DNA of 64,000 bases, taken from Promethearchaeota archaeon (GTDB taxonomy: Archaea > Asgardarchaeota > Lokiarchaeia > Sigyniarchaeales > SOKP01). The notes under the pieces are model-generated. The model did no database searches and was not told the DNA's origin. It saw only the letters and a program-made list of their open reading frames with translations. This document shows, piece by piece, positions 1-64,000 of the stretch. Location: the NCBI GenBank assembly GCA_048937405.1, contig JBHLNF010000001.1, positions 624,785-688,784 on the forward strand, in the 5' to 3' direction. Positions within the stretch are counted from its first letter, which is position 1. Each line of letters starts with the position of its first letter. The translations under genes were made by a program, and so were the position numbers.

Positions 1-780
1 AGTTCTTTTTCTCTTTGAGCTTTTTGAGCTTCAATTTCCATTAATTTTTCATGTTTCTCTAATTTTTCTTGGTAGATTTTTATTTGATTTGCATAGATTT
101 CTGATTGCTCTCTCCAGCCTCTCGCATAGACTTTTTCTCTTAGATTTTCGTAAATCTCAATTATTTCAGAATAAGGGGTCTCTTTTAATACCCCTCCTTC
201 TTTGATAGCTTTTTTCATTGCCAAATCAAATTCCCTTTCGCGTTTTTCTGCTTTATTAACCATCTCCATAATATAGTTTTGGAATTCTTTTTCTTCCTCT
301 TTTTTCTTAATAACATCCAATTTTTTTTGATCTATTTCTTCAACTTTTCCGATTTTGTGCATTTCTTCGAGTTCTTTTTCTCTTTGAGCTTTTTGAGCTT
401 CAACCTCCAATAATTTTTCATGTTTCTCCAATTTTTCTTGGTAGATTTTTATTTGATTTGCATAGATTTCTGATTGCTCTTTCCAGCCTCTCGCATGAAC
501 TTTTTCTCTTAGATTTTCGTAAATCTCAATTATTTCAGAATAAGGAGTTTCTTCTAATACTGCTCCTTTTCTATATGCCTTTCTTTGTGCAATTTCAAAA
601 TCTCGTACCATTTTCTCAGCTTTGTTGACATTTTCAACTATAAGTTTTTCAAATTTTTCTTCTTCTTTATTTTCTAAAGCTTTTATTCTCACTTCTTCCA
701 TTCCATCTTTCTTTCTTATTTTACGTATCTCTTCTAGCTCTTTTTCTCTTTGAGCTTTTTGAGCTTCAACTTCTCTTAAT
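1..780. repeat. Intragenic tandem repeat, period ~366-369 nt
   Basis: AGTTCTTTTTCTCTTTGAGCTTTTTGAGCTTCAA begins at 1 and 370, with a 1-mismatch copy at 736. Positions 1-~190 and 370-~559 are near-identical. Confidence 0.9.
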
Positions 781-2483
781 TTATTATCTTTCTTTAATCT
801 CTGATTATAAAAAGCTATTTGATTGCTATATACGGCAGCTTCCTTATTATTTCCTTTTTCTAGTAACATTTCTCTGACTTTTTCATAAATTTTAATGATT
901 TTTAGAAATGGGGGATCATTTGCTAATTTTCCTTTCTTTATAGCTTTTTTCATAGCAACATCATATTCTCGTGCCATTTTTTCTGCGCGTTTTATCATTG
1001 TATCTATAGTTTCTTCAAATTCCTTCTTTTCCTTTTCTATTTTTTTTTGTTCTTCTAATTTTTTCTGTTGATCAAGGTCTAAATCTGTGCTAGGTTCTCT
1101 TTTCTTGAATTTTATTAATTCTTCAGCTTCTTTTCGCTTTTCTATCTTTTCAGCTTCAATCTGTCTAATTTTTTGATCCTGTTTAAATTTTTGAATATAA
1201 ACATTAATCGTATTATCATAAATTTCTGCTTCACTATTCCATCCTTTTTCAAGAAGTAATTCCTTTATTCTCTTGTAGATTTCAATCACTTTAGGATAAA
1301 TGCATTCTTCCACCAATGTTCCCTTCTTAATAGATTTTTGCATCTCCAATTCGTATTCACGAGTTATTTTAGCTGCTTCAGTTGCCATGTTATCAATCTG
1401 AGCTTTGAAGAATTCTTGCTCCATTTTTTGAAGTTCTAAACCTCTTAGTCTTTGCATCTGTTCAAATTTTTCTTGTTCTTCTAATTCTTTAACTTGTTGT
1501 TCTGTAACTTTATCTATTTGAATTTCTTTTTCAATTTCTTTTTCAATTTTAACTTTTTTTCTCTCAATAGATTGAAGATATGTGATTTTTTCTGTTTTTA
1601 TTTGCTCAATTGTATCTTGAATTTTCTTAAATTCATAAGTCCAATTCAATTCTTTGAATAAATTTGCTCCTTCTTCATACAAGGTTAAAGCTTGATCATA
1701 TTGATGATCTTTAGCTAAATCTACTGCGTCATCTAATATCTTATATGCTCTAGATGATATATCTTCTTCATGCTTTTTTGTTTCAAGATATTGTTCTAAT
1801 TTTTTCTCTTTTAACTGTTCCTCATTTAAAACTGTTTGATATTCTTCACTACTTTCCATTTCTTTTTTAATACTTCGTAAATATTCAGCTTTCTTATTAT
1901 AACACTCTTCAATTAATTCATATAATCTTTTTATTTCATCATCTTTTCCAAGTTCTTCAAGAATATTCTCAGCCTCATCATATTTGTTAAGAGCATCCTC
2001 AAATTTATTATTATTCGCTAATTGATGAGCTTGAACAATTAATTGGTCCGCTAGACTAATTAAATCCATCGCATTTTTGGTTTCTTCATGAGATTCTATT
2101 TCCTTTATCAATTCCGTATCTTCAATCATATTGTTTTCTTCAACTACTTCTGGTACTTCAGTTTCTTTTACTTCTACTTCTTCATCTTCTCTAAAGATTT
2201 TTTCTTTAAGAATGTAAATCTCTGATATTTTATCCTTGATTGCTTTAATTTCATCTTGTTTATTAATCTGAGTGTATAATCCAAGTGCTTGACGTAATAT
2301 TTCAATTCCATCATCATAATATCGTGTATTTATTAAATCCATTGCATGCTCCACCAATTCATATGCCTCTGAAGTGATTTCATCCTCCATCTCTACTAAA
2401 TCAGAAAAAAATGCATCTTTGGTTATATCCAAATCCTCATCATCAATTTTTTCATCTAAATTCTCATCTCTTTTATTTTCCAT
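1..2483 (-). CDS. Large acidic/charged alpha-helical repeat protein (TPR/MIT-like helical units plus coiled coil); 3' end runs off the window
   Basis: Absent from the ORF track because it is truncated. ATG at 2483 follows AGGTGA and the frame stays open to position 1 (MENKRDENLDEK...). It has TPR-like segments (AYELVEHAMDLINTRYYDDGIEILRQAL; AYKILDDAVDLAKDHQYDQALTLYEEG) and at least four ~122-aa repeats with PYxxIIEIY...GW...YxNQI..Y. Confidence 0.85.
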   Translation of the reverse strand, partial: MENKRDENLDEKIDDEDLDITKDAFFSDLVEMEDEITSEAYELVEHAMDLINTRYYDDGIEILRQALGLYTQINKQDEIKAIKDKISEIYILKEKIFREDEEVEVKETEVPEVVEENNMIEDTELIKEIESHEETKNAMDLISLADQLIVQAHQLANNNKFEDALNKYDEAENILEELGKDDEIKRLYELIEECYNKKAEYLRSIKKEMESSEEYQTVLNEEQLKEKKLEQYLETKKHEEDISSRAYKILDDAVDLAKDHQYDQALTLYEEGANLFKELNWTYEFKKIQDTIEQIKTEKITYLQSIERKKVKIEKEIEKEIQIDKVTEQQVKELEEQEKFEQMQRLRGLELQKMEQEFFKAQIDNMATEAAKITREYELEMQKSIKKGTLVEECIYPKVIEIYKRIKELLLEKGWNSEAEIYDNTINVYIQKFKQDQKIRQIEAEKIEKRKEAEELIKFKKREPSTDLDLDQQKKLEEQKKIEKEKKEFEETIDTMIKRAEKMAREYDVAMKKAIKKGKLANDPPFLKIIKIYEKVREMLLEKGNNKEAAVYSNQIAFYNQRLKKDNKLREVEAQKAQREKELEEIRKIRKKDGMEEVRIKALENKEEEKFEKLIVENVNKAEKMVRDFEIAQRKAYRKGAVLEETPYSEIIEIYENLREKVHARGWKEQSEIYANQIKIYQEKLEKHEKLLEVEAQKAQREKELEEMHKIGKVEEIDQKKLDVIKKKEEEKEFQNYIMEMVNKAEKREREFDLAMKKAIKEGGVLKETPYSEIIEIYENLREKVYARGWREQSEIYANQIKIYQEKLEKHEKLMEIEAQKAQREKE

Positions 2484-2606
2484 AAATCTCACCTATTTTT
2501 AAGAAGAATTAAGAATAAAATTGTCAAATAAAATTCACAATATAAATTTTATAAATATATTTAATTACTAATAAAAAATCATTTAACGAAAATATATATT
2601 TAAGGA

Positions 2607-2999
2607 TTATAAATCAAATTTACTCAGATTTTTATTAAGATAATCATCGCAAATTCTTCCTCCTTCACTTGTTAAACTCCATCCATTAGCATCTCTCTTT
2701 ACAAGATTTAAATTTTCTACACTAGTCAAAATATTATGTACTTCTTCTTCACTTTTACGAATATTAAAATCAACTCTAAGACTAAATAAGATTTCATCAA
2801 TTGGAACAGAACCTCCAAGTTCATCTTCCATCACACCTAAAGCTGCAATTATTTGATTTTGTTCAATCATTCCTGCGTCCATAGTATGTGAAACTTCATC
2901 AAGTAGCCATGGATTTTTATCTAACAGCTTTTTAATTGCTTTTTCATCACCTTTCTTAAAAAGATTATCGAATTCTTCTCTAATCTTCTTCTTAGCCAT
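2607..2999 (-). CDS. Hypothetical protein with C-terminal winged-helix-like domain
   Basis: 130-aa ORF; EEEVHNILTSVENLNLVKRDANGWSLTSEG fits a wHTH recognition helix and wing. Confidence 0.65.
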   Translation of the reverse strand: MAKKKIREEFDNLFKKGDEKAIKKLLDKNPWLLDEVSHTMDAGMIEQNQIIAALGVMEDELGGSVPIDEILFSLRVDFNIRKSEEEVHNILTSVENLNLVKRDANGWSLTSEGGRICDDYLNKNLSKFDL

Positions 3000-3109
3000 A
3001 ATGATCGTCTATTTTATTATTGAATGTAAAAATTTCTAGATATTATTTCAATATCTATATTATAGATTTTAAAAATAAAATCTTTTATAATGTATAGAAA
3101 AAAGATAAT

Positions 3110-3829
3110 TTATTCTGACTTGTTTAAAAATTCTTCTACTTCTTCTTTATTACACATATGGAACTGTTTATCTACACCTTTTATGTATGCTAATCTTATA
3201 TTATCCTTAGATGCATCATCATCAATCGATTCTTTAAGTGTTTTTAAAGTAAAACTTATTAACTCATCAAAGGTCATGTCATCTTTATAATTCTCAATAA
3301 GATATTCTCTAGCCGTTGATTCTCCAGTTCCTATCGCGTATGATTTGAATGAACGATATATACCACTTGGTGATGTTGTATATATTTGTGAACCCCCCGC
3401 ATCAATTGCGATGAAAAAAAGCGCACATCCAAAAGGCCTTATCCCACCGTATTGACTGTACATCTGACATAGATCAGCGACAGATTTAGCTAACATATTT
3501 AACCTTACAGGTTCATCATAAGTTAATCTAAATGATTGAGCTTGAACACGGGAATAGTTAATTAATGCCCTAGAATCTGCATGCAAACCAGAAATAGCTA
3601 CTCCTATATGCTCATCAATCTGAAAAATTTTATCTATTGAATCAGCATCCATTAATTTTGAGGGTACTTTAATTTGAGCTGCGATACAGACATCTTCCTT
3701 TGATTTTACAGCTACAGCAAGAGTTCCTCTTCTAACTGCTTCCAAAGCATACTCTACTTGGTATAACCTTCCTTCTGGGCTAAAAACCGTAAGTGCGCGA
3801 TCATAAGCGCGCTGAGTTCCACCAAACAT
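3110..3829 (-). CDS. psmA: Proteasome subunit alpha
   Basis: Alpha signature YDRALTVFSPEGRLYQVEYALEAV; also GLHADSR and RPFG. Confidence 0.97.
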   Translation of the reverse strand: MFGGTQRAYDRALTVFSPEGRLYQVEYALEAVRRGTLAVAVKSKEDVCIAAQIKVPSKLMDADSIDKIFQIDEHIGVAISGLHADSRALINYSRVQAQSFRLTYDEPVRLNMLAKSVADLCQMYSQYGGIRPFGCALFFIAIDAGGSQIYTTSPSGIYRSFKSYAIGTGESTAREYLIENYKDDMTFDELISFTLKTLKESIDDDASKDNIRLAYIKGVDKQFHMCNKEEVEEFLNKSE

Positions 3830-3947
3830 AAATATTCCCTTATAATATTAATTAAATTAAATTTCTAAATTACTTTAATGATATTATTTGATAATTATTA
3901 GAAATATTTTTCAAAATTTTAATTTAATGTTTATAACAAATAAAAAA

Positions 3948-4511
3948 CTAAATCTTTTTAGTCTTTTTTAAAATAGCCATTGTAATATCTTTAAAAACAG
4001 GTTCAATTTTAAGGTCTTGCTTAGCACTTGTTTCATAGTACGCTATAGCTTTTATCTCCTCCTTTAAGGCTTCCCCATCTTTTTCTCCAACTTCTCGATT
4101 ACCCTGTTCCGCTAGATCTATTTTATTTCCAACTAGTAAATATGGTTTATCATTACCGATCACTTTTTCTACTTCAGCTTTCCAGTCTAATATATTTTGA
4201 AATGAACTGCGTCGAGTAAGATCAAAGACATATACAATTGCGGTAGCTCCACGATAAAATGGTGGTCGCACAAAGCTAAAATGCTTTTGTCCGGCTAAAT
4301 CCCAGAGCTGGAGTTTAATAAGATAATTTGGATACTCTTCTAACTCAATTTGTTTAGTAGAAAAGTTGGAACCAATTGTCATGATATAGTTCTCTTTAAA
4401 AGTATTTTCACAATACCGTAAAACCATACTTGTTTTTCCAACTCCACCATCACCAACAACACATACTTTATAAATAAATGACTTAGTAGCTGAAATCTGC
4501 CGATTCACCAT
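3948..4511 (-). CDS. Rab-like small GTPase
   Basis: G1 GDGGVGKT, G2 TIG, G3 WDLAGQ, G4 NKID, G5 ETSAK, plus FYRGA. No C-terminal Cys. Confidence 0.95.
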   Translation of the reverse strand: MVNRQISATKSFIYKVCVVGDGGVGKTSMVLRYCENTFKENYIMTIGSNFSTKQIELEEYPNYLIKLQLWDLAGQKHFSFVRPPFYRGATAIVYVFDLTRRSSFQNILDWKAEVEKVIGNDKPYLLVGNKIDLAEQGNREVGEKDGEALKEEIKAIAYYETSAKQDLKIEPVFKDITMAILKKTKKI

Positions 4512-4999
4512 TCTAATTAATTTCTTTCACTCTATTAATATATATATTCAATATATTTAATTTGTTTAGTTTTCCAAAATATTGAATTTTTCTTTTTCGA
4601 GTTTTTTTTATTATTATATTATATTCAATAAATAAAAATAATCATTATTAACTTTTGTTTTTCATTCTCTCTTTTAAAACAAACCTACAAATAAACTAGA
4701 TCAAAAGGTTATAATTCTAACAAAATTAATTCCTAATGAAGAATAATATCAAGTATCTCATGATACTCCAGTGTTCTAGAAAAAACCAATAGGAAAAAAA
4801 GTCTTTATTTCAGCTTAATTTAAAGTAAATGGTTTAAATACCATTATCATCATTCTAATTTTTCATTATATTAAATTCTTTTATAAATATTAATTTAATA
4901 AAATCATTAGATATTAACATATTTTTTAAAATAAATCAATTATAATATTTTAACTGACATAATCAAAAGCTTTCTAAATAAAATCGATAAAAGAAAAAA

Positions 5000-5470
5000 G
5001 TGAAAAAAGAAATGAATTTGTCTGCTGATCATAGAATTTCAAAGGATAAGTATTTTATGAAAATTGCTGAAGTAGTCTCTTTAAGATCAACCTGTATAAA
5101 AAGGAATGTTGGGGCAGTACTTGTTAAAAGCAACCATATTTTATCGACGGGATATAATGGAGCACCATCAGGATTATCGCATTGCACACCAGATACATGT
5201 GTTCGAAAGCATCTTAAACCTGGTGAAAAACCAGAACTTTGTAGAGGTGTACATGCTGAAATTAATTGTATAATTCAAGCCGCACTCCATGGAACTGCAA
5301 TTGAAGGTGATACTTCTCTTTATACCACAACATTTCCTTGTATGAGTTGTTTAAAGCTAATTATCAACGCAAAAATTAAGCGATTAGTCCACAAAGAAGG
5401 TTATAATATGGAAAATATCGTAAAAGCAGATCTAGTAAAGAATTCCAATTTAGAAATTATTAAATTTTGA
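5000..5470 (+). CDS. dCMP deaminase / cytidine deaminase family protein (start may be ATG 5012)
   Basis: RSTC, VGAV, TGYNG, HAE and PCxxC zinc-deaminase motifs. Confidence 0.92.
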   Translation: MKKEMNLSADHRISKDKYFMKIAEVVSLRSTCIKRNVGAVLVKSNHILSTGYNGAPSGLSHCTPDTCVRKHLKPGEKPELCRGVHAEINCIIQAALHGTAIEGDTSLYTTTFPCMSCLKLIINAKIKRLVHKEGYNMENIVKADLVKNSNLEIIKF

Positions 5471-5516
5471 TATTTAAGATATAAAAAATTAAAAAAAAAG
5501 AATAACAATTACATAA

Positions 5517-7241
5517 TTACATTAATTCTACTAACTGATTTCTCAATATTTTCTTCTCGATTTTTCCCACTATAGTGAGTGGAAGCTCTTCTAAAAATTC
5601 AATTACTTTAGGAACTTCATAAGGAGCTAAATTATCTTTAGAGAATTTTATTATATCTTCTTTGAGTATTTCTATATTTCCATCAAATTGAAAATCAGGA
5701 TTTATTTGTATAAAAGCTTTAACGAGTTCAGATCCTGGTTTTTCTGGGTTTGGGATTCCGATTAATGCAACTAAGTCAATAGCAGGATGACGTGCTAGAC
5801 TATCCTCAACTTTAGCGGAATAAACTTTAAATCCACTAACATTAATCATGTCTTTTATGCGATCAACAATTTGAATATAACCATCATCATCCATTATACC
5901 AACATCACCAGTATGCATATAACCATCTTTATCTATTGTTTTTGCAGTTTCTTCCGGTTTATTGTAATATCCTCGCATTACTGAAGGACTTTTTACACAA
6001 ATTTCTCCAGGTTCTCCCAAAGGAACAATTTTATTGGTGTCAGGATCAACAATCTTTAACTCAACATTTAAAAATGGTAATCCTACAGTACCCAATTTTT
6101 TCTCCCCTAAGGAAGGATTCATTGTTGCTACAGGTGATAATTCTGTCATTCCATATAATTCTAATAATTTACCTTTCCCTACTATGCTTTCCAACAGTTC
6201 TTGGGATTCTTTAGGAAATGGAGCCGCTGCTGAAACACAATATTTTAAATTAGAATGATTTAGCCTTTTAAATTTGCGAAAATTTATTAAAATGTGATAG
6301 AGTGAGGGCACATTTACTAGAACTGTAGGTTTGTATTTTTTTATTTCATTGCAAATTTGTAAGGCTTCCCGTGGATTAGCAATTAGAATTTGACCCCAAC
6401 CATTGGCCATAGCACCTTCACATACGGATAAACCTGCAATATGAAACATTGGAAAACCACTTAAGAGTATACCATTTCCTTCTTCCCATTGAAGCCATTT
6501 AATAATTCCTTTTATGTTTGAAACGCAATTTCTATGACTTAACATTGCACCTTTTGGAGATCCTGTTGTACCACCAGTATATTGAATCCACCCAATATCA
6601 TCTGGAGTCAAACTAACTTTTGGTAAATCAGCAGGATAATTCCTCAAAACATTATCTTGATAGTTTAAGACAATTTTTCCTTTCAGTGGGGTTACCACAC
6701 CAAAGGGGATATCTGAAATTGCTTTTATTCTTTCTTGTTGCTCTTTTGGAAATGAACCAATTACACTTGTTGCTACTATAAGTCTAAGTTCTGGTAATTT
6801 ATCAATTATTTTTTTTAAACGATGTTCAAAAATAACATCTAGAGTAACCAAACCTACCTTCTTACTTCCTTTCCCTAAATCCTCTAATTGATAATGCATT
6901 TGGACATCAGATAATAGAGGACTGACTCCTGAAACAATGCAACCTGTCTTTAGTGTGCCTAATACGGAATATACATATTCCGGTGTATTTGGTAAATTTA
7001 CACCTACAATATCCCCTTTTTTAAAACCATTTTCGACTAGCATATTAGCAAATTGATTAGAATGTCTATCCAGCTCTTCAAAACTGATTTCTAATCCCTG
7101 AAATGCAAGTGCCATATTATTTGGATATTTATCGAATATATCTCTTAACATTTCCGGATAAGTAGTATTATATTCTTCCGGTTCAAGATCTTCTATACCA
7201 GGATCCCAATTTGCTTTCCAAAAACGATTGTTATAACTCAT
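5517..7241 (-). CDS. Long-chain acyl-CoA synthetase (AMP-forming)
   Basis: YTGGTTGSPKG, YGMTE, HTGD, DRIKD and GKIEKK. ATG 7241 preferred over TTG 7262. Confidence 0.93.
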   Translation of the reverse strand: MSYNNRFWKANWDPGIEDLEPEEYNTTYPEMLRDIFDKYPNNMALAFQGLEISFEELDRHSNQFANMLVENGFKKGDIVGVNLPNTPEYVYSVLGTLKTGCIVSGVSPLLSDVQMHYQLEDLGKGSKKVGLVTLDVIFEHRLKKIIDKLPELRLIVATSVIGSFPKEQQERIKAISDIPFGVVTPLKGKIVLNYQDNVLRNYPADLPKVSLTPDDIGWIQYTGGTTGSPKGAMLSHRNCVSNIKGIIKWLQWEEGNGILLSGFPMFHIAGLSVCEGAMANGWGQILIANPREALQICNEIKKYKPTVLVNVPSLYHILINFRKFKRLNHSNLKYCVSAAAPFPKESQELLESIVGKGKLLELYGMTELSPVATMNPSLGEKKLGTVGLPFLNVELKIVDPDTNKIVPLGEPGEICVKSPSVMRGYYNKPEETAKTIDKDGYMHTGDVGIMDDDGYIQIVDRIKDMINVSGFKVYSAKVEDSLARHPAIDLVALIGIPNPEKPGSELVKAFIQINPDFQFDGNIEILKEDIIKFSKDNLAPYEVPKVIEFLEELPLTIVGKIEKKILRNQLVELM

Positions 7242-7513
7242 TATATTTTCACATAAGTTCAATAGTTTCGCTTTTTTAAAATTATAAGATTGATATTATG
7301 CTTGATTTTTTATAAAGTTTGATTTTGTCATTACTTTTTAATTTAATAATACAATGATAAAATGATTCATTTAAATATTAAACAAATTTTTTCTCTTTTT
7401 ATTTTACTTTTACTTTTAATCACCTCTCCTTCCCTGGCTCTCTGAAATTATATTCCTTTTAAAAGAAGATTGATTCTTAATAAATAAAACAATATTACTC
7501 TACTAAGGAAAAA

Positions 7514-8326
7514 TTGTGTGTATTTCAGAAAATTGTCGGTGTATCTCTGTTTTATTTTGAAGAATCGTTACTTATAATGATGACGTTTGATTCGGGCTTC
7601 AAATTTCTTATGAGGAATAATCATTCTCAACTCATTTCAAGTGGAGATGCTACACTAGATAATTTGCTTTCAGGGGGGTTTCATCGCGATCTAGTGTATT
7701 TACTCTATGGAGATAAGAAGCTAACAACCAATATTCTCTTAACAACGGCGGTTATCACCCAAAAAGCTTTTAACAATGGAGGGCTAGGAGAAGGCATCAG
7801 AGTCGCTTTCATCGATGGAAATAATCGTTTTAACCCTTACAATGTGAGTAAATTTGCAGTTTCACAGAATTTATCCCCTCGTAAAGTATTAGAAAACATC
7901 CTCATAAGCAGATCGTTCACTTTTGACCAGATGGTTGAAATTTTAGAGAATAGGCTATCCACACTTGAAGATGTCAAAGTTGTGTTGATCTCTGGAATTA
8001 CATCCATGTTTGAAGTCTACGAAAAGCAGACATTCGAAGACCTGCTAAGAATGATAGATGGAATTAAACAAATACTCTGGAAAACAAAACCCCTCATTAT
8101 TATAACAGCACCTTTACATGAAAATTCCCTTTTCAGACCAAAGGGAGGAAAGATTCTCTCCCATTTTGGAAATGTGCTAGTAATGATAAATGATGATAAT
8201 CGATATGTAGAGTATACACTTGTTCAGCATCCTTATTTGCCTGAAAATAGAGAATTAAAGTGGAAGCCCCGCAAACCAAAAAAAAAAGCCCCTTTAAAGA
8301 ATACAATGCTTGATTACTGGTTCTAG
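7514..8326 (+). CDS. Inactivated RadA/RecA-fold protein (iRadA, PolB2-associated); true start probably ATG 7577 or 7610
   Basis: SSGDATLDNLLSGG and FIDGNNRFNPY are RadA-like, but Walker A reads YGDKKLTT (no GxGKT) and Walker B reads VLISG (no Asp). Confidence 0.85.
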   Translation: MCVFQKIVGVSLFYFEESLLIMMTFDSGFKFLMRNNHSQLISSGDATLDNLLSGGFHRDLVYLLYGDKKLTTNILLTTAVITQKAFNNGGLGEGIRVAFIDGNNRFNPYNVSKFAVSQNLSPRKVLENILISRSFTFDQMVEILENRLSTLEDVKVVLISGITSMFEVYEKQTFEDLLRMIDGIKQILWKTKPLIIITAPLHENSLFRPKGGKILSHFGNVLVMINDDNRYVEYTLVQHPYLPENRELKWKPRKPKKKAPLKNTMLDYWF

Positions 8327-8331
8327 ATTAA

Positions 8332-8754
8332 TTACCAAAAAGCTTTTTCAAATTTATCTATAGTGTCTTGTAAACTATCTTTAATGTGGTTTTCGAAATC
8401 AGCAAACAAGTTTAAATCATTATCCCAGTTATTAAGTATCTCTTTTGAATATAAATTGAAGAACTTATTTACAATCCTATTTAACTCTTCTTTGACTTTT
8501 TTTTCCTTAGTCTTTTTCGAGGAATTAACAATAAAAGATATCCCATACTTTTTTATAATGAAATATTTTATATTTTTTAATTCAAAATTAGATAAGCCAC
8601 CTGTTTCTAACTCTTCTGCTAAAAGATTCAATGCAGAGAATAAAGCTCCAATTAATTGTTCTTCTATATATTTACCGAAAACACGCTGATATAGGACTGC
8701 CCCTGCTTCATTTATTATCCAAATATCTTGTATTATTTTTTCCACAGAAATCAC
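8332..8754 (-). CDS. Longin-like domain protein
   Basis: Pattern IWIINEAGAVLY..., LIGALFSALNLLAEEL, beta strands, LNRIVNKFFNLY..W...LFADF is typical of Asgard longin domains. Confidence 0.75.
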   Translation of the reverse strand: MISVEKIIQDIWIINEAGAVLYQRVFGKYIEEQLIGALFSALNLLAEELETGGLSNFELKNIKYFIIKKYGISFIVNSSKKTKEKKVKEELNRIVNKFFNLYSKEILNNWDNDLNLFADFENHIKDSLQDTIDKFEKAFW

Positions 8755-8839
8755 AGCTTAATGTAATCCAATTAATATTCAAATTAATATAATAAAAACA
8801 AATCAATTTAATATATAGTAATTTAAGAATTTAAAATTA

Positions 8840-9574
8840 CTATTCTCTAGATTTTGGTTTAACATAACCTCTATAAGCAAAAAATATCCCTACTATTGCA
8901 AAACTCCAAGCTAGAAAATAAAATACAGTAAAACCTGGACTCCCTAAAAAAATTAACACTCGGTCGATTGCAAAACTGAGAAATATTAACATAAAACTAA
9001 ATGCCATGATTGCTAATGATAAAAATGCTTGTTTATATGGTTTTTCCTCCACTCCCCGATAAGATTCTATTGATCTTCGTAAAAAAGGGGCATATACCAT
9101 AACCATATATATAAAAACAATTAAAAATGCGAATATGTCCAAAAATGTATTGTCATATTGATATATAAATAAGACATAAAGACTTGCTATTATCCCGTAA
9201 ATTATTATGATATATTTTTGAATTGTGTTATATCCTTTTTCGAATACATTTACTTTTAATATGTAAGATAAAAAAATGGCAATCGTTACAAAGAATTCAC
9301 TTAACCTAAAGTCTACAACTATATTATATAAATATGCAATTATTGAATCATCTTGTACCACATTTACTTTTGTAACCACAAGAACTTTTGAAATCCAAGA
9401 AAAGACAATTGCAATAAAGTAACATATGAAAATTATGAATAGTAGGCGAGTTAGCTTATGACGTTTAATAAAATACTTCTTTAATATAAGTATTAACAGA
9501 ACCACAGTGAAAACAATGATAAAAAGCTCAAAAATCATACCGATAAAATTTAATAATATAATTTGTTCAACCAT
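8840..9574 (-). CDS. Seven-transmembrane membrane protein
   Basis: 244 aa with seven hydrophobic segments and basic loops (KKYFIKRHK after TM1, RRS after TM5). Confidence 0.75.
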   Translation of the reverse strand: MVEQIILLNFIGMIFELFIIVFTVVLLILILKKYFIKRHKLTRLLFIIFICYFIAIVFSWISKVLVVTKVNVVQDDSIIAYLYNIVVDFRLSEFFVTIAIFLSYILKVNVFEKGYNTIQKYIIIIYGIIASLYVLFIYQYDNTFLDIFAFLIVFIYMVMVYAPFLRRSIESYRGVEEKPYKQAFLSLAIMAFSFMLIFLSFAIDRVLIFLGSPGFTVFYFLAWSFAIVGIFFAYRGYVKPKSRE

Positions 9575-9815
9575 GATATACTAGTATGATCAACTGTAAA
9601 TTTAAAATTTTATTTTAAAATTTAAAGATTTGATTTTGTTTTTTCTAATAGAAGGGTCTAATATACATAAGAAAATTACTAAGGATTATATTTTTGAAAT
9701 GAAAATACTAAAATGAAATATATCACCCAGAAATTAGAAAATTTGCAATGTATTCTCCTTTTAATTATCTGAAATACTCATTCTCTGGGATTCTAATAGA
9801 ATCGGATGATAAATA

Positions 9816-10088
9816 ATGGGTAGAACTGTACCTTCTTTTAGACCTGCTTTAGAACATGAAATTGAAAGTTGGAAGGATTTCAAAAGAACGTTACGTCCAG
9901 AAGAACAGAATATATTTGACAAATTGATGAATTTTGCTCGAATACATGCAGATGCAGGCAGCATGAGTGCACGTCCCCTGTTGTCAGATGTTTTATTTAT
10001 CTCTTTTGCTATTGAACAGGAAAAAAAAATCGAGATATTAGAAGAAAAAGTGAAAGAATTAGAAAAAATAATTAAAAGAAAAGATTAG
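9816..10088 (+). CDS. Small PolB2 partner protein (PPB2 / arCOG07300-like)
   Basis: MGRTVPSFR...W..F..TLR.EEQ.IFD.L is the N-terminal pattern of the small helical protein encoded next to archaeal polB2. Ends 1 nt before polB2. Confidence 0.85.
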   Translation: MGRTVPSFRPALEHEIESWKDFKRTLRPEEQNIFDKLMNFARIHADAGSMSARPLLSDVLFISFAIEQEKKIEILEEKVKELEKIIKRKD

Positions 10089-10089
10089 G

Positions 10090-12498
10090 TTGAATTTCCA
10101 AGATCAATTTGATGGTTGGTTGTTAGATGTTACCACACATAGTAATGGAGTCATTCTTTGGGTGAAAACCGTAAAGGAGCAAAAGGTAGTGAATATTTGC
10201 CATGACTTTCATCCTGAATTTTTCGCAGTTCCAAAACAAGATGTTTGTAAAGACTTCAAAAGATTCAAACAGATTCTTAGATCACATGACAATGTGAAGT
10301 CTGTTAGAATCTGTGAAAAATATGTGAAACTCGAAGAACATGAAAAAACAAAAATATTTGGAGTTTCTGTAGTAAAACCATCTGTATTTAAGAAGACAAT
10401 CGAAGAAATCGAAAAGATTGACTTGTTTACTTTGTATAACACGGATCTTCCGATCTCTCAGATGTATTTTTACATAAATGATCTATTTCCAATGTCTCTT
10501 TGCAATTTTAAGGTCAAGTTTGAGGACAATAAAAAAACTAGTTTCTACTCAATGCGTTTGATATCATTAGAGTTAAAAGATAACAACGAAGAATTGTTTT
10601 ATGAATTACCTCCTTTAAAAGCTATATGGTTAGATATTAAAATACAGCAGCGTGGAATGAGATCATATTATAACGACCCTCTGGCATATGCAGAAGTAAG
10701 TATTGTTGAAAAAGATGAAAAGGCTAACATCCCCAGAGCAGATGGGTTGAGAAAAAGAAAGATTCTAATCGATAAAGCTGATGAAGCTGAAACCATCAAG
10801 GCTATTAGTAAGGTAATTGAACGATTGGATCCTGATATCATATTAACACATGGAGGTGATGAGTTTGTATTTCCTTATTTAGCTGCTCGAGCATCAGTAA
10901 ATCGAGTTTCAAATGATCTCTATTTTTCTCGTACAAAAATACCACTGAGAAATTGTATCTTTAACCTATCAGGAAATTCAGATCATTATATGTCATACGG
11001 AATAATAATGAGACGTTCCAAAACACAGGTTTACTTTACAGGACGTTTTCATTTAGATACTACTACCTACGGTAGTCTACATTTTAGTGAGGGGAATATC
11101 CCTGGAGTTATTGAAGTTGCAAGAGTGTCTCGAGTTCCAATGCAAAGATTATGTAGAATAACAATTGGGGGTGCTTTGCAATCAATTCAATACTATAATG
11201 CATATAAACTCGATCACCTTATTCCACCTTTCAAGAAGAGCCCTGAAAGTTTTCGAAGTGGTATGGATTTAATCATAAATGATCGAGGAGGGCACATATT
11301 TGAACCATTAATTGGAGTCTTTGATCAAGTAGTAGAATTGGATTTTTCTTCAATGTATCCATCATTAATGGCAAACTCTAACATTTCTTCTGAGACAATT
11401 AACTGTAAATGTTGTAAAAGTGATGGTACAGGAATCAAAGTGCCAGGGACAAAATTTCATATATGTACAAAAAGACAAGGTATTATTTCAAAATCAATTA
11501 GTCTTCCCCTGAGAAAACGTTTAGAGTATAAAGAATATAACAAGACACATGATGATCTTCGGTATAAATTCACGGATATTGCATTAAAGTGGGTGCTTGT
11601 AGTTAGTTTCGGATATTTAGGATTTAAAAATGCTCGTTTTGGCAAGATTGAAGCACATCAAACAGTTTGTGCTTTTGCTCGTGAGTTTTTATTGAGATCG
11701 GCTGAGACTGCAAAAAAATATGGTTGTAAAGTTGTTCATGGAATTGTTGATTCAATGTGGCTTCAAGATACAAAAGGGAGAACTCCAGAGGAATTTGAGA
11801 AAATAACAAAGGAAATTGCTAAAGAAATATCTGACAATACTAGTATTCCTATGCATTGGGAAGGAAGATATAATGTGATTACTTTCCTACCTTCCCGAGC
11901 AGAACCAGATGTTCCAACCCTTAGTCATTATTGGGGGATAAAGAGTGATGGTGAAATAAAAGTAAGAGGCATTGAGATAAGACGGAGAGATATGCCAAAG
12001 GTAGTGAAAGATGCACAATATGCATTTATTAATGCATTTCAAGGTGTTCAAACTGTTGATCAGTTCATTGAAAGGATTCCAAAAGCAAAAAAAATACTTT
12101 ACGAATATGTTGAGAGAGTGTACTCAGGGAAAGTATCTCGTGATGAGTTAACGATTAAGCAGAAAATTTCTCGAAGTCCAAATCAATATAAAGTAAATAG
12201 CTACCAAGCAGTTGCTGCCAAACAACTAGAAAGATCAGGTGTAATAGCATCTGCAGGAATAAATGTGAGATATATTATTCTTAACGCTGAAGCTAATCCA
12301 AATTTTCCTGAAAAAAAGGTTATCCTTTCAGATCTCTACGATGATAAAAGGCATGAATATGATAGAAAGAAATATGTCGAACTATTGAAAAGAGCTTTTG
12401 AAAACATATTCCCATTTGAGTTTCCTGAACTTGAGGAATTGCTGACATCTGATTATAATAAAAAATCTATTCAGAAAGATATGTCGTGCTTTATTTGA
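10090..12498 (+). CDS. polB2: Family B DNA polymerase, PolB2 group (degenerate proofreading domain)
   Basis: Motif A LDFSSMYPS, motif B KWVLVVSFGYLG, motif C HGIVDS (canonical YGDTDS), KVRGIE; ExoI degenerate (WLDIK). Confidence 0.92.
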   Translation: MNFQDQFDGWLLDVTTHSNGVILWVKTVKEQKVVNICHDFHPEFFAVPKQDVCKDFKRFKQILRSHDNVKSVRICEKYVKLEEHEKTKIFGVSVVKPSVFKKTIEEIEKIDLFTLYNTDLPISQMYFYINDLFPMSLCNFKVKFEDNKKTSFYSMRLISLELKDNNEELFYELPPLKAIWLDIKIQQRGMRSYYNDPLAYAEVSIVEKDEKANIPRADGLRKRKILIDKADEAETIKAISKVIERLDPDIILTHGGDEFVFPYLAARASVNRVSNDLYFSRTKIPLRNCIFNLSGNSDHYMSYGIIMRRSKTQVYFTGRFHLDTTTYGSLHFSEGNIPGVIEVARVSRVPMQRLCRITIGGALQSIQYYNAYKLDHLIPPFKKSPESFRSGMDLIINDRGGHIFEPLIGVFDQVVELDFSSMYPSLMANSNISSETINCKCCKSDGTGIKVPGTKFHICTKRQGIISKSISLPLRKRLEYKEYNKTHDDLRYKFTDIALKWVLVVSFGYLGFKNARFGKIEAHQTVCAFAREFLLRSAETAKKYGCKVVHGIVDSMWLQDTKGRTPEEFEKITKEIAKEISDNTSIPMHWEGRYNVITFLPSRAEPDVPTLSHYWGIKSDGEIKVRGIEIRRRDMPKVVKDAQYAFINAFQGVQTVDQFIERIPKAKKILYEYVERVYSGKVSRDELTIKQKISRSPNQYKVNSYQAVAAKQLERSGVIASAGINVRYIILNAEANPNFPEKKVILSDLYDDKRHEYDRKKYVELLKRAFENIFPFEFPELEELLTSDYNKKSIQKDMSCFI

Positions 12499-12508
12499 AA
12501 AAAAAAAG

Positions 12509-13057
12509 TTATGGAATTAAGATAATCTCAAAGAAGTCTGATATAATAATTACCAAGCAGACTAGTTCTAAAAATATCCAGAGATTGCGCTTTAAGCTTC
12601 TTAATGCACCAAGGGGTTTACCAAAATAGTTTATCAGATTATATATAAATATAATTATCCAAGTTGTAACTAAAAACGTAATTGGGAGTAATAATGTGGG
12701 CAATTCACGACCAGTATAGCCTAACAAGTATTCATAACCAAGAATTGCAAAACCCGTAATAACAAGAGTGAATCCTAAGCCAAAGGAGTATTCAGCAAAA
12801 GTTACAAAACGTTGAATGCGTTCTTCAGAGGATTTTCCTTGATTTACTTCAAATTGAGCTTTAGAATTTGCAGATACAGAGTTTACAAAAAAAATGAATG
12901 AAACCATCAATAAAAAGGTACTTGTCACTATTCCATTACCCGTAGGAGGAGGAACTTGCCAAATTAAAGCGAGGATTGTTAAAACCGCCCCTATCATAAC
13001 GGTGCTAAGTGTAATCCAATCTCTTACATTGATTTTTTCTCGTTCTTGACTGCTCAC
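12509..13057 (-). CDS. Hypothetical membrane protein (~5 TM)
   Basis: 182-aa ORF with about five hydrophobic segments. Confidence 0.7.
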   Translation of the reverse strand: MSSQEREKINVRDWITLSTVMIGAVLTILALIWQVPPPTGNGIVTSTFLLMVSFIFFVNSVSANSKAQFEVNQGKSSEERIQRFVTFAEYSFGLGFTLVITGFAILGYEYLLGYTGRELPTLLLPITFLVTTWIIIFIYNLINYFGKPLGALRSLKRNLWIFLELVCLVIIISDFFEIILIP

Positions 13058-13149
13058 TTTTTAAACCATTAATTATAAGTTATTAAAATAACTATTAGAT
13101 AAGGATTATATAAACTTTAATATTATAATTAGAACTGAAATTTCCATGC

Positions 13150-15738
13150 TTATTCTATAATACTATATCGATTGAATAGTCTAAATACTAATTTTAATAA
13201 CCAAAATGATTTTCTCGATTTTCTACTTACAAGAGAATTGAAATTTGCCAGAATATGGTTTTCTCTCGATGGTAGAGATTTTTTAAAATCTGGATAATAT
13301 AATCCGCCTGTAATTTTAGGAGGCTTACCGAGGCTTTTTACCTTTCTCCAATCTTCACTTAATTCTCTCTTAGCTAACCATGATTTATCTGTTTTTAATT
13401 CAATTCTTTGGTTATCTACTAATTCAATTTCACAATAAACATTAATAGGACCAATTCCCCCAATAAAATCAGAATTTTCAATCCTAATTTCATTTTTTCC
13501 TTGATTAAGGTATTTCTTTATACTAAATAATTTAATATTTTTATCATTTACAACAACATTAAGTGAATGTCTCGTAATTGTATAACCTATATATGTTTCA
13601 TTTATAAAAATTTTAGCAAATGTACCTGCAATTACCTGTAAATATGCTGTTTTTATATCCCCTTCAATATTTATTGTTTTTGTATAGTAAGTTGTATGGG
13701 TACTATGTAACTTTTCTTTATCTAAATATATTAACTCACTTGGGATATTAGGATCACTCCAACTTATATTCTCTTGTAATTCTTTAATTTTATCCTTATA
13801 AAATTTTATTAACCACCAATATAAAGTTTTTATTGGTTCCAAACCTTCCTTTTTTGCACATGATAACCACAAGAACTCATATTCATTTATTAATGAAGTC
13901 AATTTGGCTATAAATTCTTTAATATGAATGATTTTTTGTTCTTTGTTTTTCTCACTGAAGAATTGAATCTTTGCAAAATTTTTTGAAATTAACCTTTTTT
14001 CAATAAAGATGATAATGTGCTTTAAAACAAATGCTAAATTTCTGATATTAATTTTATTTCTGAGAACTTTTTCCTCTAAATCTTCACAAATTTTAATATT
14101 ATCATTCAAATTTGATATCAAATTTTCAAATCTTGTAGTTTTTATCCTTTTCTTATACCTAGTAGTATTTTTAGAAAAAGGATGAGCAAAAAAATGATTA
14201 TAGTAATTAGTAGGGCGTATAAATAATTTTCGTCTATCTTGTATTGAGCGAAAAGTACTAAAAATTGTTATTAATTTTGTATCTAATATTCCAAAAAAAT
14301 GTAAAAACAAACATTTCCAAAAATAAAAAGTATTAATTTCTTTTACTGGATCCCAACCAACAATCGCAGAAAATATAAAACCATATATTCGGTTTTCTCT
14401 AATCTCCTTATTCCGATAATCACCCCAGCTCGATGTGATTTCCCCTATTCCCCCATTTTTATAAGCAATCTTAATTAAATTTGTTATACTTATCTCATAT
14501 TTATCTATTTCGGGAAATATTCGATTAAAATCGATAATAGATGGACCGGCTACTATTGGAAAACCATAATTCTTAATTTTCTTTAATTCGGGATACTCAC
14601 TCTTAGATTTGTAATTCCAATACATTATTATTACATCTTTTGGCAAACCTTCCATGACTTCTTGGTATTTATATAAAGTATCATGATATATTATCACTTT
14701 CTCATACCCATGTTTTTTCACAATTTCATATACTTTTTTATAATGATTAAGATAAACTTGTCCTATACCCATATTTTTTAATAAATTGATTGAAGCTAAT
14801 TTACCTACATCCAAACTTTCATCAGCTCCAATATGAAAATATTTTGATTTAAAAGAAGTACTTAATTCTTCAATCATTTCATCCAAAAGTTCATAAATTT
14901 CATTATTACTTATATTTAAACTATTTGAGCCAGGAAATTCTCCATATTTCCAATAATCAGGATTATGTAAGATATTATCCCAATCTCCAACAGTTTGAAA
15001 AATGGGAATTAATTCTATATAGTGTTTAGAAGCAAAATTTTGGAGTTCGAGTATTTCTTCTTTTGAGTATCTACCTCTATCTTTTCCAATTTCAGGATGA
15101 TTTGAATAATTATACATATCATTCATAAAGGCTAAGTAGTATTGATTTATTTTATAATGACTTAATTCTTTGATGAACTTTTTTAAGTTATCAATTGTAG
15201 GTGATTGACCTCTTGAAATATCATCGGAGATCCCTCTAATCTTTAATAAAGGAAAATCAATTATATTGATTTCAAATATTGATAATTTATTTTGACTTGA
15301 ATTTAAGGATTGTATCAAAGTTTGGAGTCCATAGAATATTCCTTGATAAGATGGTGCTTCTATATAGATTGTAGAATTATTAGAAATTAAAATATAACCT
15401 TGCTCTATATACTTCTGTTCATCTAAGATTTTGTTATAAAAACCATCAGGAAAATTGGAATAAATAGTATCTTTTATTGATTTGATCTTTGGTAATTGAT
15501 TAATATTATTTATATGATTGATTTCTAACTCTTTTCTAAATCCAAAAAAATTCAACTTTTCTTGCAATTGCTCAATAATAAAGAAATATTCACGATCCAA
15601 ATCCGTATATAGTATAGAATTTTCTGTAATTTTCCATTTTTTACTACTTTTCAGTTTAAAATAGCGAGGTTTTGGAATTAAAAGTATTTCTTTATTATCA
15701 TTTTCTGTTTCTTCTAAATTCTCTAAATAAATAAACAT
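13150..15738 (-). CDS. GH20 beta-N-acetylhexosaminidase with C-terminal beta-sandwich domain
   Basis: LLIPKPR, FYGLQTL, DFP..IRG..DISRG, catalytic HIGADE, MYWNY. Confidence 0.9.
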
Positions 15739-15855
15739 ACTATGATTTTAAATTAAATAAGACAAAATAAGTTTAGCCAATATTTCAAATTCGGAATTTA
15801 AAAAAAAAAAAGAAAAATGATTAATTTTCCTAAAATGGCTTGGTTTTGAAAATAC

Positions 15856-16827
15856 TTAGAAATACAAATTTGAAGGTTCGATGATATTAGGATAATAAGG
15901 GCGGAGATAATTTAATACACTAAAACAGAGGTGACATTTATCAGCATATCCATCCTGCGGCTTATATCCTTTTTCTATTGCCATTTCAAGAAGATTTTGA
16001 GGTCCTCCCTTAGCAACTAACTTTCCTATTATTGGATGTTTTCTGTAGTTAAAATTCTCTATTATTTCAGATAAAGATTTTTTCTTAGCATTCCCTATAC
16101 AAATTCCCAGACATGATTGATGAAAAACCCATCCATAAGGATCTATCATAAACATTGGTGTCTTAAAGTAAAGACATCTATCAAAGAGTTTCGTTGTCAT
16201 TGTGTAGTTTCTTTCAAGTTCTCTAGCAGCTCTACCTTTTACTTGTAGATCAGTAGTGATTGTTTCTAAAGACTCAAATTCTTTTGAAAGAGCATCAATA
16301 ATTTTCTTTGTTTGTTCATTAAAAAAATTGTTCTCATTTTTAGATCCTACAGTGTGAGCAATCAAATGTATCCATTCAATTTCAGCATCATAAGCTGCTT
16401 TTATCGCACGCTTGACGACATCAAGTGAAATAAATTCTTGATGAAAAGCATCAACACTAAAGCCAATGTGATTTAAGCCTGCTTCTTTTAACTTTAAGGC
16501 ATAATCTTTGGCAATTGAACTATCTTTTCCCCAAAATCCATTTGTTGGTAATCCAATCTTCGGAATATCATATTTTTTCACTTTCTTAACAAGACTAACC
16601 AACAAATCAAAAAAGAGAAAAGGTTCTCCTCCAAAAAAACCTACTTCACCTATATCATAATAAGAAGTAATATCTTTCATGTATCTTTTTACATCTTCTA
16701 ATTCTATTGAAATATTTTCTTGTTTTGGAGAAGCTTGTAATGCACAATGCTTGCATTCATTTGTACATTTATATGATATAAGAAATGTAAGGAAAGAAAT
16801 TTTTTTTTTAATTATATCTTCACTCAT
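15856..16827 (-). CDS. Radical SAM protein with SPASM/twitch-like C-terminus
   Basis: CTNECKHC, GGEPF, TNGFW; C-terminal C...IDPYG...C..IGN...CHLC. Confidence 0.9.
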   Translation of the reverse strand: MSEDIIKKKISFLTFLISYKCTNECKHCALQASPKQENISIELEDVKRYMKDITSYYDIGEVGFFGGEPFLFFDLLVSLVKKVKKYDIPKIGLPTNGFWGKDSSIAKDYALKLKEAGLNHIGFSVDAFHQEFISLDVVKRAIKAAYDAEIEWIHLIAHTVGSKNENNFFNEQTKKIIDALSKEFESLETITTDLQVKGRAARELERNYTMTTKLFDRCLYFKTPMFMIDPYGWVFHQSCLGICIGNAKKKSLSEIIENFNYRKHPIIGKLVAKGGPQNLLEMAIEKGYKPQDGYADKCHLCFSVLNYLRPYYPNIIEPSNLYF

Positions 16828-16875
16828 TTTATTATTTCAACTCTATTTTTTGTATTTTTACTTAATTGTTTTATA

Positions 16876-17457
16876 TCAATTCTCTTTATCCAATTCATTT
16901 TTAATTTGCAAGATTGTATTATCAAAATCAGTAATATATTTATTCAAGTGATCTCGATTTTCTATAATTGAGGTTCTCATCTTTTCTAAAATCTGTAGTT
17001 TTTCATTTAGAGTTAATTTCCCATTAAACTTATCTACCTTTAACGCGATTGGTAACATCTGGATATTTGGAACTTCATTAAAGTGCTCGAGTTCTTCTAT
17101 ATCAATAGAACCACCGTTTATAAGTGAAGATGTTAAAAAATGACGATAAGCTTTACGTATGTTTCGCTGAGTTTGTTTCATTAATTTTAAAGTTTCTCTA
17201 CCTTTATCAGTAATCTTGTAAACTTTTCTATTTTTATCATCTTCAATGAGTTTTATAAATCCTTTTTCCCTGTGATTATTAAGTATCCAATATAGCGTTG
17301 ATGCTCTTGGTTCCCATATCCCTAGAGTACGCTTTTCTATTTCACGTCCGATTTTATAACCATGAGAAGGACCTTTCTCAAGAATACTAAGGATAAAGAT
17401 ATTAATGAAATTTTTTTTTACTACTTTTTCAAAATTCTTATGATAATTTTCAACCAT
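16876..17457 (-). CDS. PadR-family transcriptional regulator
   Basis: ILSIL..GPSHGY.I, TLYWIL, RKVYKITDKG. Confidence 0.9.
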   Translation of the reverse strand: MVENYHKNFEKVVKKNFINIFILSILEKGPSHGYKIGREIEKRTLGIWEPRASTLYWILNNHREKGFIKLIEDDKNRKVYKITDKGRETLKLMKQTQRNIRKAYRHFLTSSLINGGSIDIEELEHFNEVPNIQMLPIALKVDKFNGKLTLNEKLQILEKMRTSIIENRDHLNKYITDFDNTILQIKNELDKEN

Positions 17458-17522
17458 AATCAACTAAAAATCATAGACAATTGTATTTATGACTCAAAAT
17501 TCTACTTATTATAAAAAACCAC

Positions 17523-17546
17523 CAGTTACTGGACTACCAGTAACTG
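17523..17546. promoter_or_regulatory. Perfect 10-bp inverted repeat; candidate PadR operator
   Basis: CAGTTACTGG-acta-CCAGTAACTG upstream of padR, between minus-strand TATA-like elements at ~17562-17568 and ~17509-17516. Confidence 0.65.
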
Positions 17547-17603
17547 ATATAATAATAAGAAATATAAATGTTTCTTTTTTCAAATTTTATTTAAAATTCA
17601 AAA

Positions 17604-18479
17604 TTATAAGACTAAAGATCTCCCATCAAATATAGGTTTCATTCCTAACTGAATAACTTTTCCTTGCATTTCTTCTTCTGGAGGACTTTTCTTGAAACGT
17701 ATAGCAGCATCAAGTATTTTGGGCAAAATATGAATGTCGGCGCTAGAGTTAAGGAAAATACCTTCTCTTCCTAAAACCCAATGAACAGCACGGTCAATAT
17801 CAGCTTGATCTTCAAATGGTTCGTACCAGGTAGATCGTATCTTTTTTTTTTCTCCCCATGGACACCGTGCTAAAGATTTTATTGTTTGTATTGCCACATT
17901 ACGTTCTTTACATATTTCCAAGAGATTATCAAAATCTGCTGCATATTCAGGATTTTGCATCATAACATAGTTATAGGGTAAAAGAACTGAATCAAAGTCA
18001 AATTGTTCTAAACTTCTCTTGTGCATAGCAGCTACCGTATATCCATGTCCAGTTACTCCTATATATTTAATCAATCCTTGTTCACGGGCATCAATAGCGG
18101 CTTTCAATGCCCCATCAGACCCCATTACTTTTTTCCAGCTGTCTTCAGACGTTAAATTATGGAATTGAATTAGATCTATTGAAGTTACTCGCAATCTTTC
18201 AAGTGAACTATTTATCTGATCAAGGGCATCTTTATAAGAACGTCTAAATACCTTTGTAGCAAGGAAGAATTTTTTACGATGTTTCTCCATCCATGGGCCA
18301 ATACGTAATTCTGATTCACCGTAACCTGCAGCTGTATCAATATGATTTATTCCATATTTAAGAAGTACTTCGAAGGTTTGATCCGCTTCAGCTTGTGAAA
18401 CATTACTAAAGGCAGCAGCTCCAAAAATAATTCGTGTACTCAAATGTCCAGTTTTTCCAAATTCAAGCTTAGGTATCAT
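17604..18479 (-). CDS. Aldo/keto reductase
   Basis: [23 protein letters not shown]...[15 protein letters not shown]. Confidence 0.93.
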
Positions 18480-18587
18480 TTTCTCTCAACCAATTATATT
18501 ACTCATATTCATAATTATCTTATACAAATTATTCACAAGAATATAAACATTAGGATATAACAAAAAAAGAAAAAAAAAATTGGGAAA

Positions 18588-19214
18588 TTAAACAGTAAAA
18601 GGTTGTCTTATAACGGTTTTCATTGTAGCAGGATTAGCTTTTCTAGGATCACTAAGATATATTTCATGATGTTTATCAATAAGACCATCAAACGATCCTT
18701 TATTTTCCACAATGAAATTATGAACTCTTTCGACCGTTGGACCTTCTTCTGAATATGGGCCTATATGCATTATTTGAGCTGATCTTCCTTCTTTATATTT
18801 TTCTAATCTAAGTTTTTGAAGTTGTTCCACTAGTTCAGGTTTCTTCTCTGCTGTAATTTCTATAGCTTCATTTATCATATCCTGTGTAATCCAATCTGGT
18901 TGCATAATCATCATTGTCCATTTCCATTTATCTCGATTTCCTTTAGAAAAGTCATTCATATTGTCTGTCCACCACAAACCTTCGGATGGTGGCATTACAT
19001 AATCTTTACCTTTTGCTTTACTTAAGAATTTCGTTTTAAATGCTACAGAGAATAATGCCGCAAGAGCATCTTTATATTCTTGAGAATCTCCAGGAGATCC
19101 CATTCCATCAATCATTAAAAATTGCATTTCAGGAACATCAACCTCAATCACTCCTTTTGAACTTGGTTGATATAACTCTTTCAAGCTTTTTTTAAAGTCT
19201 ATTTTTGTTGGTAT
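18588..19214 (-). CDS. GyrI-like small-molecule-binding protein (ORF track start 19184; reading frame opens at ATA 19214)
   Basis: FLMIDGMG.P, EGLWW, WTMMIMQP, HIGPYSEE, HHEIYLSDPR, TVIRQP. Confidence 0.88.
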   Translation of the reverse strand: MPTKIDFKKSLKELYQPSSKGVIEVDVPEMQFLMIDGMGSPGDSQEYKDALAALFSVAFKTKFLSKAKGKDYVMPPSEGLWWTDNMNDFSKGNRDKWKWTMMIMQPDWITQDMINEAIEITAEKKPELVEQLQKLRLEKYKEGRSAQIMHIGPYSEEGPTVERVHNFIVENKGSFDGLIDKHHEIYLSDPRKANPATMKTVIRQPFTV

Positions 19215-19241
19215 TTATATCACCAAAAATTTTAATTAAAA

Positions 19242-19373
19242 TTATTCTCTGGGTTGAAAAGCGTTAGAAGGACATTTTTCGACATCAAGAGTAGCTGGAA
19301 CTTCATGTCCAAAACAGTCTCCTTTAGTATCATCAATTGGTTTATAAAACTTACAATCTTTACATTGAGCCAT
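19242..19373 (-). CDS. 43-aa four-cysteine protein, BssC/TutF-like putative Fe-S miniprotein
   Basis: Hand translation gives MAQCKDCKFYKPIDDTKGDCFGHEVPATLDVEKCPSNAFQPRE*, with GTGA upstream of the ATG. Not in the ORF track. Confidence 0.75.
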   Translation of the reverse strand: MAQCKDCKFYKPIDDTKGDCFGHEVPATLDVEKCPSNAFQPRE

Positions 19374-19484
19374 TTTAAATTCACATTAAAATTATTTTTT
19401 TTTAATTTAAATTATTATTGTATTATTCTAAAAGTGTATTCAAAATCATAAATAACCAATACATATTAGAAATTACTTTTTAAT

Positions 19485-19495
19485 TATGTCACATA
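19485..19495. promoter_or_regulatory. Palindrome TATGT-C-ACATA; candidate TrmB-paralogue operator (copy 1)
   Basis: Ends 35 nt before ATG 19530. An identical copy sits at the same spacing before the second paralogue. Confidence 0.65.
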
Positions 19496-19529
19496 TTATT
19501 TACATAGCCAGAGAGTATAATTTAAAATA

Positions 19530-20543
19530 ATGTTAAAAAATTACTATCCCTACTTAAGAGATATCGGATTATCAGAAATTCAAATTCAATTATATGATTA
19601 TATAATTGAACAAAAATCAGGCACAATTCTAGAAATTAAAGAAAAATTAGGCTTATCCTATGCTCAAGTTAATTATAATATGTCCATCTTAGAGGATATG
19701 GGTCTTATTTTTTCATCAAAAAGCAAAAAGAATAAAAAATACTTTAGAATTGACCCTCAAATAGCTTTAATGAAAGTTTTAGATGAAAAAACGAAGAACT
19801 TTAAGGAACAAATAAATTTGATAGAGGAAACTGTGAAAGCAGAAGAAAGCACAATAGGTAAATGTTATGCAAACATAACTTTCTATCACTATACAGATTT
19901 GAATCTTGCCCTCGAATATTATTACAAGTTAATAGAAAACTGTAAAAATGAAATTTATATGTCAGCAATACCCCCTATATTATTAAAAAAGCTAGAACCT
20001 GCTTTCTATAAAGCGTTTATGAGGGGAATTAAATTAGTTTTATATTATTCTAAAGAAGATTTTGATTCAATAGAAAATTACTTTGATCAAATCATTGACA
20101 TTCTTAAGCGAATTCAAATAGAAATTATTCATACTAAAGAAAGTACCTGTCAACATGTTCGATATAATGATATAATTGTGAATAATGGTGTTGTCTTAAT
20201 TGATGAGAAATATCTTAATACAGTTCTCTTCTTAAATGATGATCTCTTCCATTTTGACGGATTTCATGGAGTAGATTTTGTTCAACAATCAAAGCAATAT
20301 TTGAAAGTAAAAACAATTTTAAAAAGGATTAAAATTGAATTTCCTGAACCTATCCAAACAATATTAGAAATTATTCAAAACAACACTAAGATTACAACTA
20401 AAGAGTTAAGTATTCAATCAAAAATAGGAGGAGGAAAATTAAGAGAAATATTAGATTTCTTAATTCATAAAGGTATTATTAAAGAATCTGAGATAAAAGG
20501 AGGAACTGGCAAACCTCGAAAGGAATATAGTCTAGTTAATTAA
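19530..20543 (+). CDS. TrmB-family regulator with an additional C-terminal wHTH
   Basis: LRDIGLSE...LY N-terminal wHTH, effector region (IENCKNEIYM) and C-terminal TKELS..SKIGGGKLREILDFL..KG...GKPRKEY. Confidence 0.85.
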   Translation: MLKNYYPYLRDIGLSEIQIQLYDYIIEQKSGTILEIKEKLGLSYAQVNYNMSILEDMGLIFSSKSKKNKKYFRIDPQIALMKVLDEKTKNFKEQINLIEETVKAEESTIGKCYANITFYHYTDLNLALEYYYKLIENCKNEIYMSAIPPILLKKLEPAFYKAFMRGIKLVLYYSKEDFDSIENYFDQIIDILKRIQIEIIHTKESTCQHVRYNDIIVNNGVVLIDEKYLNTVLFLNDDLFHFDGFHGVDFVQQSKQYLKVKTILKRIKIEFPEPIQTILEIIQNNTKITTKELSIQSKIGGGKLREILDFLIHKGIIKESEIKGGTGKPRKEYSLVN

Positions 20544-20575
20544 ATGAGAAGTTATGGTTAAGTATAGGTGAAATA

Positions 20576-21400
20576 ATGAAAGTAAAATTTAAATTTCTTC
20601 CTGAACACTATCGTATTTATACATTATTATACAATTCTTTTGTTTCAGTTAAAAGCATAATAGGAATATTTCTTAGTGGTAGTAGTGCTACTGGGAAAAT
20701 GGATAAGTACAGTGATATTGATATTGGTATCGTATTTGATTCAATAACAGCATTAAATACTTTTTGGGATGAACGCTGGAAATGGGATGTTCCTTCTTGG
20801 TTTCATCGATTTGATGCTGATCACATAAAAAAATTTTTTGTCATTTATTTTTTTGAACCGAATATCAAGGTAGATATCGCACTATATTTTATAGAAAATC
20901 TTCCTCCTTTTCATGGAGCACCATATTACGTAGTTTATGATCCAAATAATAGATTAAAAGATTGGAGTATTATAACAAATAAAAAATCAAGGGAAAATAT
21001 TGATAATTATAGAATGAATCTTGCTGATATTATTCATGATGACGAGCGTTTCTGGGCATGGCTTTTTTACTCTTACCAACATATCGCTAGAGGTGAATAT
21101 TATAAAATCACAACAGAATTCGAAGCATTAAGGCAAATTATTGAGAATTGGTATTCTTACTTTGTTTATAAGACAAGTTTCACTACTAAATACTTTGAAT
21201 TTTCTAAGAAAGACAAATTTTTAAATATTATGAAAAATCTGTTTCCAATCCCTGATAAAGAATCACTATTGAAAGCATTTAGATCACTGATTGCAGTATA
21301 TCAAGATTTAAGAGAATTAGTTGAGTCTGAATATTCAATTATATGGAAAATCAACAAAAAATCAATTGATAAAATCAAGACATACTTTAATTCATTATAA
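20576..21400 (+). CDS. Pol-beta-fold nucleotidyltransferase (ANT(6)/LinB-like architecture)
   Basis: GS...D.YSDID motif, third Asp in KVD, C-terminal helical bundle with ARGE. Confidence 0.82.
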   Translation: MKVKFKFLPEHYRIYTLLYNSFVSVKSIIGIFLSGSSATGKMDKYSDIDIGIVFDSITALNTFWDERWKWDVPSWFHRFDADHIKKFFVIYFFEPNIKVDIALYFIENLPPFHGAPYYVVYDPNNRLKDWSIITNKKSRENIDNYRMNLADIIHDDERFWAWLFYSYQHIARGEYYKITTEFEALRQIIENWYSYFVYKTSFTTKYFEFSKKDKFLNIMKNLFPIPDKESLLKAFRSLIAVYQDLRELVESEYSIIWKINKKSIDKIKTYFNSL

Positions 21401-21405
21401 AAAAT

Positions 21406-21416
21406 TATGTCACATA
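21406..21416. promoter_or_regulatory. Palindrome TATGT-C-ACATA (copy 2)
   Basis: Ends 35 nt before ATG 21451. Confidence 0.65.
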
Positions 21417-21450
21417 CTATTTTTAACACCTGAAAGTTGAAAATTTAATT

Positions 21451-22467
21451 ATGCTTAAAAAATATCATCCTTACTTAAGAGACATTGGATTATCTGAAGT
21501 ATAAATTAAATTATATGATTATATTATAGGGAATAAAAGTGGAGCGGTTATAGAATTAAAGGAAGAATTAAACCTCTCTTATTCCCAAGTAAATTACAAC
21601 TTGTCAGTTTTAGAATACATGGGATTGATTTTCTCAACTAAGAGTGAAAAAAATAAAATATTTTATAGAATTGATCCTAAAATTACCTTGACGAAAGTCT
21701 TGGAAGATCGAGTAAAAAATTTCAAAAAACAAATAGATAAAATAGAAGAAAAGGTTAATATTGAAGAAAGCATTCAAGGAGTTTGCCTGAAGAATGTTCC
21801 TTTTTACCATTATTCGGATTTAAATTTGGCTGTGAATAATTTTTTTGAATTAATTGAAAATTCCTCTCAAGAGATTATTTTATCTTCATTACGACCAATA
21901 ATTTTAAAAAAAATCGAATTCGTTCTATATAATGCATATATGAGAGGGATGCAAATCAAATTATATTTCTCTAATGCGGATTTTGATATGATTAACAATT
22001 ATTTTAATTTAATTACAGATATTTTAAAAAGAATTAGGATTGAATTAATTCAAACAGAACAGAGAACGTGTCAAATTATTAAATATAATGATGATATTGT
22101 GAATATGGGAAATATTATATTAGATGAGAATTATCTAAACTCTATTGTCTTTAAAGAAGATGAAATTTTTCATGTAGATGGATTCCAAGGGCCTTTTGCA
22201 AAACAGGCAAAAAATTACTTAGAAGTACTAACAATTATAAAAAGAATAGAAATTGAATATCCTGAACCAATTAAGAAAATCTTAAATACCATCAGAGAAA
22301 CTGAAACAATTAAGACTAGGGATCTTAGTAGTAAATCAAAAATCGGGGGTTCAAAATTGAAGGATATCTTGGAATTTCTAATTGATAAAGGTTTAATTGA
22401 AGAAAAAATTATAAAAGGAGAACAAGCAGGACGACCCAAAAAAATATATTCTATAATAGAAAATTAG
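21451..22467 (+). pseudogene. Second TrmB paralogue with in-frame TAA at codon 18
   Basis: ATG 21451 gives MLKKYHPYLRDIGLSEV*IKLYDY, collinear with the paralogue MLKNYYPYLRDIGLSEIQIQLYDY. TAA at 21502-21504 replaces CAA, and the frame continues into ORF 21601..22467. Confidence 0.85.
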
Positions 22468-22893
22468 AAATCGATAATTTTTGTCGAATATATCTCTAAT
22501 ACGTAGAATATGAACTTTTTCTGTTATATATCTTTACTTAATTTATTTTTTTGTACTTTTAGCACGACTAATAGATTGTAAGACTTAAACCTAAATATAC
22601 AAATTTGTAATATTGATATAATAGTTCATATTTTTTCATATGGATTATTAGAAAATTAGTACACTGTATTGGTTTATTTTTAAAAAAAATTGAAAATATT
22701 ATTATGTCTAAAGCAATAAGCTATTTTGATTGGCAACAATCTTTTAGAGATAAATCTAAATCAAAAAAGTTATTAAATCATAAAATGACTAATTCTATTG
22801 GTATTTCTGAAAATTTATTTAAAAATTTTATAAAAAAATGGAAAGAAAAGAATTTTACTTAAAAAATATTATTAAAAAAATTTAAGTATTATT

Positions 22894-24594
22894 TTAGACT
22901 TCTTCTCCTCTTCTTTTTGCTTCAGTCTCTTTTAAATCCTTCCTAAGAACTTTGCCAGTAAAGGATTCTGGAAGTTCTTTTCTACATTCAATGTATTTCG
23001 GTATTTTATATGGAGCCAAATTTTCAGTACAAAATTTTTTTATTTCATTCTCTGTTTCTGGTGAGTCTGAATATCCCTCCTTCAGTACAATATAAGCTTT
23101 AACTTTCTCGCTTCCGGGTTTTTCAGGATCAGGAACTCCAATAACAGCACATTTTTCAACACATTCATATTCAAACAACAAATCTTCAATTTCTCTTGGA
23201 AATACTTTACGACCACTTATATTTATCATATCTTTCTTTCTGTCTACGATGAAAAAGTACCCATCTTCATCCATTATTGCAATATCACCAGTAAGAACCC
23301 ATCCATCTTTCAATTGGTTAGCAGTAGCTTCAGGTTTATTCAAGTAACCTTTAAAGACCTGAGGACCTTTTATCATTATTTCGCCTCTTTCACCTTGAGG
23401 TACAATTTTAGTATTATCCTCAATTTCAACTAATTTTACTTCTGTATCTGGAACTGGTATTCCTACAGAACCAATTTTTCTATTTCCACTAAGGGGGTTA
23501 GTAATTGTTGTTGGTGAGGTTTCAGTCATACCATATCCTTCTACAATAACAGCTCCGGTTCTTTCTTCAAATTCTTTTAAAACTTCTGGAGGCATTGAAG
23601 CAGCTCCTGTATTACAGACTTTTAATGCTCTAAGATCTTTAGCATAATCTTCAAGATCATCACGTTCTAGTAATCGCATATAAAATGTAGGTACTCCTGG
23701 AAAAGTTGTAGGATGAGTTGCTTTTACTATTTCAAATAAAGATCTCTGATCCCTTGGATCATGGTGCAAAGCAAGAGTCCATCCTTGAGATATACCCAAA
23801 TTCATACCAACTGTTTGACCATATATATGAACTAAAGGCATACTAACAAGAACCGTCTCTTTACCTCTTTTAAGAACTTTTTTTGACCAATGCTGCATCA
23901 TTATAATATTTGAGAGGATATTGAAGTGTGTAAGCATTGCTGCTTTCGGTAATCCCGTAGTACCAGCGGTATATTGAAGGCATACTAGGTCTTCTTTTGC
24001 ATTTGTTGTAAATTTAGGGGGATTGGGTTTAGTTTTATTTGTTAAGTTTAGGAGTTGCAGGGTTTCTGGTATTTCGGGAGGCTCTCTTTTACCCATGGGA
24101 TTAGCGTTTGGAGCGTAATCAAAGATGTTACTTACAATTACATGTCTAAGACGAGTTCTTTCTTTTACTTTACCAACTTTATTTAATTGGTTATCCCAGA
24201 CAATAATTATTTCTGCTCCTGAATCATTTAATTGATATGCTAATTCATGTTCTGTATAGAGAGGACTAACTGCAGTAACAATACATCCTGCTTTTAAAAT
24301 ACCATAATAACTAATTATAAATTGTGCAAAATTTGGCATCATTAGAGCAACAACATCACCTTTTTTAGCCCCTAAGTTTACTAATGCCGTAGCAAGTCTA
24401 TCAGCTAAATCTTTTAACTTTTTATAAGAGATTTTCTCTTTCAAAAACCAAATAACTGTTCGATTTCCAAATTCTTTTACTGATTTATCTAAAAATTCAC
24501 TAATATTCATTTCAGGATAATCAATAGTAGTTGGAACTCCTTCGTCATAATATTTTAACCAAGGTTTACTTGCATAGGGATTATTTTCACTCAT
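22894..24594 (-). CDS. Long-chain acyl-CoA synthetase (AMP-forming)
   Basis: YTAGTTGLPK, EGYGMTE, LTGD, DRKKD, GKVLR. Confidence 0.94.
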   Translation of the reverse strand: MSENNPYASKPWLKYYDEGVPTTIDYPEMNISEFLDKSVKEFGNRTVIWFLKEKISYKKLKDLADRLATALVNLGAKKGDVVALMMPNFAQFIISYYGILKAGCIVTAVSPLYTEHELAYQLNDSGAEIIIVWDNQLNKVGKVKERTRLRHVIVSNIFDYAPNANPMGKREPPEIPETLQLLNLTNKTKPNPPKFTTNAKEDLVCLQYTAGTTGLPKAAMLTHFNILSNIIMMQHWSKKVLKRGKETVLVSMPLVHIYGQTVGMNLGISQGWTLALHHDPRDQRSLFEIVKATHPTTFPGVPTFYMRLLERDDLEDYAKDLRALKVCNTGAASMPPEVLKEFEERTGAVIVEGYGMTETSPTTITNPLSGNRKIGSVGIPVPDTEVKLVEIEDNTKIVPQGERGEIMIKGPQVFKGYLNKPEATANQLKDGWVLTGDIAIMDEDGYFFIVDRKKDMINISGRKVFPREIEDLLFEYECVEKCAVIGVPDPEKPGSEKVKAYIVLKEGYSDSPETENEIKKFCTENLAPYKIPKYIECRKELPESFTGKVLRKDLKETEAKRRGEEV

Positions 24595-24722
24595 TTTCTT
24601 AAAACCATCTAATACATAATTTTTAAATTTACATTTGTGCTTATTAATAAAAATTTCGATCCAATAATAAGGTTATGGCTAATCTTTAATTCCATTTTAT
24701 TAAGAAAAAGTTAGGAAATATA

Positions 24723-24811
24723 AAAACTATAGTTTTAATAGTTAAACTAAATACTATTTGGGAATTTGAATAATTAAAAAAGAGCATTTTAGATTCAAAA
24801 ACTATAGGTTT
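24723..24811. promoter_or_regulatory. Two copies of palindrome AAAACTATAG(T/G)TTT upstream of the acyl-CoA synthetase
   Basis: Perfect 14-bp palindrome at 24723-24736 and a 1-mismatch copy at 24798-24811. Confidence 0.5.
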
Positions 24812-25055
24812 ATTTAATACCTCCTTTTTCTATCTCACTGACAGAAGAGTTGTGTATAAGACGTAAACTAAAAATCTTTAAAATAAGAAACAACATTATT
24901 CATTTCTTTAACTTTAGGATGCTAAAATAGAAATGAATGAAATATTTTCAATATACTTAAAATTAGATTGGATCTATTAAATAAATTAATTTAATACTCT
25001 ATAAATTATATAAAAAGTTTAAGTAAAAATTTCTCGTTCTGATAGTGGTTATTCT

Positions 25056-26483
25056 TTATTCTCCGGATAATTCATCAAGAGCATTAATAGCTGATTCACA
25101 CACATAATCACATTTATCATGCACTAATTCATTTAGTATTGATACCACTTCAGTTGTATTCTCACCTATTCTCCCCAAAGCTTCAGAAATTCTCCATCTG
25201 ACATCTGGACTTTTATCATTTAATGCATTGATTAATGATGGAATAACTATTTTTGATGGTGATCCAAATTTCCCTAAGGCAAGAGCAGCTTCCCGACGAA
25301 CATTCTTTTTTGGATCTTTTAATGCTCTTTCAAGAGCGTGTATGCCTTTTTCCGATTCCGGTCCAATTTTACCTAGTGTTCTTGCAGCTTCAACACGAAT
25401 TTTACTCTTTTTCGAGAGAGGATCATTAAAAAATGTTGAAAGAGCTTTTCCTATTCTAGCAAAAAATGCTTGTGGAAGTTCATTATCTTGATCTGGATGA
25501 TTTAAGAAAGCTATAATATTTGGAATTACCTCTGTAGCATCTTTACCAATACCCCCTATTGCGGAAATAATTAAAACTTGCATGTCTTTATTTGCTGCTT
25601 CAAGAGCTTTAATTAAAGCTGGAAGGCTATCTTTTCCGATATTTCGAAGCGCATCAGCAGCTTTTCCTCTCACAGCTTCTATCCCGTCTTTTAATAAATT
25701 AGATAAAGTATTTATAACTTCTGGATTAGCTACTTTCATTTCACTTAAAGCATCAATAGCTCCAATTCTAACATTTTTATTCTTATGGGTTAATACTTCT
25801 ATAAGACTAGGAACAGAATCTTGACCAATATTAGCCAATGTATTTATAACTCTATATTGAACTCTCCAATCTTTATCTTCCAATGATTTTATCAGTTGAG
25901 GGATAGCTATTGTAGAACCTATTCCGATCTTACTAATTGAATTAGCAGAAGCTGTTCTAACAGCCCAACTTAAATCCTTAAGACCTTTTATTAATTCTGG
26001 TAAAGCATCTTTAGCAGAAGGACCAAAATTTCCAAAACTAGTAGCAATTTCAGTTCGAACTTCGTCACTTTCATCCTTGAATGCTTTAATTAAACTTGAA
26101 ATTGCTTCATTAGTTGCTTCTCCTATTTTACCTAAACTTATTGCAGCTTCTTTTCGAATGGACATTTCTTTATTTGATAGCATTTTTGATAAATTGGGTA
26201 TTGCATTTTTAGCAGCTTGACCTATGTTCCCCAAAGACCGTACTGCTTCTCTACAAATACTCCAATCATCATCCTCTAAAAGGTTAATTAACTTAGGAAC
26301 AGCAATTTCTGATTTTGCGCCTACTTGTCCTAAGACGTGAATTGAATTGAATTTTATAGATCTTATTGAACTATCCATATAATTAATAACTTGATTAATT
26401 ACTGATGGATCTTTTTCTATTCTAGATAATACCAGATCAACTCTGGCATCCCTTAACAAATTTTCTAATGACGGTTCAGACAT
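25056..26483 (-). CDS. HEAT-repeat (PBS-lyase-like) protein
   Basis: Many VRxxAAxALGxIG...AIPxLIxxLxD units. Starts 11 nt after livF with a GGTGA RBS. Confidence 0.92.
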   Translation of the reverse strand: MSEPSLENLLRDARVDLVLSRIEKDPSVINQVINYMDSSIRSIKFNSIHVLGQVGAKSEIAVPKLINLLEDDDWSICREAVRSLGNIGQAAKNAIPNLSKMLSNKEMSIRKEAAISLGKIGEATNEAISSLIKAFKDESDEVRTEIATSFGNFGPSAKDALPELIKGLKDLSWAVRTASANSISKIGIGSTIAIPQLIKSLEDKDWRVQYRVINTLANIGQDSVPSLIEVLTHKNKNVRIGAIDALSEMKVANPEVINTLSNLLKDGIEAVRGKAADALRNIGKDSLPALIKALEAANKDMQVLIISAIGGIGKDATEVIPNIIAFLNHPDQDNELPQAFFARIGKALSTFFNDPLSKKSKIRVEAARTLGKIGPESEKGIHALERALKDPKKNVRREAALALGKFGSPSKIVIPSLINALNDKSPDVRWRISEALGRIGENTTEVVSILNELVHDKCDYVCESAINALDELSGE

Positions 26484-26494
26484 TTTTTCATCAC

Positions 26495-27208
26495 CTAAAT
26501 ACCTAAATATGCTTCTTTTATTCGAGGTTCTTTCAATAATTCTTCTTTTGTCCCGCTCATTTCAATTTTTCCTTCTTCGAGGATATGAATTTTCTCTGCA
26601 ACATCTAATGCTAAAACAGCGTCTTGTTCAACCAATAATGTAGTTGTTCCTTCTTGTTTTATTTTTTGAATTGCATCAAAGATACTTTGTTTGACTTTTG
26701 GGGCTAAACCTAGTGAAGGTTCATCTAATAAGAGTAATTTTGGATTTGATATGATTGCACGAGCTATTGCTAACATTTGTTGTTCACCACCACTTAGCGT
26801 TCCAGCCCGTTGTTTTCTTCTTTCTTTTAATCGAGGAAATAATTCATAAATAAAATTCTTCAATCTCTTGATTTTACTCTTATCTTTTAGTAGATATGCC
26901 CCCATCTTAATGTTATCTTCAACACTCATATCATAAAACAATCTACGCCGTTCAGGACAATGTGAAATTCCTTTTTTTGCAATAGCATAAGCTTTTAAGC
27001 CATCTATTCTTTCATTTTGGAATTCTACTTTTCCTCTGTAAGGTTCTTCTAAACCAGATATAACCCTAAGAAGAGTAGATTTTCCTGCTCCATTTGGACC
27101 AATGACAGCATCTAATGAATTATCTTCTATACTGATATTTACTTCTTCAAGCGATTTTGCACTCCCATAATAATGATAAATTCTTTTTAATTCAAGCAAA
27201 TCCTTCAC
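26495..27208 (-). CDS. livF: Liv-type ABC transporter ATPase
   Basis: GPNGAGKS, PERRRLF, LSGGEQQMLAIARA, LLLDEPSLGLAP, VEQ. Confidence 0.93.
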   Translation of the reverse strand: MKDLLELKRIYHYYGSAKSLEEVNISIEDNSLDAVIGPNGAGKSTLLRVISGLEEPYRGKVEFQNERIDGLKAYAIAKKGISHCPERRRLFYDMSVEDNIKMGAYLLKDKSKIKRLKNFIYELFPRLKERRKQRAGTLSGGEQQMLAIARAIISNPKLLLLDEPSLGLAPKVKQSIFDAIQKIKQEGTTTLLVEQDAVLALDVAEKIHILEEGKIEMSGTKEELLKEPRIKEAYLGI

Positions 27209-27932
27209 CTCTTCCTAAATATGCTTCGAGTACAATTTTATTCCTGGATACCTCTTTTGGGGGTCCATCAGCAATAAATTTACCTTGATGCATAGCAATA
27301 ACTCGAGGAACTAATGCCATGAGTTCTCGTAAAACGTGTCCAGTCATAAAAATTGTGACACCTTCGCCATGCAATTTTTTAATCAAATCAGTTACCCCCA
27401 CTTGTTCTTCAAAAGAAAGACCACTAAATGGCTCATCAAGTAGAAGTAATTCAGGATTACTTCCAATTGCTTTAGCAATCTGTAATTTTCTCAAGTCACC
27501 ATGAGGCAAAACTATGGGAGGGACTCCAGCTTTGTCTATAAGTCCAACTGAACGTAAAATTGAACTTGCATATTTTTCAACACCCATTTGTCTTGATATA
27601 GCTTTCCCTCTCTTTGAAAGACATGAAACTTCAACATTATCCAATAAACTTAAAAATTTAAAGGATCTTACTAATTGAAATGTTCTAGCAATTCCTAAAT
27701 TTACTATCTTAAAAGGTTTTTTCCCAGAAATGTCAATTCCATCAAAACGAATTGATCCTGAGGTGGGTTTCTCCAAACCGCTTATAAGATTGAATATAGT
27801 TGTTTTTCCAGCACCATTTGGACCTATCAAACCGATAAATTCTCCACGCTGAATTTCAAAACTAAAGTCATTGACCGCTGTCAAACCGCCAAACTTTTTT
27901 GTGAGATTTTTAACCTCTAAGATTACACCCAT
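27192..27932 (-). CDS. livG: Liv-type ABC transporter ATPase
   Basis: FGGLTAV, GPNGAGKTT, GIARTFQ, LLLDEP, AYLG. Confidence 0.93.
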   Translation of the reverse strand: MGVILEVKNLTKKFGGLTAVNDFSFEIQRGEFIGLIGPNGAGKTTIFNLISGLEKPTSGSIRFDGIDISGKKPFKIVNLGIARTFQLVRSFKFLSLLDNVEVSCLSKRGKAISRQMGVEKYASSILRSVGLIDKAGVPPIVLPHGDLRKLQIAKAIGSNPELLLLDEPFSGLSFEEQVGVTDLIKKLHGEGVTIFMTGHVLRELMALVPRVIAMHQGKFIADGPPKEVSRNKIVLEAYLGRGEGFA

Positions 27933-27976
27933 TTGTTTAATTCCTCTTTAATTGAAATTTTAATTTATATTGATTT

Positions 27977-29005
27977 TTATCTTCCTAATAATACATCCCA
28001 TAGTTGTTTTAAATGTTCTAAAATAGGTTCTAAAATACCCCGACTAGCAAATCTTATAACAATTAATAATATAACAGCAAAGATTACACGTACTAAATTT
28101 AGTTCAAATCCTATTTCAAGAAGAATATATTCCATAAAAACGATAAAAAATGCGCCTATCAATGACCCCTTTATTGATCCTATTCCACCCAAAGCTGCCA
28201 TAATTATTGCAAGAAAAGAAATACTCATGCCTAAATTTCCCGCTGGATTTACAGTTTGATAGTGCAAACCGTAATAAATACCCGAAAGTCCACAGAACGC
28301 CGCACATATCATAAATGCTAATAGTTTATATTTTGTTGTGTTAATTCCTGAAGCTTCTGCTCCTAATTCATCATCACGAATAGATTTTAGGATTGTACCA
28401 AACTTTGACCTAGTAATCTGCATTAAAAGTATAAATGAAATTATTACAGAAATGTATAATATAAAATATTCGATAATTGGATCAGTGGATAATTTGGGAA
28501 GACCTGATATTCCTTCAAATCCATAAAACCATTTATCAAGTGTACCCATAGTAAATAACTTAAGTATTATAAAACTAAGCGTAATCGTTATTAACATGAG
28601 GTATGGGCCTTTTGTCTTTAAAGACGGTATTCCTACAAGAAATCCTATAAAAGTTGTCCCTATTACAGCGAATATTATAGCTACCACCATATTCGCCCCC
28701 GCTTCGTGAATGAGTGCACCACCTATATATCCACTTAACCCAAAAAAGATAGATTGACCAAAATTAGTTTGTCCAGCAATACCAGTGATTAGATCCCAAC
28801 TTGCAGCTAAGATAGCATATATAAAGAAAAAAACCATTTGAGATAGAAAATAATGTTGAAAATCTGGTTCTTGAGATAAAAACGGTAAAATAAAAAGAAA
28901 TAGTATACAGAATATAGTTAAAGCGCCACTAAAACTCTTTATCCAAGATGTCAAATAATTCTTTGATTTGGATATTTTATTTATTGTTTTGTTTTTTAAG
29001 GTCAT
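27977..29005 (-). CDS. livM: Liv-type ABC permease
   Basis: G.AGQ.NFGQ, GPYL...T, SIRDDE..AEASGIN, GGIGS..G. Confidence 0.9.
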   Translation of the reverse strand: MTLKNKTINKISKSKNYLTSWIKSFSGALTIFCILFLFILPFLSQEPDFQHYFLSQMVFFFIYAILAASWDLITGIAGQTNFGQSIFFGLSGYIGGALIHEAGANMVVAIIFAVIGTTFIGFLVGIPSLKTKGPYLMLITITLSFIILKLFTMGTLDKWFYGFEGISGLPKLSTDPIIEYFILYISVIISFILLMQITRSKFGTILKSIRDDELGAEASGINTTKYKLLAFMICAAFCGLSGIYYGLHYQTVNPAGNLGMSISFLAIIMAALGGIGSIKGSLIGAFFIVFMEYILLEIGFELNLVRVIFAVILLIVIRFASRGILEPILEHLKQLWDVLLGR

Positions 29006-29054
29006 TTTTCATTTTTCCTCTATTTTTTTTATCTTTTAATTATACTTTTTTTAT

Positions 29055-29942
29055 TTATAGTTCCTTCTTACCAAACAATCCATAAGGTCTGATTAAAAGC
29101 ATTATAACAATAACTACTAATGGGACTAAAGTTTCCCAAGCTTCTCCAGCAGGAATAAAAACAAGAGTAAATTTGGAAGTAAATGAAATAAAGTACGCTC
29201 CAACGATACTTCCTTTCAGACTTCCTAATCCTCCAAAAATGACTATTGCCATTGAACTTGTTAAAGTCTGCCAACCCATAGAAGGACCAGTTAGATTCTG
29301 ACTTGGTACATATAATACAGCGGCTATTCCTGCTAAAAATGCTGAGATTATAAATGTAATTAAGAGAATTCTGTCAGAGTTTATACCCATAAGACTGGCG
29401 GCCTCTCTATCTTGTGAAACCGCACGAATTGATTTTCCAAGTTTTGATTTATTAATAAAAAGTCCGAATATTCCAACAATTAACAGCGATAAAACTATAA
29501 GTAAAAGATTTTGACGGTCCATTTGTCTTCCTAAAACCGTAACATATCCACGTAACATTCTTAGTTCCTGAACAGGTTCAGGTTGGGTACCCGAAATATG
29601 TAGCACTGCTAATTCTATTAAAACAGCAAGAGCAAAAGTTATCAATATCATATTTATAGTAGAATTTTGTAAAGGTTTGACTAGAACGATATATGTCAGG
29701 GCACCTATTAATGTTATTAAACTCAATCCTAAAATTACTGTTAAAATTACAAAATCTTTAAAAATATTACTCCATCCTAAAATCCATAAAAAAAAATATC
29801 CCGCTAACATATAATAGTGACCATTAGCTAAATTATTCACACCCCCTACTCCATAAACTAGTGAATAACCAAGAGCGATTAATGCTAATATCGAACCCTC
29901 AACTAAACCTAAATAACACATATAGACTATATCATCTAGCAA
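29055..29942 (-). CDS. livH: Liv-type ABC permease
   Basis: ALIALGYSLVYG...NLA.G, G.SIRAVSQDREAASLMGIN, GGLGS..G, RP.GLFG. Confidence 0.92.
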   Translation of the reverse strand: MLDDIVYMCYLGLVEGSILALIALGYSLVYGVGGVNNLANGHYYMLAGYFFLWILGWSNIFKDFVILTVILGLSLITLIGALTYIVLVKPLQNSTINMILITFALAVLIELAVLHISGTQPEPVQELRMLRGYVTVLGRQMDRQNLLLIVLSLLIVGIFGLFINKSKLGKSIRAVSQDREAASLMGINSDRILLITFIISAFLAGIAAVLYVPSQNLTGPSMGWQTLTSSMAIVIFGGLGSLKGSIVGAYFISFTSKFTLVFIPAGEAWETLVPLVVIVIMLLIRPYGLFGKKEL

Positions 29943-30699
29943 TATACTCGACTCAAAAATTTTTCAATTAATAAATATTTCTGTTCCATCTTTTATAAAT
30001 CTTCTTCTTCTTTTAGACAATTTTTTGAAGGAATTTATTTACAGATTTGTATTTAAGGTAAGAGTATGAAATTAAAATTTGATAAAAAATTTGCTAAGTA
30101 CATTAATTTCAATAAGAATAAAGCACTAAGTTCTATTAAACTGAATTTTCCTTTTTAGATATTATAATAATTTACTGGAGTTTAGAGTTAATAATTTTTT
30201 AAAAATTCTTATCCTATTAAATGGAAAAAATATTAATAGTATAGAATAATTGGTGACTTAAAAACAATAAAAACCTTAACAAAATGTGGAAATATAGAAA
30301 TACTAATAAAGGTTACTCTACATTAGAAGTATCAATTCTAGTTATAAAATTCAAATTGAGTGAGATCTCAACTCAGTACTTAATATAATGAATTTTTTTA
30401 GTATCAATAATTATCTATAGTTTCCTATCACAAAAAACCTTTGTAGATGAGAAATTATTTATAATGCAATAGAATAGTTTTTTACGATATAGATACAACC
30501 CATATTAGATATGAATATTTACCTATAGAAAGCGACTATTTTTGGTTCTGTGTAATTTAAATATATAACTTGGAGTTCAAAATGATACTGTTTTAGCTAT
30601 ATTCGAATAATTTAGTCAATATATATGATTGTTGTATTAGATTAAAATTTAAGAAAAAAAAAGAATTTTTTATTAAAAAATTAGCTATTGGTTTTTAAC

Positions 30700-32109
30700 C
30701 TATGGTCCTATGTCCCATTCTACCCAATCTGGTATTTCCACTGATCCCATTGGGTATAAAGTGTTGGGATATTGTGGTGGCTGCAATATGTAAGGTGTGA
30801 GTGATGGAATAAGAGTTTTAGTTCCATTTTGCCACTGAAACCATATACCATATGAAAAAGGATAACCAGCGACAAGATCATGATTCTTGTTCCAAGCGAC
30901 AGGGTCACCACCAGCACCACCAGTCATAGGGTTGGATTTGTTATATGTTTCCATTTCTGTCATAAGAACGTCTACATCAAATGATTGGGTGCTTTCGATT
31001 AATTTTTTCATAATACCAAAACTGTCATAAGCTGCAAATCCGATATAAATAGGATGTTCATTAAATTCATCAATAAATAGATCATAACATTCGATAGTAT
31101 GAGGGGTTTTATTGCATCTTGTGGCAGTAGTTGATCCAATTTCATATTCACAAGCACCATCAGTTTTATCCCAGTATCCAGCTGTTTGCGCTTGAACATT
31201 AGATCCAAATAACATAAATGGGCGTTCTGCTTCTTTCCATTTTTGAGTCATTACAAGTCCTGCTCCTAATGAAATTGCGATAAGTACTACATCACATCCT
31301 GCAGTCTCTAAGGTCTGCAGATGGTTATCCATTGTTGTAGGAGAAACATCTGGAGCAAAAGCAATAACTGCCTCGGCGGGTACGGCACCTGGGAAAACAC
31401 CATTAATAATATCATCAACTACAGTTCGTATACCTTCTGTCCATGTTAGATCTTCAGCTAATATACCCATATGATCAATATCATCACTTCCATATACAGT
31501 CCTGAGATATGAATACATGCCAAGTACAGCGGGTACAAAGGAAGCGCTCGAATATGATGAATTATAAGGACTAATTCTCCAATAATATTTGTATCGAGGC
31601 TTATTATCTCGAACGCTTTCAGTGAAAACGTCTGACATTGCTCCTGTGCTGAAAAAGGGTATTTTATTTTCCATGAAAGGTTCACGATATGCTAGTAAGG
31701 ATTCTGTTCTAAAACCCCCAACAGCAAATTGACACTCATCTTTGTATATCATTCTCTCTGCTGCAGCAACAGCTCTGGATGTAGAAAAATCCGCAGCTGA
31801 TTCATCTGTGTCTTCCGATGCTATGGCAAAATAATAGTGAGTGCCATTGACAACAACACCGCCCTCGCTATTAATTTTTCTAGCTGCTAAGTATCCACCC
31901 ATATAATTTTGATCACCTTCAAGTTCACCTCTATCCCCCATTAATCCGACTTTAATCCACTGATCTTCTGTGATACCAGATGGTGCTCCAGGAGTTTTCC
32001 AAACTTGCTCGGGTCCAGTGAATACGAGAAAATATACTCCTACACCAACGCCGACAGCTATAACAGCAATAAGGACAATAGCTACTATTCGTTTAGTTCC
32101 ACTTTCCAT
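30700..32109 (-). CDS. Membrane-anchored Liv-type substrate-binding protein
   Basis: N-terminal TM anchor; IKVG, LAA..IN..GG, GGFRTE, AAYD. Confidence 0.88.
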   Translation of the reverse strand: MESGTKRIVAIVLIAVIAVGVGVGVYFLVFTGPEQVWKTPGAPSGITEDQWIKVGLMGDRGELEGDQNYMGGYLAARKINSEGGVVVNGTHYYFAIASEDTDESAADFSTSRAVAAAERMIYKDECQFAVGGFRTESLLAYREPFMENKIPFFSTGAMSDVFTESVRDNKPRYKYYWRISPYNSSYSSASFVPAVLGMYSYLRTVYGSDDIDHMGILAEDLTWTEGIRTVVDDIINGVFPGAVPAEAVIAFAPDVSPTTMDNHLQTLETAGCDVVLIAISLGAGLVMTQKWKEAERPFMLFGSNVQAQTAGYWDKTDGACEYEIGSTTATRCNKTPHTIECYDLFIDEFNEHPIYIGFAAYDSFGIMKKLIESTQSFDVDVLMTEMETYNKSNPMTGGAGGDPVAWNKNHDLVAGYPFSYGIWFQWQNGTKTLIPSLTPYILQPPQYPNTLYPMGSVEIPDWVEWDIGP

Positions 32110-32292
32110 TTTTTAGATCACTTCAAAATTTATTTTTTATTTTTCATTTATAATTAGATTTTAACAAGTAATAGTTCATTTAAACATATATTTAAAAGTT
32201 ATCAAATTTTTATAGTAGACATTTAATATTTATTCCTACTGAAATTTGAGGAAAGGGGTTTTTTTTCCCCGTCTATAAATACTCTACCTCTA

Positions 32293-35200
32293 TTAAAATA
32301 TAAAAGCACCTGAAATCTGTATAACAAATATTATTCCAAAAAATATGAGTAAGATAATTAAAAAAATAAGCGTATAAAATCGCCACTTAATTGATATATT
32401 TTCCTTTTTTTCTTTAAAAATCATATAAGGTAATAAGATTGCCCCTACAATCCAAATTGAAATCCAAATAGTAAAAATATACCAAATTGGTGTGATAAAA
32501 GCAAATAAAACTATAATAACACTACTCCAACTAATAATTAAACGGATCATTCTCCTTCTAAACTTTATATCTGGATCGTCAGATTTTTTAGATGGCATAA
32601 ATGAATAAAGTAAGCCAAAAATAGGAAATATTAGAAGAGTTGCATGAATAGGATTTAAAAGACCAAATATTACATCTGAGAAAAGAATACCAAAAAATAT
32701 TGAAGCAATTATATTAATAATTGTCCAAATAGCCCTGTAATGAATCTTAATAAAATAGCTTATTTTTAAAAGAACATTCTTAATTATTGTTTTTAGAAGT
32801 CTGAAAATTTTTGATATTGTATCAACAATCCAACTGAAAATTTCTTTTAGTTGTTCTAATAAGAAAATAAAGGGATAAATTAGAAGCATTATAACAAAAA
32901 TAATAATACTAAATATAGAGGATAAAGAAAGCTGGTAAATTATTGAACTTAATAAGAAAAATATTACTAACCAAAAAGTCAATGCTAAAATCGAATGTTT
33001 CTTAAATGGTTTCACTATTATTATCAGAAATATCATAAAAATCAAGAAAGTAATGTTTATATTCAACAGGTGATTATATCCACTGAAATACTCTAATAAT
33101 AAATATAAATCAACGGATAATAAAGCTCCTGAGGTTAAAAAGGCGCTTGATTTCAATATTTTTCGCAGTTTTTCTTCTAAAAAGCTATCAAATAGGGTTA
33201 TTAATAGTAAAATTAAAACAGCAATAAGTATTAAATTAAGATTCATGTTAAAATTGAAGCTAATGAAGTATAAAGGCCAAGTAATGAAATTAATATAAGA
33301 AACAATTATTAGATTAAGTTTAATTTGCTCTTTGTGTAAAACAATTGCATGCCAACTAGATATTAATCTCAAAAGATAAGTAAACTCAATGATAAAGACT
33401 ATTATAACGAGCGGTATAACAGTATAGAATATTTCAATAAAAAAGGTATTATAAAACCAAATTAAATAAAATAAGGAAAAAGCCATAATTAAACCCCAAG
33501 ATAATAACTCAAAATAAGTAACACTTCTTCCTAAAAATTTTAGAAGTTTTTTATCGATAATCATTAAGACGTGAATAATACAGCTAATTACTAATAAAAT
33601 TATTTGGAAATTTATTCTTTGTATAATTAATAATTGTAGTATAATAATACTCAATAAAAAATAGAAAAATGCTCCTAAAATGTGTTGGATAGAGCTTTTA
33701 TATCTTCTAAATGTATCTATCTTCTGAGGGGATAACATTTCTAATGATTTAAAAAGAGAGAAATTTGAATAGAATTGCATTATAAGAAATATCAAAAACT
33801 CTAAACTCAATAAGATAGAATATAGAGATATATATTGATTTAAGATAATAAGTAGCATTATTGAAATAACAATAAAGGAAATGGAGTGAACAAATCTTGC
33901 ATAAAATTTTATTATTTTTTTTATCGAATAAATGTCTAAAATCGTTAAAATGAATAATATTAATAAAGAAGAGAGGATACTCTCAAATAATCCCAAATAC
34001 TTGATTGATAGTCCATATGTAATTAAGCTTATTTCAAGATATAATGCTAAAAATAAATTTGAATGCATCTTTTCCAAAAAATTCGGATATTTTTGTTCAG
34101 GTAAAATTTTATTATAGATTTTTATGGTATTAAACGTTAAACATATTTGCAAAAATATAATTATATTAACTATAAGGAAATTCAAATAATTTAGGATATG
34201 AAAAATATAGGCTAAATTTATTCCTGATAATCCTTGAAATACGATAAAAAGAATAAATTCGACCCGATTTTTTAAAGTTTTCTCAAACTTAATTAAAAAG
34301 TAGCTTAAAAAATATAAGAATAGAAAAGCATTTTGAATTAATAACGAATATTCTAGAAATCCTCTTATTTCTTCAAAGAGTAGTAATAATCCTCCTGAAA
34401 TTAGAGAACTTAAGTAAAAAGAACTCCAAATAAATGAATTATAGATGAGAATCAAGCGAGTAGAAGATCTTATTGAATGGTATTTATCTAAGTGAGAGGA
34501 TAATTTAACAGAGATAAGATTTAGGAGAGATATTGTTAACATTAACAGAAATAGATTTAAATATAATAAAAACAAAAGTACTGCTAATGTATTACAGAAA
34601 ATTAACCATGACCATAGATTGAACCAATTCCTAGTTGATTTAAACATGAATTTAAAATAATAGTTATCTAATATGAAACCTTCTATGAACAAAATTCCAC
34701 TAAACAATATTAAAAATGAAAATATAATAAAACGAATTTCCCAATTAATAAAAAAAAGATAAAGTAATAGATTAAATCCTGAAGCTAAAGGAATTAGGAG
34801 GTATAAAATATAACTAATTTTATTGAAAAAGAGGGTATATTCTTTAAAATTCACGTTTAAATCCGATTTTTCGATGTATTTCATGCAAAATAAGAAAAGA
34901 ACTGACCATATTATGAGAAAATCACATAGTTGGTATATTATTAAAATTTGAGTAAATAATAGCTGTTTCATTAAATTTGGTAAAATTATTCCAATAAATA
35001 ATGAAATACAAATTGAGTTTAATAGAAAACATATAAAATTAAACCACCTTAACTGAATTTTATTTTTGTAAATTCTAAAGATACTATTTTCTATTTCTTG
35101 AGATTCTTGTTTTATTTCTTGCGTTTCCTGTTGGACTGACTTTTTGAAGATATTAATAATAATCTGAAAAACAATGAGATATAACATTGACCAAGTTAGC

Positions 35201-38200
35201 AACCAATAAGGTTGAATAACGTCTAAACTTAACATAGCTTCCAAAATTGGAGAATTTATAGGAATTGGGAAGCAAAACCAGAGGAAATAGCGATATTCTT
35301 TAATTAAAAAATAAAAAAATAAAATAGATACAGAAGAAAAAGTCGAAATTAATATCCCTGGTGACGCCTTGAAAATCAATGATACAAAAGAAGTAGCAGA
35401 TAATGAAGCTCCAATAATGATAATTAAATATTGAATTATGTTATTGATAGGTAGTCCCATTCTATATCGATTAAAAATGAAAAATGAGAAACCAATAACA
35501 GTTAACCAAAGAGAGGACGCTAATACAAAAAATCCAGTTATAAGATTGATCATATTGAATATTAACCAGGCTAAATTAAATATTAGTATCCATGAGAGGC
35601 TAAAATCTATAATTTTACTAACATATTTATTTGAAATCTTTATATATTTTGAGGAAAAAAGACTCAAACCTACAACAATAAAGCTGATGTTTATAGAAAA
35701 AATGAGATCTAAAATTAATAAATAAAGAATAGAAACGACTGTGAAAAAGATACCTAAAAGACTCACAATATATGCACATAATAAAATAAGTTCACGAGAT
35801 CTTATATTTGGAAAAAATGAATAGACAATTAACAAAAAGCCAATAACTAAAACATCAATTGAAATTGCAATTTCTAAATCAACACTAATAGATATTAAAT
35901 AAAAAAATAAAAAGAAACCATTAACAGCAGTTAACATAAGCCAAATTTTAGATACAATTTTCCAATATTTAACTCCTACGAACAATGGCATTAATAGGAT
36001 AACTGCAAATAAAAGAAAAGATAAATTTCTTAATAAGAGATTACTAATAAATAAATTTAGACTAATCCAATAGAGTAAGAATAGGCTTTCACCCCATATA
36101 ATAAATATAATTTGAAAAAAGTATTTCTTAATTTTTGTATACAGGACAGGTAAAAAAAATAAAGAACATATTATTATCGATATTATAAATGAACCTTTTA
36201 CTTGAAATACCCCAAATTGTAATGAATCAGTAAGTACATCAATTCCAGTAAAACTCTGATATATGATAAAGAAGTTTATAAAAGGTAGAATATTCCATAC
36301 ATACCATCCTGATTTCCAAATTGTCCATGAAATCCTCCAATGATATATTCCAATACAAAAATAAAAAAGAAAAACGCCAAAATCTATAGCGAATATTAAC
36401 GGAACTATAGATAATACGTGCATTGATAGAGAAGCAATGATTATAAAATATAAAAAAGTTGGAAAAGCTATAACTATAGAAGCAAGTATAGCAAAGAAAA
36501 ATTTATTTCTAAGCCTTTTTGGAGCATCATTATATAATAAAATTAATCCAAAATCTGATATACTTAGAGTGAGAGTGAAAGTTAAAATTGGATTGTAAGT
36601 ACCATAAATCTGATTATTAAAGAACCATGAGTATGATAAAAAGCTAATAAAGTCAAAGACAAATAAAATTACACAAGGTTTAATAAACCATTTATAACGT
36701 TCATCTTTTTGATGGTGAAAGTAAATTCCTGTAAAGAATAAGAATAAGAAAATTGAAATTGTTACGTTATAAATAGCTAAAATATTTGTAAAATTCATGA
36801 GAGAAATAAACGAGAGAATAGAAATTAACAAATATAATGAAAATTTTTCTTGGGTATTGTTTTTCTTAATATTTAGAGTAATAGAGAAAATTAAAACGGA
36901 AATTGTCGTTAAGAGATATAGATTGATGATTATACTTATGTTTGTTAAATTTAGCCCTATCACAACACCATAACTATCTAGAATTACTAGAATCGCAGCA
37001 AAAGTATAATAACTCAACAGAAAATATGATAAAAACCTAAAAATGGAGCTTATACTTCTCTTAGAAAGAATAAGCATATAAGATATTAATATAAGGAGAA
37101 TTGAAAGAGTACTATTAACATAAAGAAGGCTGAAAAATAAGATGATTGAAGTTAGATATAATCTGTAAATATTCAGTGAAGATGACTGTTCTATTACTTC
37201 ATTATATTTTATAGAAAAATAATATAAAATTAAAATCAGATTAACTGTGAGAGATATTATTTTCAAAAGTGAATTTTGATAGAACAATGGTATTGAATTT
37301 AATAAATTGAACAAAATTTCTATATAAATACCCAATAAAGAAAGGTTAAATACAATTTCAGTTATTTTTTTCAATAATAATTTATTTTTGGATGAAATTA
37401 ACCTCAGATTTTTTAGTATGTGAAGGCTTAATGGTGTAAGAATAGTAAATATTAATGATATAAGTAAAATTTTATTTACAATAAAAAATTGATAAGCAAA
37501 CACTTCAATTAGCATATAAATTAAAAAACATAATATTATCTTTATGATCATCCATGCAATTAATTCAGAAATAATTTTTACTTGAGTTAATTTCAGACTT
37601 ATTAAATTATCACTCACTATCAAAAGTAAAAGAAATAATGTGGTAAAAAAACCAATCAGAATAGTGGAATTGAATACTATTGAACTTAAAAAAAGATAAG
37701 ATAGAATATTTGTTGAAAGACTTAAAAATGTGAAAATGTATGATATTGAAATAATTATTCCATAAATTATGATATCTTGATACTTTTTCAAGGTTAAATA
37801 TTTTGGGTCATAGGAGGATGTTAATTTCAAGGTATAAATACTCAATAAAAAGAATAATAAGAAGCTACAACTTAACGTTAGAAAAACTACAGGAGTTAAT
37901 GTAAACCTATTAATAAAGGTCGAAGAAATATAATAAGAAAGAAGTAATGAAAATAGAAACCAGATAATTAGTTTAAGCAATTTGGAGTTTCTTATATATT
38001 TTTCTTTCAACTTAATTTTGATAGCGATAATCTCGAAAATATTAAGAAAAACAAATAGAATTAATAGTGTTAGAGTTATTATTGGAATAAAATTCGCTGC
38101 GAATCCAAATACTTCTATTCCAATGATAAATGGCAATGAAACAATTAAACATGATAATGCTGTAAAATTATAGATTGTTAATTGTCTTACTGATACTAGA

Positions 38201-41200
38201 TTGAAATATTCTTTTTTATAAGCATAATAGAAAATAAAAAACCAAGAGAAAAATAATGCAATAAAAGAAATAAGGATGTTATAAAAAATACCGCCTAACA
38301 ATAAAAATGGATAAAAAAATATTGTTGAAATCGAAATAAAAAATATGGTAATGAATTGTAATCTCCCTAAAATTAAAATAAATTTGCTGTTTAATTCTAA
38401 ATTTTTAGATAGATTACTGAGAATAAATAAAAAAGTAAAAAAAATGTAGAGGGAAAAGTTAATAATATTTATTGGTAAAAGCTTAGAATAAAATATCAAC
38501 CCTTTATTTATTAAATCTAAACTAATTATTAATGGAATTGAAGTAAGTAAACCTGTTAAAGCAATAGAAGTTAAAATTATTCCTAATTTAGCGAGTTTAA
38601 TATGAAACAACTGTTTCTTATAAGAGTAAAAAAGAGGTATGTAAAAGAAGCAGAACATAAAAATTAATGGTAATACAATACAATAAAAAGTCCCAGTTAA
38701 TAAAAAAAATGTATAATAGAAGACCGTCGTAATACCAATACTTAAAGTTAAAATTACATGTAATTTAAGAACCAGATTAACTCGATTTTCATCAGTCTTA
38801 ATTTTCTTCAATATGAAATAATAAATGTCAAGAAGAATAAATGCAATATACAGAGTAAAATTGATAACAGAAAATATTAAAAAAATTAAATCAAAATAAA
38901 ATCCTAAATTGAACAATTCCAAACCTATAATTGTGGGAATTAATGATATTGTAGCTGAAAATAGCAAACTGTTTACTTTTAATAATTTGGATGTAAAGTT
39001 TTTGAAAATCCCTTTCCTCCTCAAATATAGAATTGGAAAGTAAAAGGTTATGGTAAAGATCAGAAGAGGAATTATCAAAACATAAGTTGTATTAAAAGTT
39101 AGCAATAAAAAGAAATAAAAAGCTATAGGTGAACTATATAATAGAATAAATATGTTTATTCTAAAGATGAGATCTTCAGAAAAGAATTCTATTTTTGAAA
39201 ATAGATTGATTATTCCTCCAACAATTATTAATGAAAAATATAATGAATAGATTATATTTTCAACGAAGGATAAAGACTGAAAAATAATAAAAAAAATAGA
39301 GAAAAAGAAAGATAAAATCTCAGTACCAATTAAATATGAATTGATTTTATTGTTTCTCATAAATTTGGATTCATTTATTTTTTCTAAACTCATACCAAAT
39401 TTCAATATTATATAGTAGAAAATAGATGAAATTAAACAATCTAATATTAGAATGATGATATTTATATTAAGTAAGGAGATAATCAGTAAAGATATAAAAA
39501 AATTAACAAGAAATATCCAAAAAATAAAATAACTGAACATCAAGAAGTATTGTAATTTAAAGATATTTAGACTATAATTTAGAAAAAGAAAAATAGTGAA
39601 TACTATTGGAAATAAAATCATTGATATACAGATAGAATATAAAAAATTGACAAATTCAAATACCAGAAAATTCCTAAAATTAATGAAAATAAAAATAACA
39701 AATTCAATTAAAAAACTTATTATAACTGTATATATTCTGAAAGATTTAGGACTTTTAACGTAAAAATATCTAATCCCTAAAATGTATAGAGAAATTAGTA
39801 AAGTTACTAAAATGATAATGCAATGTAAGAGAATATTTGAAATTAGAATTATTAAGGGATCAGATGTAAAAGATGTATATTCGATAATAGCTATTGGAAA
39901 GAATGAGTATAATATTGGTATAAAACTTGCAATAGCCAGTAAATTTTGGTAAACAAGAATATCATCTTTATTAAAATATTCATATTTAACAAAAATTTGT
40001 AATACAAAATACAATGAAAGACAAAATATTAAGAAATTTAATAAAATTATCTCATGCATTAATGGTATTACCCCAAAAGCAACAGAAAACAAAATTGAAA
40101 TTGAATTTAACAACGCTATGTATCTGTTGTACTTTTTAGGACAGAGTTCTGATTTTTGTTCATAATAGACAAGAAAAAAAATAAATGGAAGTATAATTAA
40201 ATTTAAGAGAGGAACTTCAATTAAAAAAGAGAAAATAGTTATTAGTAAAATTAAAACAATAGATATATATGAATTATGTTTTTGATATCTGATATACTTT
40301 TGTATACCACTTTCTCTTGAATTTTCACCTTTTTTAGATATGTAGAATAGATTAAAAAGTTTCGAGTTATAATATACACTAACATAGAACCTAGATTTAA
40401 AAAAAAATAAGATAAAAATGAAAGTTAAAAAAGCATTACTTATTATTTCTAGGTTTGAGTACAATGTACCTCTGAGACTGAATATTAGAATATTAACAAA
40501 TGGCATTTGAATTAATAAGATAAAAAAAAGATTGACTATGAAAATTACAAATTGCTGTTTATAAGTAATCAGGTCCTTTAGAATTGGCTTATTCTCAACA
40601 ATCAGTTCTTTAATCTTATTAATTTGATTTTTAGTTGATGATAAAGTTAATATGTAGATAAGAATGTTTGTAATTAAACAAAAAAGCCAAGAAAATTCGG
40701 TAAATGTTGTAAAACTCAGAAATATAATATGAATGAAGTAATTGACGACAATGATAAAATTATCTGGTTGTTTAAGTGATGATTTAATATTTTTTGCATG
40801 TTTAAACTCCTTCTCCTCTAAATTAAAATAATCTAATGGTTGAAATTTATAATAATAATATACGATATTATAAAGAATTGTATAACTAACTAGAGGAAGT
40901 AAAGTAAAGTGAATATTTACAGGGGAAATTAAATAAAATATTGGTGTTATTAGCAAAGAAAAGATAGTAATCAAAAATAAACTATGAATTCTGGCGGGGG
41001 GGTTATTTTTTTTATTTAAAAAGAATGGTTTTCTTCTATATTTATCATATACTTTAAAAAAAAATAGGAGAGCATAAATAAAACTTAATACAGAAAATGA
41101 GAATGAAATGTAAAAATTTACTCCAGATTGAGTGAGGATCACAATTACTAAAAACGAAATAATCAACGGAGCAATAATTAAATAAAAACAAAACCACCAA

Positions 41201-41268
41201 GACTTTTGGAGAAATTCAGTGGCTTTTTTAATTTTTTCTTGTGAGTTATTACTATTTTCCGTTAACAT
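32293..41268 (-). CDS. Giant polytopic membrane protein (2991 aa)
   Basis: Uninterrupted 9-kb ORF in AT-rich DNA; hydrophobic segments alternate with short Lys-rich loops along the whole length. Confidence 0.85.
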   Translation of the reverse strand: MLTENSNNSQEKIKKATEFLQKSWWFCFYLIIAPLIISFLVIVILTQSGVNFYISFSFSVLSFIYALLFFFKVYDKYRRKPFFLNKKNNPPARIHSLFLITIFSLLITPIFYLISPVNIHFTLLPLVSYTILYNIVYYYYKFQPLDYFNLEEKEFKHAKNIKSSLKQPDNFIIVVNYFIHIIFLSFTTFTEFSWLFCLITNILIYILTLSSTKNQINKIKELIVENKPILKDLITYKQQFVIFIVNLFFILLIQMPFVNILIFSLRGTLYSNLEIISNAFLTFIFILFFFKSRFYVSVYYNSKLFNLFYISKKGENSRESGIQKYIRYQKHNSYISIVLILLITIFSFLIEVPLLNLIILPFIFFLVYYEQKSELCPKKYNRYIALLNSISILFSVAFGVIPLMHEIILLNFLIFCLSLYFVLQIFVKYEYFNKDDILVYQNLLAIASFIPILYSFFPIAIIEYTSFTSDPLIILISNILLHCIIILVTLLISLYILGIRYFYVKSPKSFRIYTVIISFLIEFVIFIFINFRNFLVFEFVNFLYSICISMILFPIVFTIFLFLNYSLNIFKLQYFLMFSYFIFWIFLVNFFISLLIISLLNINIIILILDCLISSIFYYIILKFGMSLEKINESKFMRNNKINSYLIGTEILSFFFSIFFIIFQSLSFVENIIYSLYFSLIIVGGIINLFSKIEFFSEDLIFRINIFILLYSSPIAFYFFLLLTFNTTYVLIIPLLIFTITFYFPILYLRRKGIFKNFTSKLLKVNSLLFSATISLIPTIIGLELFNLGFYFDLIFLIFSVINFTLYIAFILLDIYYFILKKIKTDENRVNLVLKLHVILTLSIGITTVFYYTFFLLTGTFYCIVLPLIFMFCFFYIPLFYSYKKQLFHIKLAKLGIILTSIALTGLLTSIPLIISLDLINKGLIFYSKLLPINIINFSLYIFFTFLFILSNLSKNLELNSKFILILGRLQFITIFFISISTIFFYPFLLLGGIFYNILISFIALFFSWFFIFYYAYKKEYFNLVSVRQLTIYNFTALSCLIVSLPFIIGIEVFGFAANFIPIITLTLLILFVFLNIFEIIAIKIKLKEKYIRNSKLLKLIIWFLFSLLLSYYISSTFINRFTLTPVVFLTLSCSFLLFFLLSIYTLKLTSSYDPKYLTLKKYQDIIIYGIIISISYIFTFLSLSTNILSYLFLSSIVFNSTILIGFFTTLFLLLLIVSDNLISLKLTQVKIISELIAWMIIKIILCFLIYMLIEVFAYQFFIVNKILLISLIFTILTPLSLHILKNLRLISSKNKLLLKKITEIVFNLSLLGIYIEILFNLLNSIPLFYQNSLLKIISLTVNLILILYYFSIKYNEVIEQSSSLNIYRLYLTSIILFFSLLYVNSTLSILLILISYMLILSKRSISSIFRFLSYFLLSYYTFAAILVILDSYGVVIGLNLTNISIIINLYLLTTISVLIFSITLNIKKNNTQEKFSLYLLISILSFISLMNFTNILAIYNVTISIFLFLFFTGIYFHHQKDERYKWFIKPCVILFVFDFISFLSYSWFFNNQIYGTYNPILTFTLTLSISDFGLILLYNDAPKRLRNKFFFAILASIVIAFPTFLYFIIIASLSMHVLSIVPLIFAIDFGVFLFYFCIGIYHWRISWTIWKSGWYVWNILPFINFFIIYQSFTGIDVLTDSLQFGVFQVKGSFIISIIICSLFFLPVLYTKIKKYFFQIIFIIWGESLFLLYWISLNLFISNLLLRNLSFLLFAVILLMPLFVGVKYWKIVSKIWLMLTAVNGFFLFFYLISISVDLEIAISIDVLVIGFLLIVYSFFPNIRSRELILLCAYIVSLLGIFFTVVSILYLLILDLIFSINISFIVVGLSLFSSKYIKISNKYVSKIIDFSLSWILIFNLAWLIFNMINLITGFFVLASSLWLTVIGFSFFIFNRYRMGLPINNIIQYLIIIIGASLSATSFVSLIFKASPGILISTFSSVSILFFYFLIKEYRYFLWFCFPIPINSPILEAMLSLDVIQPYWLLTWSMLYLIVFQIIINIFKKSVQQETQEIKQESQEIENSIFRIYKNKIQLRWFNFICFLLNSICISLFIGIILPNLMKQLLFTQILIIYQLCDFLIIWSVLFLFCMKYIEKSDLNVNFKEYTLFFNKISYILYLLIPLASGFNLLLYLFFINWEIRFIIFSFLILFSGILFIEGFILDNYYFKFMFKSTRNWFNLWSWLIFCNTLAVLLFLLYLNLFLLMLTISLLNLISVKLSSHLDKYHSIRSSTRLILIYNSFIWSSFYLSSLISGGLLLLFEEIRGFLEYSLLIQNAFLFLYFLSYFLIKFEKTLKNRVEFILFIVFQGLSGINLAYIFHILNYLNFLIVNIIIFLQICLTFNTIKIYNKILPEQKYPNFLEKMHSNLFLALYLEISLITYGLSIKYLGLFESILSSLLILFILTILDIYSIKKIIKFYARFVHSISFIVISIMLLIILNQYISLYSILLSLEFLIFLIMQFYSNFSLFKSLEMLSPQKIDTFRRYKSSIQHILGAFFYFLLSIIILQLLIIQRINFQIILLVISCIIHVLMIIDKKLLKFLGRSVTYFELLSWGLIMAFSLFYLIWFYNTFFIEIFYTVIPLVIIVFIIEFTYLLRLISSWHAIVLHKEQIKLNLIIVSYINFITWPLYFISFNFNMNLNLILIAVLILLLITLFDSFLEEKLRKILKSSAFLTSGALLSVDLYLLLEYFSGYNHLLNINITFLIFMIFLIIIVKPFKKHSILALTFWLVIFFLLSSIIYQLSLSSIFSIIIFVIMLLIYPFIFLLEQLKEIFSWIVDTISKIFRLLKTIIKNVLLKISYFIKIHYRAIWTIINIIASIFFGILFSDVIFGLLNPIHATLLIFPIFGLLYSFMPSKKSDDPDIKFRRRMIRLIISWSSVIIVLFAFITPIWYIFTIWISIWIVGAILLPYMIFKEKKENISIKWRFYTLIFLIILLIFFGIIFVIQISGAFIF

Positions 41269-41420
41269 CGCCCATTATAAATTGAGGTTTACTTTGAAAA
41301 TAATGAAATTTTATATTTATAAATATATCAGAGCATTGGTTATTAATGTAAAGGGGTAATTAACAAAATTCTAACATTAATTCTATTAAATAAATTATTG
41401 AAACGATGAAAAGCTAATAT

Positions 41421-42755
41421 TTATTTAAAATTTGGTAAAAAGCTTTTTTGTAGTTCAAACAACTCATTAAAAATAGATTCTGCTTTTTTAAAACTTCCTA
41501 CGTTAGGATCGATTGCTAATGATGCAATTGCAATCTCCTTAGATTCTTTTAGAACAGCCTCGACGCAAAGATCTTGTATTGAAGCTTCAATACGAAGTAA
41601 TGCTGCTATATTTTTTGGTAGATTAATAGAGTTAACTCCATGCACACCGTTTTTATTGACTACCGCAGAACATTCTAAGATAAGGTCTTGAGGTAAATTC
41701 TTCACTATATTATTATTTGGGATATTTACAGCAACCTCATAAGAATTCTCATCATTTATTATTGCTTCGATTATCGGGATTGCTCTTTCTATTGAAACTT
41801 CTTCGTATAATATTCCCTTCTTAGGATATTTACCTTTTTTAAGTCTTTTATGATAATTAAGAAACTTATTATAAAAAAATTGTCCTTCTTTATCAATAAA
41901 ATCAATCCAATCAATCATATCCTGTGTCTCAGTAAATTCCTCACCAAATTGTAAGTATTCTCCTATATGGTTATCCCCTACGTATGGAAAATAACCAAAT
42001 CTCTTAAAAATTTCAAATGTTAAAGTTGAAAATTCAAATCGATCATCATGTTCTTTAAAATAGTCCATAGCAATTGAATTAAAAGATGGTAATAAATCTT
42101 TTCCAGTAGATAAATCTTCGATTCCCATTAAAAATGCAAAATGATTTAATCCAGCAACATTCATTTTTAACTCATCTATCGGTTTTTTAAATATCCTTGG
42201 TAAATGTTTTACCATAAATGAAATTTGATGACATAGTCCAATGAATTTTAGATTTTTTACACTCCTCTTAATTGCTAAACATACTCTTGACATTGGATTT
42301 GAGAAGTTAATGAAAAAAGCATTTGGACATAGTTCCTCCACATCTTTCACAATCTCAATAATAGGGGGAATTATTCTCCAAGCATGAAAAGTACCACCTG
42401 GTCCACCACATTCTCCTAAAATCTGCTTAGAACCATAATTTCTAGGTATTTCATAATCTTGGCGCCATAATTTCATTCTATCTCCTACTTCTATTGAATT
42501 AATAATGAAATCTGCCCCTCTTAGTGCTTTCTTCCTATCAGTCGTCTGTTCAAGAATGAATTTGTTTTCTCGCCTCTCATTTTCAACCATTAAGAGATCA
42601 TATACAATTTCCAACTTTTTTTTATTTATATCATGAAGAACTATTATTGAATCTTCCAAAACCTTACTTAAATAGATATCATTAAACATAGGTAAACCAA
42701 AAGAGGTCGAACCTGCTCCGATTAAAACAATTTTCCTATTCATTTTATTTTCCAA
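41421..42755 (-). CDS. GH4 NAD+-dependent glycosidase (alpha-galactosidase/glucosidase-like)
   Basis: IVLIGAGS, GPGG, NFSNP, GLCH, GLNH. Confidence 0.92.
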   Translation of the reverse strand: MENKMNRKIVLIGAGSTSFGLPMFNDIYLSKVLEDSIIVLHDINKKKLEIVYDLLMVENERRENKFILEQTTDRKKALRGADFIINSIEVGDRMKLWRQDYEIPRNYGSKQILGECGGPGGTFHAWRIIPPIIEIVKDVEELCPNAFFINFSNPMSRVCLAIKRSVKNLKFIGLCHQISFMVKHLPRIFKKPIDELKMNVAGLNHFAFLMGIEDLSTGKDLLPSFNSIAMDYFKEHDDRFEFSTLTFEIFKRFGYFPYVGDNHIGEYLQFGEEFTETQDMIDWIDFIDKEGQFFYNKFLNYHKRLKKGKYPKKGILYEEVSIERAIPIIEAIINDENSYEVAVNIPNNNIVKNLPQDLILECSAVVNKNGVHGVNSINLPKNIAALLRIEASIQDLCVEAVLKESKEIAIASLAIDPNVGSFKKAESIFNELFELQKSFLPNFK

Positions 42756-42880
42756 CCATATTAATATTAATTAACATCCTATTTTAGTTAAAAGTAAAAT
42801 TAGATTAATAAGTTTATATGAACATTATCAAAACTGTTAATTTCTTTGCATGTCAAACCAAGTGTTTAATTAATACAATA

Positions 42881-42909
42881 AATGGGAAGGGAATGGGAAG
42901 ATTTATATA
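42881..42909 (+). promoter_or_regulatory. Tandem AATGGGAAG repeat (period 11) followed by TATA box TTTATATA
   Basis: AATGGGAAG at 42881-42889 and 42892-42900; TTTATATA at 42902-42909. Confidence 0.55.
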
Positions 42910-42932
42910 GCAATTTTGACTTATTTTAAATA

Positions 42933-43145
42933 ATGAGTTTTTCACATAATACAACGGATTATTGGTGCAAGACCCAAGGTAAGGTATTACCGGTAATCCG
43001 TGGTATTAAGAGAGAATAAATCAAAACTCTTGACCTTTTTCTTATAATTTTTCCTGATTTGTTCTCTTTTATAACTACAACTCAATAAAATTTATTTGAA
43101 ATGGGTCAATAATAAAATTGATTCTCCAAGTGAAGGATTCAATAA
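42933..43145 (+). ncRNA. Candidate structured RNA (5' leader or sRNA)
   Basis: Two long hairpins with G-U pairs that form only on the + strand: 42947-42966 with 42989-43008, and 43009-43023 with 43055-43069. Several loop complementarities. Confidence 0.5.
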
Positions 43146-43164
43146 AAAATAGAGGTGAAAATTT

Positions 43165-43344
43165 TTGGAGGAAGAATCAAGGAAAACTGATCTAATATTG
43201 GATTATTATAAAGATTGGGATTCTTATAAAGCCCCAGTCATGATGTCAATTGACATCCCTAATGATTTTTCAGAAAGCCTTGAGGCAAAAGATGATAGGA
43301 GACTAAAAGCCTTGAGACTTAAAATGAAAAAAAGACTGGAGTAA
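43165..43344 (+). CDS. Unannotated 59-aa small protein
   Basis: GAGGTGA RBS, then TTG: MEEESRKTDLILDYYKDWDSYKAPVMMSIDIPNDFSESLEAKDDRRLKALRLKMKKRLE*. Confidence 0.7.
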   Translation: MEEESRKTDLILDYYKDWDSYKAPVMMSIDIPNDFSESLEAKDDRRLKALRLKMKKRLE

Positions 43345-43391
43345 AAAAGAAATAAGGATCTTTTATATTTTATTAACTTTTTTTAAATTTA

Positions 43392-44582
43392 TTAATTTAT
43401 CACACTATCTATTCGTTCTATTGCATCTTTTATTCGTTCTTCTGGTTGTGTTAGAGCCATTCTAACAAAACCCTCCCCATATTGACCAAATCCAATTCCA
43501 GGAGTGAGAACTACTCCAACTTCTATTAAAGATTTTACAAAATTCATACAGCCGCTAACACGATATTTATCAGGTATTTGGTTCCAGATGTAAAACGTTG
43601 CTTGAGGTGTATTTGTTGACCAACCAATATTATTTAATCCTTTAATTAGAGTATCTCTACGTTTTTCATATATTTTTACTGTTTTCTTAACTATTTCTGG
43701 TTTTTTTTGAGATTTATATTCATTTAATCCTTTAACTACAGCTCTCTGGATAAATGTAGGGCAGCCTGAATCAATTTGAGATTTAATCTTTCTTAACCCC
43801 TGTATAATAGCTTTATTTCCAGCAATCCACCCACATCGAAATCCTGTCATATTAAACATTTTAGATGCACTGTTAATTTCAACATGGCTTGGATCTATTT
43901 GCAAAATTGAAGGTGCAATGTAATCATCAAATGTAAATTCTGAATAAGGATTATCATGAACTATAAAAAAATCATAATCTTGAGCATAATCTACCATTTT
44001 TTTTAAGAATTCTTTCGGTGCTATTGCACCAGTAGGATTGTTAGGATAGTTCAAATACATTAATTTTGCTTTTTTAAGAATTTTAGTATCAATTATATCT
44101 AAATCAGGCAAGAAATCGTTCTCTTTCAAAAGCGGCATTGAATATGGATCTGCATCGCATAATTTTGTTGCTCCATTCTCATAAACAGGATATCCTGGAT
44201 TAGGACAGAGTACTATATCTCCGGGATTCACAAATGCTCTAGCAATATTAGCTACACCTTCTTTTCCTCCAATTATATTTGAAATCTCTTCTTTTGGATC
44301 GAAATTTATATTAAATCTAGTTTTATACCAGTTAGCAACGCCCTCTCTAAAATCTTCTTCTCCCATGCTTGAAGGATATTGATGATTCTCTGGTTTTTTA
44401 ACCTGTTTTATTAATTCATTGATAATTAAATCAGGAGTTGGAATATCAGGATCTCCTATTCCCATAGGGATAATATCAAGCCCTTTTTTTCTTTTTTCTA
44501 AAACTAATTGTTCTATCTCAACAAAAATATAGGTTGGAAGGCTTTTATATCTCTCAGAATATTCTAATTTAATTGGAAACAC
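43392..44582 (-). CDS. Class I/II PLP aminotransferase, LL-diaminopimelate aminotransferase-like
   Basis: GIGDPD, GGKEG, PGYPVY, NYPNNPTGA, DNPYSE, SASKMFNMTGFRCG. Confidence 0.88.
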   Translation of the reverse strand: MFPIKLEYSERYKSLPTYIFVEIEQLVLEKRKKGLDIIPMGIGDPDIPTPDLIINELIKQVKKPENHQYPSSMGEEDFREGVANWYKTRFNINFDPKEEISNIIGGKEGVANIARAFVNPGDIVLCPNPGYPVYENGATKLCDADPYSMPLLKENDFLPDLDIIDTKILKKAKLMYLNYPNNPTGAIAPKEFLKKMVDYAQDYDFFIVHDNPYSEFTFDDYIAPSILQIDPSHVEINSASKMFNMTGFRCGWIAGNKAIIQGLRKIKSQIDSGCPTFIQRAVVKGLNEYKSQKKPEIVKKTVKIYEKRRDTLIKGLNNIGWSTNTPQATFYIWNQIPDKYRVSGCMNFVKSLIEVGVVLTPGIGFGQYGEGFVRMALTQPEERIKDAIERIDSVIN

Positions 44583-44706
44583 CTACTTTTTAAAATTGGG
44601 ATAAGAGATGTATTAGAATAATCATAATCTAAAAAATAAAAATATTACGAAAATGGAATGTAAATTTTGTTTTAATAGAACTAAATAAAAATAAGTTATA
44701 ATTATA

Positions 44707-44904
44707 TTATATAGGATAATCTTGTCTTATCTGCAGTTCACGTTTCATGTTCTCAATTTGATATTTTATAAAATTAAAAGGTCTTGTTTTTATTTGGTGC
44801 CCAAATTTACGCAAATGCTCTTCTAAAAGATTAATTGAGAGCTCTAATTTATTTATTCTATCTTGGACTTGATTTAACATATAATTATCTCTCCTTAAAC
44901 CCAT
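44707..44904 (-). CDS. Small hypothetical helical-hairpin protein
   Basis: 65-aa ORF with heptad-like pattern; internal AGGAG before a second ATG. Confidence 0.55.
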   Translation of the reverse strand: MGLRRDNYMLNQVQDRINKLELSINLLEEHLRKFGHQIKTRPFNFIKYQIENMKRELQIRQDYPI

Positions 44905-45119
44905 AATCTTGTGTTATTCTGAGTTTAAGATTATTTACCTAAAAAATCAAAAGAGGCTTAAGATTTTATGGATTCTTACTATTAATGAATTTTTATTTGA
45001 CCATTTTTTTTTTATTAAATTCTAATTAGAAAAAGCCTTTTTACTCAATAAACCCAAATTTAGTTCTTTTTGATCGAAAATAATTAAAATCTCTTCCCTT
45101 TTTTATTATATGATCAATA

Positions 45120-46253
45120 ATGACGATAGATAATGTTGAGAATACAAATATAATAAAAAATAAGTTCTGGTATAAAGTGGCAAGAACAATTATAAAAGCA
45201 GGAGTTTTTCCTGTTCCAATCAGCGATAAATTGATAGAGTTATTACAAACTCTAATAACTGAAGAACAAGCTAAATTTATTTTAATATTTAAAAAACCTT
45301 CAATGACACTTGAGGAAATTAAAAAAAAAACTGATATAAAGGAACAAGTTATAATTGAAACGCTTAATATATTGATGCATAATGGTATAATTGTAGGAAC
45401 GAGAAGTAGAACTACTGAAGTTATGGTTTATCGTTTAATGGGGTTATATCCTGGTATTTTTGAGTATACTTTCTTACGGGGGGAGTATTCAGAAAGGGAT
45501 AAAAAAATAGCTGCATTATTCCAAAAACTTTTTGGGGAAGTAACTAAACAAACGCAAAAAAATTATGATAATTTAATAAATGTGTTCAAGGATTTGCCAC
45601 CAACTGATAGAACACTTCCAGTTGAAAAGGAAGTAGATGTTGGAACTGAAAATGTAATGCCGTTTGAGGAAATAAAAAAATATATTGAAGAATACGATGA
45701 TATCGCCTTAGCTCATTGTTATTGCCGCCATGCAAAAGAATTAGTTAACGATCCATGCAAATTGGGTGCTTCAAAAGAAAATTGTTTCCTTATTGATAAA
45801 AGTGCCAGATTTGCTATAGAGCAAGGTTTCGGAAGACCAGTTTCAAAAGAAGAAGCAATCAAAATATTAAGAGAAGCAGAAAGCGAAGGTTTAGTTCATA
45901 AAGTATTTCATGTTCATTCAGATACGAGTAGAGGAATTGAAGCTATTTGTAATTGTTGCAAGTGTTGTTGTGGGATAATAAATGCATATTATCGCGGTTC
46001 AACACCAATCCATACAATGTCTTCTTATCTAGCACGTGTTGATGAGGATTCTTGTTCAGGATGTGCAACCTGCATCAATATGTGTCCAATGGAAACAATT
46101 AAATTACTTGATACAATTGCGTTTATTAATGAAGATAAGTGTATTGGATGTGGAGTATGTGCTTATCATTGTCCTGAAGAAGCTATACACCTAGTAAGGA
46201 TTGGTCCAAGACATATTTTTATTCCTCCTAAGAAAATAGAAATAGAAAAATAG
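45120..46253 (+). CDS. Fe-S protein: N-terminal wHTH, Cys-rich middle, C-terminal 2x[4Fe-4S] ferredoxin
   Basis: HCYCRH, EGLVH, ICNCCKCCC, CSGCATCINMCP, CIGCGVCAYHCP. Confidence 0.88.
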   Translation: MTIDNVENTNIIKNKFWYKVARTIIKAGVFPVPISDKLIELLQTLITEEQAKFILIFKKPSMTLEEIKKKTDIKEQVIIETLNILMHNGIIVGTRSRTTEVMVYRLMGLYPGIFEYTFLRGEYSERDKKIAALFQKLFGEVTKQTQKNYDNLINVFKDLPPTDRTLPVEKEVDVGTENVMPFEEIKKYIEEYDDIALAHCYCRHAKELVNDPCKLGASKENCFLIDKSARFAIEQGFGRPVSKEEAIKILREAESEGLVHKVFHVHSDTSRGIEAICNCCKCCCGIINAYYRGSTPIHTMSSYLARVDEDSCSGCATCINMCPMETIKLLDTIAFINEDKCIGCGVCAYHCPEEAIHLVRIGPRHIFIPPKKIEIEK

Positions 46254-46295
46254 AATATATCTTTTGAAAATCACCTTATATTTGGAGTTTTTTTA

Positions 46296-47183
46296 TTGGT
46301 TGTTCGTAGAAAATATCATTGTAATAATGAAATTTTAGAATGGCAATGGGCATCAGACAATGAAATGATGCCTCATCCCTATTTTACATCTGTTTATTTG
46401 ATAGATGGACTTCTTATTGATTCTGGTGCTCCTGAAGGGGTAAATGATCTTCGCAAATTTGTTCAATCTCTTAATCCGAAACAATCAATTAATAAATGTT
46501 TTATCACGCATACACATGAAGATCACGCAGGAGGTGCTTATATGTTAAAAAGTGAATTTGGAATACCATTATATGCAAGTGAAAAAGCCGTACGTTTATT
46601 AAAAAAAGGAAATACTTATCCTAAATATCGTCAAATGGCATGGGGTCCAAAACTATTACCAGTTATAGCTGAAATTATTGATAAACCAATAATAACAAAA
46701 TCAGAAAAATATGAGTTTGAATTATTTCCTATGAGCGGACATGCTCCAGAATTAGTTGCCTTAATTGAAAAAAATCAGCAATGGGCTTTTGTAGCTGATG
46801 CAGTACTACCAAAATATAAAATGATATTTGGTGGAAACAGTGATATTCAAGAAGATATTTCATTAATCTATCACTCTCTTTCTAAACTATATGATTTTAC
46901 CAATGGAATGGATGAATTATTAATATTTTCCGCAGGAAATGAAGTATTAAAAGGGAGAGAAATTATTTTAAATAAATTAGAAGAAATTGATAATTTACGC
47001 ATTAAGGTTCATGAAATTAAGACTAAATTTCAAAAACAGGGATATTTTGGAAAAAAATTAATAAAAAAAATACTAAGAAGCATTTTCGGAAAGGAAAGCT
47101 TAATAGGTAAGTTTACTCAAGGTGATCTTTCACGAGAAAATCTAATTATTTCACTACTTAAATGGAAAAAAGAAATTAGATAA
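46296..47183 (+). CDS. Metallo-beta-lactamase-fold hydrolase
   Basis: LLIDSG, THTHEDHAGG, GH, AD. Confidence 0.88.
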   Translation: MVVRRKYHCNNEILEWQWASDNEMMPHPYFTSVYLIDGLLIDSGAPEGVNDLRKFVQSLNPKQSINKCFITHTHEDHAGGAYMLKSEFGIPLYASEKAVRLLKKGNTYPKYRQMAWGPKLLPVIAEIIDKPIITKSEKYEFELFPMSGHAPELVALIEKNQQWAFVADAVLPKYKMIFGGNSDIQEDISLIYHSLSKLYDFTNGMDELLIFSAGNEVLKGREIILNKLEEIDNLRIKVHEIKTKFQKQGYFGKKLIKKILRSIFGKESLIGKFTQGDLSRENLIISLLKWKKEIR

Positions 47184-47337
47184 TTTTTTATATTAACTTT
47201 CCTGGGAAATATACCAAAAATCAAAGTTTAATTGAATTTATTACAATTTAAAATGCAAAAAAGATAATAAAACACCTACACTTTGTAAATAGCGAGTAGT
47301 AATTGTATTATGACTACACTCGATAAAGACTGAAGAA

Positions 47338-48351
47338 TTATACTAGATTATTAATTATTATTTCAGAAATATCTCCAGAGTATTCAGCAGTTCTTCTTAT
47401 ACTTTCAATAATATATCCTATCGCCATTGATATTTGTACATTTCCATTTGTATTAAGGCCTATTTTTTCAGTGATTGAGATTAAATTTTTTATATCTTCA
47501 ATATTTTCATTTGCTAAACTAATACTTTTTTGAAGCCAAGCATCTAAGCTTTTATTCAATAAATTAAGAGATAATTTACTTACTTCTTTTAGTTCTTCCT
47601 TTAAATCATCATCAATTTTATGTTTTAAAAGAACCAAAACATTTTTAGCTATCTTTGAGGCATGATCCCCAATTCTTTCGAGGAATCTACTCATTTGTTG
47701 ATAATGACTCGCTTGTTCTAAAGTAATCCCCATCTTTTGGCAAAGAATTATGTCTCTCAATACAATATGAGATTGACGACCAATTAACCAATGTAGTCTG
47801 TCAACATCATTGTCTCTTTTAATGACTTCTTCAGCTAATTCACTTTTTCCGTTATCTAGAGCATTTATCGAATCCTCATGCATACCTTGTACAAGTATAT
47901 ACATCCTTTTTATCGTTTTTTCAAAAGGCATTTCTTTAGGATTAAGTAAATCTTTAATCACTATGTAATTATTAGATTCTTCAACAATTTCTGGACCTAT
48001 CGCAATTTGAGTAAAATTTGTAATAGTATCTCTTAGTAAAGGGTCAAATTTCTTACTCGATTTAATAATAATTCTGGAAAAACCCATTATATAAGCGCCT
48101 ATTAAAACTCGAAATAAAAAATTTTCATCATTATAATCATCGACAATTATTTCTTTTGTCTTGATTCCTTTTTCATTATCAATCTTAGGAGTTATCAACA
48201 AATTACCGTCCGGTTGTGAAAGGATTCCTAATGTATCATTTTTTTCTACACCATGCTTATCAATCCAAACCTTCGGCAAACTTATTATGTAAGAGCTTCC
48301 TCCAGTTTTTTGCACTTTTCTTGTTTCAATATGAAATCCCATTGATATCAC
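47338..48351 (-). CDS. AbrB-PhoU phosphate uptake regulator
   Basis: RKVQKTGGSSYIISLPKVW, DNDVDR, ERIGDHA. Confidence 0.93.
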   Translation of the reverse strand: MISMGFHIETRKVQKTGGSSYIISLPKVWIDKHGVEKNDTLGILSQPDGNLLITPKIDNEKGIKTKEIIVDDYNDENFLFRVLIGAYIMGFSRIIIKSSKKFDPLLRDTITNFTQIAIGPEIVEESNNYIVIKDLLNPKEMPFEKTIKRMYILVQGMHEDSINALDNGKSELAEEVIKRDNDVDRLHWLIGRQSHIVLRDIILCQKMGITLEQASHYQQMSRFLERIGDHASKIAKNVLVLLKHKIDDDLKEELKEVSKLSLNLLNKSLDAWLQKSISLANENIEDIKNLISITEKIGLNTNGNVQISMAIGYIIESIRRTAEYSGDISEIIINNLV

Positions 48352-48365
48352 TATGATTTATTTTA

Positions 48366-48650
48366 TCTATATAGAATAAAAAATTTCATTATTAACTCAA
48401 TTTGGTTATATAGAATAAATAATTGAATTATTTTATACTTAAACTATATAATATATATATTTTCTATATTCTATATATATAACAATACTACATTAGTTAA
48501 AAAATTTTACAATAGAGGATAATTATTTCAATATCCTCCCTATAGTATTTTATCTTTATTAAAAGACAATAATGATTATTAACCTGACAATAATATTTAA
48601 TTGCCTTTATAATGATAAATAAAATCTATCTCTATAGAATATATAGAGTA
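48366..48650. promoter_or_regulatory. Cluster of CTATATAG-like elements in the divergent regulator/pstS promoter (candidate PHO box)
   Basis: TCTATATAGA at 48366-48375; TATATAGAATAAA at 48368 and 48407; variants near 48444, 48462-48478 and 48631-48648. Confidence 0.55.
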
Positions 48651-48747
48651 AATAACTCAACATATACTATATCGAGATTCCTTATATTGAATAGGCAAAT
48701 CCTCTACCTAACAAAATTTTAACAAAAACTTAAGTTTCATAATATAA

Positions 48748-49869
48748 GTGTTTATAATGCGAGAACGAACAATAATATACGTTTTAGGTATTGCCTTAGT
48801 TGGAACGATTATCGGATTTGGTGTTGGAATGTTTGTTCTAACTTCACCAGAGACACCAATTAGACTTAGTGGAGCAGGTGCTACTTTCCCAGCGCCATTA
48901 TATCAAAAATGGTCTGAAGAATTTGATACTCTCACAGGAATTCAAGTGGATTATGAGGGCATTGGTAGTGGTGGAGGGATTCAGCAACATACTGCAAAAA
49001 CAGTAGATTTTGGTGCTTCAGATCCTCCAATGAAGACATCTGAATGGACAGCTGCGTCGAATACTTTACAATTACCCATGACAATAGGAGGAATTTTAGT
49101 TGCTTATAATCTTCCAGGAATAACAGAACCTCTTAAGTTAACTGGAGATATAATCGCCCAAATATTTGCAACTAGTATAACTACATGGGACGATGCCAGC
49201 TTGAAAGCTTTAAATCCTGGAGTTATTTTACCAACTCATTCAATAACTGTTGTTCACAGATCAGATTCAAGTGGATCTACAGCTGTATTTACCAGCTTTT
49301 TATCCGATGAGAGCACAATGTGGAATTCTACATATGGGGCTTCTAAAACCATTGATTGGGATCCTGATACTTTGGGTCAAAAAGGAAATTCTGGTATTGC
49401 GGCATATCTTCAAGGTAATGAATATTCACTGGGTTATATTGAATTAGCATACGCGATTGAAAGTGGTCTTGATTATGCTTTAGTTCAAAATAGAGGTGGA
49501 ATTTATTCATTAGCTAATACTACATCAATAGCACAAGCCGCAGCTTATGCTTCTCTTTCTTTACCTGCTGGTAATGAAAATTGGGAACCTGTTGGAAGCT
49601 ATTTTAAAACTGGTCCAGGATGTGGAGATGCTTATCCTATTTCTTCATTCTCTTATATGCTAGTTTATAAGGAACTGAATGTAATTCCCGGTATGACATT
49701 AAAAAAAGCAAAGGCTTTAACAAATTGGTTATGGTGGTGTACTCATCAAGCTCAATCCTACGCGGAAGGATTACACTATGTTGAAATTCCTGCTCCGGTA
49801 ATAGCGATAAATGAAGTGAGTTTACGTTCTATAACATATGATGGGGAAATCGTAAATACATGGACATAA
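48748..49869 (+). CDS. pstS: Phosphate ABC transporter substrate-binding protein
   Basis: GAGATFPAPLY, GSGGG, DFGASD, HRSDSSGST, YPI. Confidence 0.96.
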   Translation: MFIMRERTIIYVLGIALVGTIIGFGVGMFVLTSPETPIRLSGAGATFPAPLYQKWSEEFDTLTGIQVDYEGIGSGGGIQQHTAKTVDFGASDPPMKTSEWTAASNTLQLPMTIGGILVAYNLPGITEPLKLTGDIIAQIFATSITTWDDASLKALNPGVILPTHSITVVHRSDSSGSTAVFTSFLSDESTMWNSTYGASKTIDWDPDTLGQKGNSGIAAYLQGNEYSLGYIELAYAIESGLDYALVQNRGGIYSLANTTSIAQAAAYASLSLPAGNENWEPVGSYFKTGPGCGDAYPISSFSYMLVYKELNVIPGMTLKKAKALTNWLWWCTHQAQSYAEGLHYVEIPAPVIAINEVSLRSITYDGEIVNTWT

Positions 49870-49958
49870 TATTAAATTACTAATTTAACAATATTTTTTT
49901 TTAAATTTTATTTTGAAAATTAAAAGATATAATTATAATTTAATGGTATTAACACCCA

Positions 49959-50969
49959 ATGAACGAACAATTATCCATAATTCCTAAAAATAATCAAAAA
50001 AATAAAAAAAAAAAATTCATTTTAGAAAGAAAAATTGGTATAGATTCAATTTTTAAATCATTTTTAGGGATCATATCTTTTTTAATATTTATAATAATTG
50101 GATTAATGATTCTAATTCTATTTTTGAGTTCTTATCTTTCAATCAAAACTTATGGATTTGAATTTCTTTGGGGAACTGAGTGGAACCCAACTCCAGCAGA
50201 TCCTAATACTCCCCCTGTATTTGGAATTTTACCTCCGATATTAGGAACACTAGTTACTTCTTTAATTGCAATTCTTATAAGTTTTCCTATAAGCATAGGG
50301 ATAGCATTAACTCTCTCTGAATTCACTTCAAAAAGATTTAACTTTTGGGTTTCATTTCTAGTAGAACTATTAGCAGCTATACCAAGTGTAATTTATGGAC
50401 TTTGGGGTATATTTACTCTTATACCATTTTTAAATCAAAATGTATATCCTGTCATTCAAAATACATTTGGTTTTCTCCCTTTTTTTCGAGGTGCAACTCA
50501 TGGATATAACGTTTTAACGGGTGGAATTATCCTAGCAATTATGATAATTCCTACTATCACTGCTATTTCTCGAGATATATTTGCGGCAGTTCCAACAAGT
50601 CAAAAAGAAGCGATTATAGCATTAGGTGCAACAAAATGGGAATCAACAAAAATTATTAGGAAATATGGACGATCAGGCGTGATAGGAGCGGTAATATTAG
50701 GACTTGGTAGAGCAATAGGAGAAACAATGGCTGTAACAATGGTTATTGGAAACTCATTTAATCTAATTAACTCTTTATTTGATCCTACTTACACTTTAGC
50801 ATCATTAGTAGCTAATGAATTTACGGAGGCTAGTTCTCCGAAAGTTTATCTTTCAGCTTTAATTGAGGTAGGATTTGTATTATTAATACTGGCTTTAATT
50901 GTTAATATTGCTGCAAGATTAATAATACGATATTCTATAAGGAAATTCAAAGGAGTGGAGACGTTTTAA
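49959..50969 (+). CDS. pstC: Phosphate ABC permease
   Basis: ELLAAIPSVIYGLWG, ALGATKWE, GRAIGETMAVTMVIGN. Confidence 0.96.
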   Translation: MNEQLSIIPKNNQKNKKKKFILERKIGIDSIFKSFLGIISFLIFIIIGLMILILFLSSYLSIKTYGFEFLWGTEWNPTPADPNTPPVFGILPPILGTLVTSLIAILISFPISIGIALTLSEFTSKRFNFWVSFLVELLAAIPSVIYGLWGIFTLIPFLNQNVYPVIQNTFGFLPFFRGATHGYNVLTGGIILAIMIIPTITAISRDIFAAVPTSQKEAIIALGATKWESTKIIRKYGRSGVIGAVILGLGRAIGETMAVTMVIGNSFNLINSLFDPTYTLASLVANEFTEASSPKVYLSALIEVGFVLLILALIVNIAARLIIRYSIRKFKGVETF

Positions 50970-50970
50970 A

Positions 50971-51819
50971 ATGGCTTTTTCAGAAGAAAAAAGGTTTAAA
51001 ATCAGAAAATTCAAGAATTATTTAATGATATCACTCTGTTTTTTAGCTCTAATTCTTGGTTTAATACCTTTAATTAGTATTTTATATGAAGTTATTATAA
51101 ATGGAATTGGTCAAATGAGTATTGGTTTTTTAACTCAAGAAATCTCACCATTAGGACAGGCAGGAGGAGGAATTGGCCCTGCTATTCAAGGAACATTAAT
51201 AGTAATTTTGCTAGCATGTTTATTTGGAATACCTATTGGTATTTTTTCTGGAATTTTTTTAGCAGAATATCCCTATAGTAAAATTAGTTTTGCTGCTGGT
51301 TTTTTAAATGATGTCTTATCTAACATGCCTTCAATTGTTATCGGTATTTTTACTTGGATATTGATTGTAAGTCTTACAGGATGGTCAGTTTTAGCAGGTG
51401 GTTTTGCTTTAGGGATAATGATGATTCCTTTAATAACACGAGCAACAGAAGAATCTATTAAAATAGTACCTTCTACGATTCGAGAAGCTGCTCTAGCGTT
51501 AGGAATCGCTCAATGGAAGACAACCTTAACTATAACTGTTCCAACAGCAAAAAAAGGGATAGTTACGGGGATATTACTTGCAATTGCTAGAGTTGCTGGA
51601 GAAACAGCTCCTTTGTTGTTAACTATACTTGGAAGTAGATTCTTTTTCGCTAATTTTTTTGAACCAACAGCAGCGCTTCCCTTAACAATTTTTAACTCAT
51701 CACAATCTCCATTCGTGAGTATAGATTGGCCAAAAGCATGGGGTGCGTCGCTATTTTTAATATTTATGGTTCTTTTACTAAATATCATGGTTAGATTTTT
51801 GACAAGAGAAAAATATTAG
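50971..51819 (+). CDS. pstA: Phosphate ABC permease
   Basis: PSIVIG, REAALALG, ARVAGETAPL. Confidence 0.96.
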   Translation: MAFSEEKRFKIRKFKNYLMISLCFLALILGLIPLISILYEVIINGIGQMSIGFLTQEISPLGQAGGGIGPAIQGTLIVILLACLFGIPIGIFSGIFLAEYPYSKISFAAGFLNDVLSNMPSIVIGIFTWILIVSLTGWSVLAGGFALGIMMIPLITRATEESIKIVPSTIREAALALGIAQWKTTLTITVPTAKKGIVTGILLAIARVAGETAPLLLTILGSRFFFANFFEPTAALPLTIFNSSQSPFVSIDWPKAWGASLFLIFMVLLLNIMVRFLTREKY

Positions 51820-51831
51820 ATGTGATGAATT

Positions 51832-52602
51832 TTGATTAAATTACAAATTGAAAATTTAAATGTATCGTTTAGTGATAAACGGGTTTTAAGTAACATTAAT
51901 TTGAATATTGAAAAAAACCATATTACTGCAATTATTGGTCCATCGGGATGCGGTAAAACAACCTTACTTAGAAGTATGAATAGAATGCATGATCTAATAC
52001 CTGATGCGAAAGTAACTGGCAACATTTCAATGGACAATTATAATATATATGGTAATAACAATAAAAATAGATCAATCGATTCTGTTTTAGTTAGGAGGAA
52101 AATAGGAATGGTTTTTCAAAAACCAAATCCGTTTCCAACTATGTCGATATTTAACAATGTTATTGTTGGTCTTAAATTAAAGGGTATAAGAGAAAGAGAA
52201 AAATTGGAAATGATGGTTGAAAAATATTTAAAATTAACACATTTATGGGATGAAGTTAAGGATGATTTAGAAAAATCTGGAGCGAGTCTTTCTGGTGGTC
52301 AACAACAGAGATTGTGCATAGCTAGAGCATTAGCAGTCGAACCTGAGATAATTTTAATGGATGAACCATGTTCAGCTTTAGATCCAATTGCTACTGGGAA
52401 AATTGAAGAACTAATACTTGAATTGAAGAAAGAATGGACTGTTGTAATTGTAACCCATAATATGCAACAAGCAGCAAGAATTAGTGATTTTACAGGTTTT
52501 ATGTATTTAGGAGAATTAATTGAATTTGGGGAAACTACTCAAATATTTGAGAATCCAAAAGAAGAATTAACTGAAAATTATATAACTGGAAGATTTGGTT
52601 AG
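51832..52602 (+). CDS. pstB: Phosphate ABC ATPase
   Basis: [41 protein letters not shown]. Confidence 0.97.
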
Positions 52603-52612
52603 GTGAATTTTA

Positions 52613-53266
52613 ATGGCAAAAGAATTACATAGAGAAATTTTTGAATTAAAAAAAGAAATTCTTGATATGGGTAATTTAGCTTTAGGAATGTTAGATGATT
52701 CAATGAAGGCTTTATCTACTCAAAATATAGAATTAGCTAAAACTACTGTGGAAAAGAAATATAAGATTAGAGAATTTGATGCAGATATAGAGTCAAATGC
52801 ATTAAAATTAATAGCCCTTTATCAACCAATGGCTATAGATCTCAGAAGATTAGCAACAATATTAAAAATGATTACTTATCTAGCAAGGATAGGGAGATAT
52901 GGTAAAGATATTGCATCAGTTGTGGAGGAAATTTCAAAAAAACAACCTTATCCTTCCCCATTTGTAAATTTACAGCATATGTGGGAACATACAAAACTAA
53001 TGATTGAAGATGCACTTAAAGCTTTTGATGAGGCGGATATTAAATACATCGAGAAATTTGAGGAAAGGGATAATGAAATTGATAAAATGAGATGGTCAAT
53101 ATTCAGAGAATGTTTAACATACATGATGGAAGATCCTAAAACAATAACATCTTGTGCCTTTTTTGGTATGATTGCACGATTTTTAGAAAGGAGTGCTGAT
53201 CATGCATGTAAAATTGCTGAGAAAGTTCATTACATGGTAACTGGAGAACATAAAGAGATTTCTTAA
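52613..53266 (+). CDS. phoU: Phosphate signalling protein PhoU
   Basis: QPMAIDLR, RIG, ER.ADHA..IAE.V.Y.VTG; directly after pstB. Confidence 0.95.
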   Translation: MAKELHREIFELKKEILDMGNLALGMLDDSMKALSTQNIELAKTTVEKKYKIREFDADIESNALKLIALYQPMAIDLRRLATILKMITYLARIGRYGKDIASVVEEISKKQPYPSPFVNLQHMWEHTKLMIEDALKAFDEADIKYIEKFEERDNEIDKMRWSIFRECLTYMMEDPKTITSCAFFGMIARFLERSADHACKIAEKVHYMVTGEHKEIS

Positions 53267-53407
53267 TTTTTTTTCCCTATAATTAATAAAATCCAGACTA
53301 ATATAAAATTACACCATAAATTTTTCTTATATTTTTTAGGAATTAATTTAATAAATTATAGTTAAGTAATAAGAATAAAAGTTATTTAAATAACCAATCA
53401 GATTATA

Positions 53408-54028
53408 ATGGACACATATAATCATTTACCTGATGTTCAAATTAAACCTATTGGACAAATATCGAAAAAATTTATAGATCTTGGAATTAAATCATTTAGA
53501 GAAGCTTGTGATTTTGTCCATAATATTGAATATGGATATAATACAGATTATGAAGATAAAATGATTTTGTTTAAAGAAAATATGGGAACTTGTACAACTA
53601 AACATGCAATAATTGCAGGTTTGGCTGAAGAACTTGACATACCTCTATATAAGCATGTAGGCGTCTATAAATTCACTGAAGAAACCTCTACTGGTACCCA
53701 AGAAATCTTAAAAAAATATAATATTCCTTATGTTCCAATGGTTCATTGCTTTTTAGTATATAAAAATTACCGATTTGATTTAACAGAAGGTAATTGTAAC
53801 GGAAAAAATACCACTCTCGAAGAATTTATATACGAACAAAAAGTTAATCCCTTCATCAGCAGAAAAGATGAATACTTACTATTTAAAAGGGTATTAAAAG
53901 AAAGAATTCTGTCATCAAAAGAAATGGATGGAATTAATGAACGATCTATATTAAAAGCGAGAGAAGAATCTATTAATCTTATAAAAAAAAATTCAAAAAG
54001 ACAAAAATTAAATAGAATTAATTTGTAA
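53408..54028 (+). CDS. Hypothetical protein, transglutaminase/papain-like Cys-His-Asp fold
   Basis: GTCTTKH, HCFL, RFD. Confidence 0.6.
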   Translation: MDTYNHLPDVQIKPIGQISKKFIDLGIKSFREACDFVHNIEYGYNTDYEDKMILFKENMGTCTTKHAIIAGLAEELDIPLYKHVGVYKFTEETSTGTQEILKKYNIPYVPMVHCFLVYKNYRFDLTEGNCNGKNTTLEEFIYEQKVNPFISRKDEYLLFKRVLKERILSSKEMDGINERSILKAREESINLIKKNSKRQKLNRINL

Positions 54029-54092
54029 TTATAAATCTTTTAGGAAACTCTATCAAGTATACAATAATTCTGATAAAATAAAATTATAATTT

Positions 54093-54785
54093 TTAAATTC
54101 CTTCTACACTGGTTAATAATACCATTATATAATCCGCAACACCTTCTATCGAATCAGAAATTGCTTCAAGAATATCAAAAATATTTCCTACCGTAAAAAT
54201 TGTAAAAAAATTCACATCATATTTAGTTTCTTGAAGACTTCTTCGGAGCTTAATGTTCAATAGGTCAACCTTATGTTCATTTTGATTAATTTGTCTAGCA
54301 ATCTCTTTAACTTGCTTCCTTTCTTCTACCAAATCAATTACTATCTTATCTAGATATTTAGCACAATCAACTGTAGTCTTCATTATTTCAATAATTAGAT
54401 TAATAGTTTCTTCACTACTCTGATCCCAAAATTTTACTGGTACAGTAGCTATTCTACGGGCTACTCCATTACAACAATTGGCAACATCATCAATTCTTTT
54501 AATTAAATGCGATAAATTTTGCCTTACACTTGGATCTAATTCTCCTTTTGAAATATCTTTTTGAAGATCCCTTCTTAAGTCATCGGCTTCACCTTCTAAT
54601 TTATCAACATTATGAAAAATATCATGAGTCTTTTCGAGATCTTTTTCTTTTAGAAGCATTAATATTCCTCTATCTAACTCTTTGACACATTCTTGTACTT
54701 TTTGAGCATGCTTTATAGTCTTTTCCAAAGCATTTAAAGCAGTTTCTCTTTTCAGGTATTCAATTAAAGAACCCATAATAACCAA
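54093..54785 (-). CDS. DUF47 (PhoU-like) phosphate transport regulator
   Basis: LEGEADDLRR, IDDVA, EHKVD, E.ISD..E.VAD. Confidence 0.9.
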   Translation of the reverse strand: MVIMGSLIEYLKRETALNALEKTIKHAQKVQECVKELDRGILMLLKEKDLEKTHDIFHNVDKLEGEADDLRRDLQKDISKGELDPSVRQNLSHLIKRIDDVANCCNGVARRIATVPVKFWDQSSEETINLIIEIMKTTVDCAKYLDKIVIDLVEERKQVKEIARQINQNEHKVDLLNIKLRRSLQETKYDVNFFTIFTVGNIFDILEAISDSIEGVADYIMVLLTSVEGI

Positions 54786-54816
54786 TTTTTTATTCTCAAT
54801 TTTATTCTCTATATAA

Positions 54817-54826
54817 ACTATATAGT
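54817..54826. promoter_or_regulatory. ACTATATAGT palindrome (candidate PHO box)
   Basis: In the short spacer upstream of DUF47 gene 54093..54785. Confidence 0.5.
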
Positions 54827-54856
54827 AATATATATTTTTTACTTATTATAAATTTA

Positions 54857-55894
54857 TCAAGTTAATCCAAATGAGCTTAATCCAAAGTATATAAAACCTG
54901 CAAGTAGTGCGGCTATAGGAAACGTTAATACCCAAAAAATTGCCATCTTTCCTAAACCTTTATAATCCACCTCTTTTTTTTGGGCAATACTCATTCCAAC
55001 TATACAAAATACAATTACATGGCTATGAGAAATTGGAAGTGCAAAAAGTGTAGCAATCATTAAAATAATTGCAGAACTAATCTGGATAATAAAACCTTCA
55101 CTAGGGCGTGTATCAATCATATGGGATGCTAAATTTTTGATAACATACCGTCCTGCAATGTAAATACCGAGAAATGAAAAAATACCACAAAAAATTGCAT
55201 ATAAAATGTATTGTCCATTTGTTATAGAACTATTTTCTCTAAGACCTAGAAGAATACCTAAAGCTTCTCCTGAATTAGCTCCGACCCAAATTTCTGCAAA
55301 CAAGACAGCAATTAATAAAAACCACTTAAACATTTTTTCAGATTTCTCGATCTGATTTAAACCCTTTAAACGAGATAAGAAAACTTTAGCACATATTTTA
55401 AAGAGAATATAAGTTATTAATAATCCTGATATTGGTGAAATAAACCAACTTAAAATTACATTTGTTAATTTCTCATTATTGAAAGCGGTATTAAGATCAA
55501 TTCCTCCCTGGGAAATAGCATAAACTATTATTACCCCCACAATACTTCCAATTAACGAGTGTGTACTACTTAATGGAATCCCCGAAAAACTCCCTACCAC
55601 TAACCAGATAATACTACTTATCAATACAGTTAAGAGCATATAATTAGTATATTTTTCTTCTAAACCTTCACCTAAAATGTTTTTTCCTACGGTTTCCGGG
55701 ACAAAACCACCGCTGAAAAGAATCATACCAGAACCAACGGCAATACCCCCCACAATTAATGCTATTTTGAATTTTATAACACCAGCACCAACTAAAGAAG
55801 CGAGTGTTTCATCATTAGCGCCAATACTAAAAGCTAAACCAACAGCCATGATTATTAAAACTATAACTAAGAGTATTGTTAGTTCTTCAGCCAT
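54857..55894 (-). CDS. PiT-family inorganic phosphate (anion) transporter
   Basis: GAND, P.SSTH..G, second repeat GANS and PISHSH; W..TFP. Confidence 0.88.
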   Translation of the reverse strand: MAEELTILLVIVLIIMAVGLAFSIGANDETLASLVGAGVIKFKIALIVGGIAVGSGMILFSGGFVPETVGKNILGEGLEEKYTNYMLLTVLISSIIWLVVGSFSGIPLSSTHSLIGSIVGVIIVYAISQGGIDLNTAFNNEKLTNVILSWFISPISGLLITYILFKICAKVFLSRLKGLNQIEKSEKMFKWFLLIAVLFAEIWVGANSGEALGILLGLRENSSITNGQYILYAIFCGIFSFLGIYIAGRYVIKNLASHMIDTRPSEGFIIQISSAIILMIATLFALPISHSHVIVFCIVGMSIAQKKEVDYKGLGKMAIFWVLTFPIAALLAGFIYFGLSSFGLT

Positions 55895-55920
55895 TTTTTT
55901 TTTTCTTGTCTAGTAATTTT

Positions 55921-56583
55921 TTAGTCAAAAATAAGATATTTTGTTGCAAGAAACTGGATATATTCAGAGAAGTTTTTAATATGATCGGAGAGCATCATAA
56001 TATCTTCAATTAAATTTTTCAAATATAGGAATGTTCTTGATAAATAATCCATATCATAATTATATAAGCGATTTAGTAATTGCCATTCATCATCTCGCAT
56101 TTTTCGCCTTTCTTCTTTTATTTCTTCACATATATCATGAGCTTTACTAAGATCTGAACCAATAGATTTTACAGCTTCAGACAATTTATTTGATATAGTT
56201 TTTAATGAGTTAAGAATACGTAATATATGAGTCTTAAATTGTTTATCGGGAAAAATAGCTTTATAGAGAAGCATTCGATTTGCTAAAAATTCTTCTATAT
56301 TTTTAATATCGTTTATTTTGTTAAATAGTTTTAATCTGTCTGCTTTGGAGAACATGAGTTTTGATTTGAATATCTTTGATTCAAATTGCTTTTTTATTTG
56401 GACTTCAGTATTAGTTTCTATAACATAATTCATATTTTCCTTGAAATTGTTAAAATTTTCTTGAACAAGATATTCAATCCCTTTTATTAGTTTCATCGTT
56501 TGTTCATTTATGTTATCCATGAATAAATGAGTTAATTCATCAATACTGCGTTTCTTTAATTCCTTATCCTCAATATTCTTCAT
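55921..56583 (-). CDS. Divergent DUF47-like protein
   Basis: All-helical, same size as the neighbouring DUF47 proteins; DR..L...I.DI and LSDHI..FSEY. Confidence 0.65.
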   Translation of the reverse strand: MKNIEDKELKKRSIDELTHLFMDNINEQTMKLIKGIEYLVQENFNNFKENMNYVIETNTEVQIKKQFESKIFKSKLMFSKADRLKLFNKINDIKNIEEFLANRMLLYKAIFPDKQFKTHILRILNSLKTISNKLSEAVKSIGSDLSKAHDICEEIKEERRKMRDDEWQLLNRLYNYDMDYLSRTFLYLKNLIEDIMMLSDHIKNFSEYIQFLATKYLIFD

Positions 56584-56607
56584 TTTCTATATTATTCATT
56601 TTATATT

Positions 56608-56615
56608 CTATATAG
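56608..56615. promoter_or_regulatory. CTATATAG palindrome (candidate PHO box)
   Basis: 25 nt upstream of ATG 56583; variant ATATATAG at 56641. Confidence 0.5.
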
Positions 56616-56877
56616 TTAATATATATTCTATTAAATTTCAATATATAGCTTATTTTTATTGTTAAATTATTAATCATGAAAAATTTGTCTAATAATATGT
56701 TCAAATTTGGATTTCCTTCCTCCATTTTAAATTACAAGATTTTAATTATAGCTTCTTTAAAAAAATCATATTAATAAAATAAATAATAAAGTGGAATAGA
56801 AAACATTTTATGCATTAACAACTTCAATGAATATAAAAAAAAGAAATAATTAAAAGATAAAAAAATAGAAATTATTA

Positions 56878-57561
56878 CTAAATTTTCTTAGCTACTGTCA
56901 ACATAATAATATAATCAGCAACGTCTTCCGCATTATCACTGATAGCTTCCATAGCTGATATACAATTATAAATAACTATTGCACTAAAAGGATTTATCTC
57001 AATATTATTTGAGACTAAACTTCTACTAATTGCATAATTTTTTTCATCACACTGATGTTCTAAAATATTAACCTCTTGCCCTATCTGTTGAATTTTTTCT
57101 TCCTCTGCTTTTAAAAGTTCATTAACCATAAGATTTACTTTTTTAACAGCCTCTACTGAGATTCTTGAAATATCTAAAATATTTCTATGAATATCTTCGC
57201 CTAAACTCATAAAATCTTTATGATTCATAGAAATAAGAATTCTTGAACTAGCATTTGCGGTATTCGCAATGTCATCAATTCTTTTAACAAGGTGAATCAG
57301 ATTCTCTCGAATTTTAGATGGAAGTTCTGCTTGTGATAACATATTCAGAATATTTCTTCGAATTCCATCTGCTTGATGTTCTAATTCATCAACTCGGAAA
57401 AATACTTTTAATGCAAGATCAATGTTTTTTTCTTCAAGAAGAAATGACAAACCTTTATCAAATTCGACAATACATTCAAGTACTTTCTGAGTATGAACTA
57501 AAGTTAAATTTATTGCATTTTCTTCATTACGAGATTTGAACCATTCCATCAAGGAACTCAT
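56878..57561 (-). CDS. DUF47 (PhoU-like) phosphate transport regulator
   Basis: LEHQADGIRR, IDDIA, EHQCD, EAISDNAEDVAD. Confidence 0.92.
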   Translation of the reverse strand: MSSLMEWFKSRNEENAINLTLVHTQKVLECIVEFDKGLSFLLEEKNIDLALKVFFRVDELEHQADGIRRNILNMLSQAELPSKIRENLIHLVKRIDDIANTANASSRILISMNHKDFMSLGEDIHRNILDISRISVEAVKKVNLMVNELLKAEEEKIQQIGQEVNILEHQCDEKNYAISRSLVSNNIEINPFSAIVIYNCISAMEAISDNAEDVADYIIMLTVAKKI

Positions 57562-57604
57562 ATATTATACCTTTTTTTCTTTATTTCAATATATTTGATT
57601 ATTT

Positions 57605-58828
57605 TTATTCTAATTTTAATACTTCTCTTATTATATCATTACTAGGATGTTCAAATATTATCCCCAATTCTTTAGGAAAATATACTGTTACCTCAGAATT
57701 CTCTAAAAATGCATTATGGATTTCATAAGTGGCTGATCTAGTAACAATAATCACTTTATCTTTATGGTCTATTTTTGTAAGGATTTCAAATCGGTAAAAT
57801 ACTCCCATAAATTTACGACGGAGTAGTGTTCCCAATATTGCATTTCTTTTTTCATTGACACGATTACCTAATCGAAGTTTCATATGGTTTGCTCGAACAA
57901 CTAATAGAACTTTATCATTATTCTGAATTTTATTATACAATGATTTTTTTAGATAACCTGCGAAAGTATTTTCAAAACCAATATCTATTGGCATTGGAAC
58001 AGATTCTTCTTGAATCTCATTGAAGAATTTATCCCCCTGCTTAGATTTACTATGAATATCCCATTCTGGCTTTATATTTTTAATACAAATTCCATCAAAA
58101 TAATTTATTTCACTCATAAAATTTGCTACAAAAAGATTAATTGGATGATAATATATCTCATTAGGACTTCCTACCTGAATAAGTTTTCCTTCATTAATTA
58201 CAGCTATTCTATCAGCCACCATCATTGCCTCTCTTTCGTCATTGGTAACATGAATTACTGTTAAACCTAGTTCTTTAGATTTTGCCATTAAAAGTAATTC
58301 TCTTCTTAAACTCATTCTAAGTCCAGCATCAAGTGCTTTTAAAGGTTCATCTAATATCAATAGTTTTGTTTGTTCTAGATTTAGCAAGGACCGACATAAT
58401 GCGACTCTCTGTTTCATTCCCCCACTTAATTCATCTGGGTATGCATCATTTCTTCTAGTTAATAAAGTCATCATTAAAACTTGTTCAACTAATGATTTGG
58501 TTATTTGGGAAGCTCTAGCATGAACTCTTCCACTATAAGAAATATTTTCAACAACATTCATATGAGGAAATAATGCATAGTTTTCAAACATAAAACCTAT
58601 ATTTCTCTCACCAGGCGATCTTTTAGTTACATCCTGCTCATCGAAAAATATTTTCCCAGAATCTGGTTTAAGAAGGCCGGCAATAAGCTTAAGTAATGTA
58701 GTTTTACCGGCACCTGTGGGACCTAAAATAATAAAGTATTCTTTATCTTTTATCTCTAGTGAAATATTTTCTAATGCCGTGAAATTTCTAAATTTTTTAA
58801 AAATATTTTTCAATTTAATATTTACCAA
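57605..58828 (-). CDS. MalK/PotA-type ABC ATPase with TOBE tail; degenerate Q-loop and H-loop
   Basis: GPTGAGKT, LSGGMKQR and LDEP are intact, but the Q-loop reads FMFENY and the H-loop reads HVTND. Confidence 0.92.
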   Translation of the reverse strand: MVNIKLKNIFKKFRNFTALENISLEIKDKEYFIILGPTGAGKTTLLKLIAGLLKPDSGKIFFDEQDVTKRSPGERNIGFMFENYALFPHMNVVENISYSGRVHARASQITKSLVEQVLMMTLLTRRNDAYPDELSGGMKQRVALCRSLLNLEQTKLLILDEPLKALDAGLRMSLRRELLLMAKSKELGLTVIHVTNDEREAMMVADRIAVINEGKLIQVGSPNEIYYHPINLFVANFMSEINYFDGICIKNIKPEWDIHSKSKQGDKFFNEIQEESVPMPIDIGFENTFAGYLKKSLYNKIQNNDKVLLVVRANHMKLRLGNRVNEKRNAILGTLLRRKFMGVFYRFEILTKIDHKDKVIIVTRSATYEIHNAFLENSEVTVYFPKELGIIFEHPSNDIIREVLKLE

Positions 58829-58839
58829 TAATTTTTCAC

Positions 58840-59985
58840 CTACGATAAAGAAAGTTCAGATAATAAATTTTTAGGGGCCTTAAATACGTGGATATCATCC
58901 TTATGAATTCCAATTATTAATTTTTTTCCTGAGATGAAGTTTTCCTCAAAATTTCCTGGTTTTATTGAAATGAATTTATCATTGTTATCTAAATTTAAAT
59001 AAAATCTTTTTGTTGCCCCAATAAATCTTGATGTTTCTAAAATACACTCAAATAATTCCATTTGAGACCAATTATATTGGCTGCTTTCAAAATCATAATC
59101 TTCAGGAAATAGATATACATCTTCAAAACGAAATGCGATTACTATATTATCATCTAAATCAAATTTATTACCAAAATTATGTGTTTTTAATTTTGGACCA
59201 CCCAAACGAATTCTAATCTCCATTTCATTATTGTCAAATAACTTTAAAACAAAACCTTGAAGAAAATTAGTTTCTCCTAAAAAATTTGCAACGAATATAC
59301 TATTTGGACTTTCATATAAATCATAGGGAGATCCCATCTGAAGTAATTTTCCTCCTCTCATAATTATAATTTTGTCGGCTATAGCCATAGCTTCTTCTTG
59401 ATTATGAGTAACATGTATAGCTGTGAGACCTAAATCTTTCACTAAATTTCTTAACTCATGACGAAAAACTTTAGATACTTTTGGATCTAAAGATCCTAAT
59501 GGCTCATCCATAATCAGAATTTTGGCACCAGTTGCTATTGCTCTTGCTATACCTAATTTTTGTAAACCTGGATTTCCAAAAATTGATGGATATTCATCAG
59601 CATATTGTAGTAAATCAACTGTTTTGAGAGCTTTTTCAGTTTCCTTAATAATATAATTATCGTTATATCCTCGCATTTCTAAACCAAATGTTACATTTTC
59701 CCATACAGTCAAATGATCAAAAATTTCAAAATGTTGAAAAATAAATCCCATATCTCTATCTTCTGGTGGGATGCCTTTAACATCTTTTCCATCAATCAAA
59801 ATTTTACCATTGGTAGGCTCTTCAAGTCCTGCAATTATTCTAAGCGTTGTGGTTTTCCCACATCCAGTAGGTCCTATCAAAAAAACATATTCCCCATGTT
59901 CAATTTTTACAGAGATATTATCAACAGCTAGGACCTTACCTTCGTTAAAAGTTTTTGTAACATTTAATAGTTCTATAGTTGGCAA
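58840..59985 (-). CDS. MalK/PotA-type ABC ATPase; degenerate signature motif
   Basis: GPTGCGKT, FIFQH, MDEP and HVTHNQ are intact, but the signature reads FGNPG. Start placed at TTG 59985 after AGAGGA. Confidence 0.92.
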   Translation of the reverse strand: MPTIELLNVTKTFNEGKVLAVDNISVKIEHGEYVFLIGPTGCGKTTTLRIIAGLEEPTNGKILIDGKDVKGIPPEDRDMGFIFQHFEIFDHLTVWENVTFGLEMRGYNDNYIIKETEKALKTVDLLQYADEYPSIFGNPGLQKLGIARAIATGAKILIMDEPLGSLDPKVSKVFRHELRNLVKDLGLTAIHVTHNQEEAMAIADKIIIMRGGKLLQMGSPYDLYESPNSIFVANFLGETNFLQGFVLKLFDNNEMEIRIRLGGPKLKTHNFGNKFDLDDNIVIAFRFEDVYLFPEDYDFESSQYNWSQMELFECILETSRFIGATKRFYLNLDNNDKFISIKPGNFEENFISGKKLIIGIHKDDIHVFKAPKNLLSELSLS

Positions 59986-59989
59986 TAGA

Positions 59990-61666
59990 TTATCCTCTTT
60001 TTTTTGATACTGTTCGTAATGCAAAAATTAAGAATGCACTAAAAATCATAATAATTACACTCGCAAATACTCCTGAGGCATAGGCATTTGCCTCAACAAA
60101 ATCTACGATAAGCACAGGAACGGTTCTTACGCCACCCATTACAACAATAGTCGCACCCGTTTCTCCTAATGAGCGAGTGAAAGTCATAATACATCCTGCA
60201 ATAATCCCTTGTTTTATGTTGGGAAGTGTAATTTTTCTAAAAACGGTCATGTTCGAGGCACCTAAAGTTCGAGCAGCTTCTTCAACTCCCTTATTTGAAG
60301 ATTCTAAAACTCCAATTATAGGACGAACCATATATGGAAATGTAAAAGCAATATGTACAAATAATATCATAAAAAATCCAGATTGAAACAAACCAAAACC
60401 TGTTGGACCCCAAAATAAAAATGTTGCAAATCCTAAAGCTGCTGAAGGAATTGCGATCGGAATATCTAAAATAGTATCTAAAATGGTGATCATTTTTCCC
60501 CACTTTCGCTTTGTAATTATAAATGCAAAAGGTATACCAAAAATTAAATTTGCAAGAACAGCTAAGGCTCCTATTTCAATTGAGTAAATAAAACTTGTAT
60601 ATAAAAAAGCCCACTTATAATCTTTTCCTAAGAAAACCTCCTCTACAATATTAGCTCCAATTATTTCTATTATAATATAAAATGCAGGTATAAGAATTAC
60701 AATAAAAAGAATTCCTAAAGCTAATAAATCTCTTAAATGTCTTAAACTCTTTTTACTTAAAAATCTTTCTATTCTAGGCCATACTGAATTAATTGGAAAT
60801 CCTGTTTTCCGAGTCAAAAATTTTATTGAAAATAATAGTAAAAGTGAAATTACAATTAAAATTCCAGCTAGTAAAGAAGCGGAGGGCAATTCTAATTGCC
60901 TTCTATAGCCCACAATCAAAATAGGGGCGGTTTCAACTAAACCCGAAAGTATAATTGTAGCACCAGTTTCACCTAAGCTTCTCGTAAATGCAAGAATAGC
61001 CCCAGCTATTAATCCTTCTTTCATCAATGGAAGTGTTATAGTTCGAAATACTGTGAATCCTGGAGCGCCTAGAGTTTGAGCAGCCTCTTCATATAGAACA
61101 GAAGTTTTTTCTAATACAATCTTCATATTTCGTACAATATATGGAAAAGTGAATACTATGTGTCCAAGCACAATCAATGTAAATCCTGGATATATTCCAA
61201 ATATTCCCCAAAATAACATTATAGAAAATCCTAAAGCACTAGTAGGTACGGCCATTGGTAAATCTACCAATGCGTCAAGTATTTTTTTACCTCTAAAATT
61301 ATATCTCGTTAATATAATTGATATGGGAAAAGCAATGATAATATCAACACCTACAGCTATAGAAGCAATTGAAAAGGAGCTTCCTAAAGCTCTCAACATA
61401 TTATGCCATTGCAAATCTCCCAACAATGGGTCGTTAAAGACATCTTTTTTTATAGCAGGAATGTTTAGAAATATAGTTGAAAAAATGTTTATTATCGGAC
61501 CTATAATAACCAAAATGAAAAAGATAATTACTATAGAATCTAAACTTTTTCTGAATATTGACTTGGAAAAGAATCTATCTAATTTTAAATTTAAAGGTAA
61601 ATTCAATTCTTCTTCAAGAGAGCCTCCTTTCAAATCTTGATTTTTCTTTTGTATTTTCTTTATCAT
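59990..61666 (-). CDS. Fused double ABC permease (CysT/W-, ModB-, FbpB-like)
   Basis: Two repeats of DLP.A.P..ALG, EEAA.TLGA and FTRSLGETGAT. Confidence 0.92.
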   Translation of the reverse strand: MIKKIQKKNQDLKGGSLEEELNLPLNLKLDRFFSKSIFRKSLDSIVIIFFILVIIGPIINIFSTIFLNIPAIKKDVFNDPLLGDLQWHNMLRALGSSFSIASIAVGVDIIIAFPISIILTRYNFRGKKILDALVDLPMAVPTSALGFSIMLFWGIFGIYPGFTLIVLGHIVFTFPYIVRNMKIVLEKTSVLYEEAAQTLGAPGFTVFRTITLPLMKEGLIAGAILAFTRSLGETGATIILSGLVETAPILIVGYRRQLELPSASLLAGILIVISLLLLFSIKFLTRKTGFPINSVWPRIERFLSKKSLRHLRDLLALGILFIVILIPAFYIIIEIIGANIVEEVFLGKDYKWAFLYTSFIYSIEIGALAVLANLIFGIPFAFIITKRKWGKMITILDTILDIPIAIPSAALGFATFLFWGPTGFGLFQSGFFMILFVHIAFTFPYMVRPIIGVLESSNKGVEEAARTLGASNMTVFRKITLPNIKQGIIAGCIMTFTRSLGETGATIVVMGGVRTVPVLIVDFVEANAYASGVFASVIIMIFSAFLIFALRTVSKKRG

Positions 61667-61684
61667 TTTAATTAATATTTCTTT

Positions 61685-62809
61685 TTATGCTGTAGCTTTA
61701 CACAATTGCCATAAATCAGGGATTTTTATTAATACTTCTTCATCCAATGGTGTATGTAACTCAGGAACATTAAGATCATAAGTAATACCATTAGTTTCAT
61801 AATTAAATACTTCAGGATCTAATGGAATTGAAGGATTAATAGGTCTAAATCCGTATTCTAATGCAGAAATAACAGTTTCATTTTCATTTAAAAAATTAAG
61901 GAAAGCTTCTGCTACGACTCTCTGCTGATCAGTTATCCAATCCGCATTCAATATACAAAACGGATGGTCACTATATAATGTTCCTTCCTCTGGATAAACA
62001 GCAATAATTTTTCCTCCTTTAGCAGTACTGGAAATATCTCTTATTAAATTTTCATACAAGAAAGCAATATTTAAAGCAGTAGGGCCCTCATTTTCCATAT
62101 AACGCGCTAAGAAACCAGTAGAAGTTCCATACACTACAGCGCTTGATTCAAATTCTCTGAGCCATTGTTGATTAGTCAAATTTTGTAGATCAGACATTGA
62201 TAAATTCTCCGAAGAGATACCAGAAACTGCTGATAATGCCATTATCACACTCATAAATCCTGAATTTGACAAACGGGGATCAGTATGAGCCATTCTAATG
62301 TTCACATCTGGATCTAATGTCAGATCATGTACATCATTAAATCCCTTTATGTTATAGGTATTATTAAATGATTCCCAAGTAGCAATTACTATAGGAGAAT
62401 ATATTATTCTAACTGCTGCACTAATATTTACTATTGGATCTTCGCTATTTGTTAAATCTGCCCATTTAGAGTTTAAAAAAGGCATCCAAATAGAACTTGC
62501 TGGACTCCATATAGTAGGATAGATTTCTCTATTAAGAATACTAATAATTGAATTTGAAGATCCATAAGGATGCATATCAATACTGATTGGTTCATCAGGA
62601 TGGGTATTTTGCCACTCATCCATAAAATCAGAATAAGCAGCTGTCATCCAACTTGCCTTTTCAGAACTATAAATTATAGTTATATGTGTTCTTTCCCCTC
62701 TACTTTCAAGTACTAAACTAGTAGAAAATGCTCCTATTATAAATCCTATTATAAATATCGAAATAATTCCAAATTTACTATCCTTTTTAGCTTTTCGTGT
62801 ATTTTTCAT
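61685..62809 (-). CDS. Membrane-anchored ABC substrate-binding protein (SBP_bac_11-like, the type usually fused to vWA)
   Basis: N-terminal TM; YSSEK, WSPASS, SPIVIA.W, HTDP..SNSG, YENL, YP.EGT..SDHP, GFRP. Confidence 0.82.
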   Translation of the reverse strand: MKNTRKAKKDSKFGIISIFIIGFIIGAFSTSLVLESRGERTHITIIYSSEKASWMTAAYSDFMDEWQNTHPDEPISIDMHPYGSSNSIISILNREIYPTIWSPASSIWMPFLNSKWADLTNSEDPIVNISAAVRIIYSPIVIATWESFNNTYNIKGFNDVHDLTLDPDVNIRMAHTDPRLSNSGFMSVIMALSAVSGISSENLSMSDLQNLTNQQWLREFESSAVVYGTSTGFLARYMENEGPTALNIAFLYENLIRDISSTAKGGKIIAVYPEEGTLYSDHPFCILNADWITDQQRVVAEAFLNFLNENETVISALEYGFRPINPSIPLDPEVFNYETNGITYDLNVPELHTPLDEEVLIKIPDLWQLCKATA

Positions 62810-62836
62810 AATTAGCAGATTTTAATAGGATTTTAT

Positions 62837-62935
62837 CTAAATGAAAGATCTAATAAAATTATCAATAAAAGCTAAAATTATACCACATAATAATCCAATT
62901 GACAAAGCAATAATATATAGTAATTTTCTTTCCAT
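62837..62935 (-). CDS. Unannotated 32-aa single-TM peptide
   Basis: AAGGT upstream of ATG 62935: MERKLLYIIALSIGLLCGIILAFIDNFIRSFI*. Confidence 0.55.
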   Translation of the reverse strand: MERKLLYIIALSIGLLCGIILAFIDNFIRSFI

Positions 62936-63063
62936 CTAATTACCTTACTTTTTTGTACATTAATCAAAGACAAATTAAATTATAGTCTGTGTAAAAATAT
63001 AATCTTCTATTTATTATATTTATTTAATAAAAACTGAATAGCGTCTCTATATATCTTATATAT

Positions 63064-63073
63064 TCTATATAGA
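63064..63073. promoter_or_regulatory. TCTATATAGA palindrome (candidate PHO box)
   Basis: Upstream of the ABC importer operon; variant CTCTATATAT at 63045. Confidence 0.5.
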
Positions 63074-63118
63074 TGTTATTTTTAAATAAGAAAAGGTAAA
63101 GATCTGGTTTTAAACAAT

Positions 63119-64000
63119 TTATATTAAGCTTGAACCAATTACACTATTATGAGGTTTTTTTCCAATAAGTTTTAATAATGTAGGAACAATATCCGTAATT
63201 TTACAATAGGGAATTTGCTTAAAAGGAATTTCTAAAGAACCACCTATAATTAAAGGAACAACCATGCATTTTCGAAAACCTACATCGTGATCATATAAGT
63301 TTTTGCTTTTATGCTTTCCATGGTGTATACCAAATTTTATAGAGTCATTATTACTAAGGATGATATCTGCACTTCTTGGATTTTTAAAATGGCGTGGTAT
63401 TAAATCGGGATAGACAGGATAATCCAAATGATATGTCGCTTCTAACCATTCTTGATTCGAGTGAAATTTATTATCCAATAATTTACTTGCTGAATTATCA
63501 TTGATAAAACCAAATATATCTATATCATTATTATCTAAGATATAACGTGTTCTATAATCAAACCCATTCCCTTCATACTCAATCTTTCCTGTTACAATTT
63601 TGCCTGTATATTCATCCTTTCTTTTAAAATGAAGTATTCCTTTATTATATGTGTTATTATCGTCTCTATAAATCATAAAATGACACCCCTTAATTTTAAA
63701 TAATTCTTTCAATAAATTTTTCTTCTTTGGACCATAATTCTTAAGTTCTTCAGTGGTAGGACGAATCCACATATTTTTACTATTTAAATTATTCTTCCCT
63801 TTAAAATAAAAAAATCCTACACCAGAATAATAAGCAAGATCCATATTCCCTTTTGAATTTTTGATAGGATGGTAATTGGATAATTTATTTTGTTTTAAAA
63901 AAACTTTTAGATTACCTCTTTGTTGAGCTTTATAATTTCCATGGTCAGAAGTAATTGCTATAGCAGTATCTTCTAAATAACCCATTTTCTCTAAGTTGTT
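63119..64000 (-). CDS. Alkaline-phosphatase superfamily (nucleotide pyrophosphatase/phosphodiesterase-like) protein; 5' end outside the window
   Basis: ITSDHG, DH...VPLIIGG, DIVPTLL.L.G. The frame is open to position 64000. Confidence 0.85.
   Translation of the reverse strand, partial: NNLEKMGYLEDTAIAITSDHGNYKAQQRGNLKVFLKQNKLSNYHPIKNSKGNMDLAYYSGVGFFYFKGKNNLNSKNMWIRPTTEELKNYGPKKKNLLKELFKIKGCHFMIYRDDNNTYNKGILHFKRKDEYTGKIVTGKIEYEGNGFDYRTRYILDNNDIDIFGFINDNSASKLLDNKFHSNQEWLEATYHLDYPVYPDLIPRHFKNPRSADIILSNNDSIKFGIHHGKHKSKNLYDHDVGFRKCMVVPLIIGGSLEIPFKQIPYCKITDIVPTLLKLIGKKPHNSVIGSSLI

What the first reader, a model, noticed from the sequence alone, without database searches (positions are those of the whole stretch)
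42881..43344. Unannotated structured RNA with pseudoknot potential leading into a 59-aa ORF
Seen: TATA box at 42902. Hairpin 1 pairs TAATAC-a-ACGGATTATTGGT with ACCGGTAATCCGT-g-GTATTA (19 pairs, 2 G-U, 22-nt loop). Hairpin 2 follows immediately, pairing AGAGAGAATAAATCA with TGATTTGTTCTCTTT (15 pairs, 2 G-U). The wobble pairs work only on the + strand. Extra complementarities: GAGTTTT 42935 with AAAACTC 43023; loop-1 GACCCA 42971 or loop-2 TTGACC 43030 competing for TGGGTCAA 43102; loop-1 AAGGT with loop-2 ACCTT. A strong GAGGTGA RBS and a 59-aa ORF (acidic N-terminus, basic C-terminus) follow. Inference: a riboswitch/attenuator-like leader or an sRNA paired with a small protein. I could not match it to SECIS, SRP, tRNA or the riboswitch consensuses I know.
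Basis: partly seen in the sequence, partly recalled or inferred. Interest (0 to 1): 0.75.

Follow-up and report, generated by a model that had tools for sequence, protein, structure and literature searches.

The report
Archaeal leader-peptide RNA switch
The folded RNA is real and conserved, but it also hides a 28-codon mini-gene, and it belongs to a family of leaders in this Asgard archaeon that look like the ribosome-read amino-acid sensors of bacteria, a control I found no report of in archaea.

Summary
Window 42881-43344 is a single-copy unit conserved in about 50 Lokiarchaeia species. It has a TATA box, a strongly folded roughly 230-nt leader (z = -6, stronger on the + strand) and an SD-led 59-aa gene. 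It matches no Rfam family.

This ATG opens a probably leaderless 28-codon frame. The frame runs through hairpin 1 and stops at the base of hairpin 2. It is stop-free in all 39 distinct homologues examined; the other two frames carry 86 and 80 stops.

Hairpin 1, the top pair of hairpin 2, and the pairing of the TTGACC loop with GGTCAA all covary.

A covariance model and a genome scan found sister leaders of the same plan:
- Leu-run mini-genes before leuA and LeuRS
- an Ile-rich mini-gene before citramalate synthase
- I/L/V-rich mini-genes before an oxoacid oxidoreductase operon and an FrhB-like gene

Best reading (confidence 0.62): a ribosome-read, two-state leader.

Caveat: at this locus the amino-acid run is eroded and the controlled protein is of unknown function.

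Earlier notes of this scan describe the same family on other DNA. I reached this reading before I saw them.

The parts
42882..42899 (+). Direct repeat ATGGGAA-N4-ATGGGAA abutting the TATA box. It is a possible regulator site or an extended BRE.
   Evidence: Conserved in all ORF2-type loci; sequence conservation starts sharply here. The second box is inverted in a few lineages. The only other exact copies in the genome lie in coding DNA.
42902..42909 (+). TATA box TTTATATA
   Evidence: Conserved. The distance from the TATA start to the ATG is 31 nt in most loci.
42933..43019 (+). Upstream mini-gene (uORF) of 28 codons plus TAA. It is probably leaderless.
   Evidence: Open in all homologues at 25-32 codons. 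In 39 distinct sequences the frame has 0 stops, against 86 and 80 in the other two frames; indels keep the frame.
42947..43008 (+). Hairpin 1 (H1), lying entirely inside the uORF.
   Evidence: Every homologue folds 19-27 pairs here, with about seven different inner sequences. The outer stem covaries, GC to AT/TA.
43009..43022 (+). Hairpin 2 (H2), 5' arm. It contains the uORF stop codon at 43017-43019.
   Evidence: 99.7% of cells paired with 43056-43069. All one-sided changes are wobble-compatible on the + strand. The top pair switches between A-U and C-G.
43029..43041 (+). Loop strand CTTGACC-TTTTT-C. It is the U-tract and the 5' strand of the alternative helix H3.
   Evidence: Pairs with 43098-43109. 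5 of 7 pairs change on both sides. The CCTTTTTC core is shared by the sister leaders, and the flanks covary.
43056..43069 (+). Hairpin 2 (H2), 3' arm.
43098..43109 (+). GAAATGGGTCAA, the 3' strand of H3 (or of a pseudoknot).
43120..43141 (+). GATTCTCC is a candidate alternative partner of the H2 5' arm. GTGAAGGATTCA is a candidate partner of the 5' end, 42934-42945.
   Evidence: 86-88% and 82.5% of cells paired, with a few changes on both sides. Weaker support than for the other helices.
43152..43158 (+). Shine-Dalgarno GAGGTGA. Its GTGAAAA part can pair with uORF codons 3-5 (TTTTCAC, 42939-42945).
   Evidence: Invariant. 96% of cells paired, but there is no variation with which to test the pairing. 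Modelled SD accessibility is inconsistent across homologues.
43165..43344 (+). ORF2, a 59-aa protein of unknown function with a DYYKDWDS motif.
   Evidence: Conserved at 43-90% amino-acid identity. Third codon positions vary most. Only 11 cluster representatives were found in 1.84 billion proteins. No Pfam or NCBIfam family matches. AlphaFold2 gives two helices at pLDDT 68.
43378..43384 (+). T7 run, the probable transcript end.
   Evidence: A T-run is conserved after ORF2 in all loci. Its role as a terminator is inferred from what is known of archaeal oligo-T termination.

Best explanation
The unit is one transcript: promoter, a probably leaderless 28-codon upstream frame, a two-state RNA, then an SD-led 59-aa gene. 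It belongs to a family of leaders in this Lokiarchaeia family.

Proposed mechanism (inferred unless marked shown):
- The ribosome translating the upstream frame decides how the RNA behind it folds.
- The frame runs through hairpin 1 and ends at or inside the 5' arm of hairpin 2 (shown).
- A ribosome that lingers at the end of the frame keeps hairpin 1 open and covers that arm.
- The U-rich loop strand then pairs with GAAATGGGTCAA downstream instead of sitting in the loop of hairpin 2.
- A ribosome that finishes and leaves lets hairpin 2 form.
- One fold allows expression of the downstream gene. The other blocks it, either by early termination at the U-tracts or by masking the ribosome site.

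In the sister leaders the last codons are runs of Leu, Ile or Val that match the controlled gene (shown). Those leaders therefore most likely gauge charged-tRNA supply, with starvation switching expression on (inferred).

At this locus the run is eroded to a few Ile and Val codons. The signal it reads and the role of the 59-aa protein are not known.
For: **uORF**
- It is open in every homologue. The frame has 0 stops against 86 and 80 in the other two frames, and its six lengths are all multiples of 3.
- The ATG lies 31 nt after the TATA start and has no SD.
- The conserved 3' arm of H1 is read in different frames in two clades. So an open frame is what is conserved, not the C-terminal peptide sequence.

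**Structure**
- H1 covaries.
- H2 is 99.7% paired, and its top pair switches between A-U and C-G.
- The loop-to-downstream helix has 5 of 7 pairs changed on both sides.
- In sister leaders the two helices cannot coexist, because the gap between them is 0-2 nt.

**Family**
- Model R1 finds a second locus in the own genome (E 3e-4) and in many relatives. It hits 101 of 130 genomes of the family and 0 of 19 in three other families of the order.
- Sister leaders have the same plan.

**Match between codon run and gene**
- A uORF with 14 Leu in 33 codons precedes 2-isopropylmalate synthase. A uORF with 12 Ile in 23 precedes citramalate synthase. Leu-rich uORFs precede both the archaeal-type and the bacterial-type LeuRS. 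I/L/V-rich uORFs precede a pyruvate/ketoisovalerate-type oxidoreductase operon.
- Leu runs recur before leuA in 8 of 9 relatives, even where the DNA no longer aligns.
- The I/L/V fraction in the last 10 codons is 0.6-1.0 in these leaders, against a background of 0.31.

**Closest relatives of this leader**
- In other genera they share the CTGACC-TTTTT-CTTATAA loop and end in Val/Leu runs before small proteins.
Against: - At this locus the last 10 uORF codons are only 40% I/L/V. The genus ranges from 0.3 to 0.6, and 37% of random small ORFs reach 0.4.
- The controlled gene has no known link to amino-acid metabolism.
- No hairpin followed by a U-run sits in a conserved place, so the output step is not identified.
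- Modelled SD accessibility does not change consistently when the uORF is blocked.
- Here the gap between H2 and GGTCAA is about 33 nt, so a true pseudoknot is possible instead of a switch.
- No transcript, TSS or ribosome data were available.
- H2 is almost invariant, so most of its pairs say nothing for or against the structure.
- The homologues are related lineages, so the counts overstate independence.
Confidence: 0.62

Rival explanations
1. A two-gene operon for small proteins. Both the 28-aa peptide and the 59-aa protein are functional products. The folded spacer only stabilises the mRNA or couples translation of the second gene to the first, and no amino-acid sensing takes place.
For: - Both frames are conserved.
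- The uORF here has no clear amino-acid run.
- The N-terminal MSFS..NTT motif is conserved.
- The fold brings the uORF stop region close to the region upstream of the SD.
Against: - The C-terminal third of the peptide is read in different frames in different clades.
- The NTT codons are the complement of the 3' arm of H1, so their conservation is explained by the RNA.
- Sister leaders carry unrelated peptides of the same length and placement, with runs that match their genes.
Confidence: 0.17
2. A ligand-, tRNA- or protein-binding leader (riboswitch, T-box-like element, or autoregulation by the 59-aa protein). The RNA fold itself is the sensor and the upstream frame is incidental.
For: - The sequence blocks are highly conserved: both H2 arms, the loop CCTTTTTCTTATAA, and TTATTTGAAA.
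- A pseudoknot is topologically possible at this locus.
- LeuRS, a classic T-box target in bacteria, carries a sister leader.
- The C-terminal helix of ORF2 is basic.
Against: - The stop-free frame and frame-keeping indels are not expected of an incidental ORF.
- Amino-acid identity is encoded as codon runs, not as a single specifier.
- No Rfam family, T-box included, matches any of the leaders.
- The apex of H1 has no conserved sequence.
Confidence: 0.13
3. A free-standing small RNA gene of about 200 nt, possibly dual-function. It would be followed by an independent ORF2 gene with its own promoter.
For: - T-runs lie inside the leader, at 43036-43040 and 43047-43051.
- TATA-like AT-rich words occur in the H2 loop and near 43090.
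Against: - The TATA-like word in the loop is not conserved; it reads TTGTTC or TTTTAC in some species. Its columns pair and covary as RNA.
- The leader and ORF2 always occur together.
Confidence: 0.05

Closest known systems
Bacterial leader-peptide (ribosome-mediated) attenuators: E. coli leuL, ilvL/ivbL, pheM-pheST. Staphylococcus aureus also has a Leu-rich attenuator peptide (PMC5794164).
   Same: - A short ORF sits in the leader.
- In the sister leaders, codon runs match the controlled gene: Leu before leuA and leuS, Ile before cimA.
- The RNA at and after the ORF end can fold in two ways.
   Different: - The host is an archaeon.
- The ORF starts at the transcript 5' end and has no SD.
- The sensor codons form the 3' arm of a long hairpin with the ORF's own first third.
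- There is no conserved hairpin-plus-U-run terminator of the bacterial type.
- At this locus the run is eroded and the target is an unknown 59-aa protein.
- No Rfam leader family matches.
Polycysteine leaderless short ORFs that attenuate operon expression in mycobacteria (bioRxiv 10.1101/834739; seen only as title and abstract)
   Same: A leaderless short ORF is the first cistron, and amino-acid-specific codons control the downstream genes.
   Different: It is bacterial and senses Cys. I did not compare the RNA architectures.
ermC / ErmCL-type translational attenuation (PMC5499644; seen only as abstract)
   Same: A ribosome held on an upstream ORF would remodel a hairpin set. Here the SD of the downstream gene could pair with uORF codons 3-5.
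   Different: No drug or arrest peptide is implied here. SD masking is not supported consistently by folding models.

Membership tests
Classical leader-peptide transcription attenuators | A short translated ORF in the leader | tested here: met
   The frame is open in all homologues, with 0 stops against 86 and 80 in the other frames, and indels keep the frame. Translation itself is not shown.
Classical leader-peptide transcription attenuators | A run of codons for the amino acid tied to the controlled gene | tested here: not met
   At this locus the I/L/V fraction in the last 10 codons is 0.4, against a background of 0.31. The feature is met in the sister leaders: leuA, cimA, leuS and oxidoreductase.
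Classical leader-peptide transcription attenuators | Mutually exclusive RNA helices, one of which overlaps the end of the ORF | tested here: inconclusive
   H2 and the loop-to-downstream helix both have support. They exclude each other in the sister leaders, where the gap is 0-2 nt. Here the 33-nt gap also allows a pseudoknot.
Classical leader-peptide transcription attenuators | An intrinsic terminator (hairpin plus U-run) before the structural gene | tested here: not met
   U-tracts are conserved inside the H2 loop, but no hairpin followed by a U-run is conserved across the family. Archaeal termination needs only oligo-U, which is general knowledge, so this bacterial criterion may not apply.
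Classical leader-peptide transcription attenuators | The controlled gene is for amino-acid synthesis or tRNA charging | tested here: not met
   ORF2 matches no family. The feature is met in the sister leaders.
Asgard leader family defined here (model R1 plus architecture) | TATA box followed by an ATG 31-39 nt later; a uORF of 20-35 codons spanning H1; a stop at the base of H2; a U-rich loop strand that pairs downstream | tested here: met
Any Rfam family (including Leu_leader, T-box and the riboswitches) | A score at or above the family's gathering threshold | tested here: not met
   No matches in the window or in the five sister loci. The best sub-threshold E-values were 2.5 or higher.
Mobile repeat / MITE | Many near-identical copies in the genome | tested here: not met
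   The unit is a single copy by BLAST in the own genome, and its synteny is fixed.
Metabolite riboswitch | Ligand-dependent folding of a conserved aptamer | not testable with these tools
   There is no ligand assay, and the gene context gives no clue to a ligand.

The most novel reading that the evidence does not exclude
Lokiarchaeia (Asgard archaea) run a regulon of leaderless leader-peptide switches that read Leu, Ile and Val supply through the ribosome. This locus is a member that controls an unknown 59-aa protein, which would then be a new small effector of the branched-chain amino-acid starvation response.
Probability: 0.5. Interest if true: 0.85.

Novelty: new variant of a known kind. 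Interest (0 to 1): 0.8.

Why it matters
Ribosome-mediated attenuation is a textbook bacterial mechanism. Seven full-text searches of the paper library found no archaeal example.

A conserved family of such leaders in Asgard archaea would show three things:
- Coupled transcription and translation is used for amino-acid sensing in the closest prokaryotic relatives of eukaryotes.
- Leaderless initiation can serve as the sensing entry point.
- Unknown small proteins, such as ORF2, can be assigned to a physiological response.

The family offers natural controls: the same scaffold with different codon runs before different genes. That makes the idea directly testable.

Tried and rejected
**Known RNA families and repeats**
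- Rfam at gathering and at permissive thresholds gave nothing.
- tRNA and tmRNA search gave nothing.
- MITE or repeat: the unit is a single copy.

**Alternative promoters and regulator sites**
- A second promoter in the H2 loop was rejected. The TATA-like word is not conserved, and its columns pair as RNA.
- The ATGGGAA repeat as a regulon motif was rejected. The only other exact genome copies lie inside genes.

- GAGTTTT/AAAACTC is inconclusive.
- The loop-1 pairings are not conserved.

**Folding and alignment**
- Thermodynamic modelling of SD masking, with or without a ribosome on the uORF, showed no consistent effect.
- RNAalifold on the plain MAFFT alignment recovers only H2, because the arms of H1 are misaligned between clades. 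I counted H1 pairs by anchoring on the conserved C:G pair instead.
- A MAFFT alignment of the six own-genome leaders was uninformative at 51% column identity.

**ORF2**
- No Pfam or NCBIfam family matched.
- AlphaFold2 gave two helices at pLDDT 68, too weak for a fold search.
- The two long hits of the profile search are repeat proteins that only share a YYK-like word.
- hhalign to the roughly 46-aa proteins behind the related leaders of other genera found no similarity.

**Genome-wide searches**
- The first heuristic genome scan, which required a GC-containing stem, was too noisy and missed known copies. The second scan worked.
- DNA searches for the cimA and leuA leaders in the genus found few alignable copies, so I looked for the uORFs directly.

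Full report
**Observation**

The window is AT-rich Asgard DNA. Related contigs are titled Promethearchaeota or Promethearchaeia MAGs.
- TATA box at 42902-42909
- hairpin 1 at 42947-43008
- hairpin 2, pairing 43009-43022 with 43056-43069
- GAGGTGA at 43152-43158
- a 59-aa ORF at 43165-43344

The 236-nt leader folds far better than chance:
- The + strand gives -63.1 kcal/mol against -39.0 +/- 4.0 for dinucleotide shuffles, z = -6.0.
- The - strand gives z = -3.6.
- Across 45 homologues the + strand is the more stable in 41.

No Rfam family reaches threshold, and sub-threshold hits are noise. There are no tRNAs in the window. By BLAST the stretch is single-copy in its 4.47-Mb genome, so it is not a mobile repeat.

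**Conservation**

The same unit lies between a divergent family-4 glycosidase gene and a convergent LL-diaminopimelate-type aminotransferase gene:
- It was found in about 21 of 24 genomes of the genus that were sampled first.
- It is present in all 49 loci recovered from species-representative genomes through the ORF2 motif.

Nucleotide conservation begins sharply at about 42880, with a direct repeat ATGGGAA-N4-ATGGGAA abutting the TATA box. It continues through ORF2 to a T-run terminator.

An ATG at 42933 lies 31 nt after the first base of the TATA box. That is the spacing expected if transcription starts at or next to the ATG, which is an inference from general archaeal promoter geometry. 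There is no SD in front of it.

The ATG opens a 28-codon frame that ends at TAA 43017-43019, inside the 5' arm of hairpin 2. Evidence that the frame is maintained:
- It is open in every homologue, at 25-32 codons.
- In 39 distinct sequences the stretch from the ATG to hairpin 2 has no stop in this frame, against 86 and 80 stops in the other two frames.
- In the commoner form the stretch takes six different lengths, all multiples of three.
- Substitutions are slightly periodic, at 0.345, 0.266 and 0.385 per codon position. ORF2 gives 0.310, 0.239 and 0.403.

The conserved 3' arm of hairpin 1 (GTAGTATTAT) is read as ..S-I-I.. in one clade and ..V-V-L-stop in another. The conserved NTT codons near the start are the complement of that arm. 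So selection keeps the frame open across hairpin 1 and ending at hairpin 2. It does not conserve the C-terminal peptide sequence.

**RNA structure**

- *Hairpin 1.* Every homologue folds it into 19-27 pairs, although the inner stem exists in about seven unrelated sequence versions. In the outer stem, positions 3-5 switch between G-C, A-T, T-A and G-T.
- *Hairpin 2.* It is paired in 99.7% of cells. Its few changes are all wobble-compatible on the + strand. Its top pair switches between A-U (22 sequences) and C-G (13 sequences).
- *Loop-to-downstream helix.* The loop strand CTTGACC-TTTTT-C (43029-43041) pairs with GAAATGGGTCAA (43098-43109). Five of seven pairs change on both sides, and slid controls fall to 39-54% paired.
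- *Weaker candidate pairings.*
  - The 5' end may pair with GTGAAGGATTCA, or with the GTGAAAA of the SD.
  - The 5' arm of hairpin 2 may pair with GATTCTCC.
  - Simple accessibility models give no consistent SD masking.

**A family of leaders**

A covariance model of the hairpin 2 region (R1) finds a second locus in the own genome at E = 3e-4. It also finds second loci in many relatives:
- It has hits in 101 of 130 sampled genomes of the family, across seven genera.
- It has none in 19 genomes of three other families of the order.

These loci have the same plan: a TATA box, an ATG 31-39 nt later, a frame of 20-35 codons spanning a hairpin, a stop at the base of an H2-like stem, and a CCTTTTTC-type loop strand that pairs with a downstream GAAA.AGG strand. 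The flanks of that helix covary freely between loci. In most sister leaders the downstream strand follows the 3' arm of H2 with a gap of only 0-2 nt. There the two helices cannot coexist and must be alternatives.

**Codon runs match the genes**

| Downstream gene | Upstream frame |
|---|---|
| 2-isopropylmalate synthase (own genome) | 33 codons, 14 Leu, ending in seven Leu |
| citramalate synthase, the first enzyme of Ile synthesis (own genome) | 23 codons, 12 Ile |
| archaeal-type LeuRS (own genome and ten relatives) | ends in a Leu run |
| bacterial-type LeuRS (another genus) | 12 Leu in 26 codons |
| pyruvate/ketoisovalerate-type oxidoreductase operon | I/L/V-rich |
| FrhB-like Fe-S protein | I/L/V-rich |

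- Leu-run frames recur before leuA in 8 of 9 relatives whose leader DNA no longer aligns.
- The I/L/V share of the last ten codons is 0.6-1.0 in these leaders. Random small ORFs of the genome average 0.31, and only 2.7% of them reach 0.7.
- None of these leaders matches an Rfam family.

**Where this locus stands**

Its nearest relatives in other genera share almost the same loop (CTGACC-TTTTT-CTTATAA) and the same H2 arms. They carry Val/Leu runs at the end of the frame and precede small proteins of 45-65 aa, one of them clearly ORF2-like.

In this genus the run has eroded. The I/L/V share is 0.4 here and 0.3-0.6 in the genus, barely above background. The frame, both hairpins and the alternative helix are still kept.

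ORF2 has no recognisable family. Only 11 cluster representatives were found in 1.84 billion proteins. Its model is a low-confidence two-helix fold.

**Reading**

Shown:
- a conserved, + strand, covarying leader
- a conserved open upstream frame placed exactly over hairpin 1 and ending at hairpin 2
- homologous leaders whose codon runs match their genes

Inferred:
- The frame is translated from a leaderless 5' end.
- The position of the ribosome selects between hairpin 2 and the alternative helix.
- This choice sets expression of the downstream gene.

Unknown:
- the output step, which could be termination at the U-tracts or masking of the ribosome site
- the direction of the response
- the signal read at this locus

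**Literature and earlier notes**

Seven full-text searches found only bacterial examples of leader-peptide control.

After I had reached this reading, a look-up showed that other agents of this scan have described the same kind of leader on other Asgard and archaeal genomes. I treat those notes as agreement, not as evidence.

Noticed in passing
own genome, outside the window: G000:C7:562333(-), C20:77277(+), C22:51478(-), C15:4974(+), C25:146890(-); loci L143, L144, L146, L109, L145: Five more leaders of the same plan. They precede 2-isopropylmalate synthase (Leu run), citramalate synthase (Ile-rich), archaeal LeuRS (Leu-rich), an FrhB-like Fe-S protein (I/L/V-rich) and a 2-oxoacid:ferredoxin oxidoreductase gamma-delta-alpha operon (I/L/V-rich).
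   Followed up: yes
own genome G000:C28:237455(-) and G000:C22:77489(+): Two further Ile-rich small ORFs behind TATA-like words turned up in the scan. Whether they are leaders or membrane peptides was not checked.
   Followed up: no
window 42882-42899: Direct repeat ATGGGAA-N4-ATGGGAA abutting the TATA box. It is conserved in all ORF2-type loci, and the second box is inverted in a few lineages. It may be a regulator site. It is unique to this promoter in the genome.
   Followed up: partly
window 43165-43173: ORF2 appears to start at TTG (here) or CTG (most of the genus), two codons after the TGA that is part of GGAGGTGA. An ATG is present only in some clades.
   Followed up: partly
window 44707-44904 (-): A 65-aa coiled-coil-like ORF with no Pfam match. 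It is conserved beside the aminotransferase gene in several relatives.
   Followed up: no
window 32293-41268 (-): A 2991-aa ORF made almost entirely of hydrophobic segments. Other readers of this scan have already noted it.
   Followed up: no

Follow-up and report, generated by a model that had tools for sequence, protein, structure and literature searches.

A type I importer of Asgard archaea with two unlike ATPases, predicted to work as a heterodimer with one canonical and one degenerate ATP site

Analysis of a 64,000-nt window, the whole stretch of DNA that was studied, points to an ABC importer powered by two different ATPases, here called A and B. The window originates from a Promethearchaeota archaeon (GTDB lineage Archaea; Asgardarchaeota; Lokiarchaeia; Sigyniarchaeales; SOKP01) and covers positions 624,785 to 688,784 on the forward strand of contig JBHLNF010000001.1 (assembly GCA_048937405.1). 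The main reading, to which a probability of about 0.82 is given, is a type I importer whose A and B subunits descend from one old Asgard duplication and function solely as an A/B heterodimer, with one canonical site (site 1) and one degenerate site (site 2). The pump probably runs on one fully competent ATP pocket. It represents an uncharacterised uptake system of the archaea most closely related to eukaryotes, and genes of phosphate homeostasis are linked to it. No description of this Asgard A/B importer family was found in the literature searched.

The transporter is encoded on the minus strand by a tight operon of five genes. The substrate-binding protein (61685..62809) counts 374 amino acids, carries an N-terminal membrane anchor and matches Pfam SBP_bac_11 with an E-value of 3e-14. 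It is followed by a fused permease of 558 amino acids (59990..61666), in which two BPD_transp_1 domains are recognized as two stretches of Pfam PF00528. An EAA coupling motif was located in the sequence of each domain, at 61058-61087 and 60251-60280. The genes for ATPase A (381 amino acids, 58840..59985) and ATPase B (407 amino acids, 57605..58828) come next, and the final gene encodes a PhoU_div/DUF47 protein of 227 amino acids (56878..57561; PF01865, E 2e-23). Both ATPase genes start with a TTG codon; that of A lies 4 nt past the permease stop, with GAGG upstream, and that of B lies 11 nt past the stop of A. The gap between ATPase B and the PhoU_div/DUF47 gene is 43 nt. With two BPD_transp_1 domains, both EAA motifs and an SBP_bac_11 binding protein in the same operon, the system has the make-up of a type I binding-protein-dependent importer.

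Both ATPases are clear members of the ABC_tran family (PF00005), with scores of 99.9 bits for A and 113.1 bits for B against a Pfam gathering cut-off of 25, and their motifs occur in order. ATPase A ends in a TOBE_2-type domain, which is recorded as PF08402 in its close homologues. Neither ATPase gene contains a frameshift or an internal stop. A close canonical paralogue of these ATPases was not found in the same genome, in which the next best match is at most 36% identical.

The motifs were read directly from the minus-strand sequence. ATPase A has an intact Walker A (GPTGCGKTT, 59848-59874), Q-loop (FIFQHF, 59728-59745), Walker B with D-loop (ILIMDEPLGSLD, 59485-59520) and H-loop (VTHNQ, 59398-59412). 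Its signature is degenerate: FGNPG (59566-59580) occupies the exact position of LSGGQ, in a stretch from YP to ARA that contains no indel. ATPase B has an intact signature (LSGGM, 58415-58429), a Walker A (GPTGAGKTT, 58697-58723) and a Walker B with D-loop (LLILDEPLKALD, 58328-58363). In the Q-loop of B (FMFENY, 58577-58594), the glutamine position is taken by Glu82 (codon 58583..58585), and in its H-loop (VTNDE, 58235-58249), the histidine position is taken by Asn196 (codon 58241..58243). The first-pass annotation had described an A subunit that is intact except for its signature and a B subunit that combines an intact signature with a Q-to-E and an H-to-N change, and each of these motifs was indeed found in its place.

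Every ABC site is formed by the Walker side of one domain and the signature of the other (PMC3971661, in excerpt). Because of this pairing across domains, site 1, made of the Walker side of A and the signature of B, is fully canonical, while site 2, made of the Walker side of B and the FGNPG of A, collects all three deviations. This is the arrangement of a consensus/degenerate site pair, with LSGGM as part of the consensus site.

The asymmetry is strongly conserved among close relatives. Hundreds of relatives were retrieved with A and likewise with B, under the labels Promethearchaeota, Lokiarchaeota or other Asgard names. A close set of 121 homologues of each ATPase (the best 120 matches of these hundreds), 67-100% identical, was compared. 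Among these best matches, the F-G-[NDE]-P-G core of A is near-invariant and the Q-loop FMFENYALF of B is present in 121 of 121. An Asn stands at the His position of the B H-loop in all variants listed, which represent 105 of the 121 homologues. The same 121 close homologues of each subunit keep the Q and H of A and the SGG of B, and the Lys/Thr of Walker A, the Asp/Glu of Walker B and the Phe/Tyr of the A-loop of B are kept in all of them. Compared with eight orthologues, both ATPase genes have a dN/dS of ~0.07-0.15.

When 301 genomes of the phylum were searched, close orthologues were found in 29 of the 68 genomes belonging to the window's family. In all 29 same-contig pairs of this family, A-type motifs are accompanied by B-type motifs in the same operon. 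Within the window's genus, the operon is present in nine of the 21 genomes searched; this patchy presence suggests that it is accessory and not essential.

A wider comparison was made with 24 A/B gene pairs from 12 family-level lineages, scoring nine catalytic positions per site. The operon, composed of binding protein, fused permease, two ATPases and usually then a DUF47 gene, is present across the phylum, and the A and B genes are adjacent at every locus examined. No cell of site 1 is non-canonical (0/216), against 112 of 216 cells of site 2. Under parsimony, the nine positions of site 1 underwent no change in the 24 pairs, and those of site 2 at least 24 residue changes. If both sites had an equal chance of changing, a 24-to-0 split would have a probability of ~6e-8, the events not being fully independent. 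This one-sided relaxation at site 2 is exactly what an obligately asymmetric pair predicts.

The degenerate half differs from lineage to lineage. A-type signatures read FGNPG in the family of the window, whose sister family has GWGNGD; elsewhere they read LSAPE, LSAPD, LNTPE, LTAPQ or (D/N/G/A)AADL. A-type subunits always keep Walker A, the Q, the D-E of Walker B and the H. B-type subunits have an invariant SGG (24/24). At their Q-loop position, E is found in 21 of 24 and A in 3 of 24, the latter all in one family. Their H-loop position holds N in 11, Q in one and H in 12 of the 24, N and Q being confined to one half of the clade. The Glu of the B Walker B is replaced by Gln in two lineages and by Asp in one. 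In one family (f16), the Walker A Lys of B has become Pro (GPxGxGPS), together with DQP. When 1.84 billion representatives were searched with a profile, degenerate signatures of the A type turned up in about a dozen clusters at 50% identity.

In the trees of these 12 lineages, A and B form two well-supported clades (SH-aLRT 96-98 for A and 95-97 for B) with largely congruent inner branching, which argues for one old duplication followed by co-evolution of A and B. The expectation that the substitutions co-occur in Asgard orthologous pairs was upheld: across the 121 aligned homologues of each subunit, the 29 same-contig pairs and the 24 phylum-wide pairs, they always fall in the same composite site.

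Loci with fewer changes were also found. In CPR bacteria, Micrarchaeota and one gammaproteobacterial genome, just one ATPase, of canonical type, accompanies the fused permease. In two further Asgard families (f15 and f17) and two Thermoproteota, the pairs are either canonical or show a mild change in a single signature (LSRGA, MSSGE). These canonical single-ATPase and near-canonical pair loci are ancestral-type, less-derived states. The apparently fused ATPases of family f24 (open frames of 753-774 amino acids with one stop) are really two in-frame genes split by a stop codon; the degeneracy of this pair is mild or none. Six other single-ATPase loci (L140-L145) were set aside, as their fused permease is of another family (about 25% identity).

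It can be proposed on these grounds how the importer would operate. An obligate A/B heterodimer would sit on the fused permease. At site 1, the Walker A, Q-loop, Walker B and H-loop of A would face the LSGGM of B, and ATP hydrolysis at this site would drive transport. Site 2 would bring the Walker A, Q-loop (E), Walker B and H-loop (N) of B together with the FGNPG of A, and is predicted to have lost hydrolysis. In the window's family, it probably still binds ATP, without closing or hydrolyzing normally; binding is plausible since B keeps the Lys/Thr of Walker A, the Asp/Glu of Walker B and the aromatic Phe/Tyr of the A-loop. By analogy with TM287/288, TAP and CFTR, site 2 might act as a hinge or latch, and one ATP would be spent per cycle. 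Either homodimer, A2 or B2, is predicted from its motifs to be defective.

What is described for exporters is compatible with such a role. Their degenerate sites bind ATP without turnover (PMC3971661 and PMC7756269, in excerpt), and the ATP held in the degenerate site keeps the domains associated (PMC7756269, in excerpt). According to the same excerpt, ABCC1 still transported after its active-site H had been changed to N or Q, and its hydrolysis was hardly affected by Q-loop changes. Given this tolerance, and because the catalytic Glu and the P-loop of B are intact, site 2 could retain slow hydrolysis. The strongest support for the dispensability of site-2 hydrolysis comes from the lost signature of A and the Walker A and Walker B losses in sister lineages, and not from the H and Q changes of the window. 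B subunits devoid of the Walker A lysine are probably unable to bind ATP at all, judging from their sequences.

Three rival readings were weighed. If both sites were catalytically active, the E for Q, the N for H and the FGNPG for LSGGQ would constitute an alternative working chemistry with two ATP per cycle. This would suit a B subunit that retains the Walker A Lys, the Walker B Asp-Glu and the aromatic residue of the A-loop, as well as replacement residues that are themselves strongly conserved, and the H to N or Q changes tolerated in ABCC1 (PMC7756269, in excerpt) point in the same direction. It is nevertheless regarded as unlikely, as the signature of A is devoid of its Ser and both Gly. 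In the established ABC mechanism, the signature Ser and Gly residues contact the gamma-phosphate. Sister B lineages moreover have Q or D in place of the Walker B Glu, or no Walker A Lys. Site-2 hydrolysis therefore appears to be dispensable in the family, since these losses occurred while site 1 never changed. A2 and B2 might also be alternative homodimeric engines of the same permease under different conditions, or B might serve another transporter; shared or multitask importer ATPases do exist in bacteria (PMC7658222, in excerpt). In that case, however, the signature would be missing from both sites of A2, and the Q and the H from both sites of B2. The constant adjacency of the A and B genes, their largely congruent trees and the presence of just one fused permease, whose halves differ and which has two EAA motifs, make this highly improbable.

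Decay of one ATPase gene after the duplication, the pattern being due to drift, finds nothing in its favour beyond the presence of non-canonical motifs. The low dN/dS of both genes (0.07-0.15), the near-invariance of the degenerate motifs in the 121 homologues (best 120 matches of hundreds), the absence of frameshifts and stops and the restriction of all changes to one composite site speak against it. It had been argued beforehand that random decay would not sort so cleanly, and the 0/216 against 112/216 cells bear this out, with relatives reaching the same end by other B substitutions. As the 24 pairs show at least 24 changes at site 2, made by different routes, and none at site 1, random decay is excluded for practical purposes. 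An A/B heterodimer with one canonical and one degenerate site, as the first-pass annotation had proposed, hence stands as the best reading, and the asymmetry that suggests it is conserved in 121 close homologues and in 24 pairs from 12 lineages.

A model of the A+B complex with two ATP molecules obtained a score of 0.78, compared to 0.00 for the best of three controls, a score that cannot separate A/B from A/A or B/B. The mark applied is reached by 58 of 80 solved complexes and by two of 110 mismatched pairs. The runs share at least 70% of their contacts, with a partner pLDDT of at least 80. In the model, P139/G140 of the FGNPG loop of A touch P37/T38 of the Walker A of B, and the C-terminal domains of both subunits are in contact as well. 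This result may reflect only the likeness to solved MalK and PotA dimers, and little weight is given to it.

By Pfam and NCBIfam, both ATPases fall in the PotA/CysA/MalK-like group. They score far below all NCBIfam equivalog cut-offs (275 for A and 261 for B with the PotA equivalog, against a cut-off of 482) and are therefore members of no characterised orthologous group. The NCBIfam relatives closest to the permease are the sulfate, molybdate and tungstate permeases CysT, ModB and WtpB. It lies barely above the cut-off of a broad sulfate-permease subfamily model (243.8 vs 240) and also matches modB_ABC through its two halves. The binding protein has no match in NCBIfam, and none at E up to 0.01 in a sequence search of the PDB. 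Its structure was modelled with a pLDDT of 91. The best fold match is the sulfate-binding protein (5um2/1sbp), followed by the sugar-phosphate binder AfuA and PotD/F; FbpA was also matched. Since these fold neighbours, with about 13% identity, are informative at the family level only, no ligand can be assigned to the binding protein.

Known importers were compared as candidates and rejected. A PotABCD polyamine importer does not agree with ATPases under the PotA cut-off and a binding protein that is PotD/F-like in fold only (12-15% identity). Likewise, CysPTWA, ModABC and WtpABC importers do not agree with ATPases far under every cut-off and a binding protein without NCBIfam match.

The gene neighbourhood is rich in phosphate-related functions. 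In the window, the operon is part of a phosphate cluster with an AbrB-PhoU regulator, pstSCAB-phoU, DUF47, PiT and a 220-aa ORF without Pfam match; the canonical pstSCAB-phoU genes (48748-53266) are located 5 kb from the operon. A DUF47 gene adjoins the transporter in most Asgard loci examined, and in one Micrarchaeota and one Korarchaeia-type locus. AbrB-PhoU genes adjoin it in five loci and PiT genes in two. A tetrahedral oxyanion or a phosphorylated compound, linked to phosphate homeostasis, is a candidate cargo that we put at somewhat less than even odds; this guess at a phosphorus-related cargo relies on the kind of permease, on how the binding protein folds and on the conservation of PhoU-family genes next to the operon.

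The family may be read as a natural series, leading from two canonical subunits over the loss of the signature, of the Q and H and of the Walker B Glu to the loss of the Walker A lysine. More tentatively, such a series would indicate that one ATP site is enough for a type I importer to work, with site 2 of the window's branch as a conserved non-hydrolytic latch, and this latch or the C-terminal domains may couple uptake to the phosphate status via PhoU_div. The number of ATP molecules per cycle in binding-protein-dependent importers is unsettled. Results for the maltose system differ from those for the histidine permease. For the latter, mutagenesis suggested that one site can suffice (PMC3971661, in excerpt). 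A naturally asymmetric type I importer makes this ATP-per-cycle question testable without artificial mutants. The Asgard pump would be such an importer, kept under selection across Asgard archaea, with sister lineages that even lost the P-loop lysine of site 2.

Degenerate sites are said to be frequent in exporters (PMC3971661 and PMC7756269, in excerpt), for which the consensus/degenerate design is usually discussed; it would have arisen independently in importers. The heterodimeric exporters TM287/288, TAP1/2, MRP1/ABCC1 and CFTR resemble the A/B pair in having two non-identical domains, with the deviations in one composite site and a canonical other site. Their classic substitutions (Walker B E to D, loss of the H-loop His, an altered signature) are also present here or in sister lineages, and ABCG5/G8 shares the loss of the Walker A Lys with sister lineages of B (PMC3971661 and PMC7756269, in excerpt). 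The Q-to-E change in the Q-loop is, in contrast, a hallmark of the Asgard pair and is absent among the exporter substitutions listed in the excerpts of these two sources. The architecture differs as well: the exporters have type IV or V folds with domains fused to the membrane part, whereas in the Asgard system, a type I importer, a binding protein and BPD_transp_1 domains are combined with free ATPases that have MalK/PotA-like C-terminal domains.

The first-pass annotation had called the one-sided arrangement unusual for a binding-protein-dependent importer; it is rare, but not unprecedented. For RbsA and NupO of Bacillus subtilis, sequence analysis suggested one degenerate ATP site (PMC11466899), and they were the only importer precedents found in the literature searched. 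No type I importer with a degenerate site and separately encoded ATPases was found in that literature. Like the Asgard pump, RbsA and NupO belong to binding-protein-dependent importers; unlike it, they hold both domains in one polypeptide, are of the ribose/nucleoside class and are assigned a type II fold in that paper. Their second Walker A Lys is missing and a signature is altered (PMC11466899). The Asgard A and B subunits are instead encoded by separate CysA/PotA/MalK-like genes, in a family with a graded degeneration series.

The best PDB sequence matches of A and B are PotA (8y5f, 8zx1), MalK (1q12, 2r6g) and the Methanosarcina sulfate/molybdate ModC (3d31), with E-values of 1e-61 to 1e-51. 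These proteins share with A and B an ABC domain and a C-terminal regulatory domain, but they are homodimers with two identical canonical sites. PstSCAB-PhoU is, like the Asgard pump, an ABC importer tied to a PhoU-family protein and a phosphate gene cluster. Its PstB ATPase is a homodimer, unlike A/B, and the Asgard pump differs further by its non-Pst permease and binding protein and by its PhoU_div/DUF47 partner, which takes the place of PhoU.

The B-type ATPase subunit, which combines an intact signature with an altered Walker side, lacks the Walker A lysine and Ser/Thr in the Asgard family f16 (GPxGxGPS). Its Walker B reads DQP. The LSGGM signature is still canonical, as are the catalytic motifs of the partner subunit. 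These B-type subunits are encoded at L135:3825-4970, L136:1519-2622, L137:3749-4831, L138:6063-7130 and L139:5935-6996 among the compared loci with the fused permease. Judging from these motifs, ATP binding at the second site, formed by the Walker side of B and the signature of A, has probably been lost completely in the f16 pairs.

The binding protein of the operon (window 61685-62809) gave no match in a PDB sequence search (E up to 0.01), and NCBIfam contains no model for it. Around 45 residues are invariant among 22 Asgard and Thermoproteota homologues, including S49-E50-K51, S181-N182, S230-T231-G232 and D281-H282-P283, which could serve as candidate ligand-site markers.

A genome-wide search revealed a patchy distribution of the operon. 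In several genomes of the same genus, each at least 92% complete, no hit reached an E-value of 1e-60 or better. This pattern suggests that the uptake system is accessory and was gained or lost. The window also carries a dense phosphate cluster (47338-57561), comprising an AbrB-PhoU regulator, pstS-pstC-pstA-pstB-phoU, a 206-aa ORF, a DUF47 gene, a PiT transporter, a 220-aa ORF with no Pfam match and the DUF47 gene that belongs to the operon itself. Four Pfam-confirmed PhoU-fold genes are thus located within 10 kb.

In Thermoproteota and in the Asgard families f17, f24 and f30, the same fused permease occurs with another type of ATPase pair, related to the first (L012, L013, L120, L121, L131-L134 and L148). 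In f24, both ATPase genes share a reading frame with one stop codon between them (L131:5200-7476, L132:4454-6712 and L133:4970-7267) and were counted as two genes. The intervening stop is TAG in five of the six in-frame f24 matches and TGA in the other. In this second type of pair, one subunit has a slightly changed signature (LSRGA, LSSGA, LSSGF, MSSGE or LSGGA) and works alongside a canonical subunit whose Q-loop reads YxPQ. Such pairs may preserve the A/B asymmetry in an earlier form.
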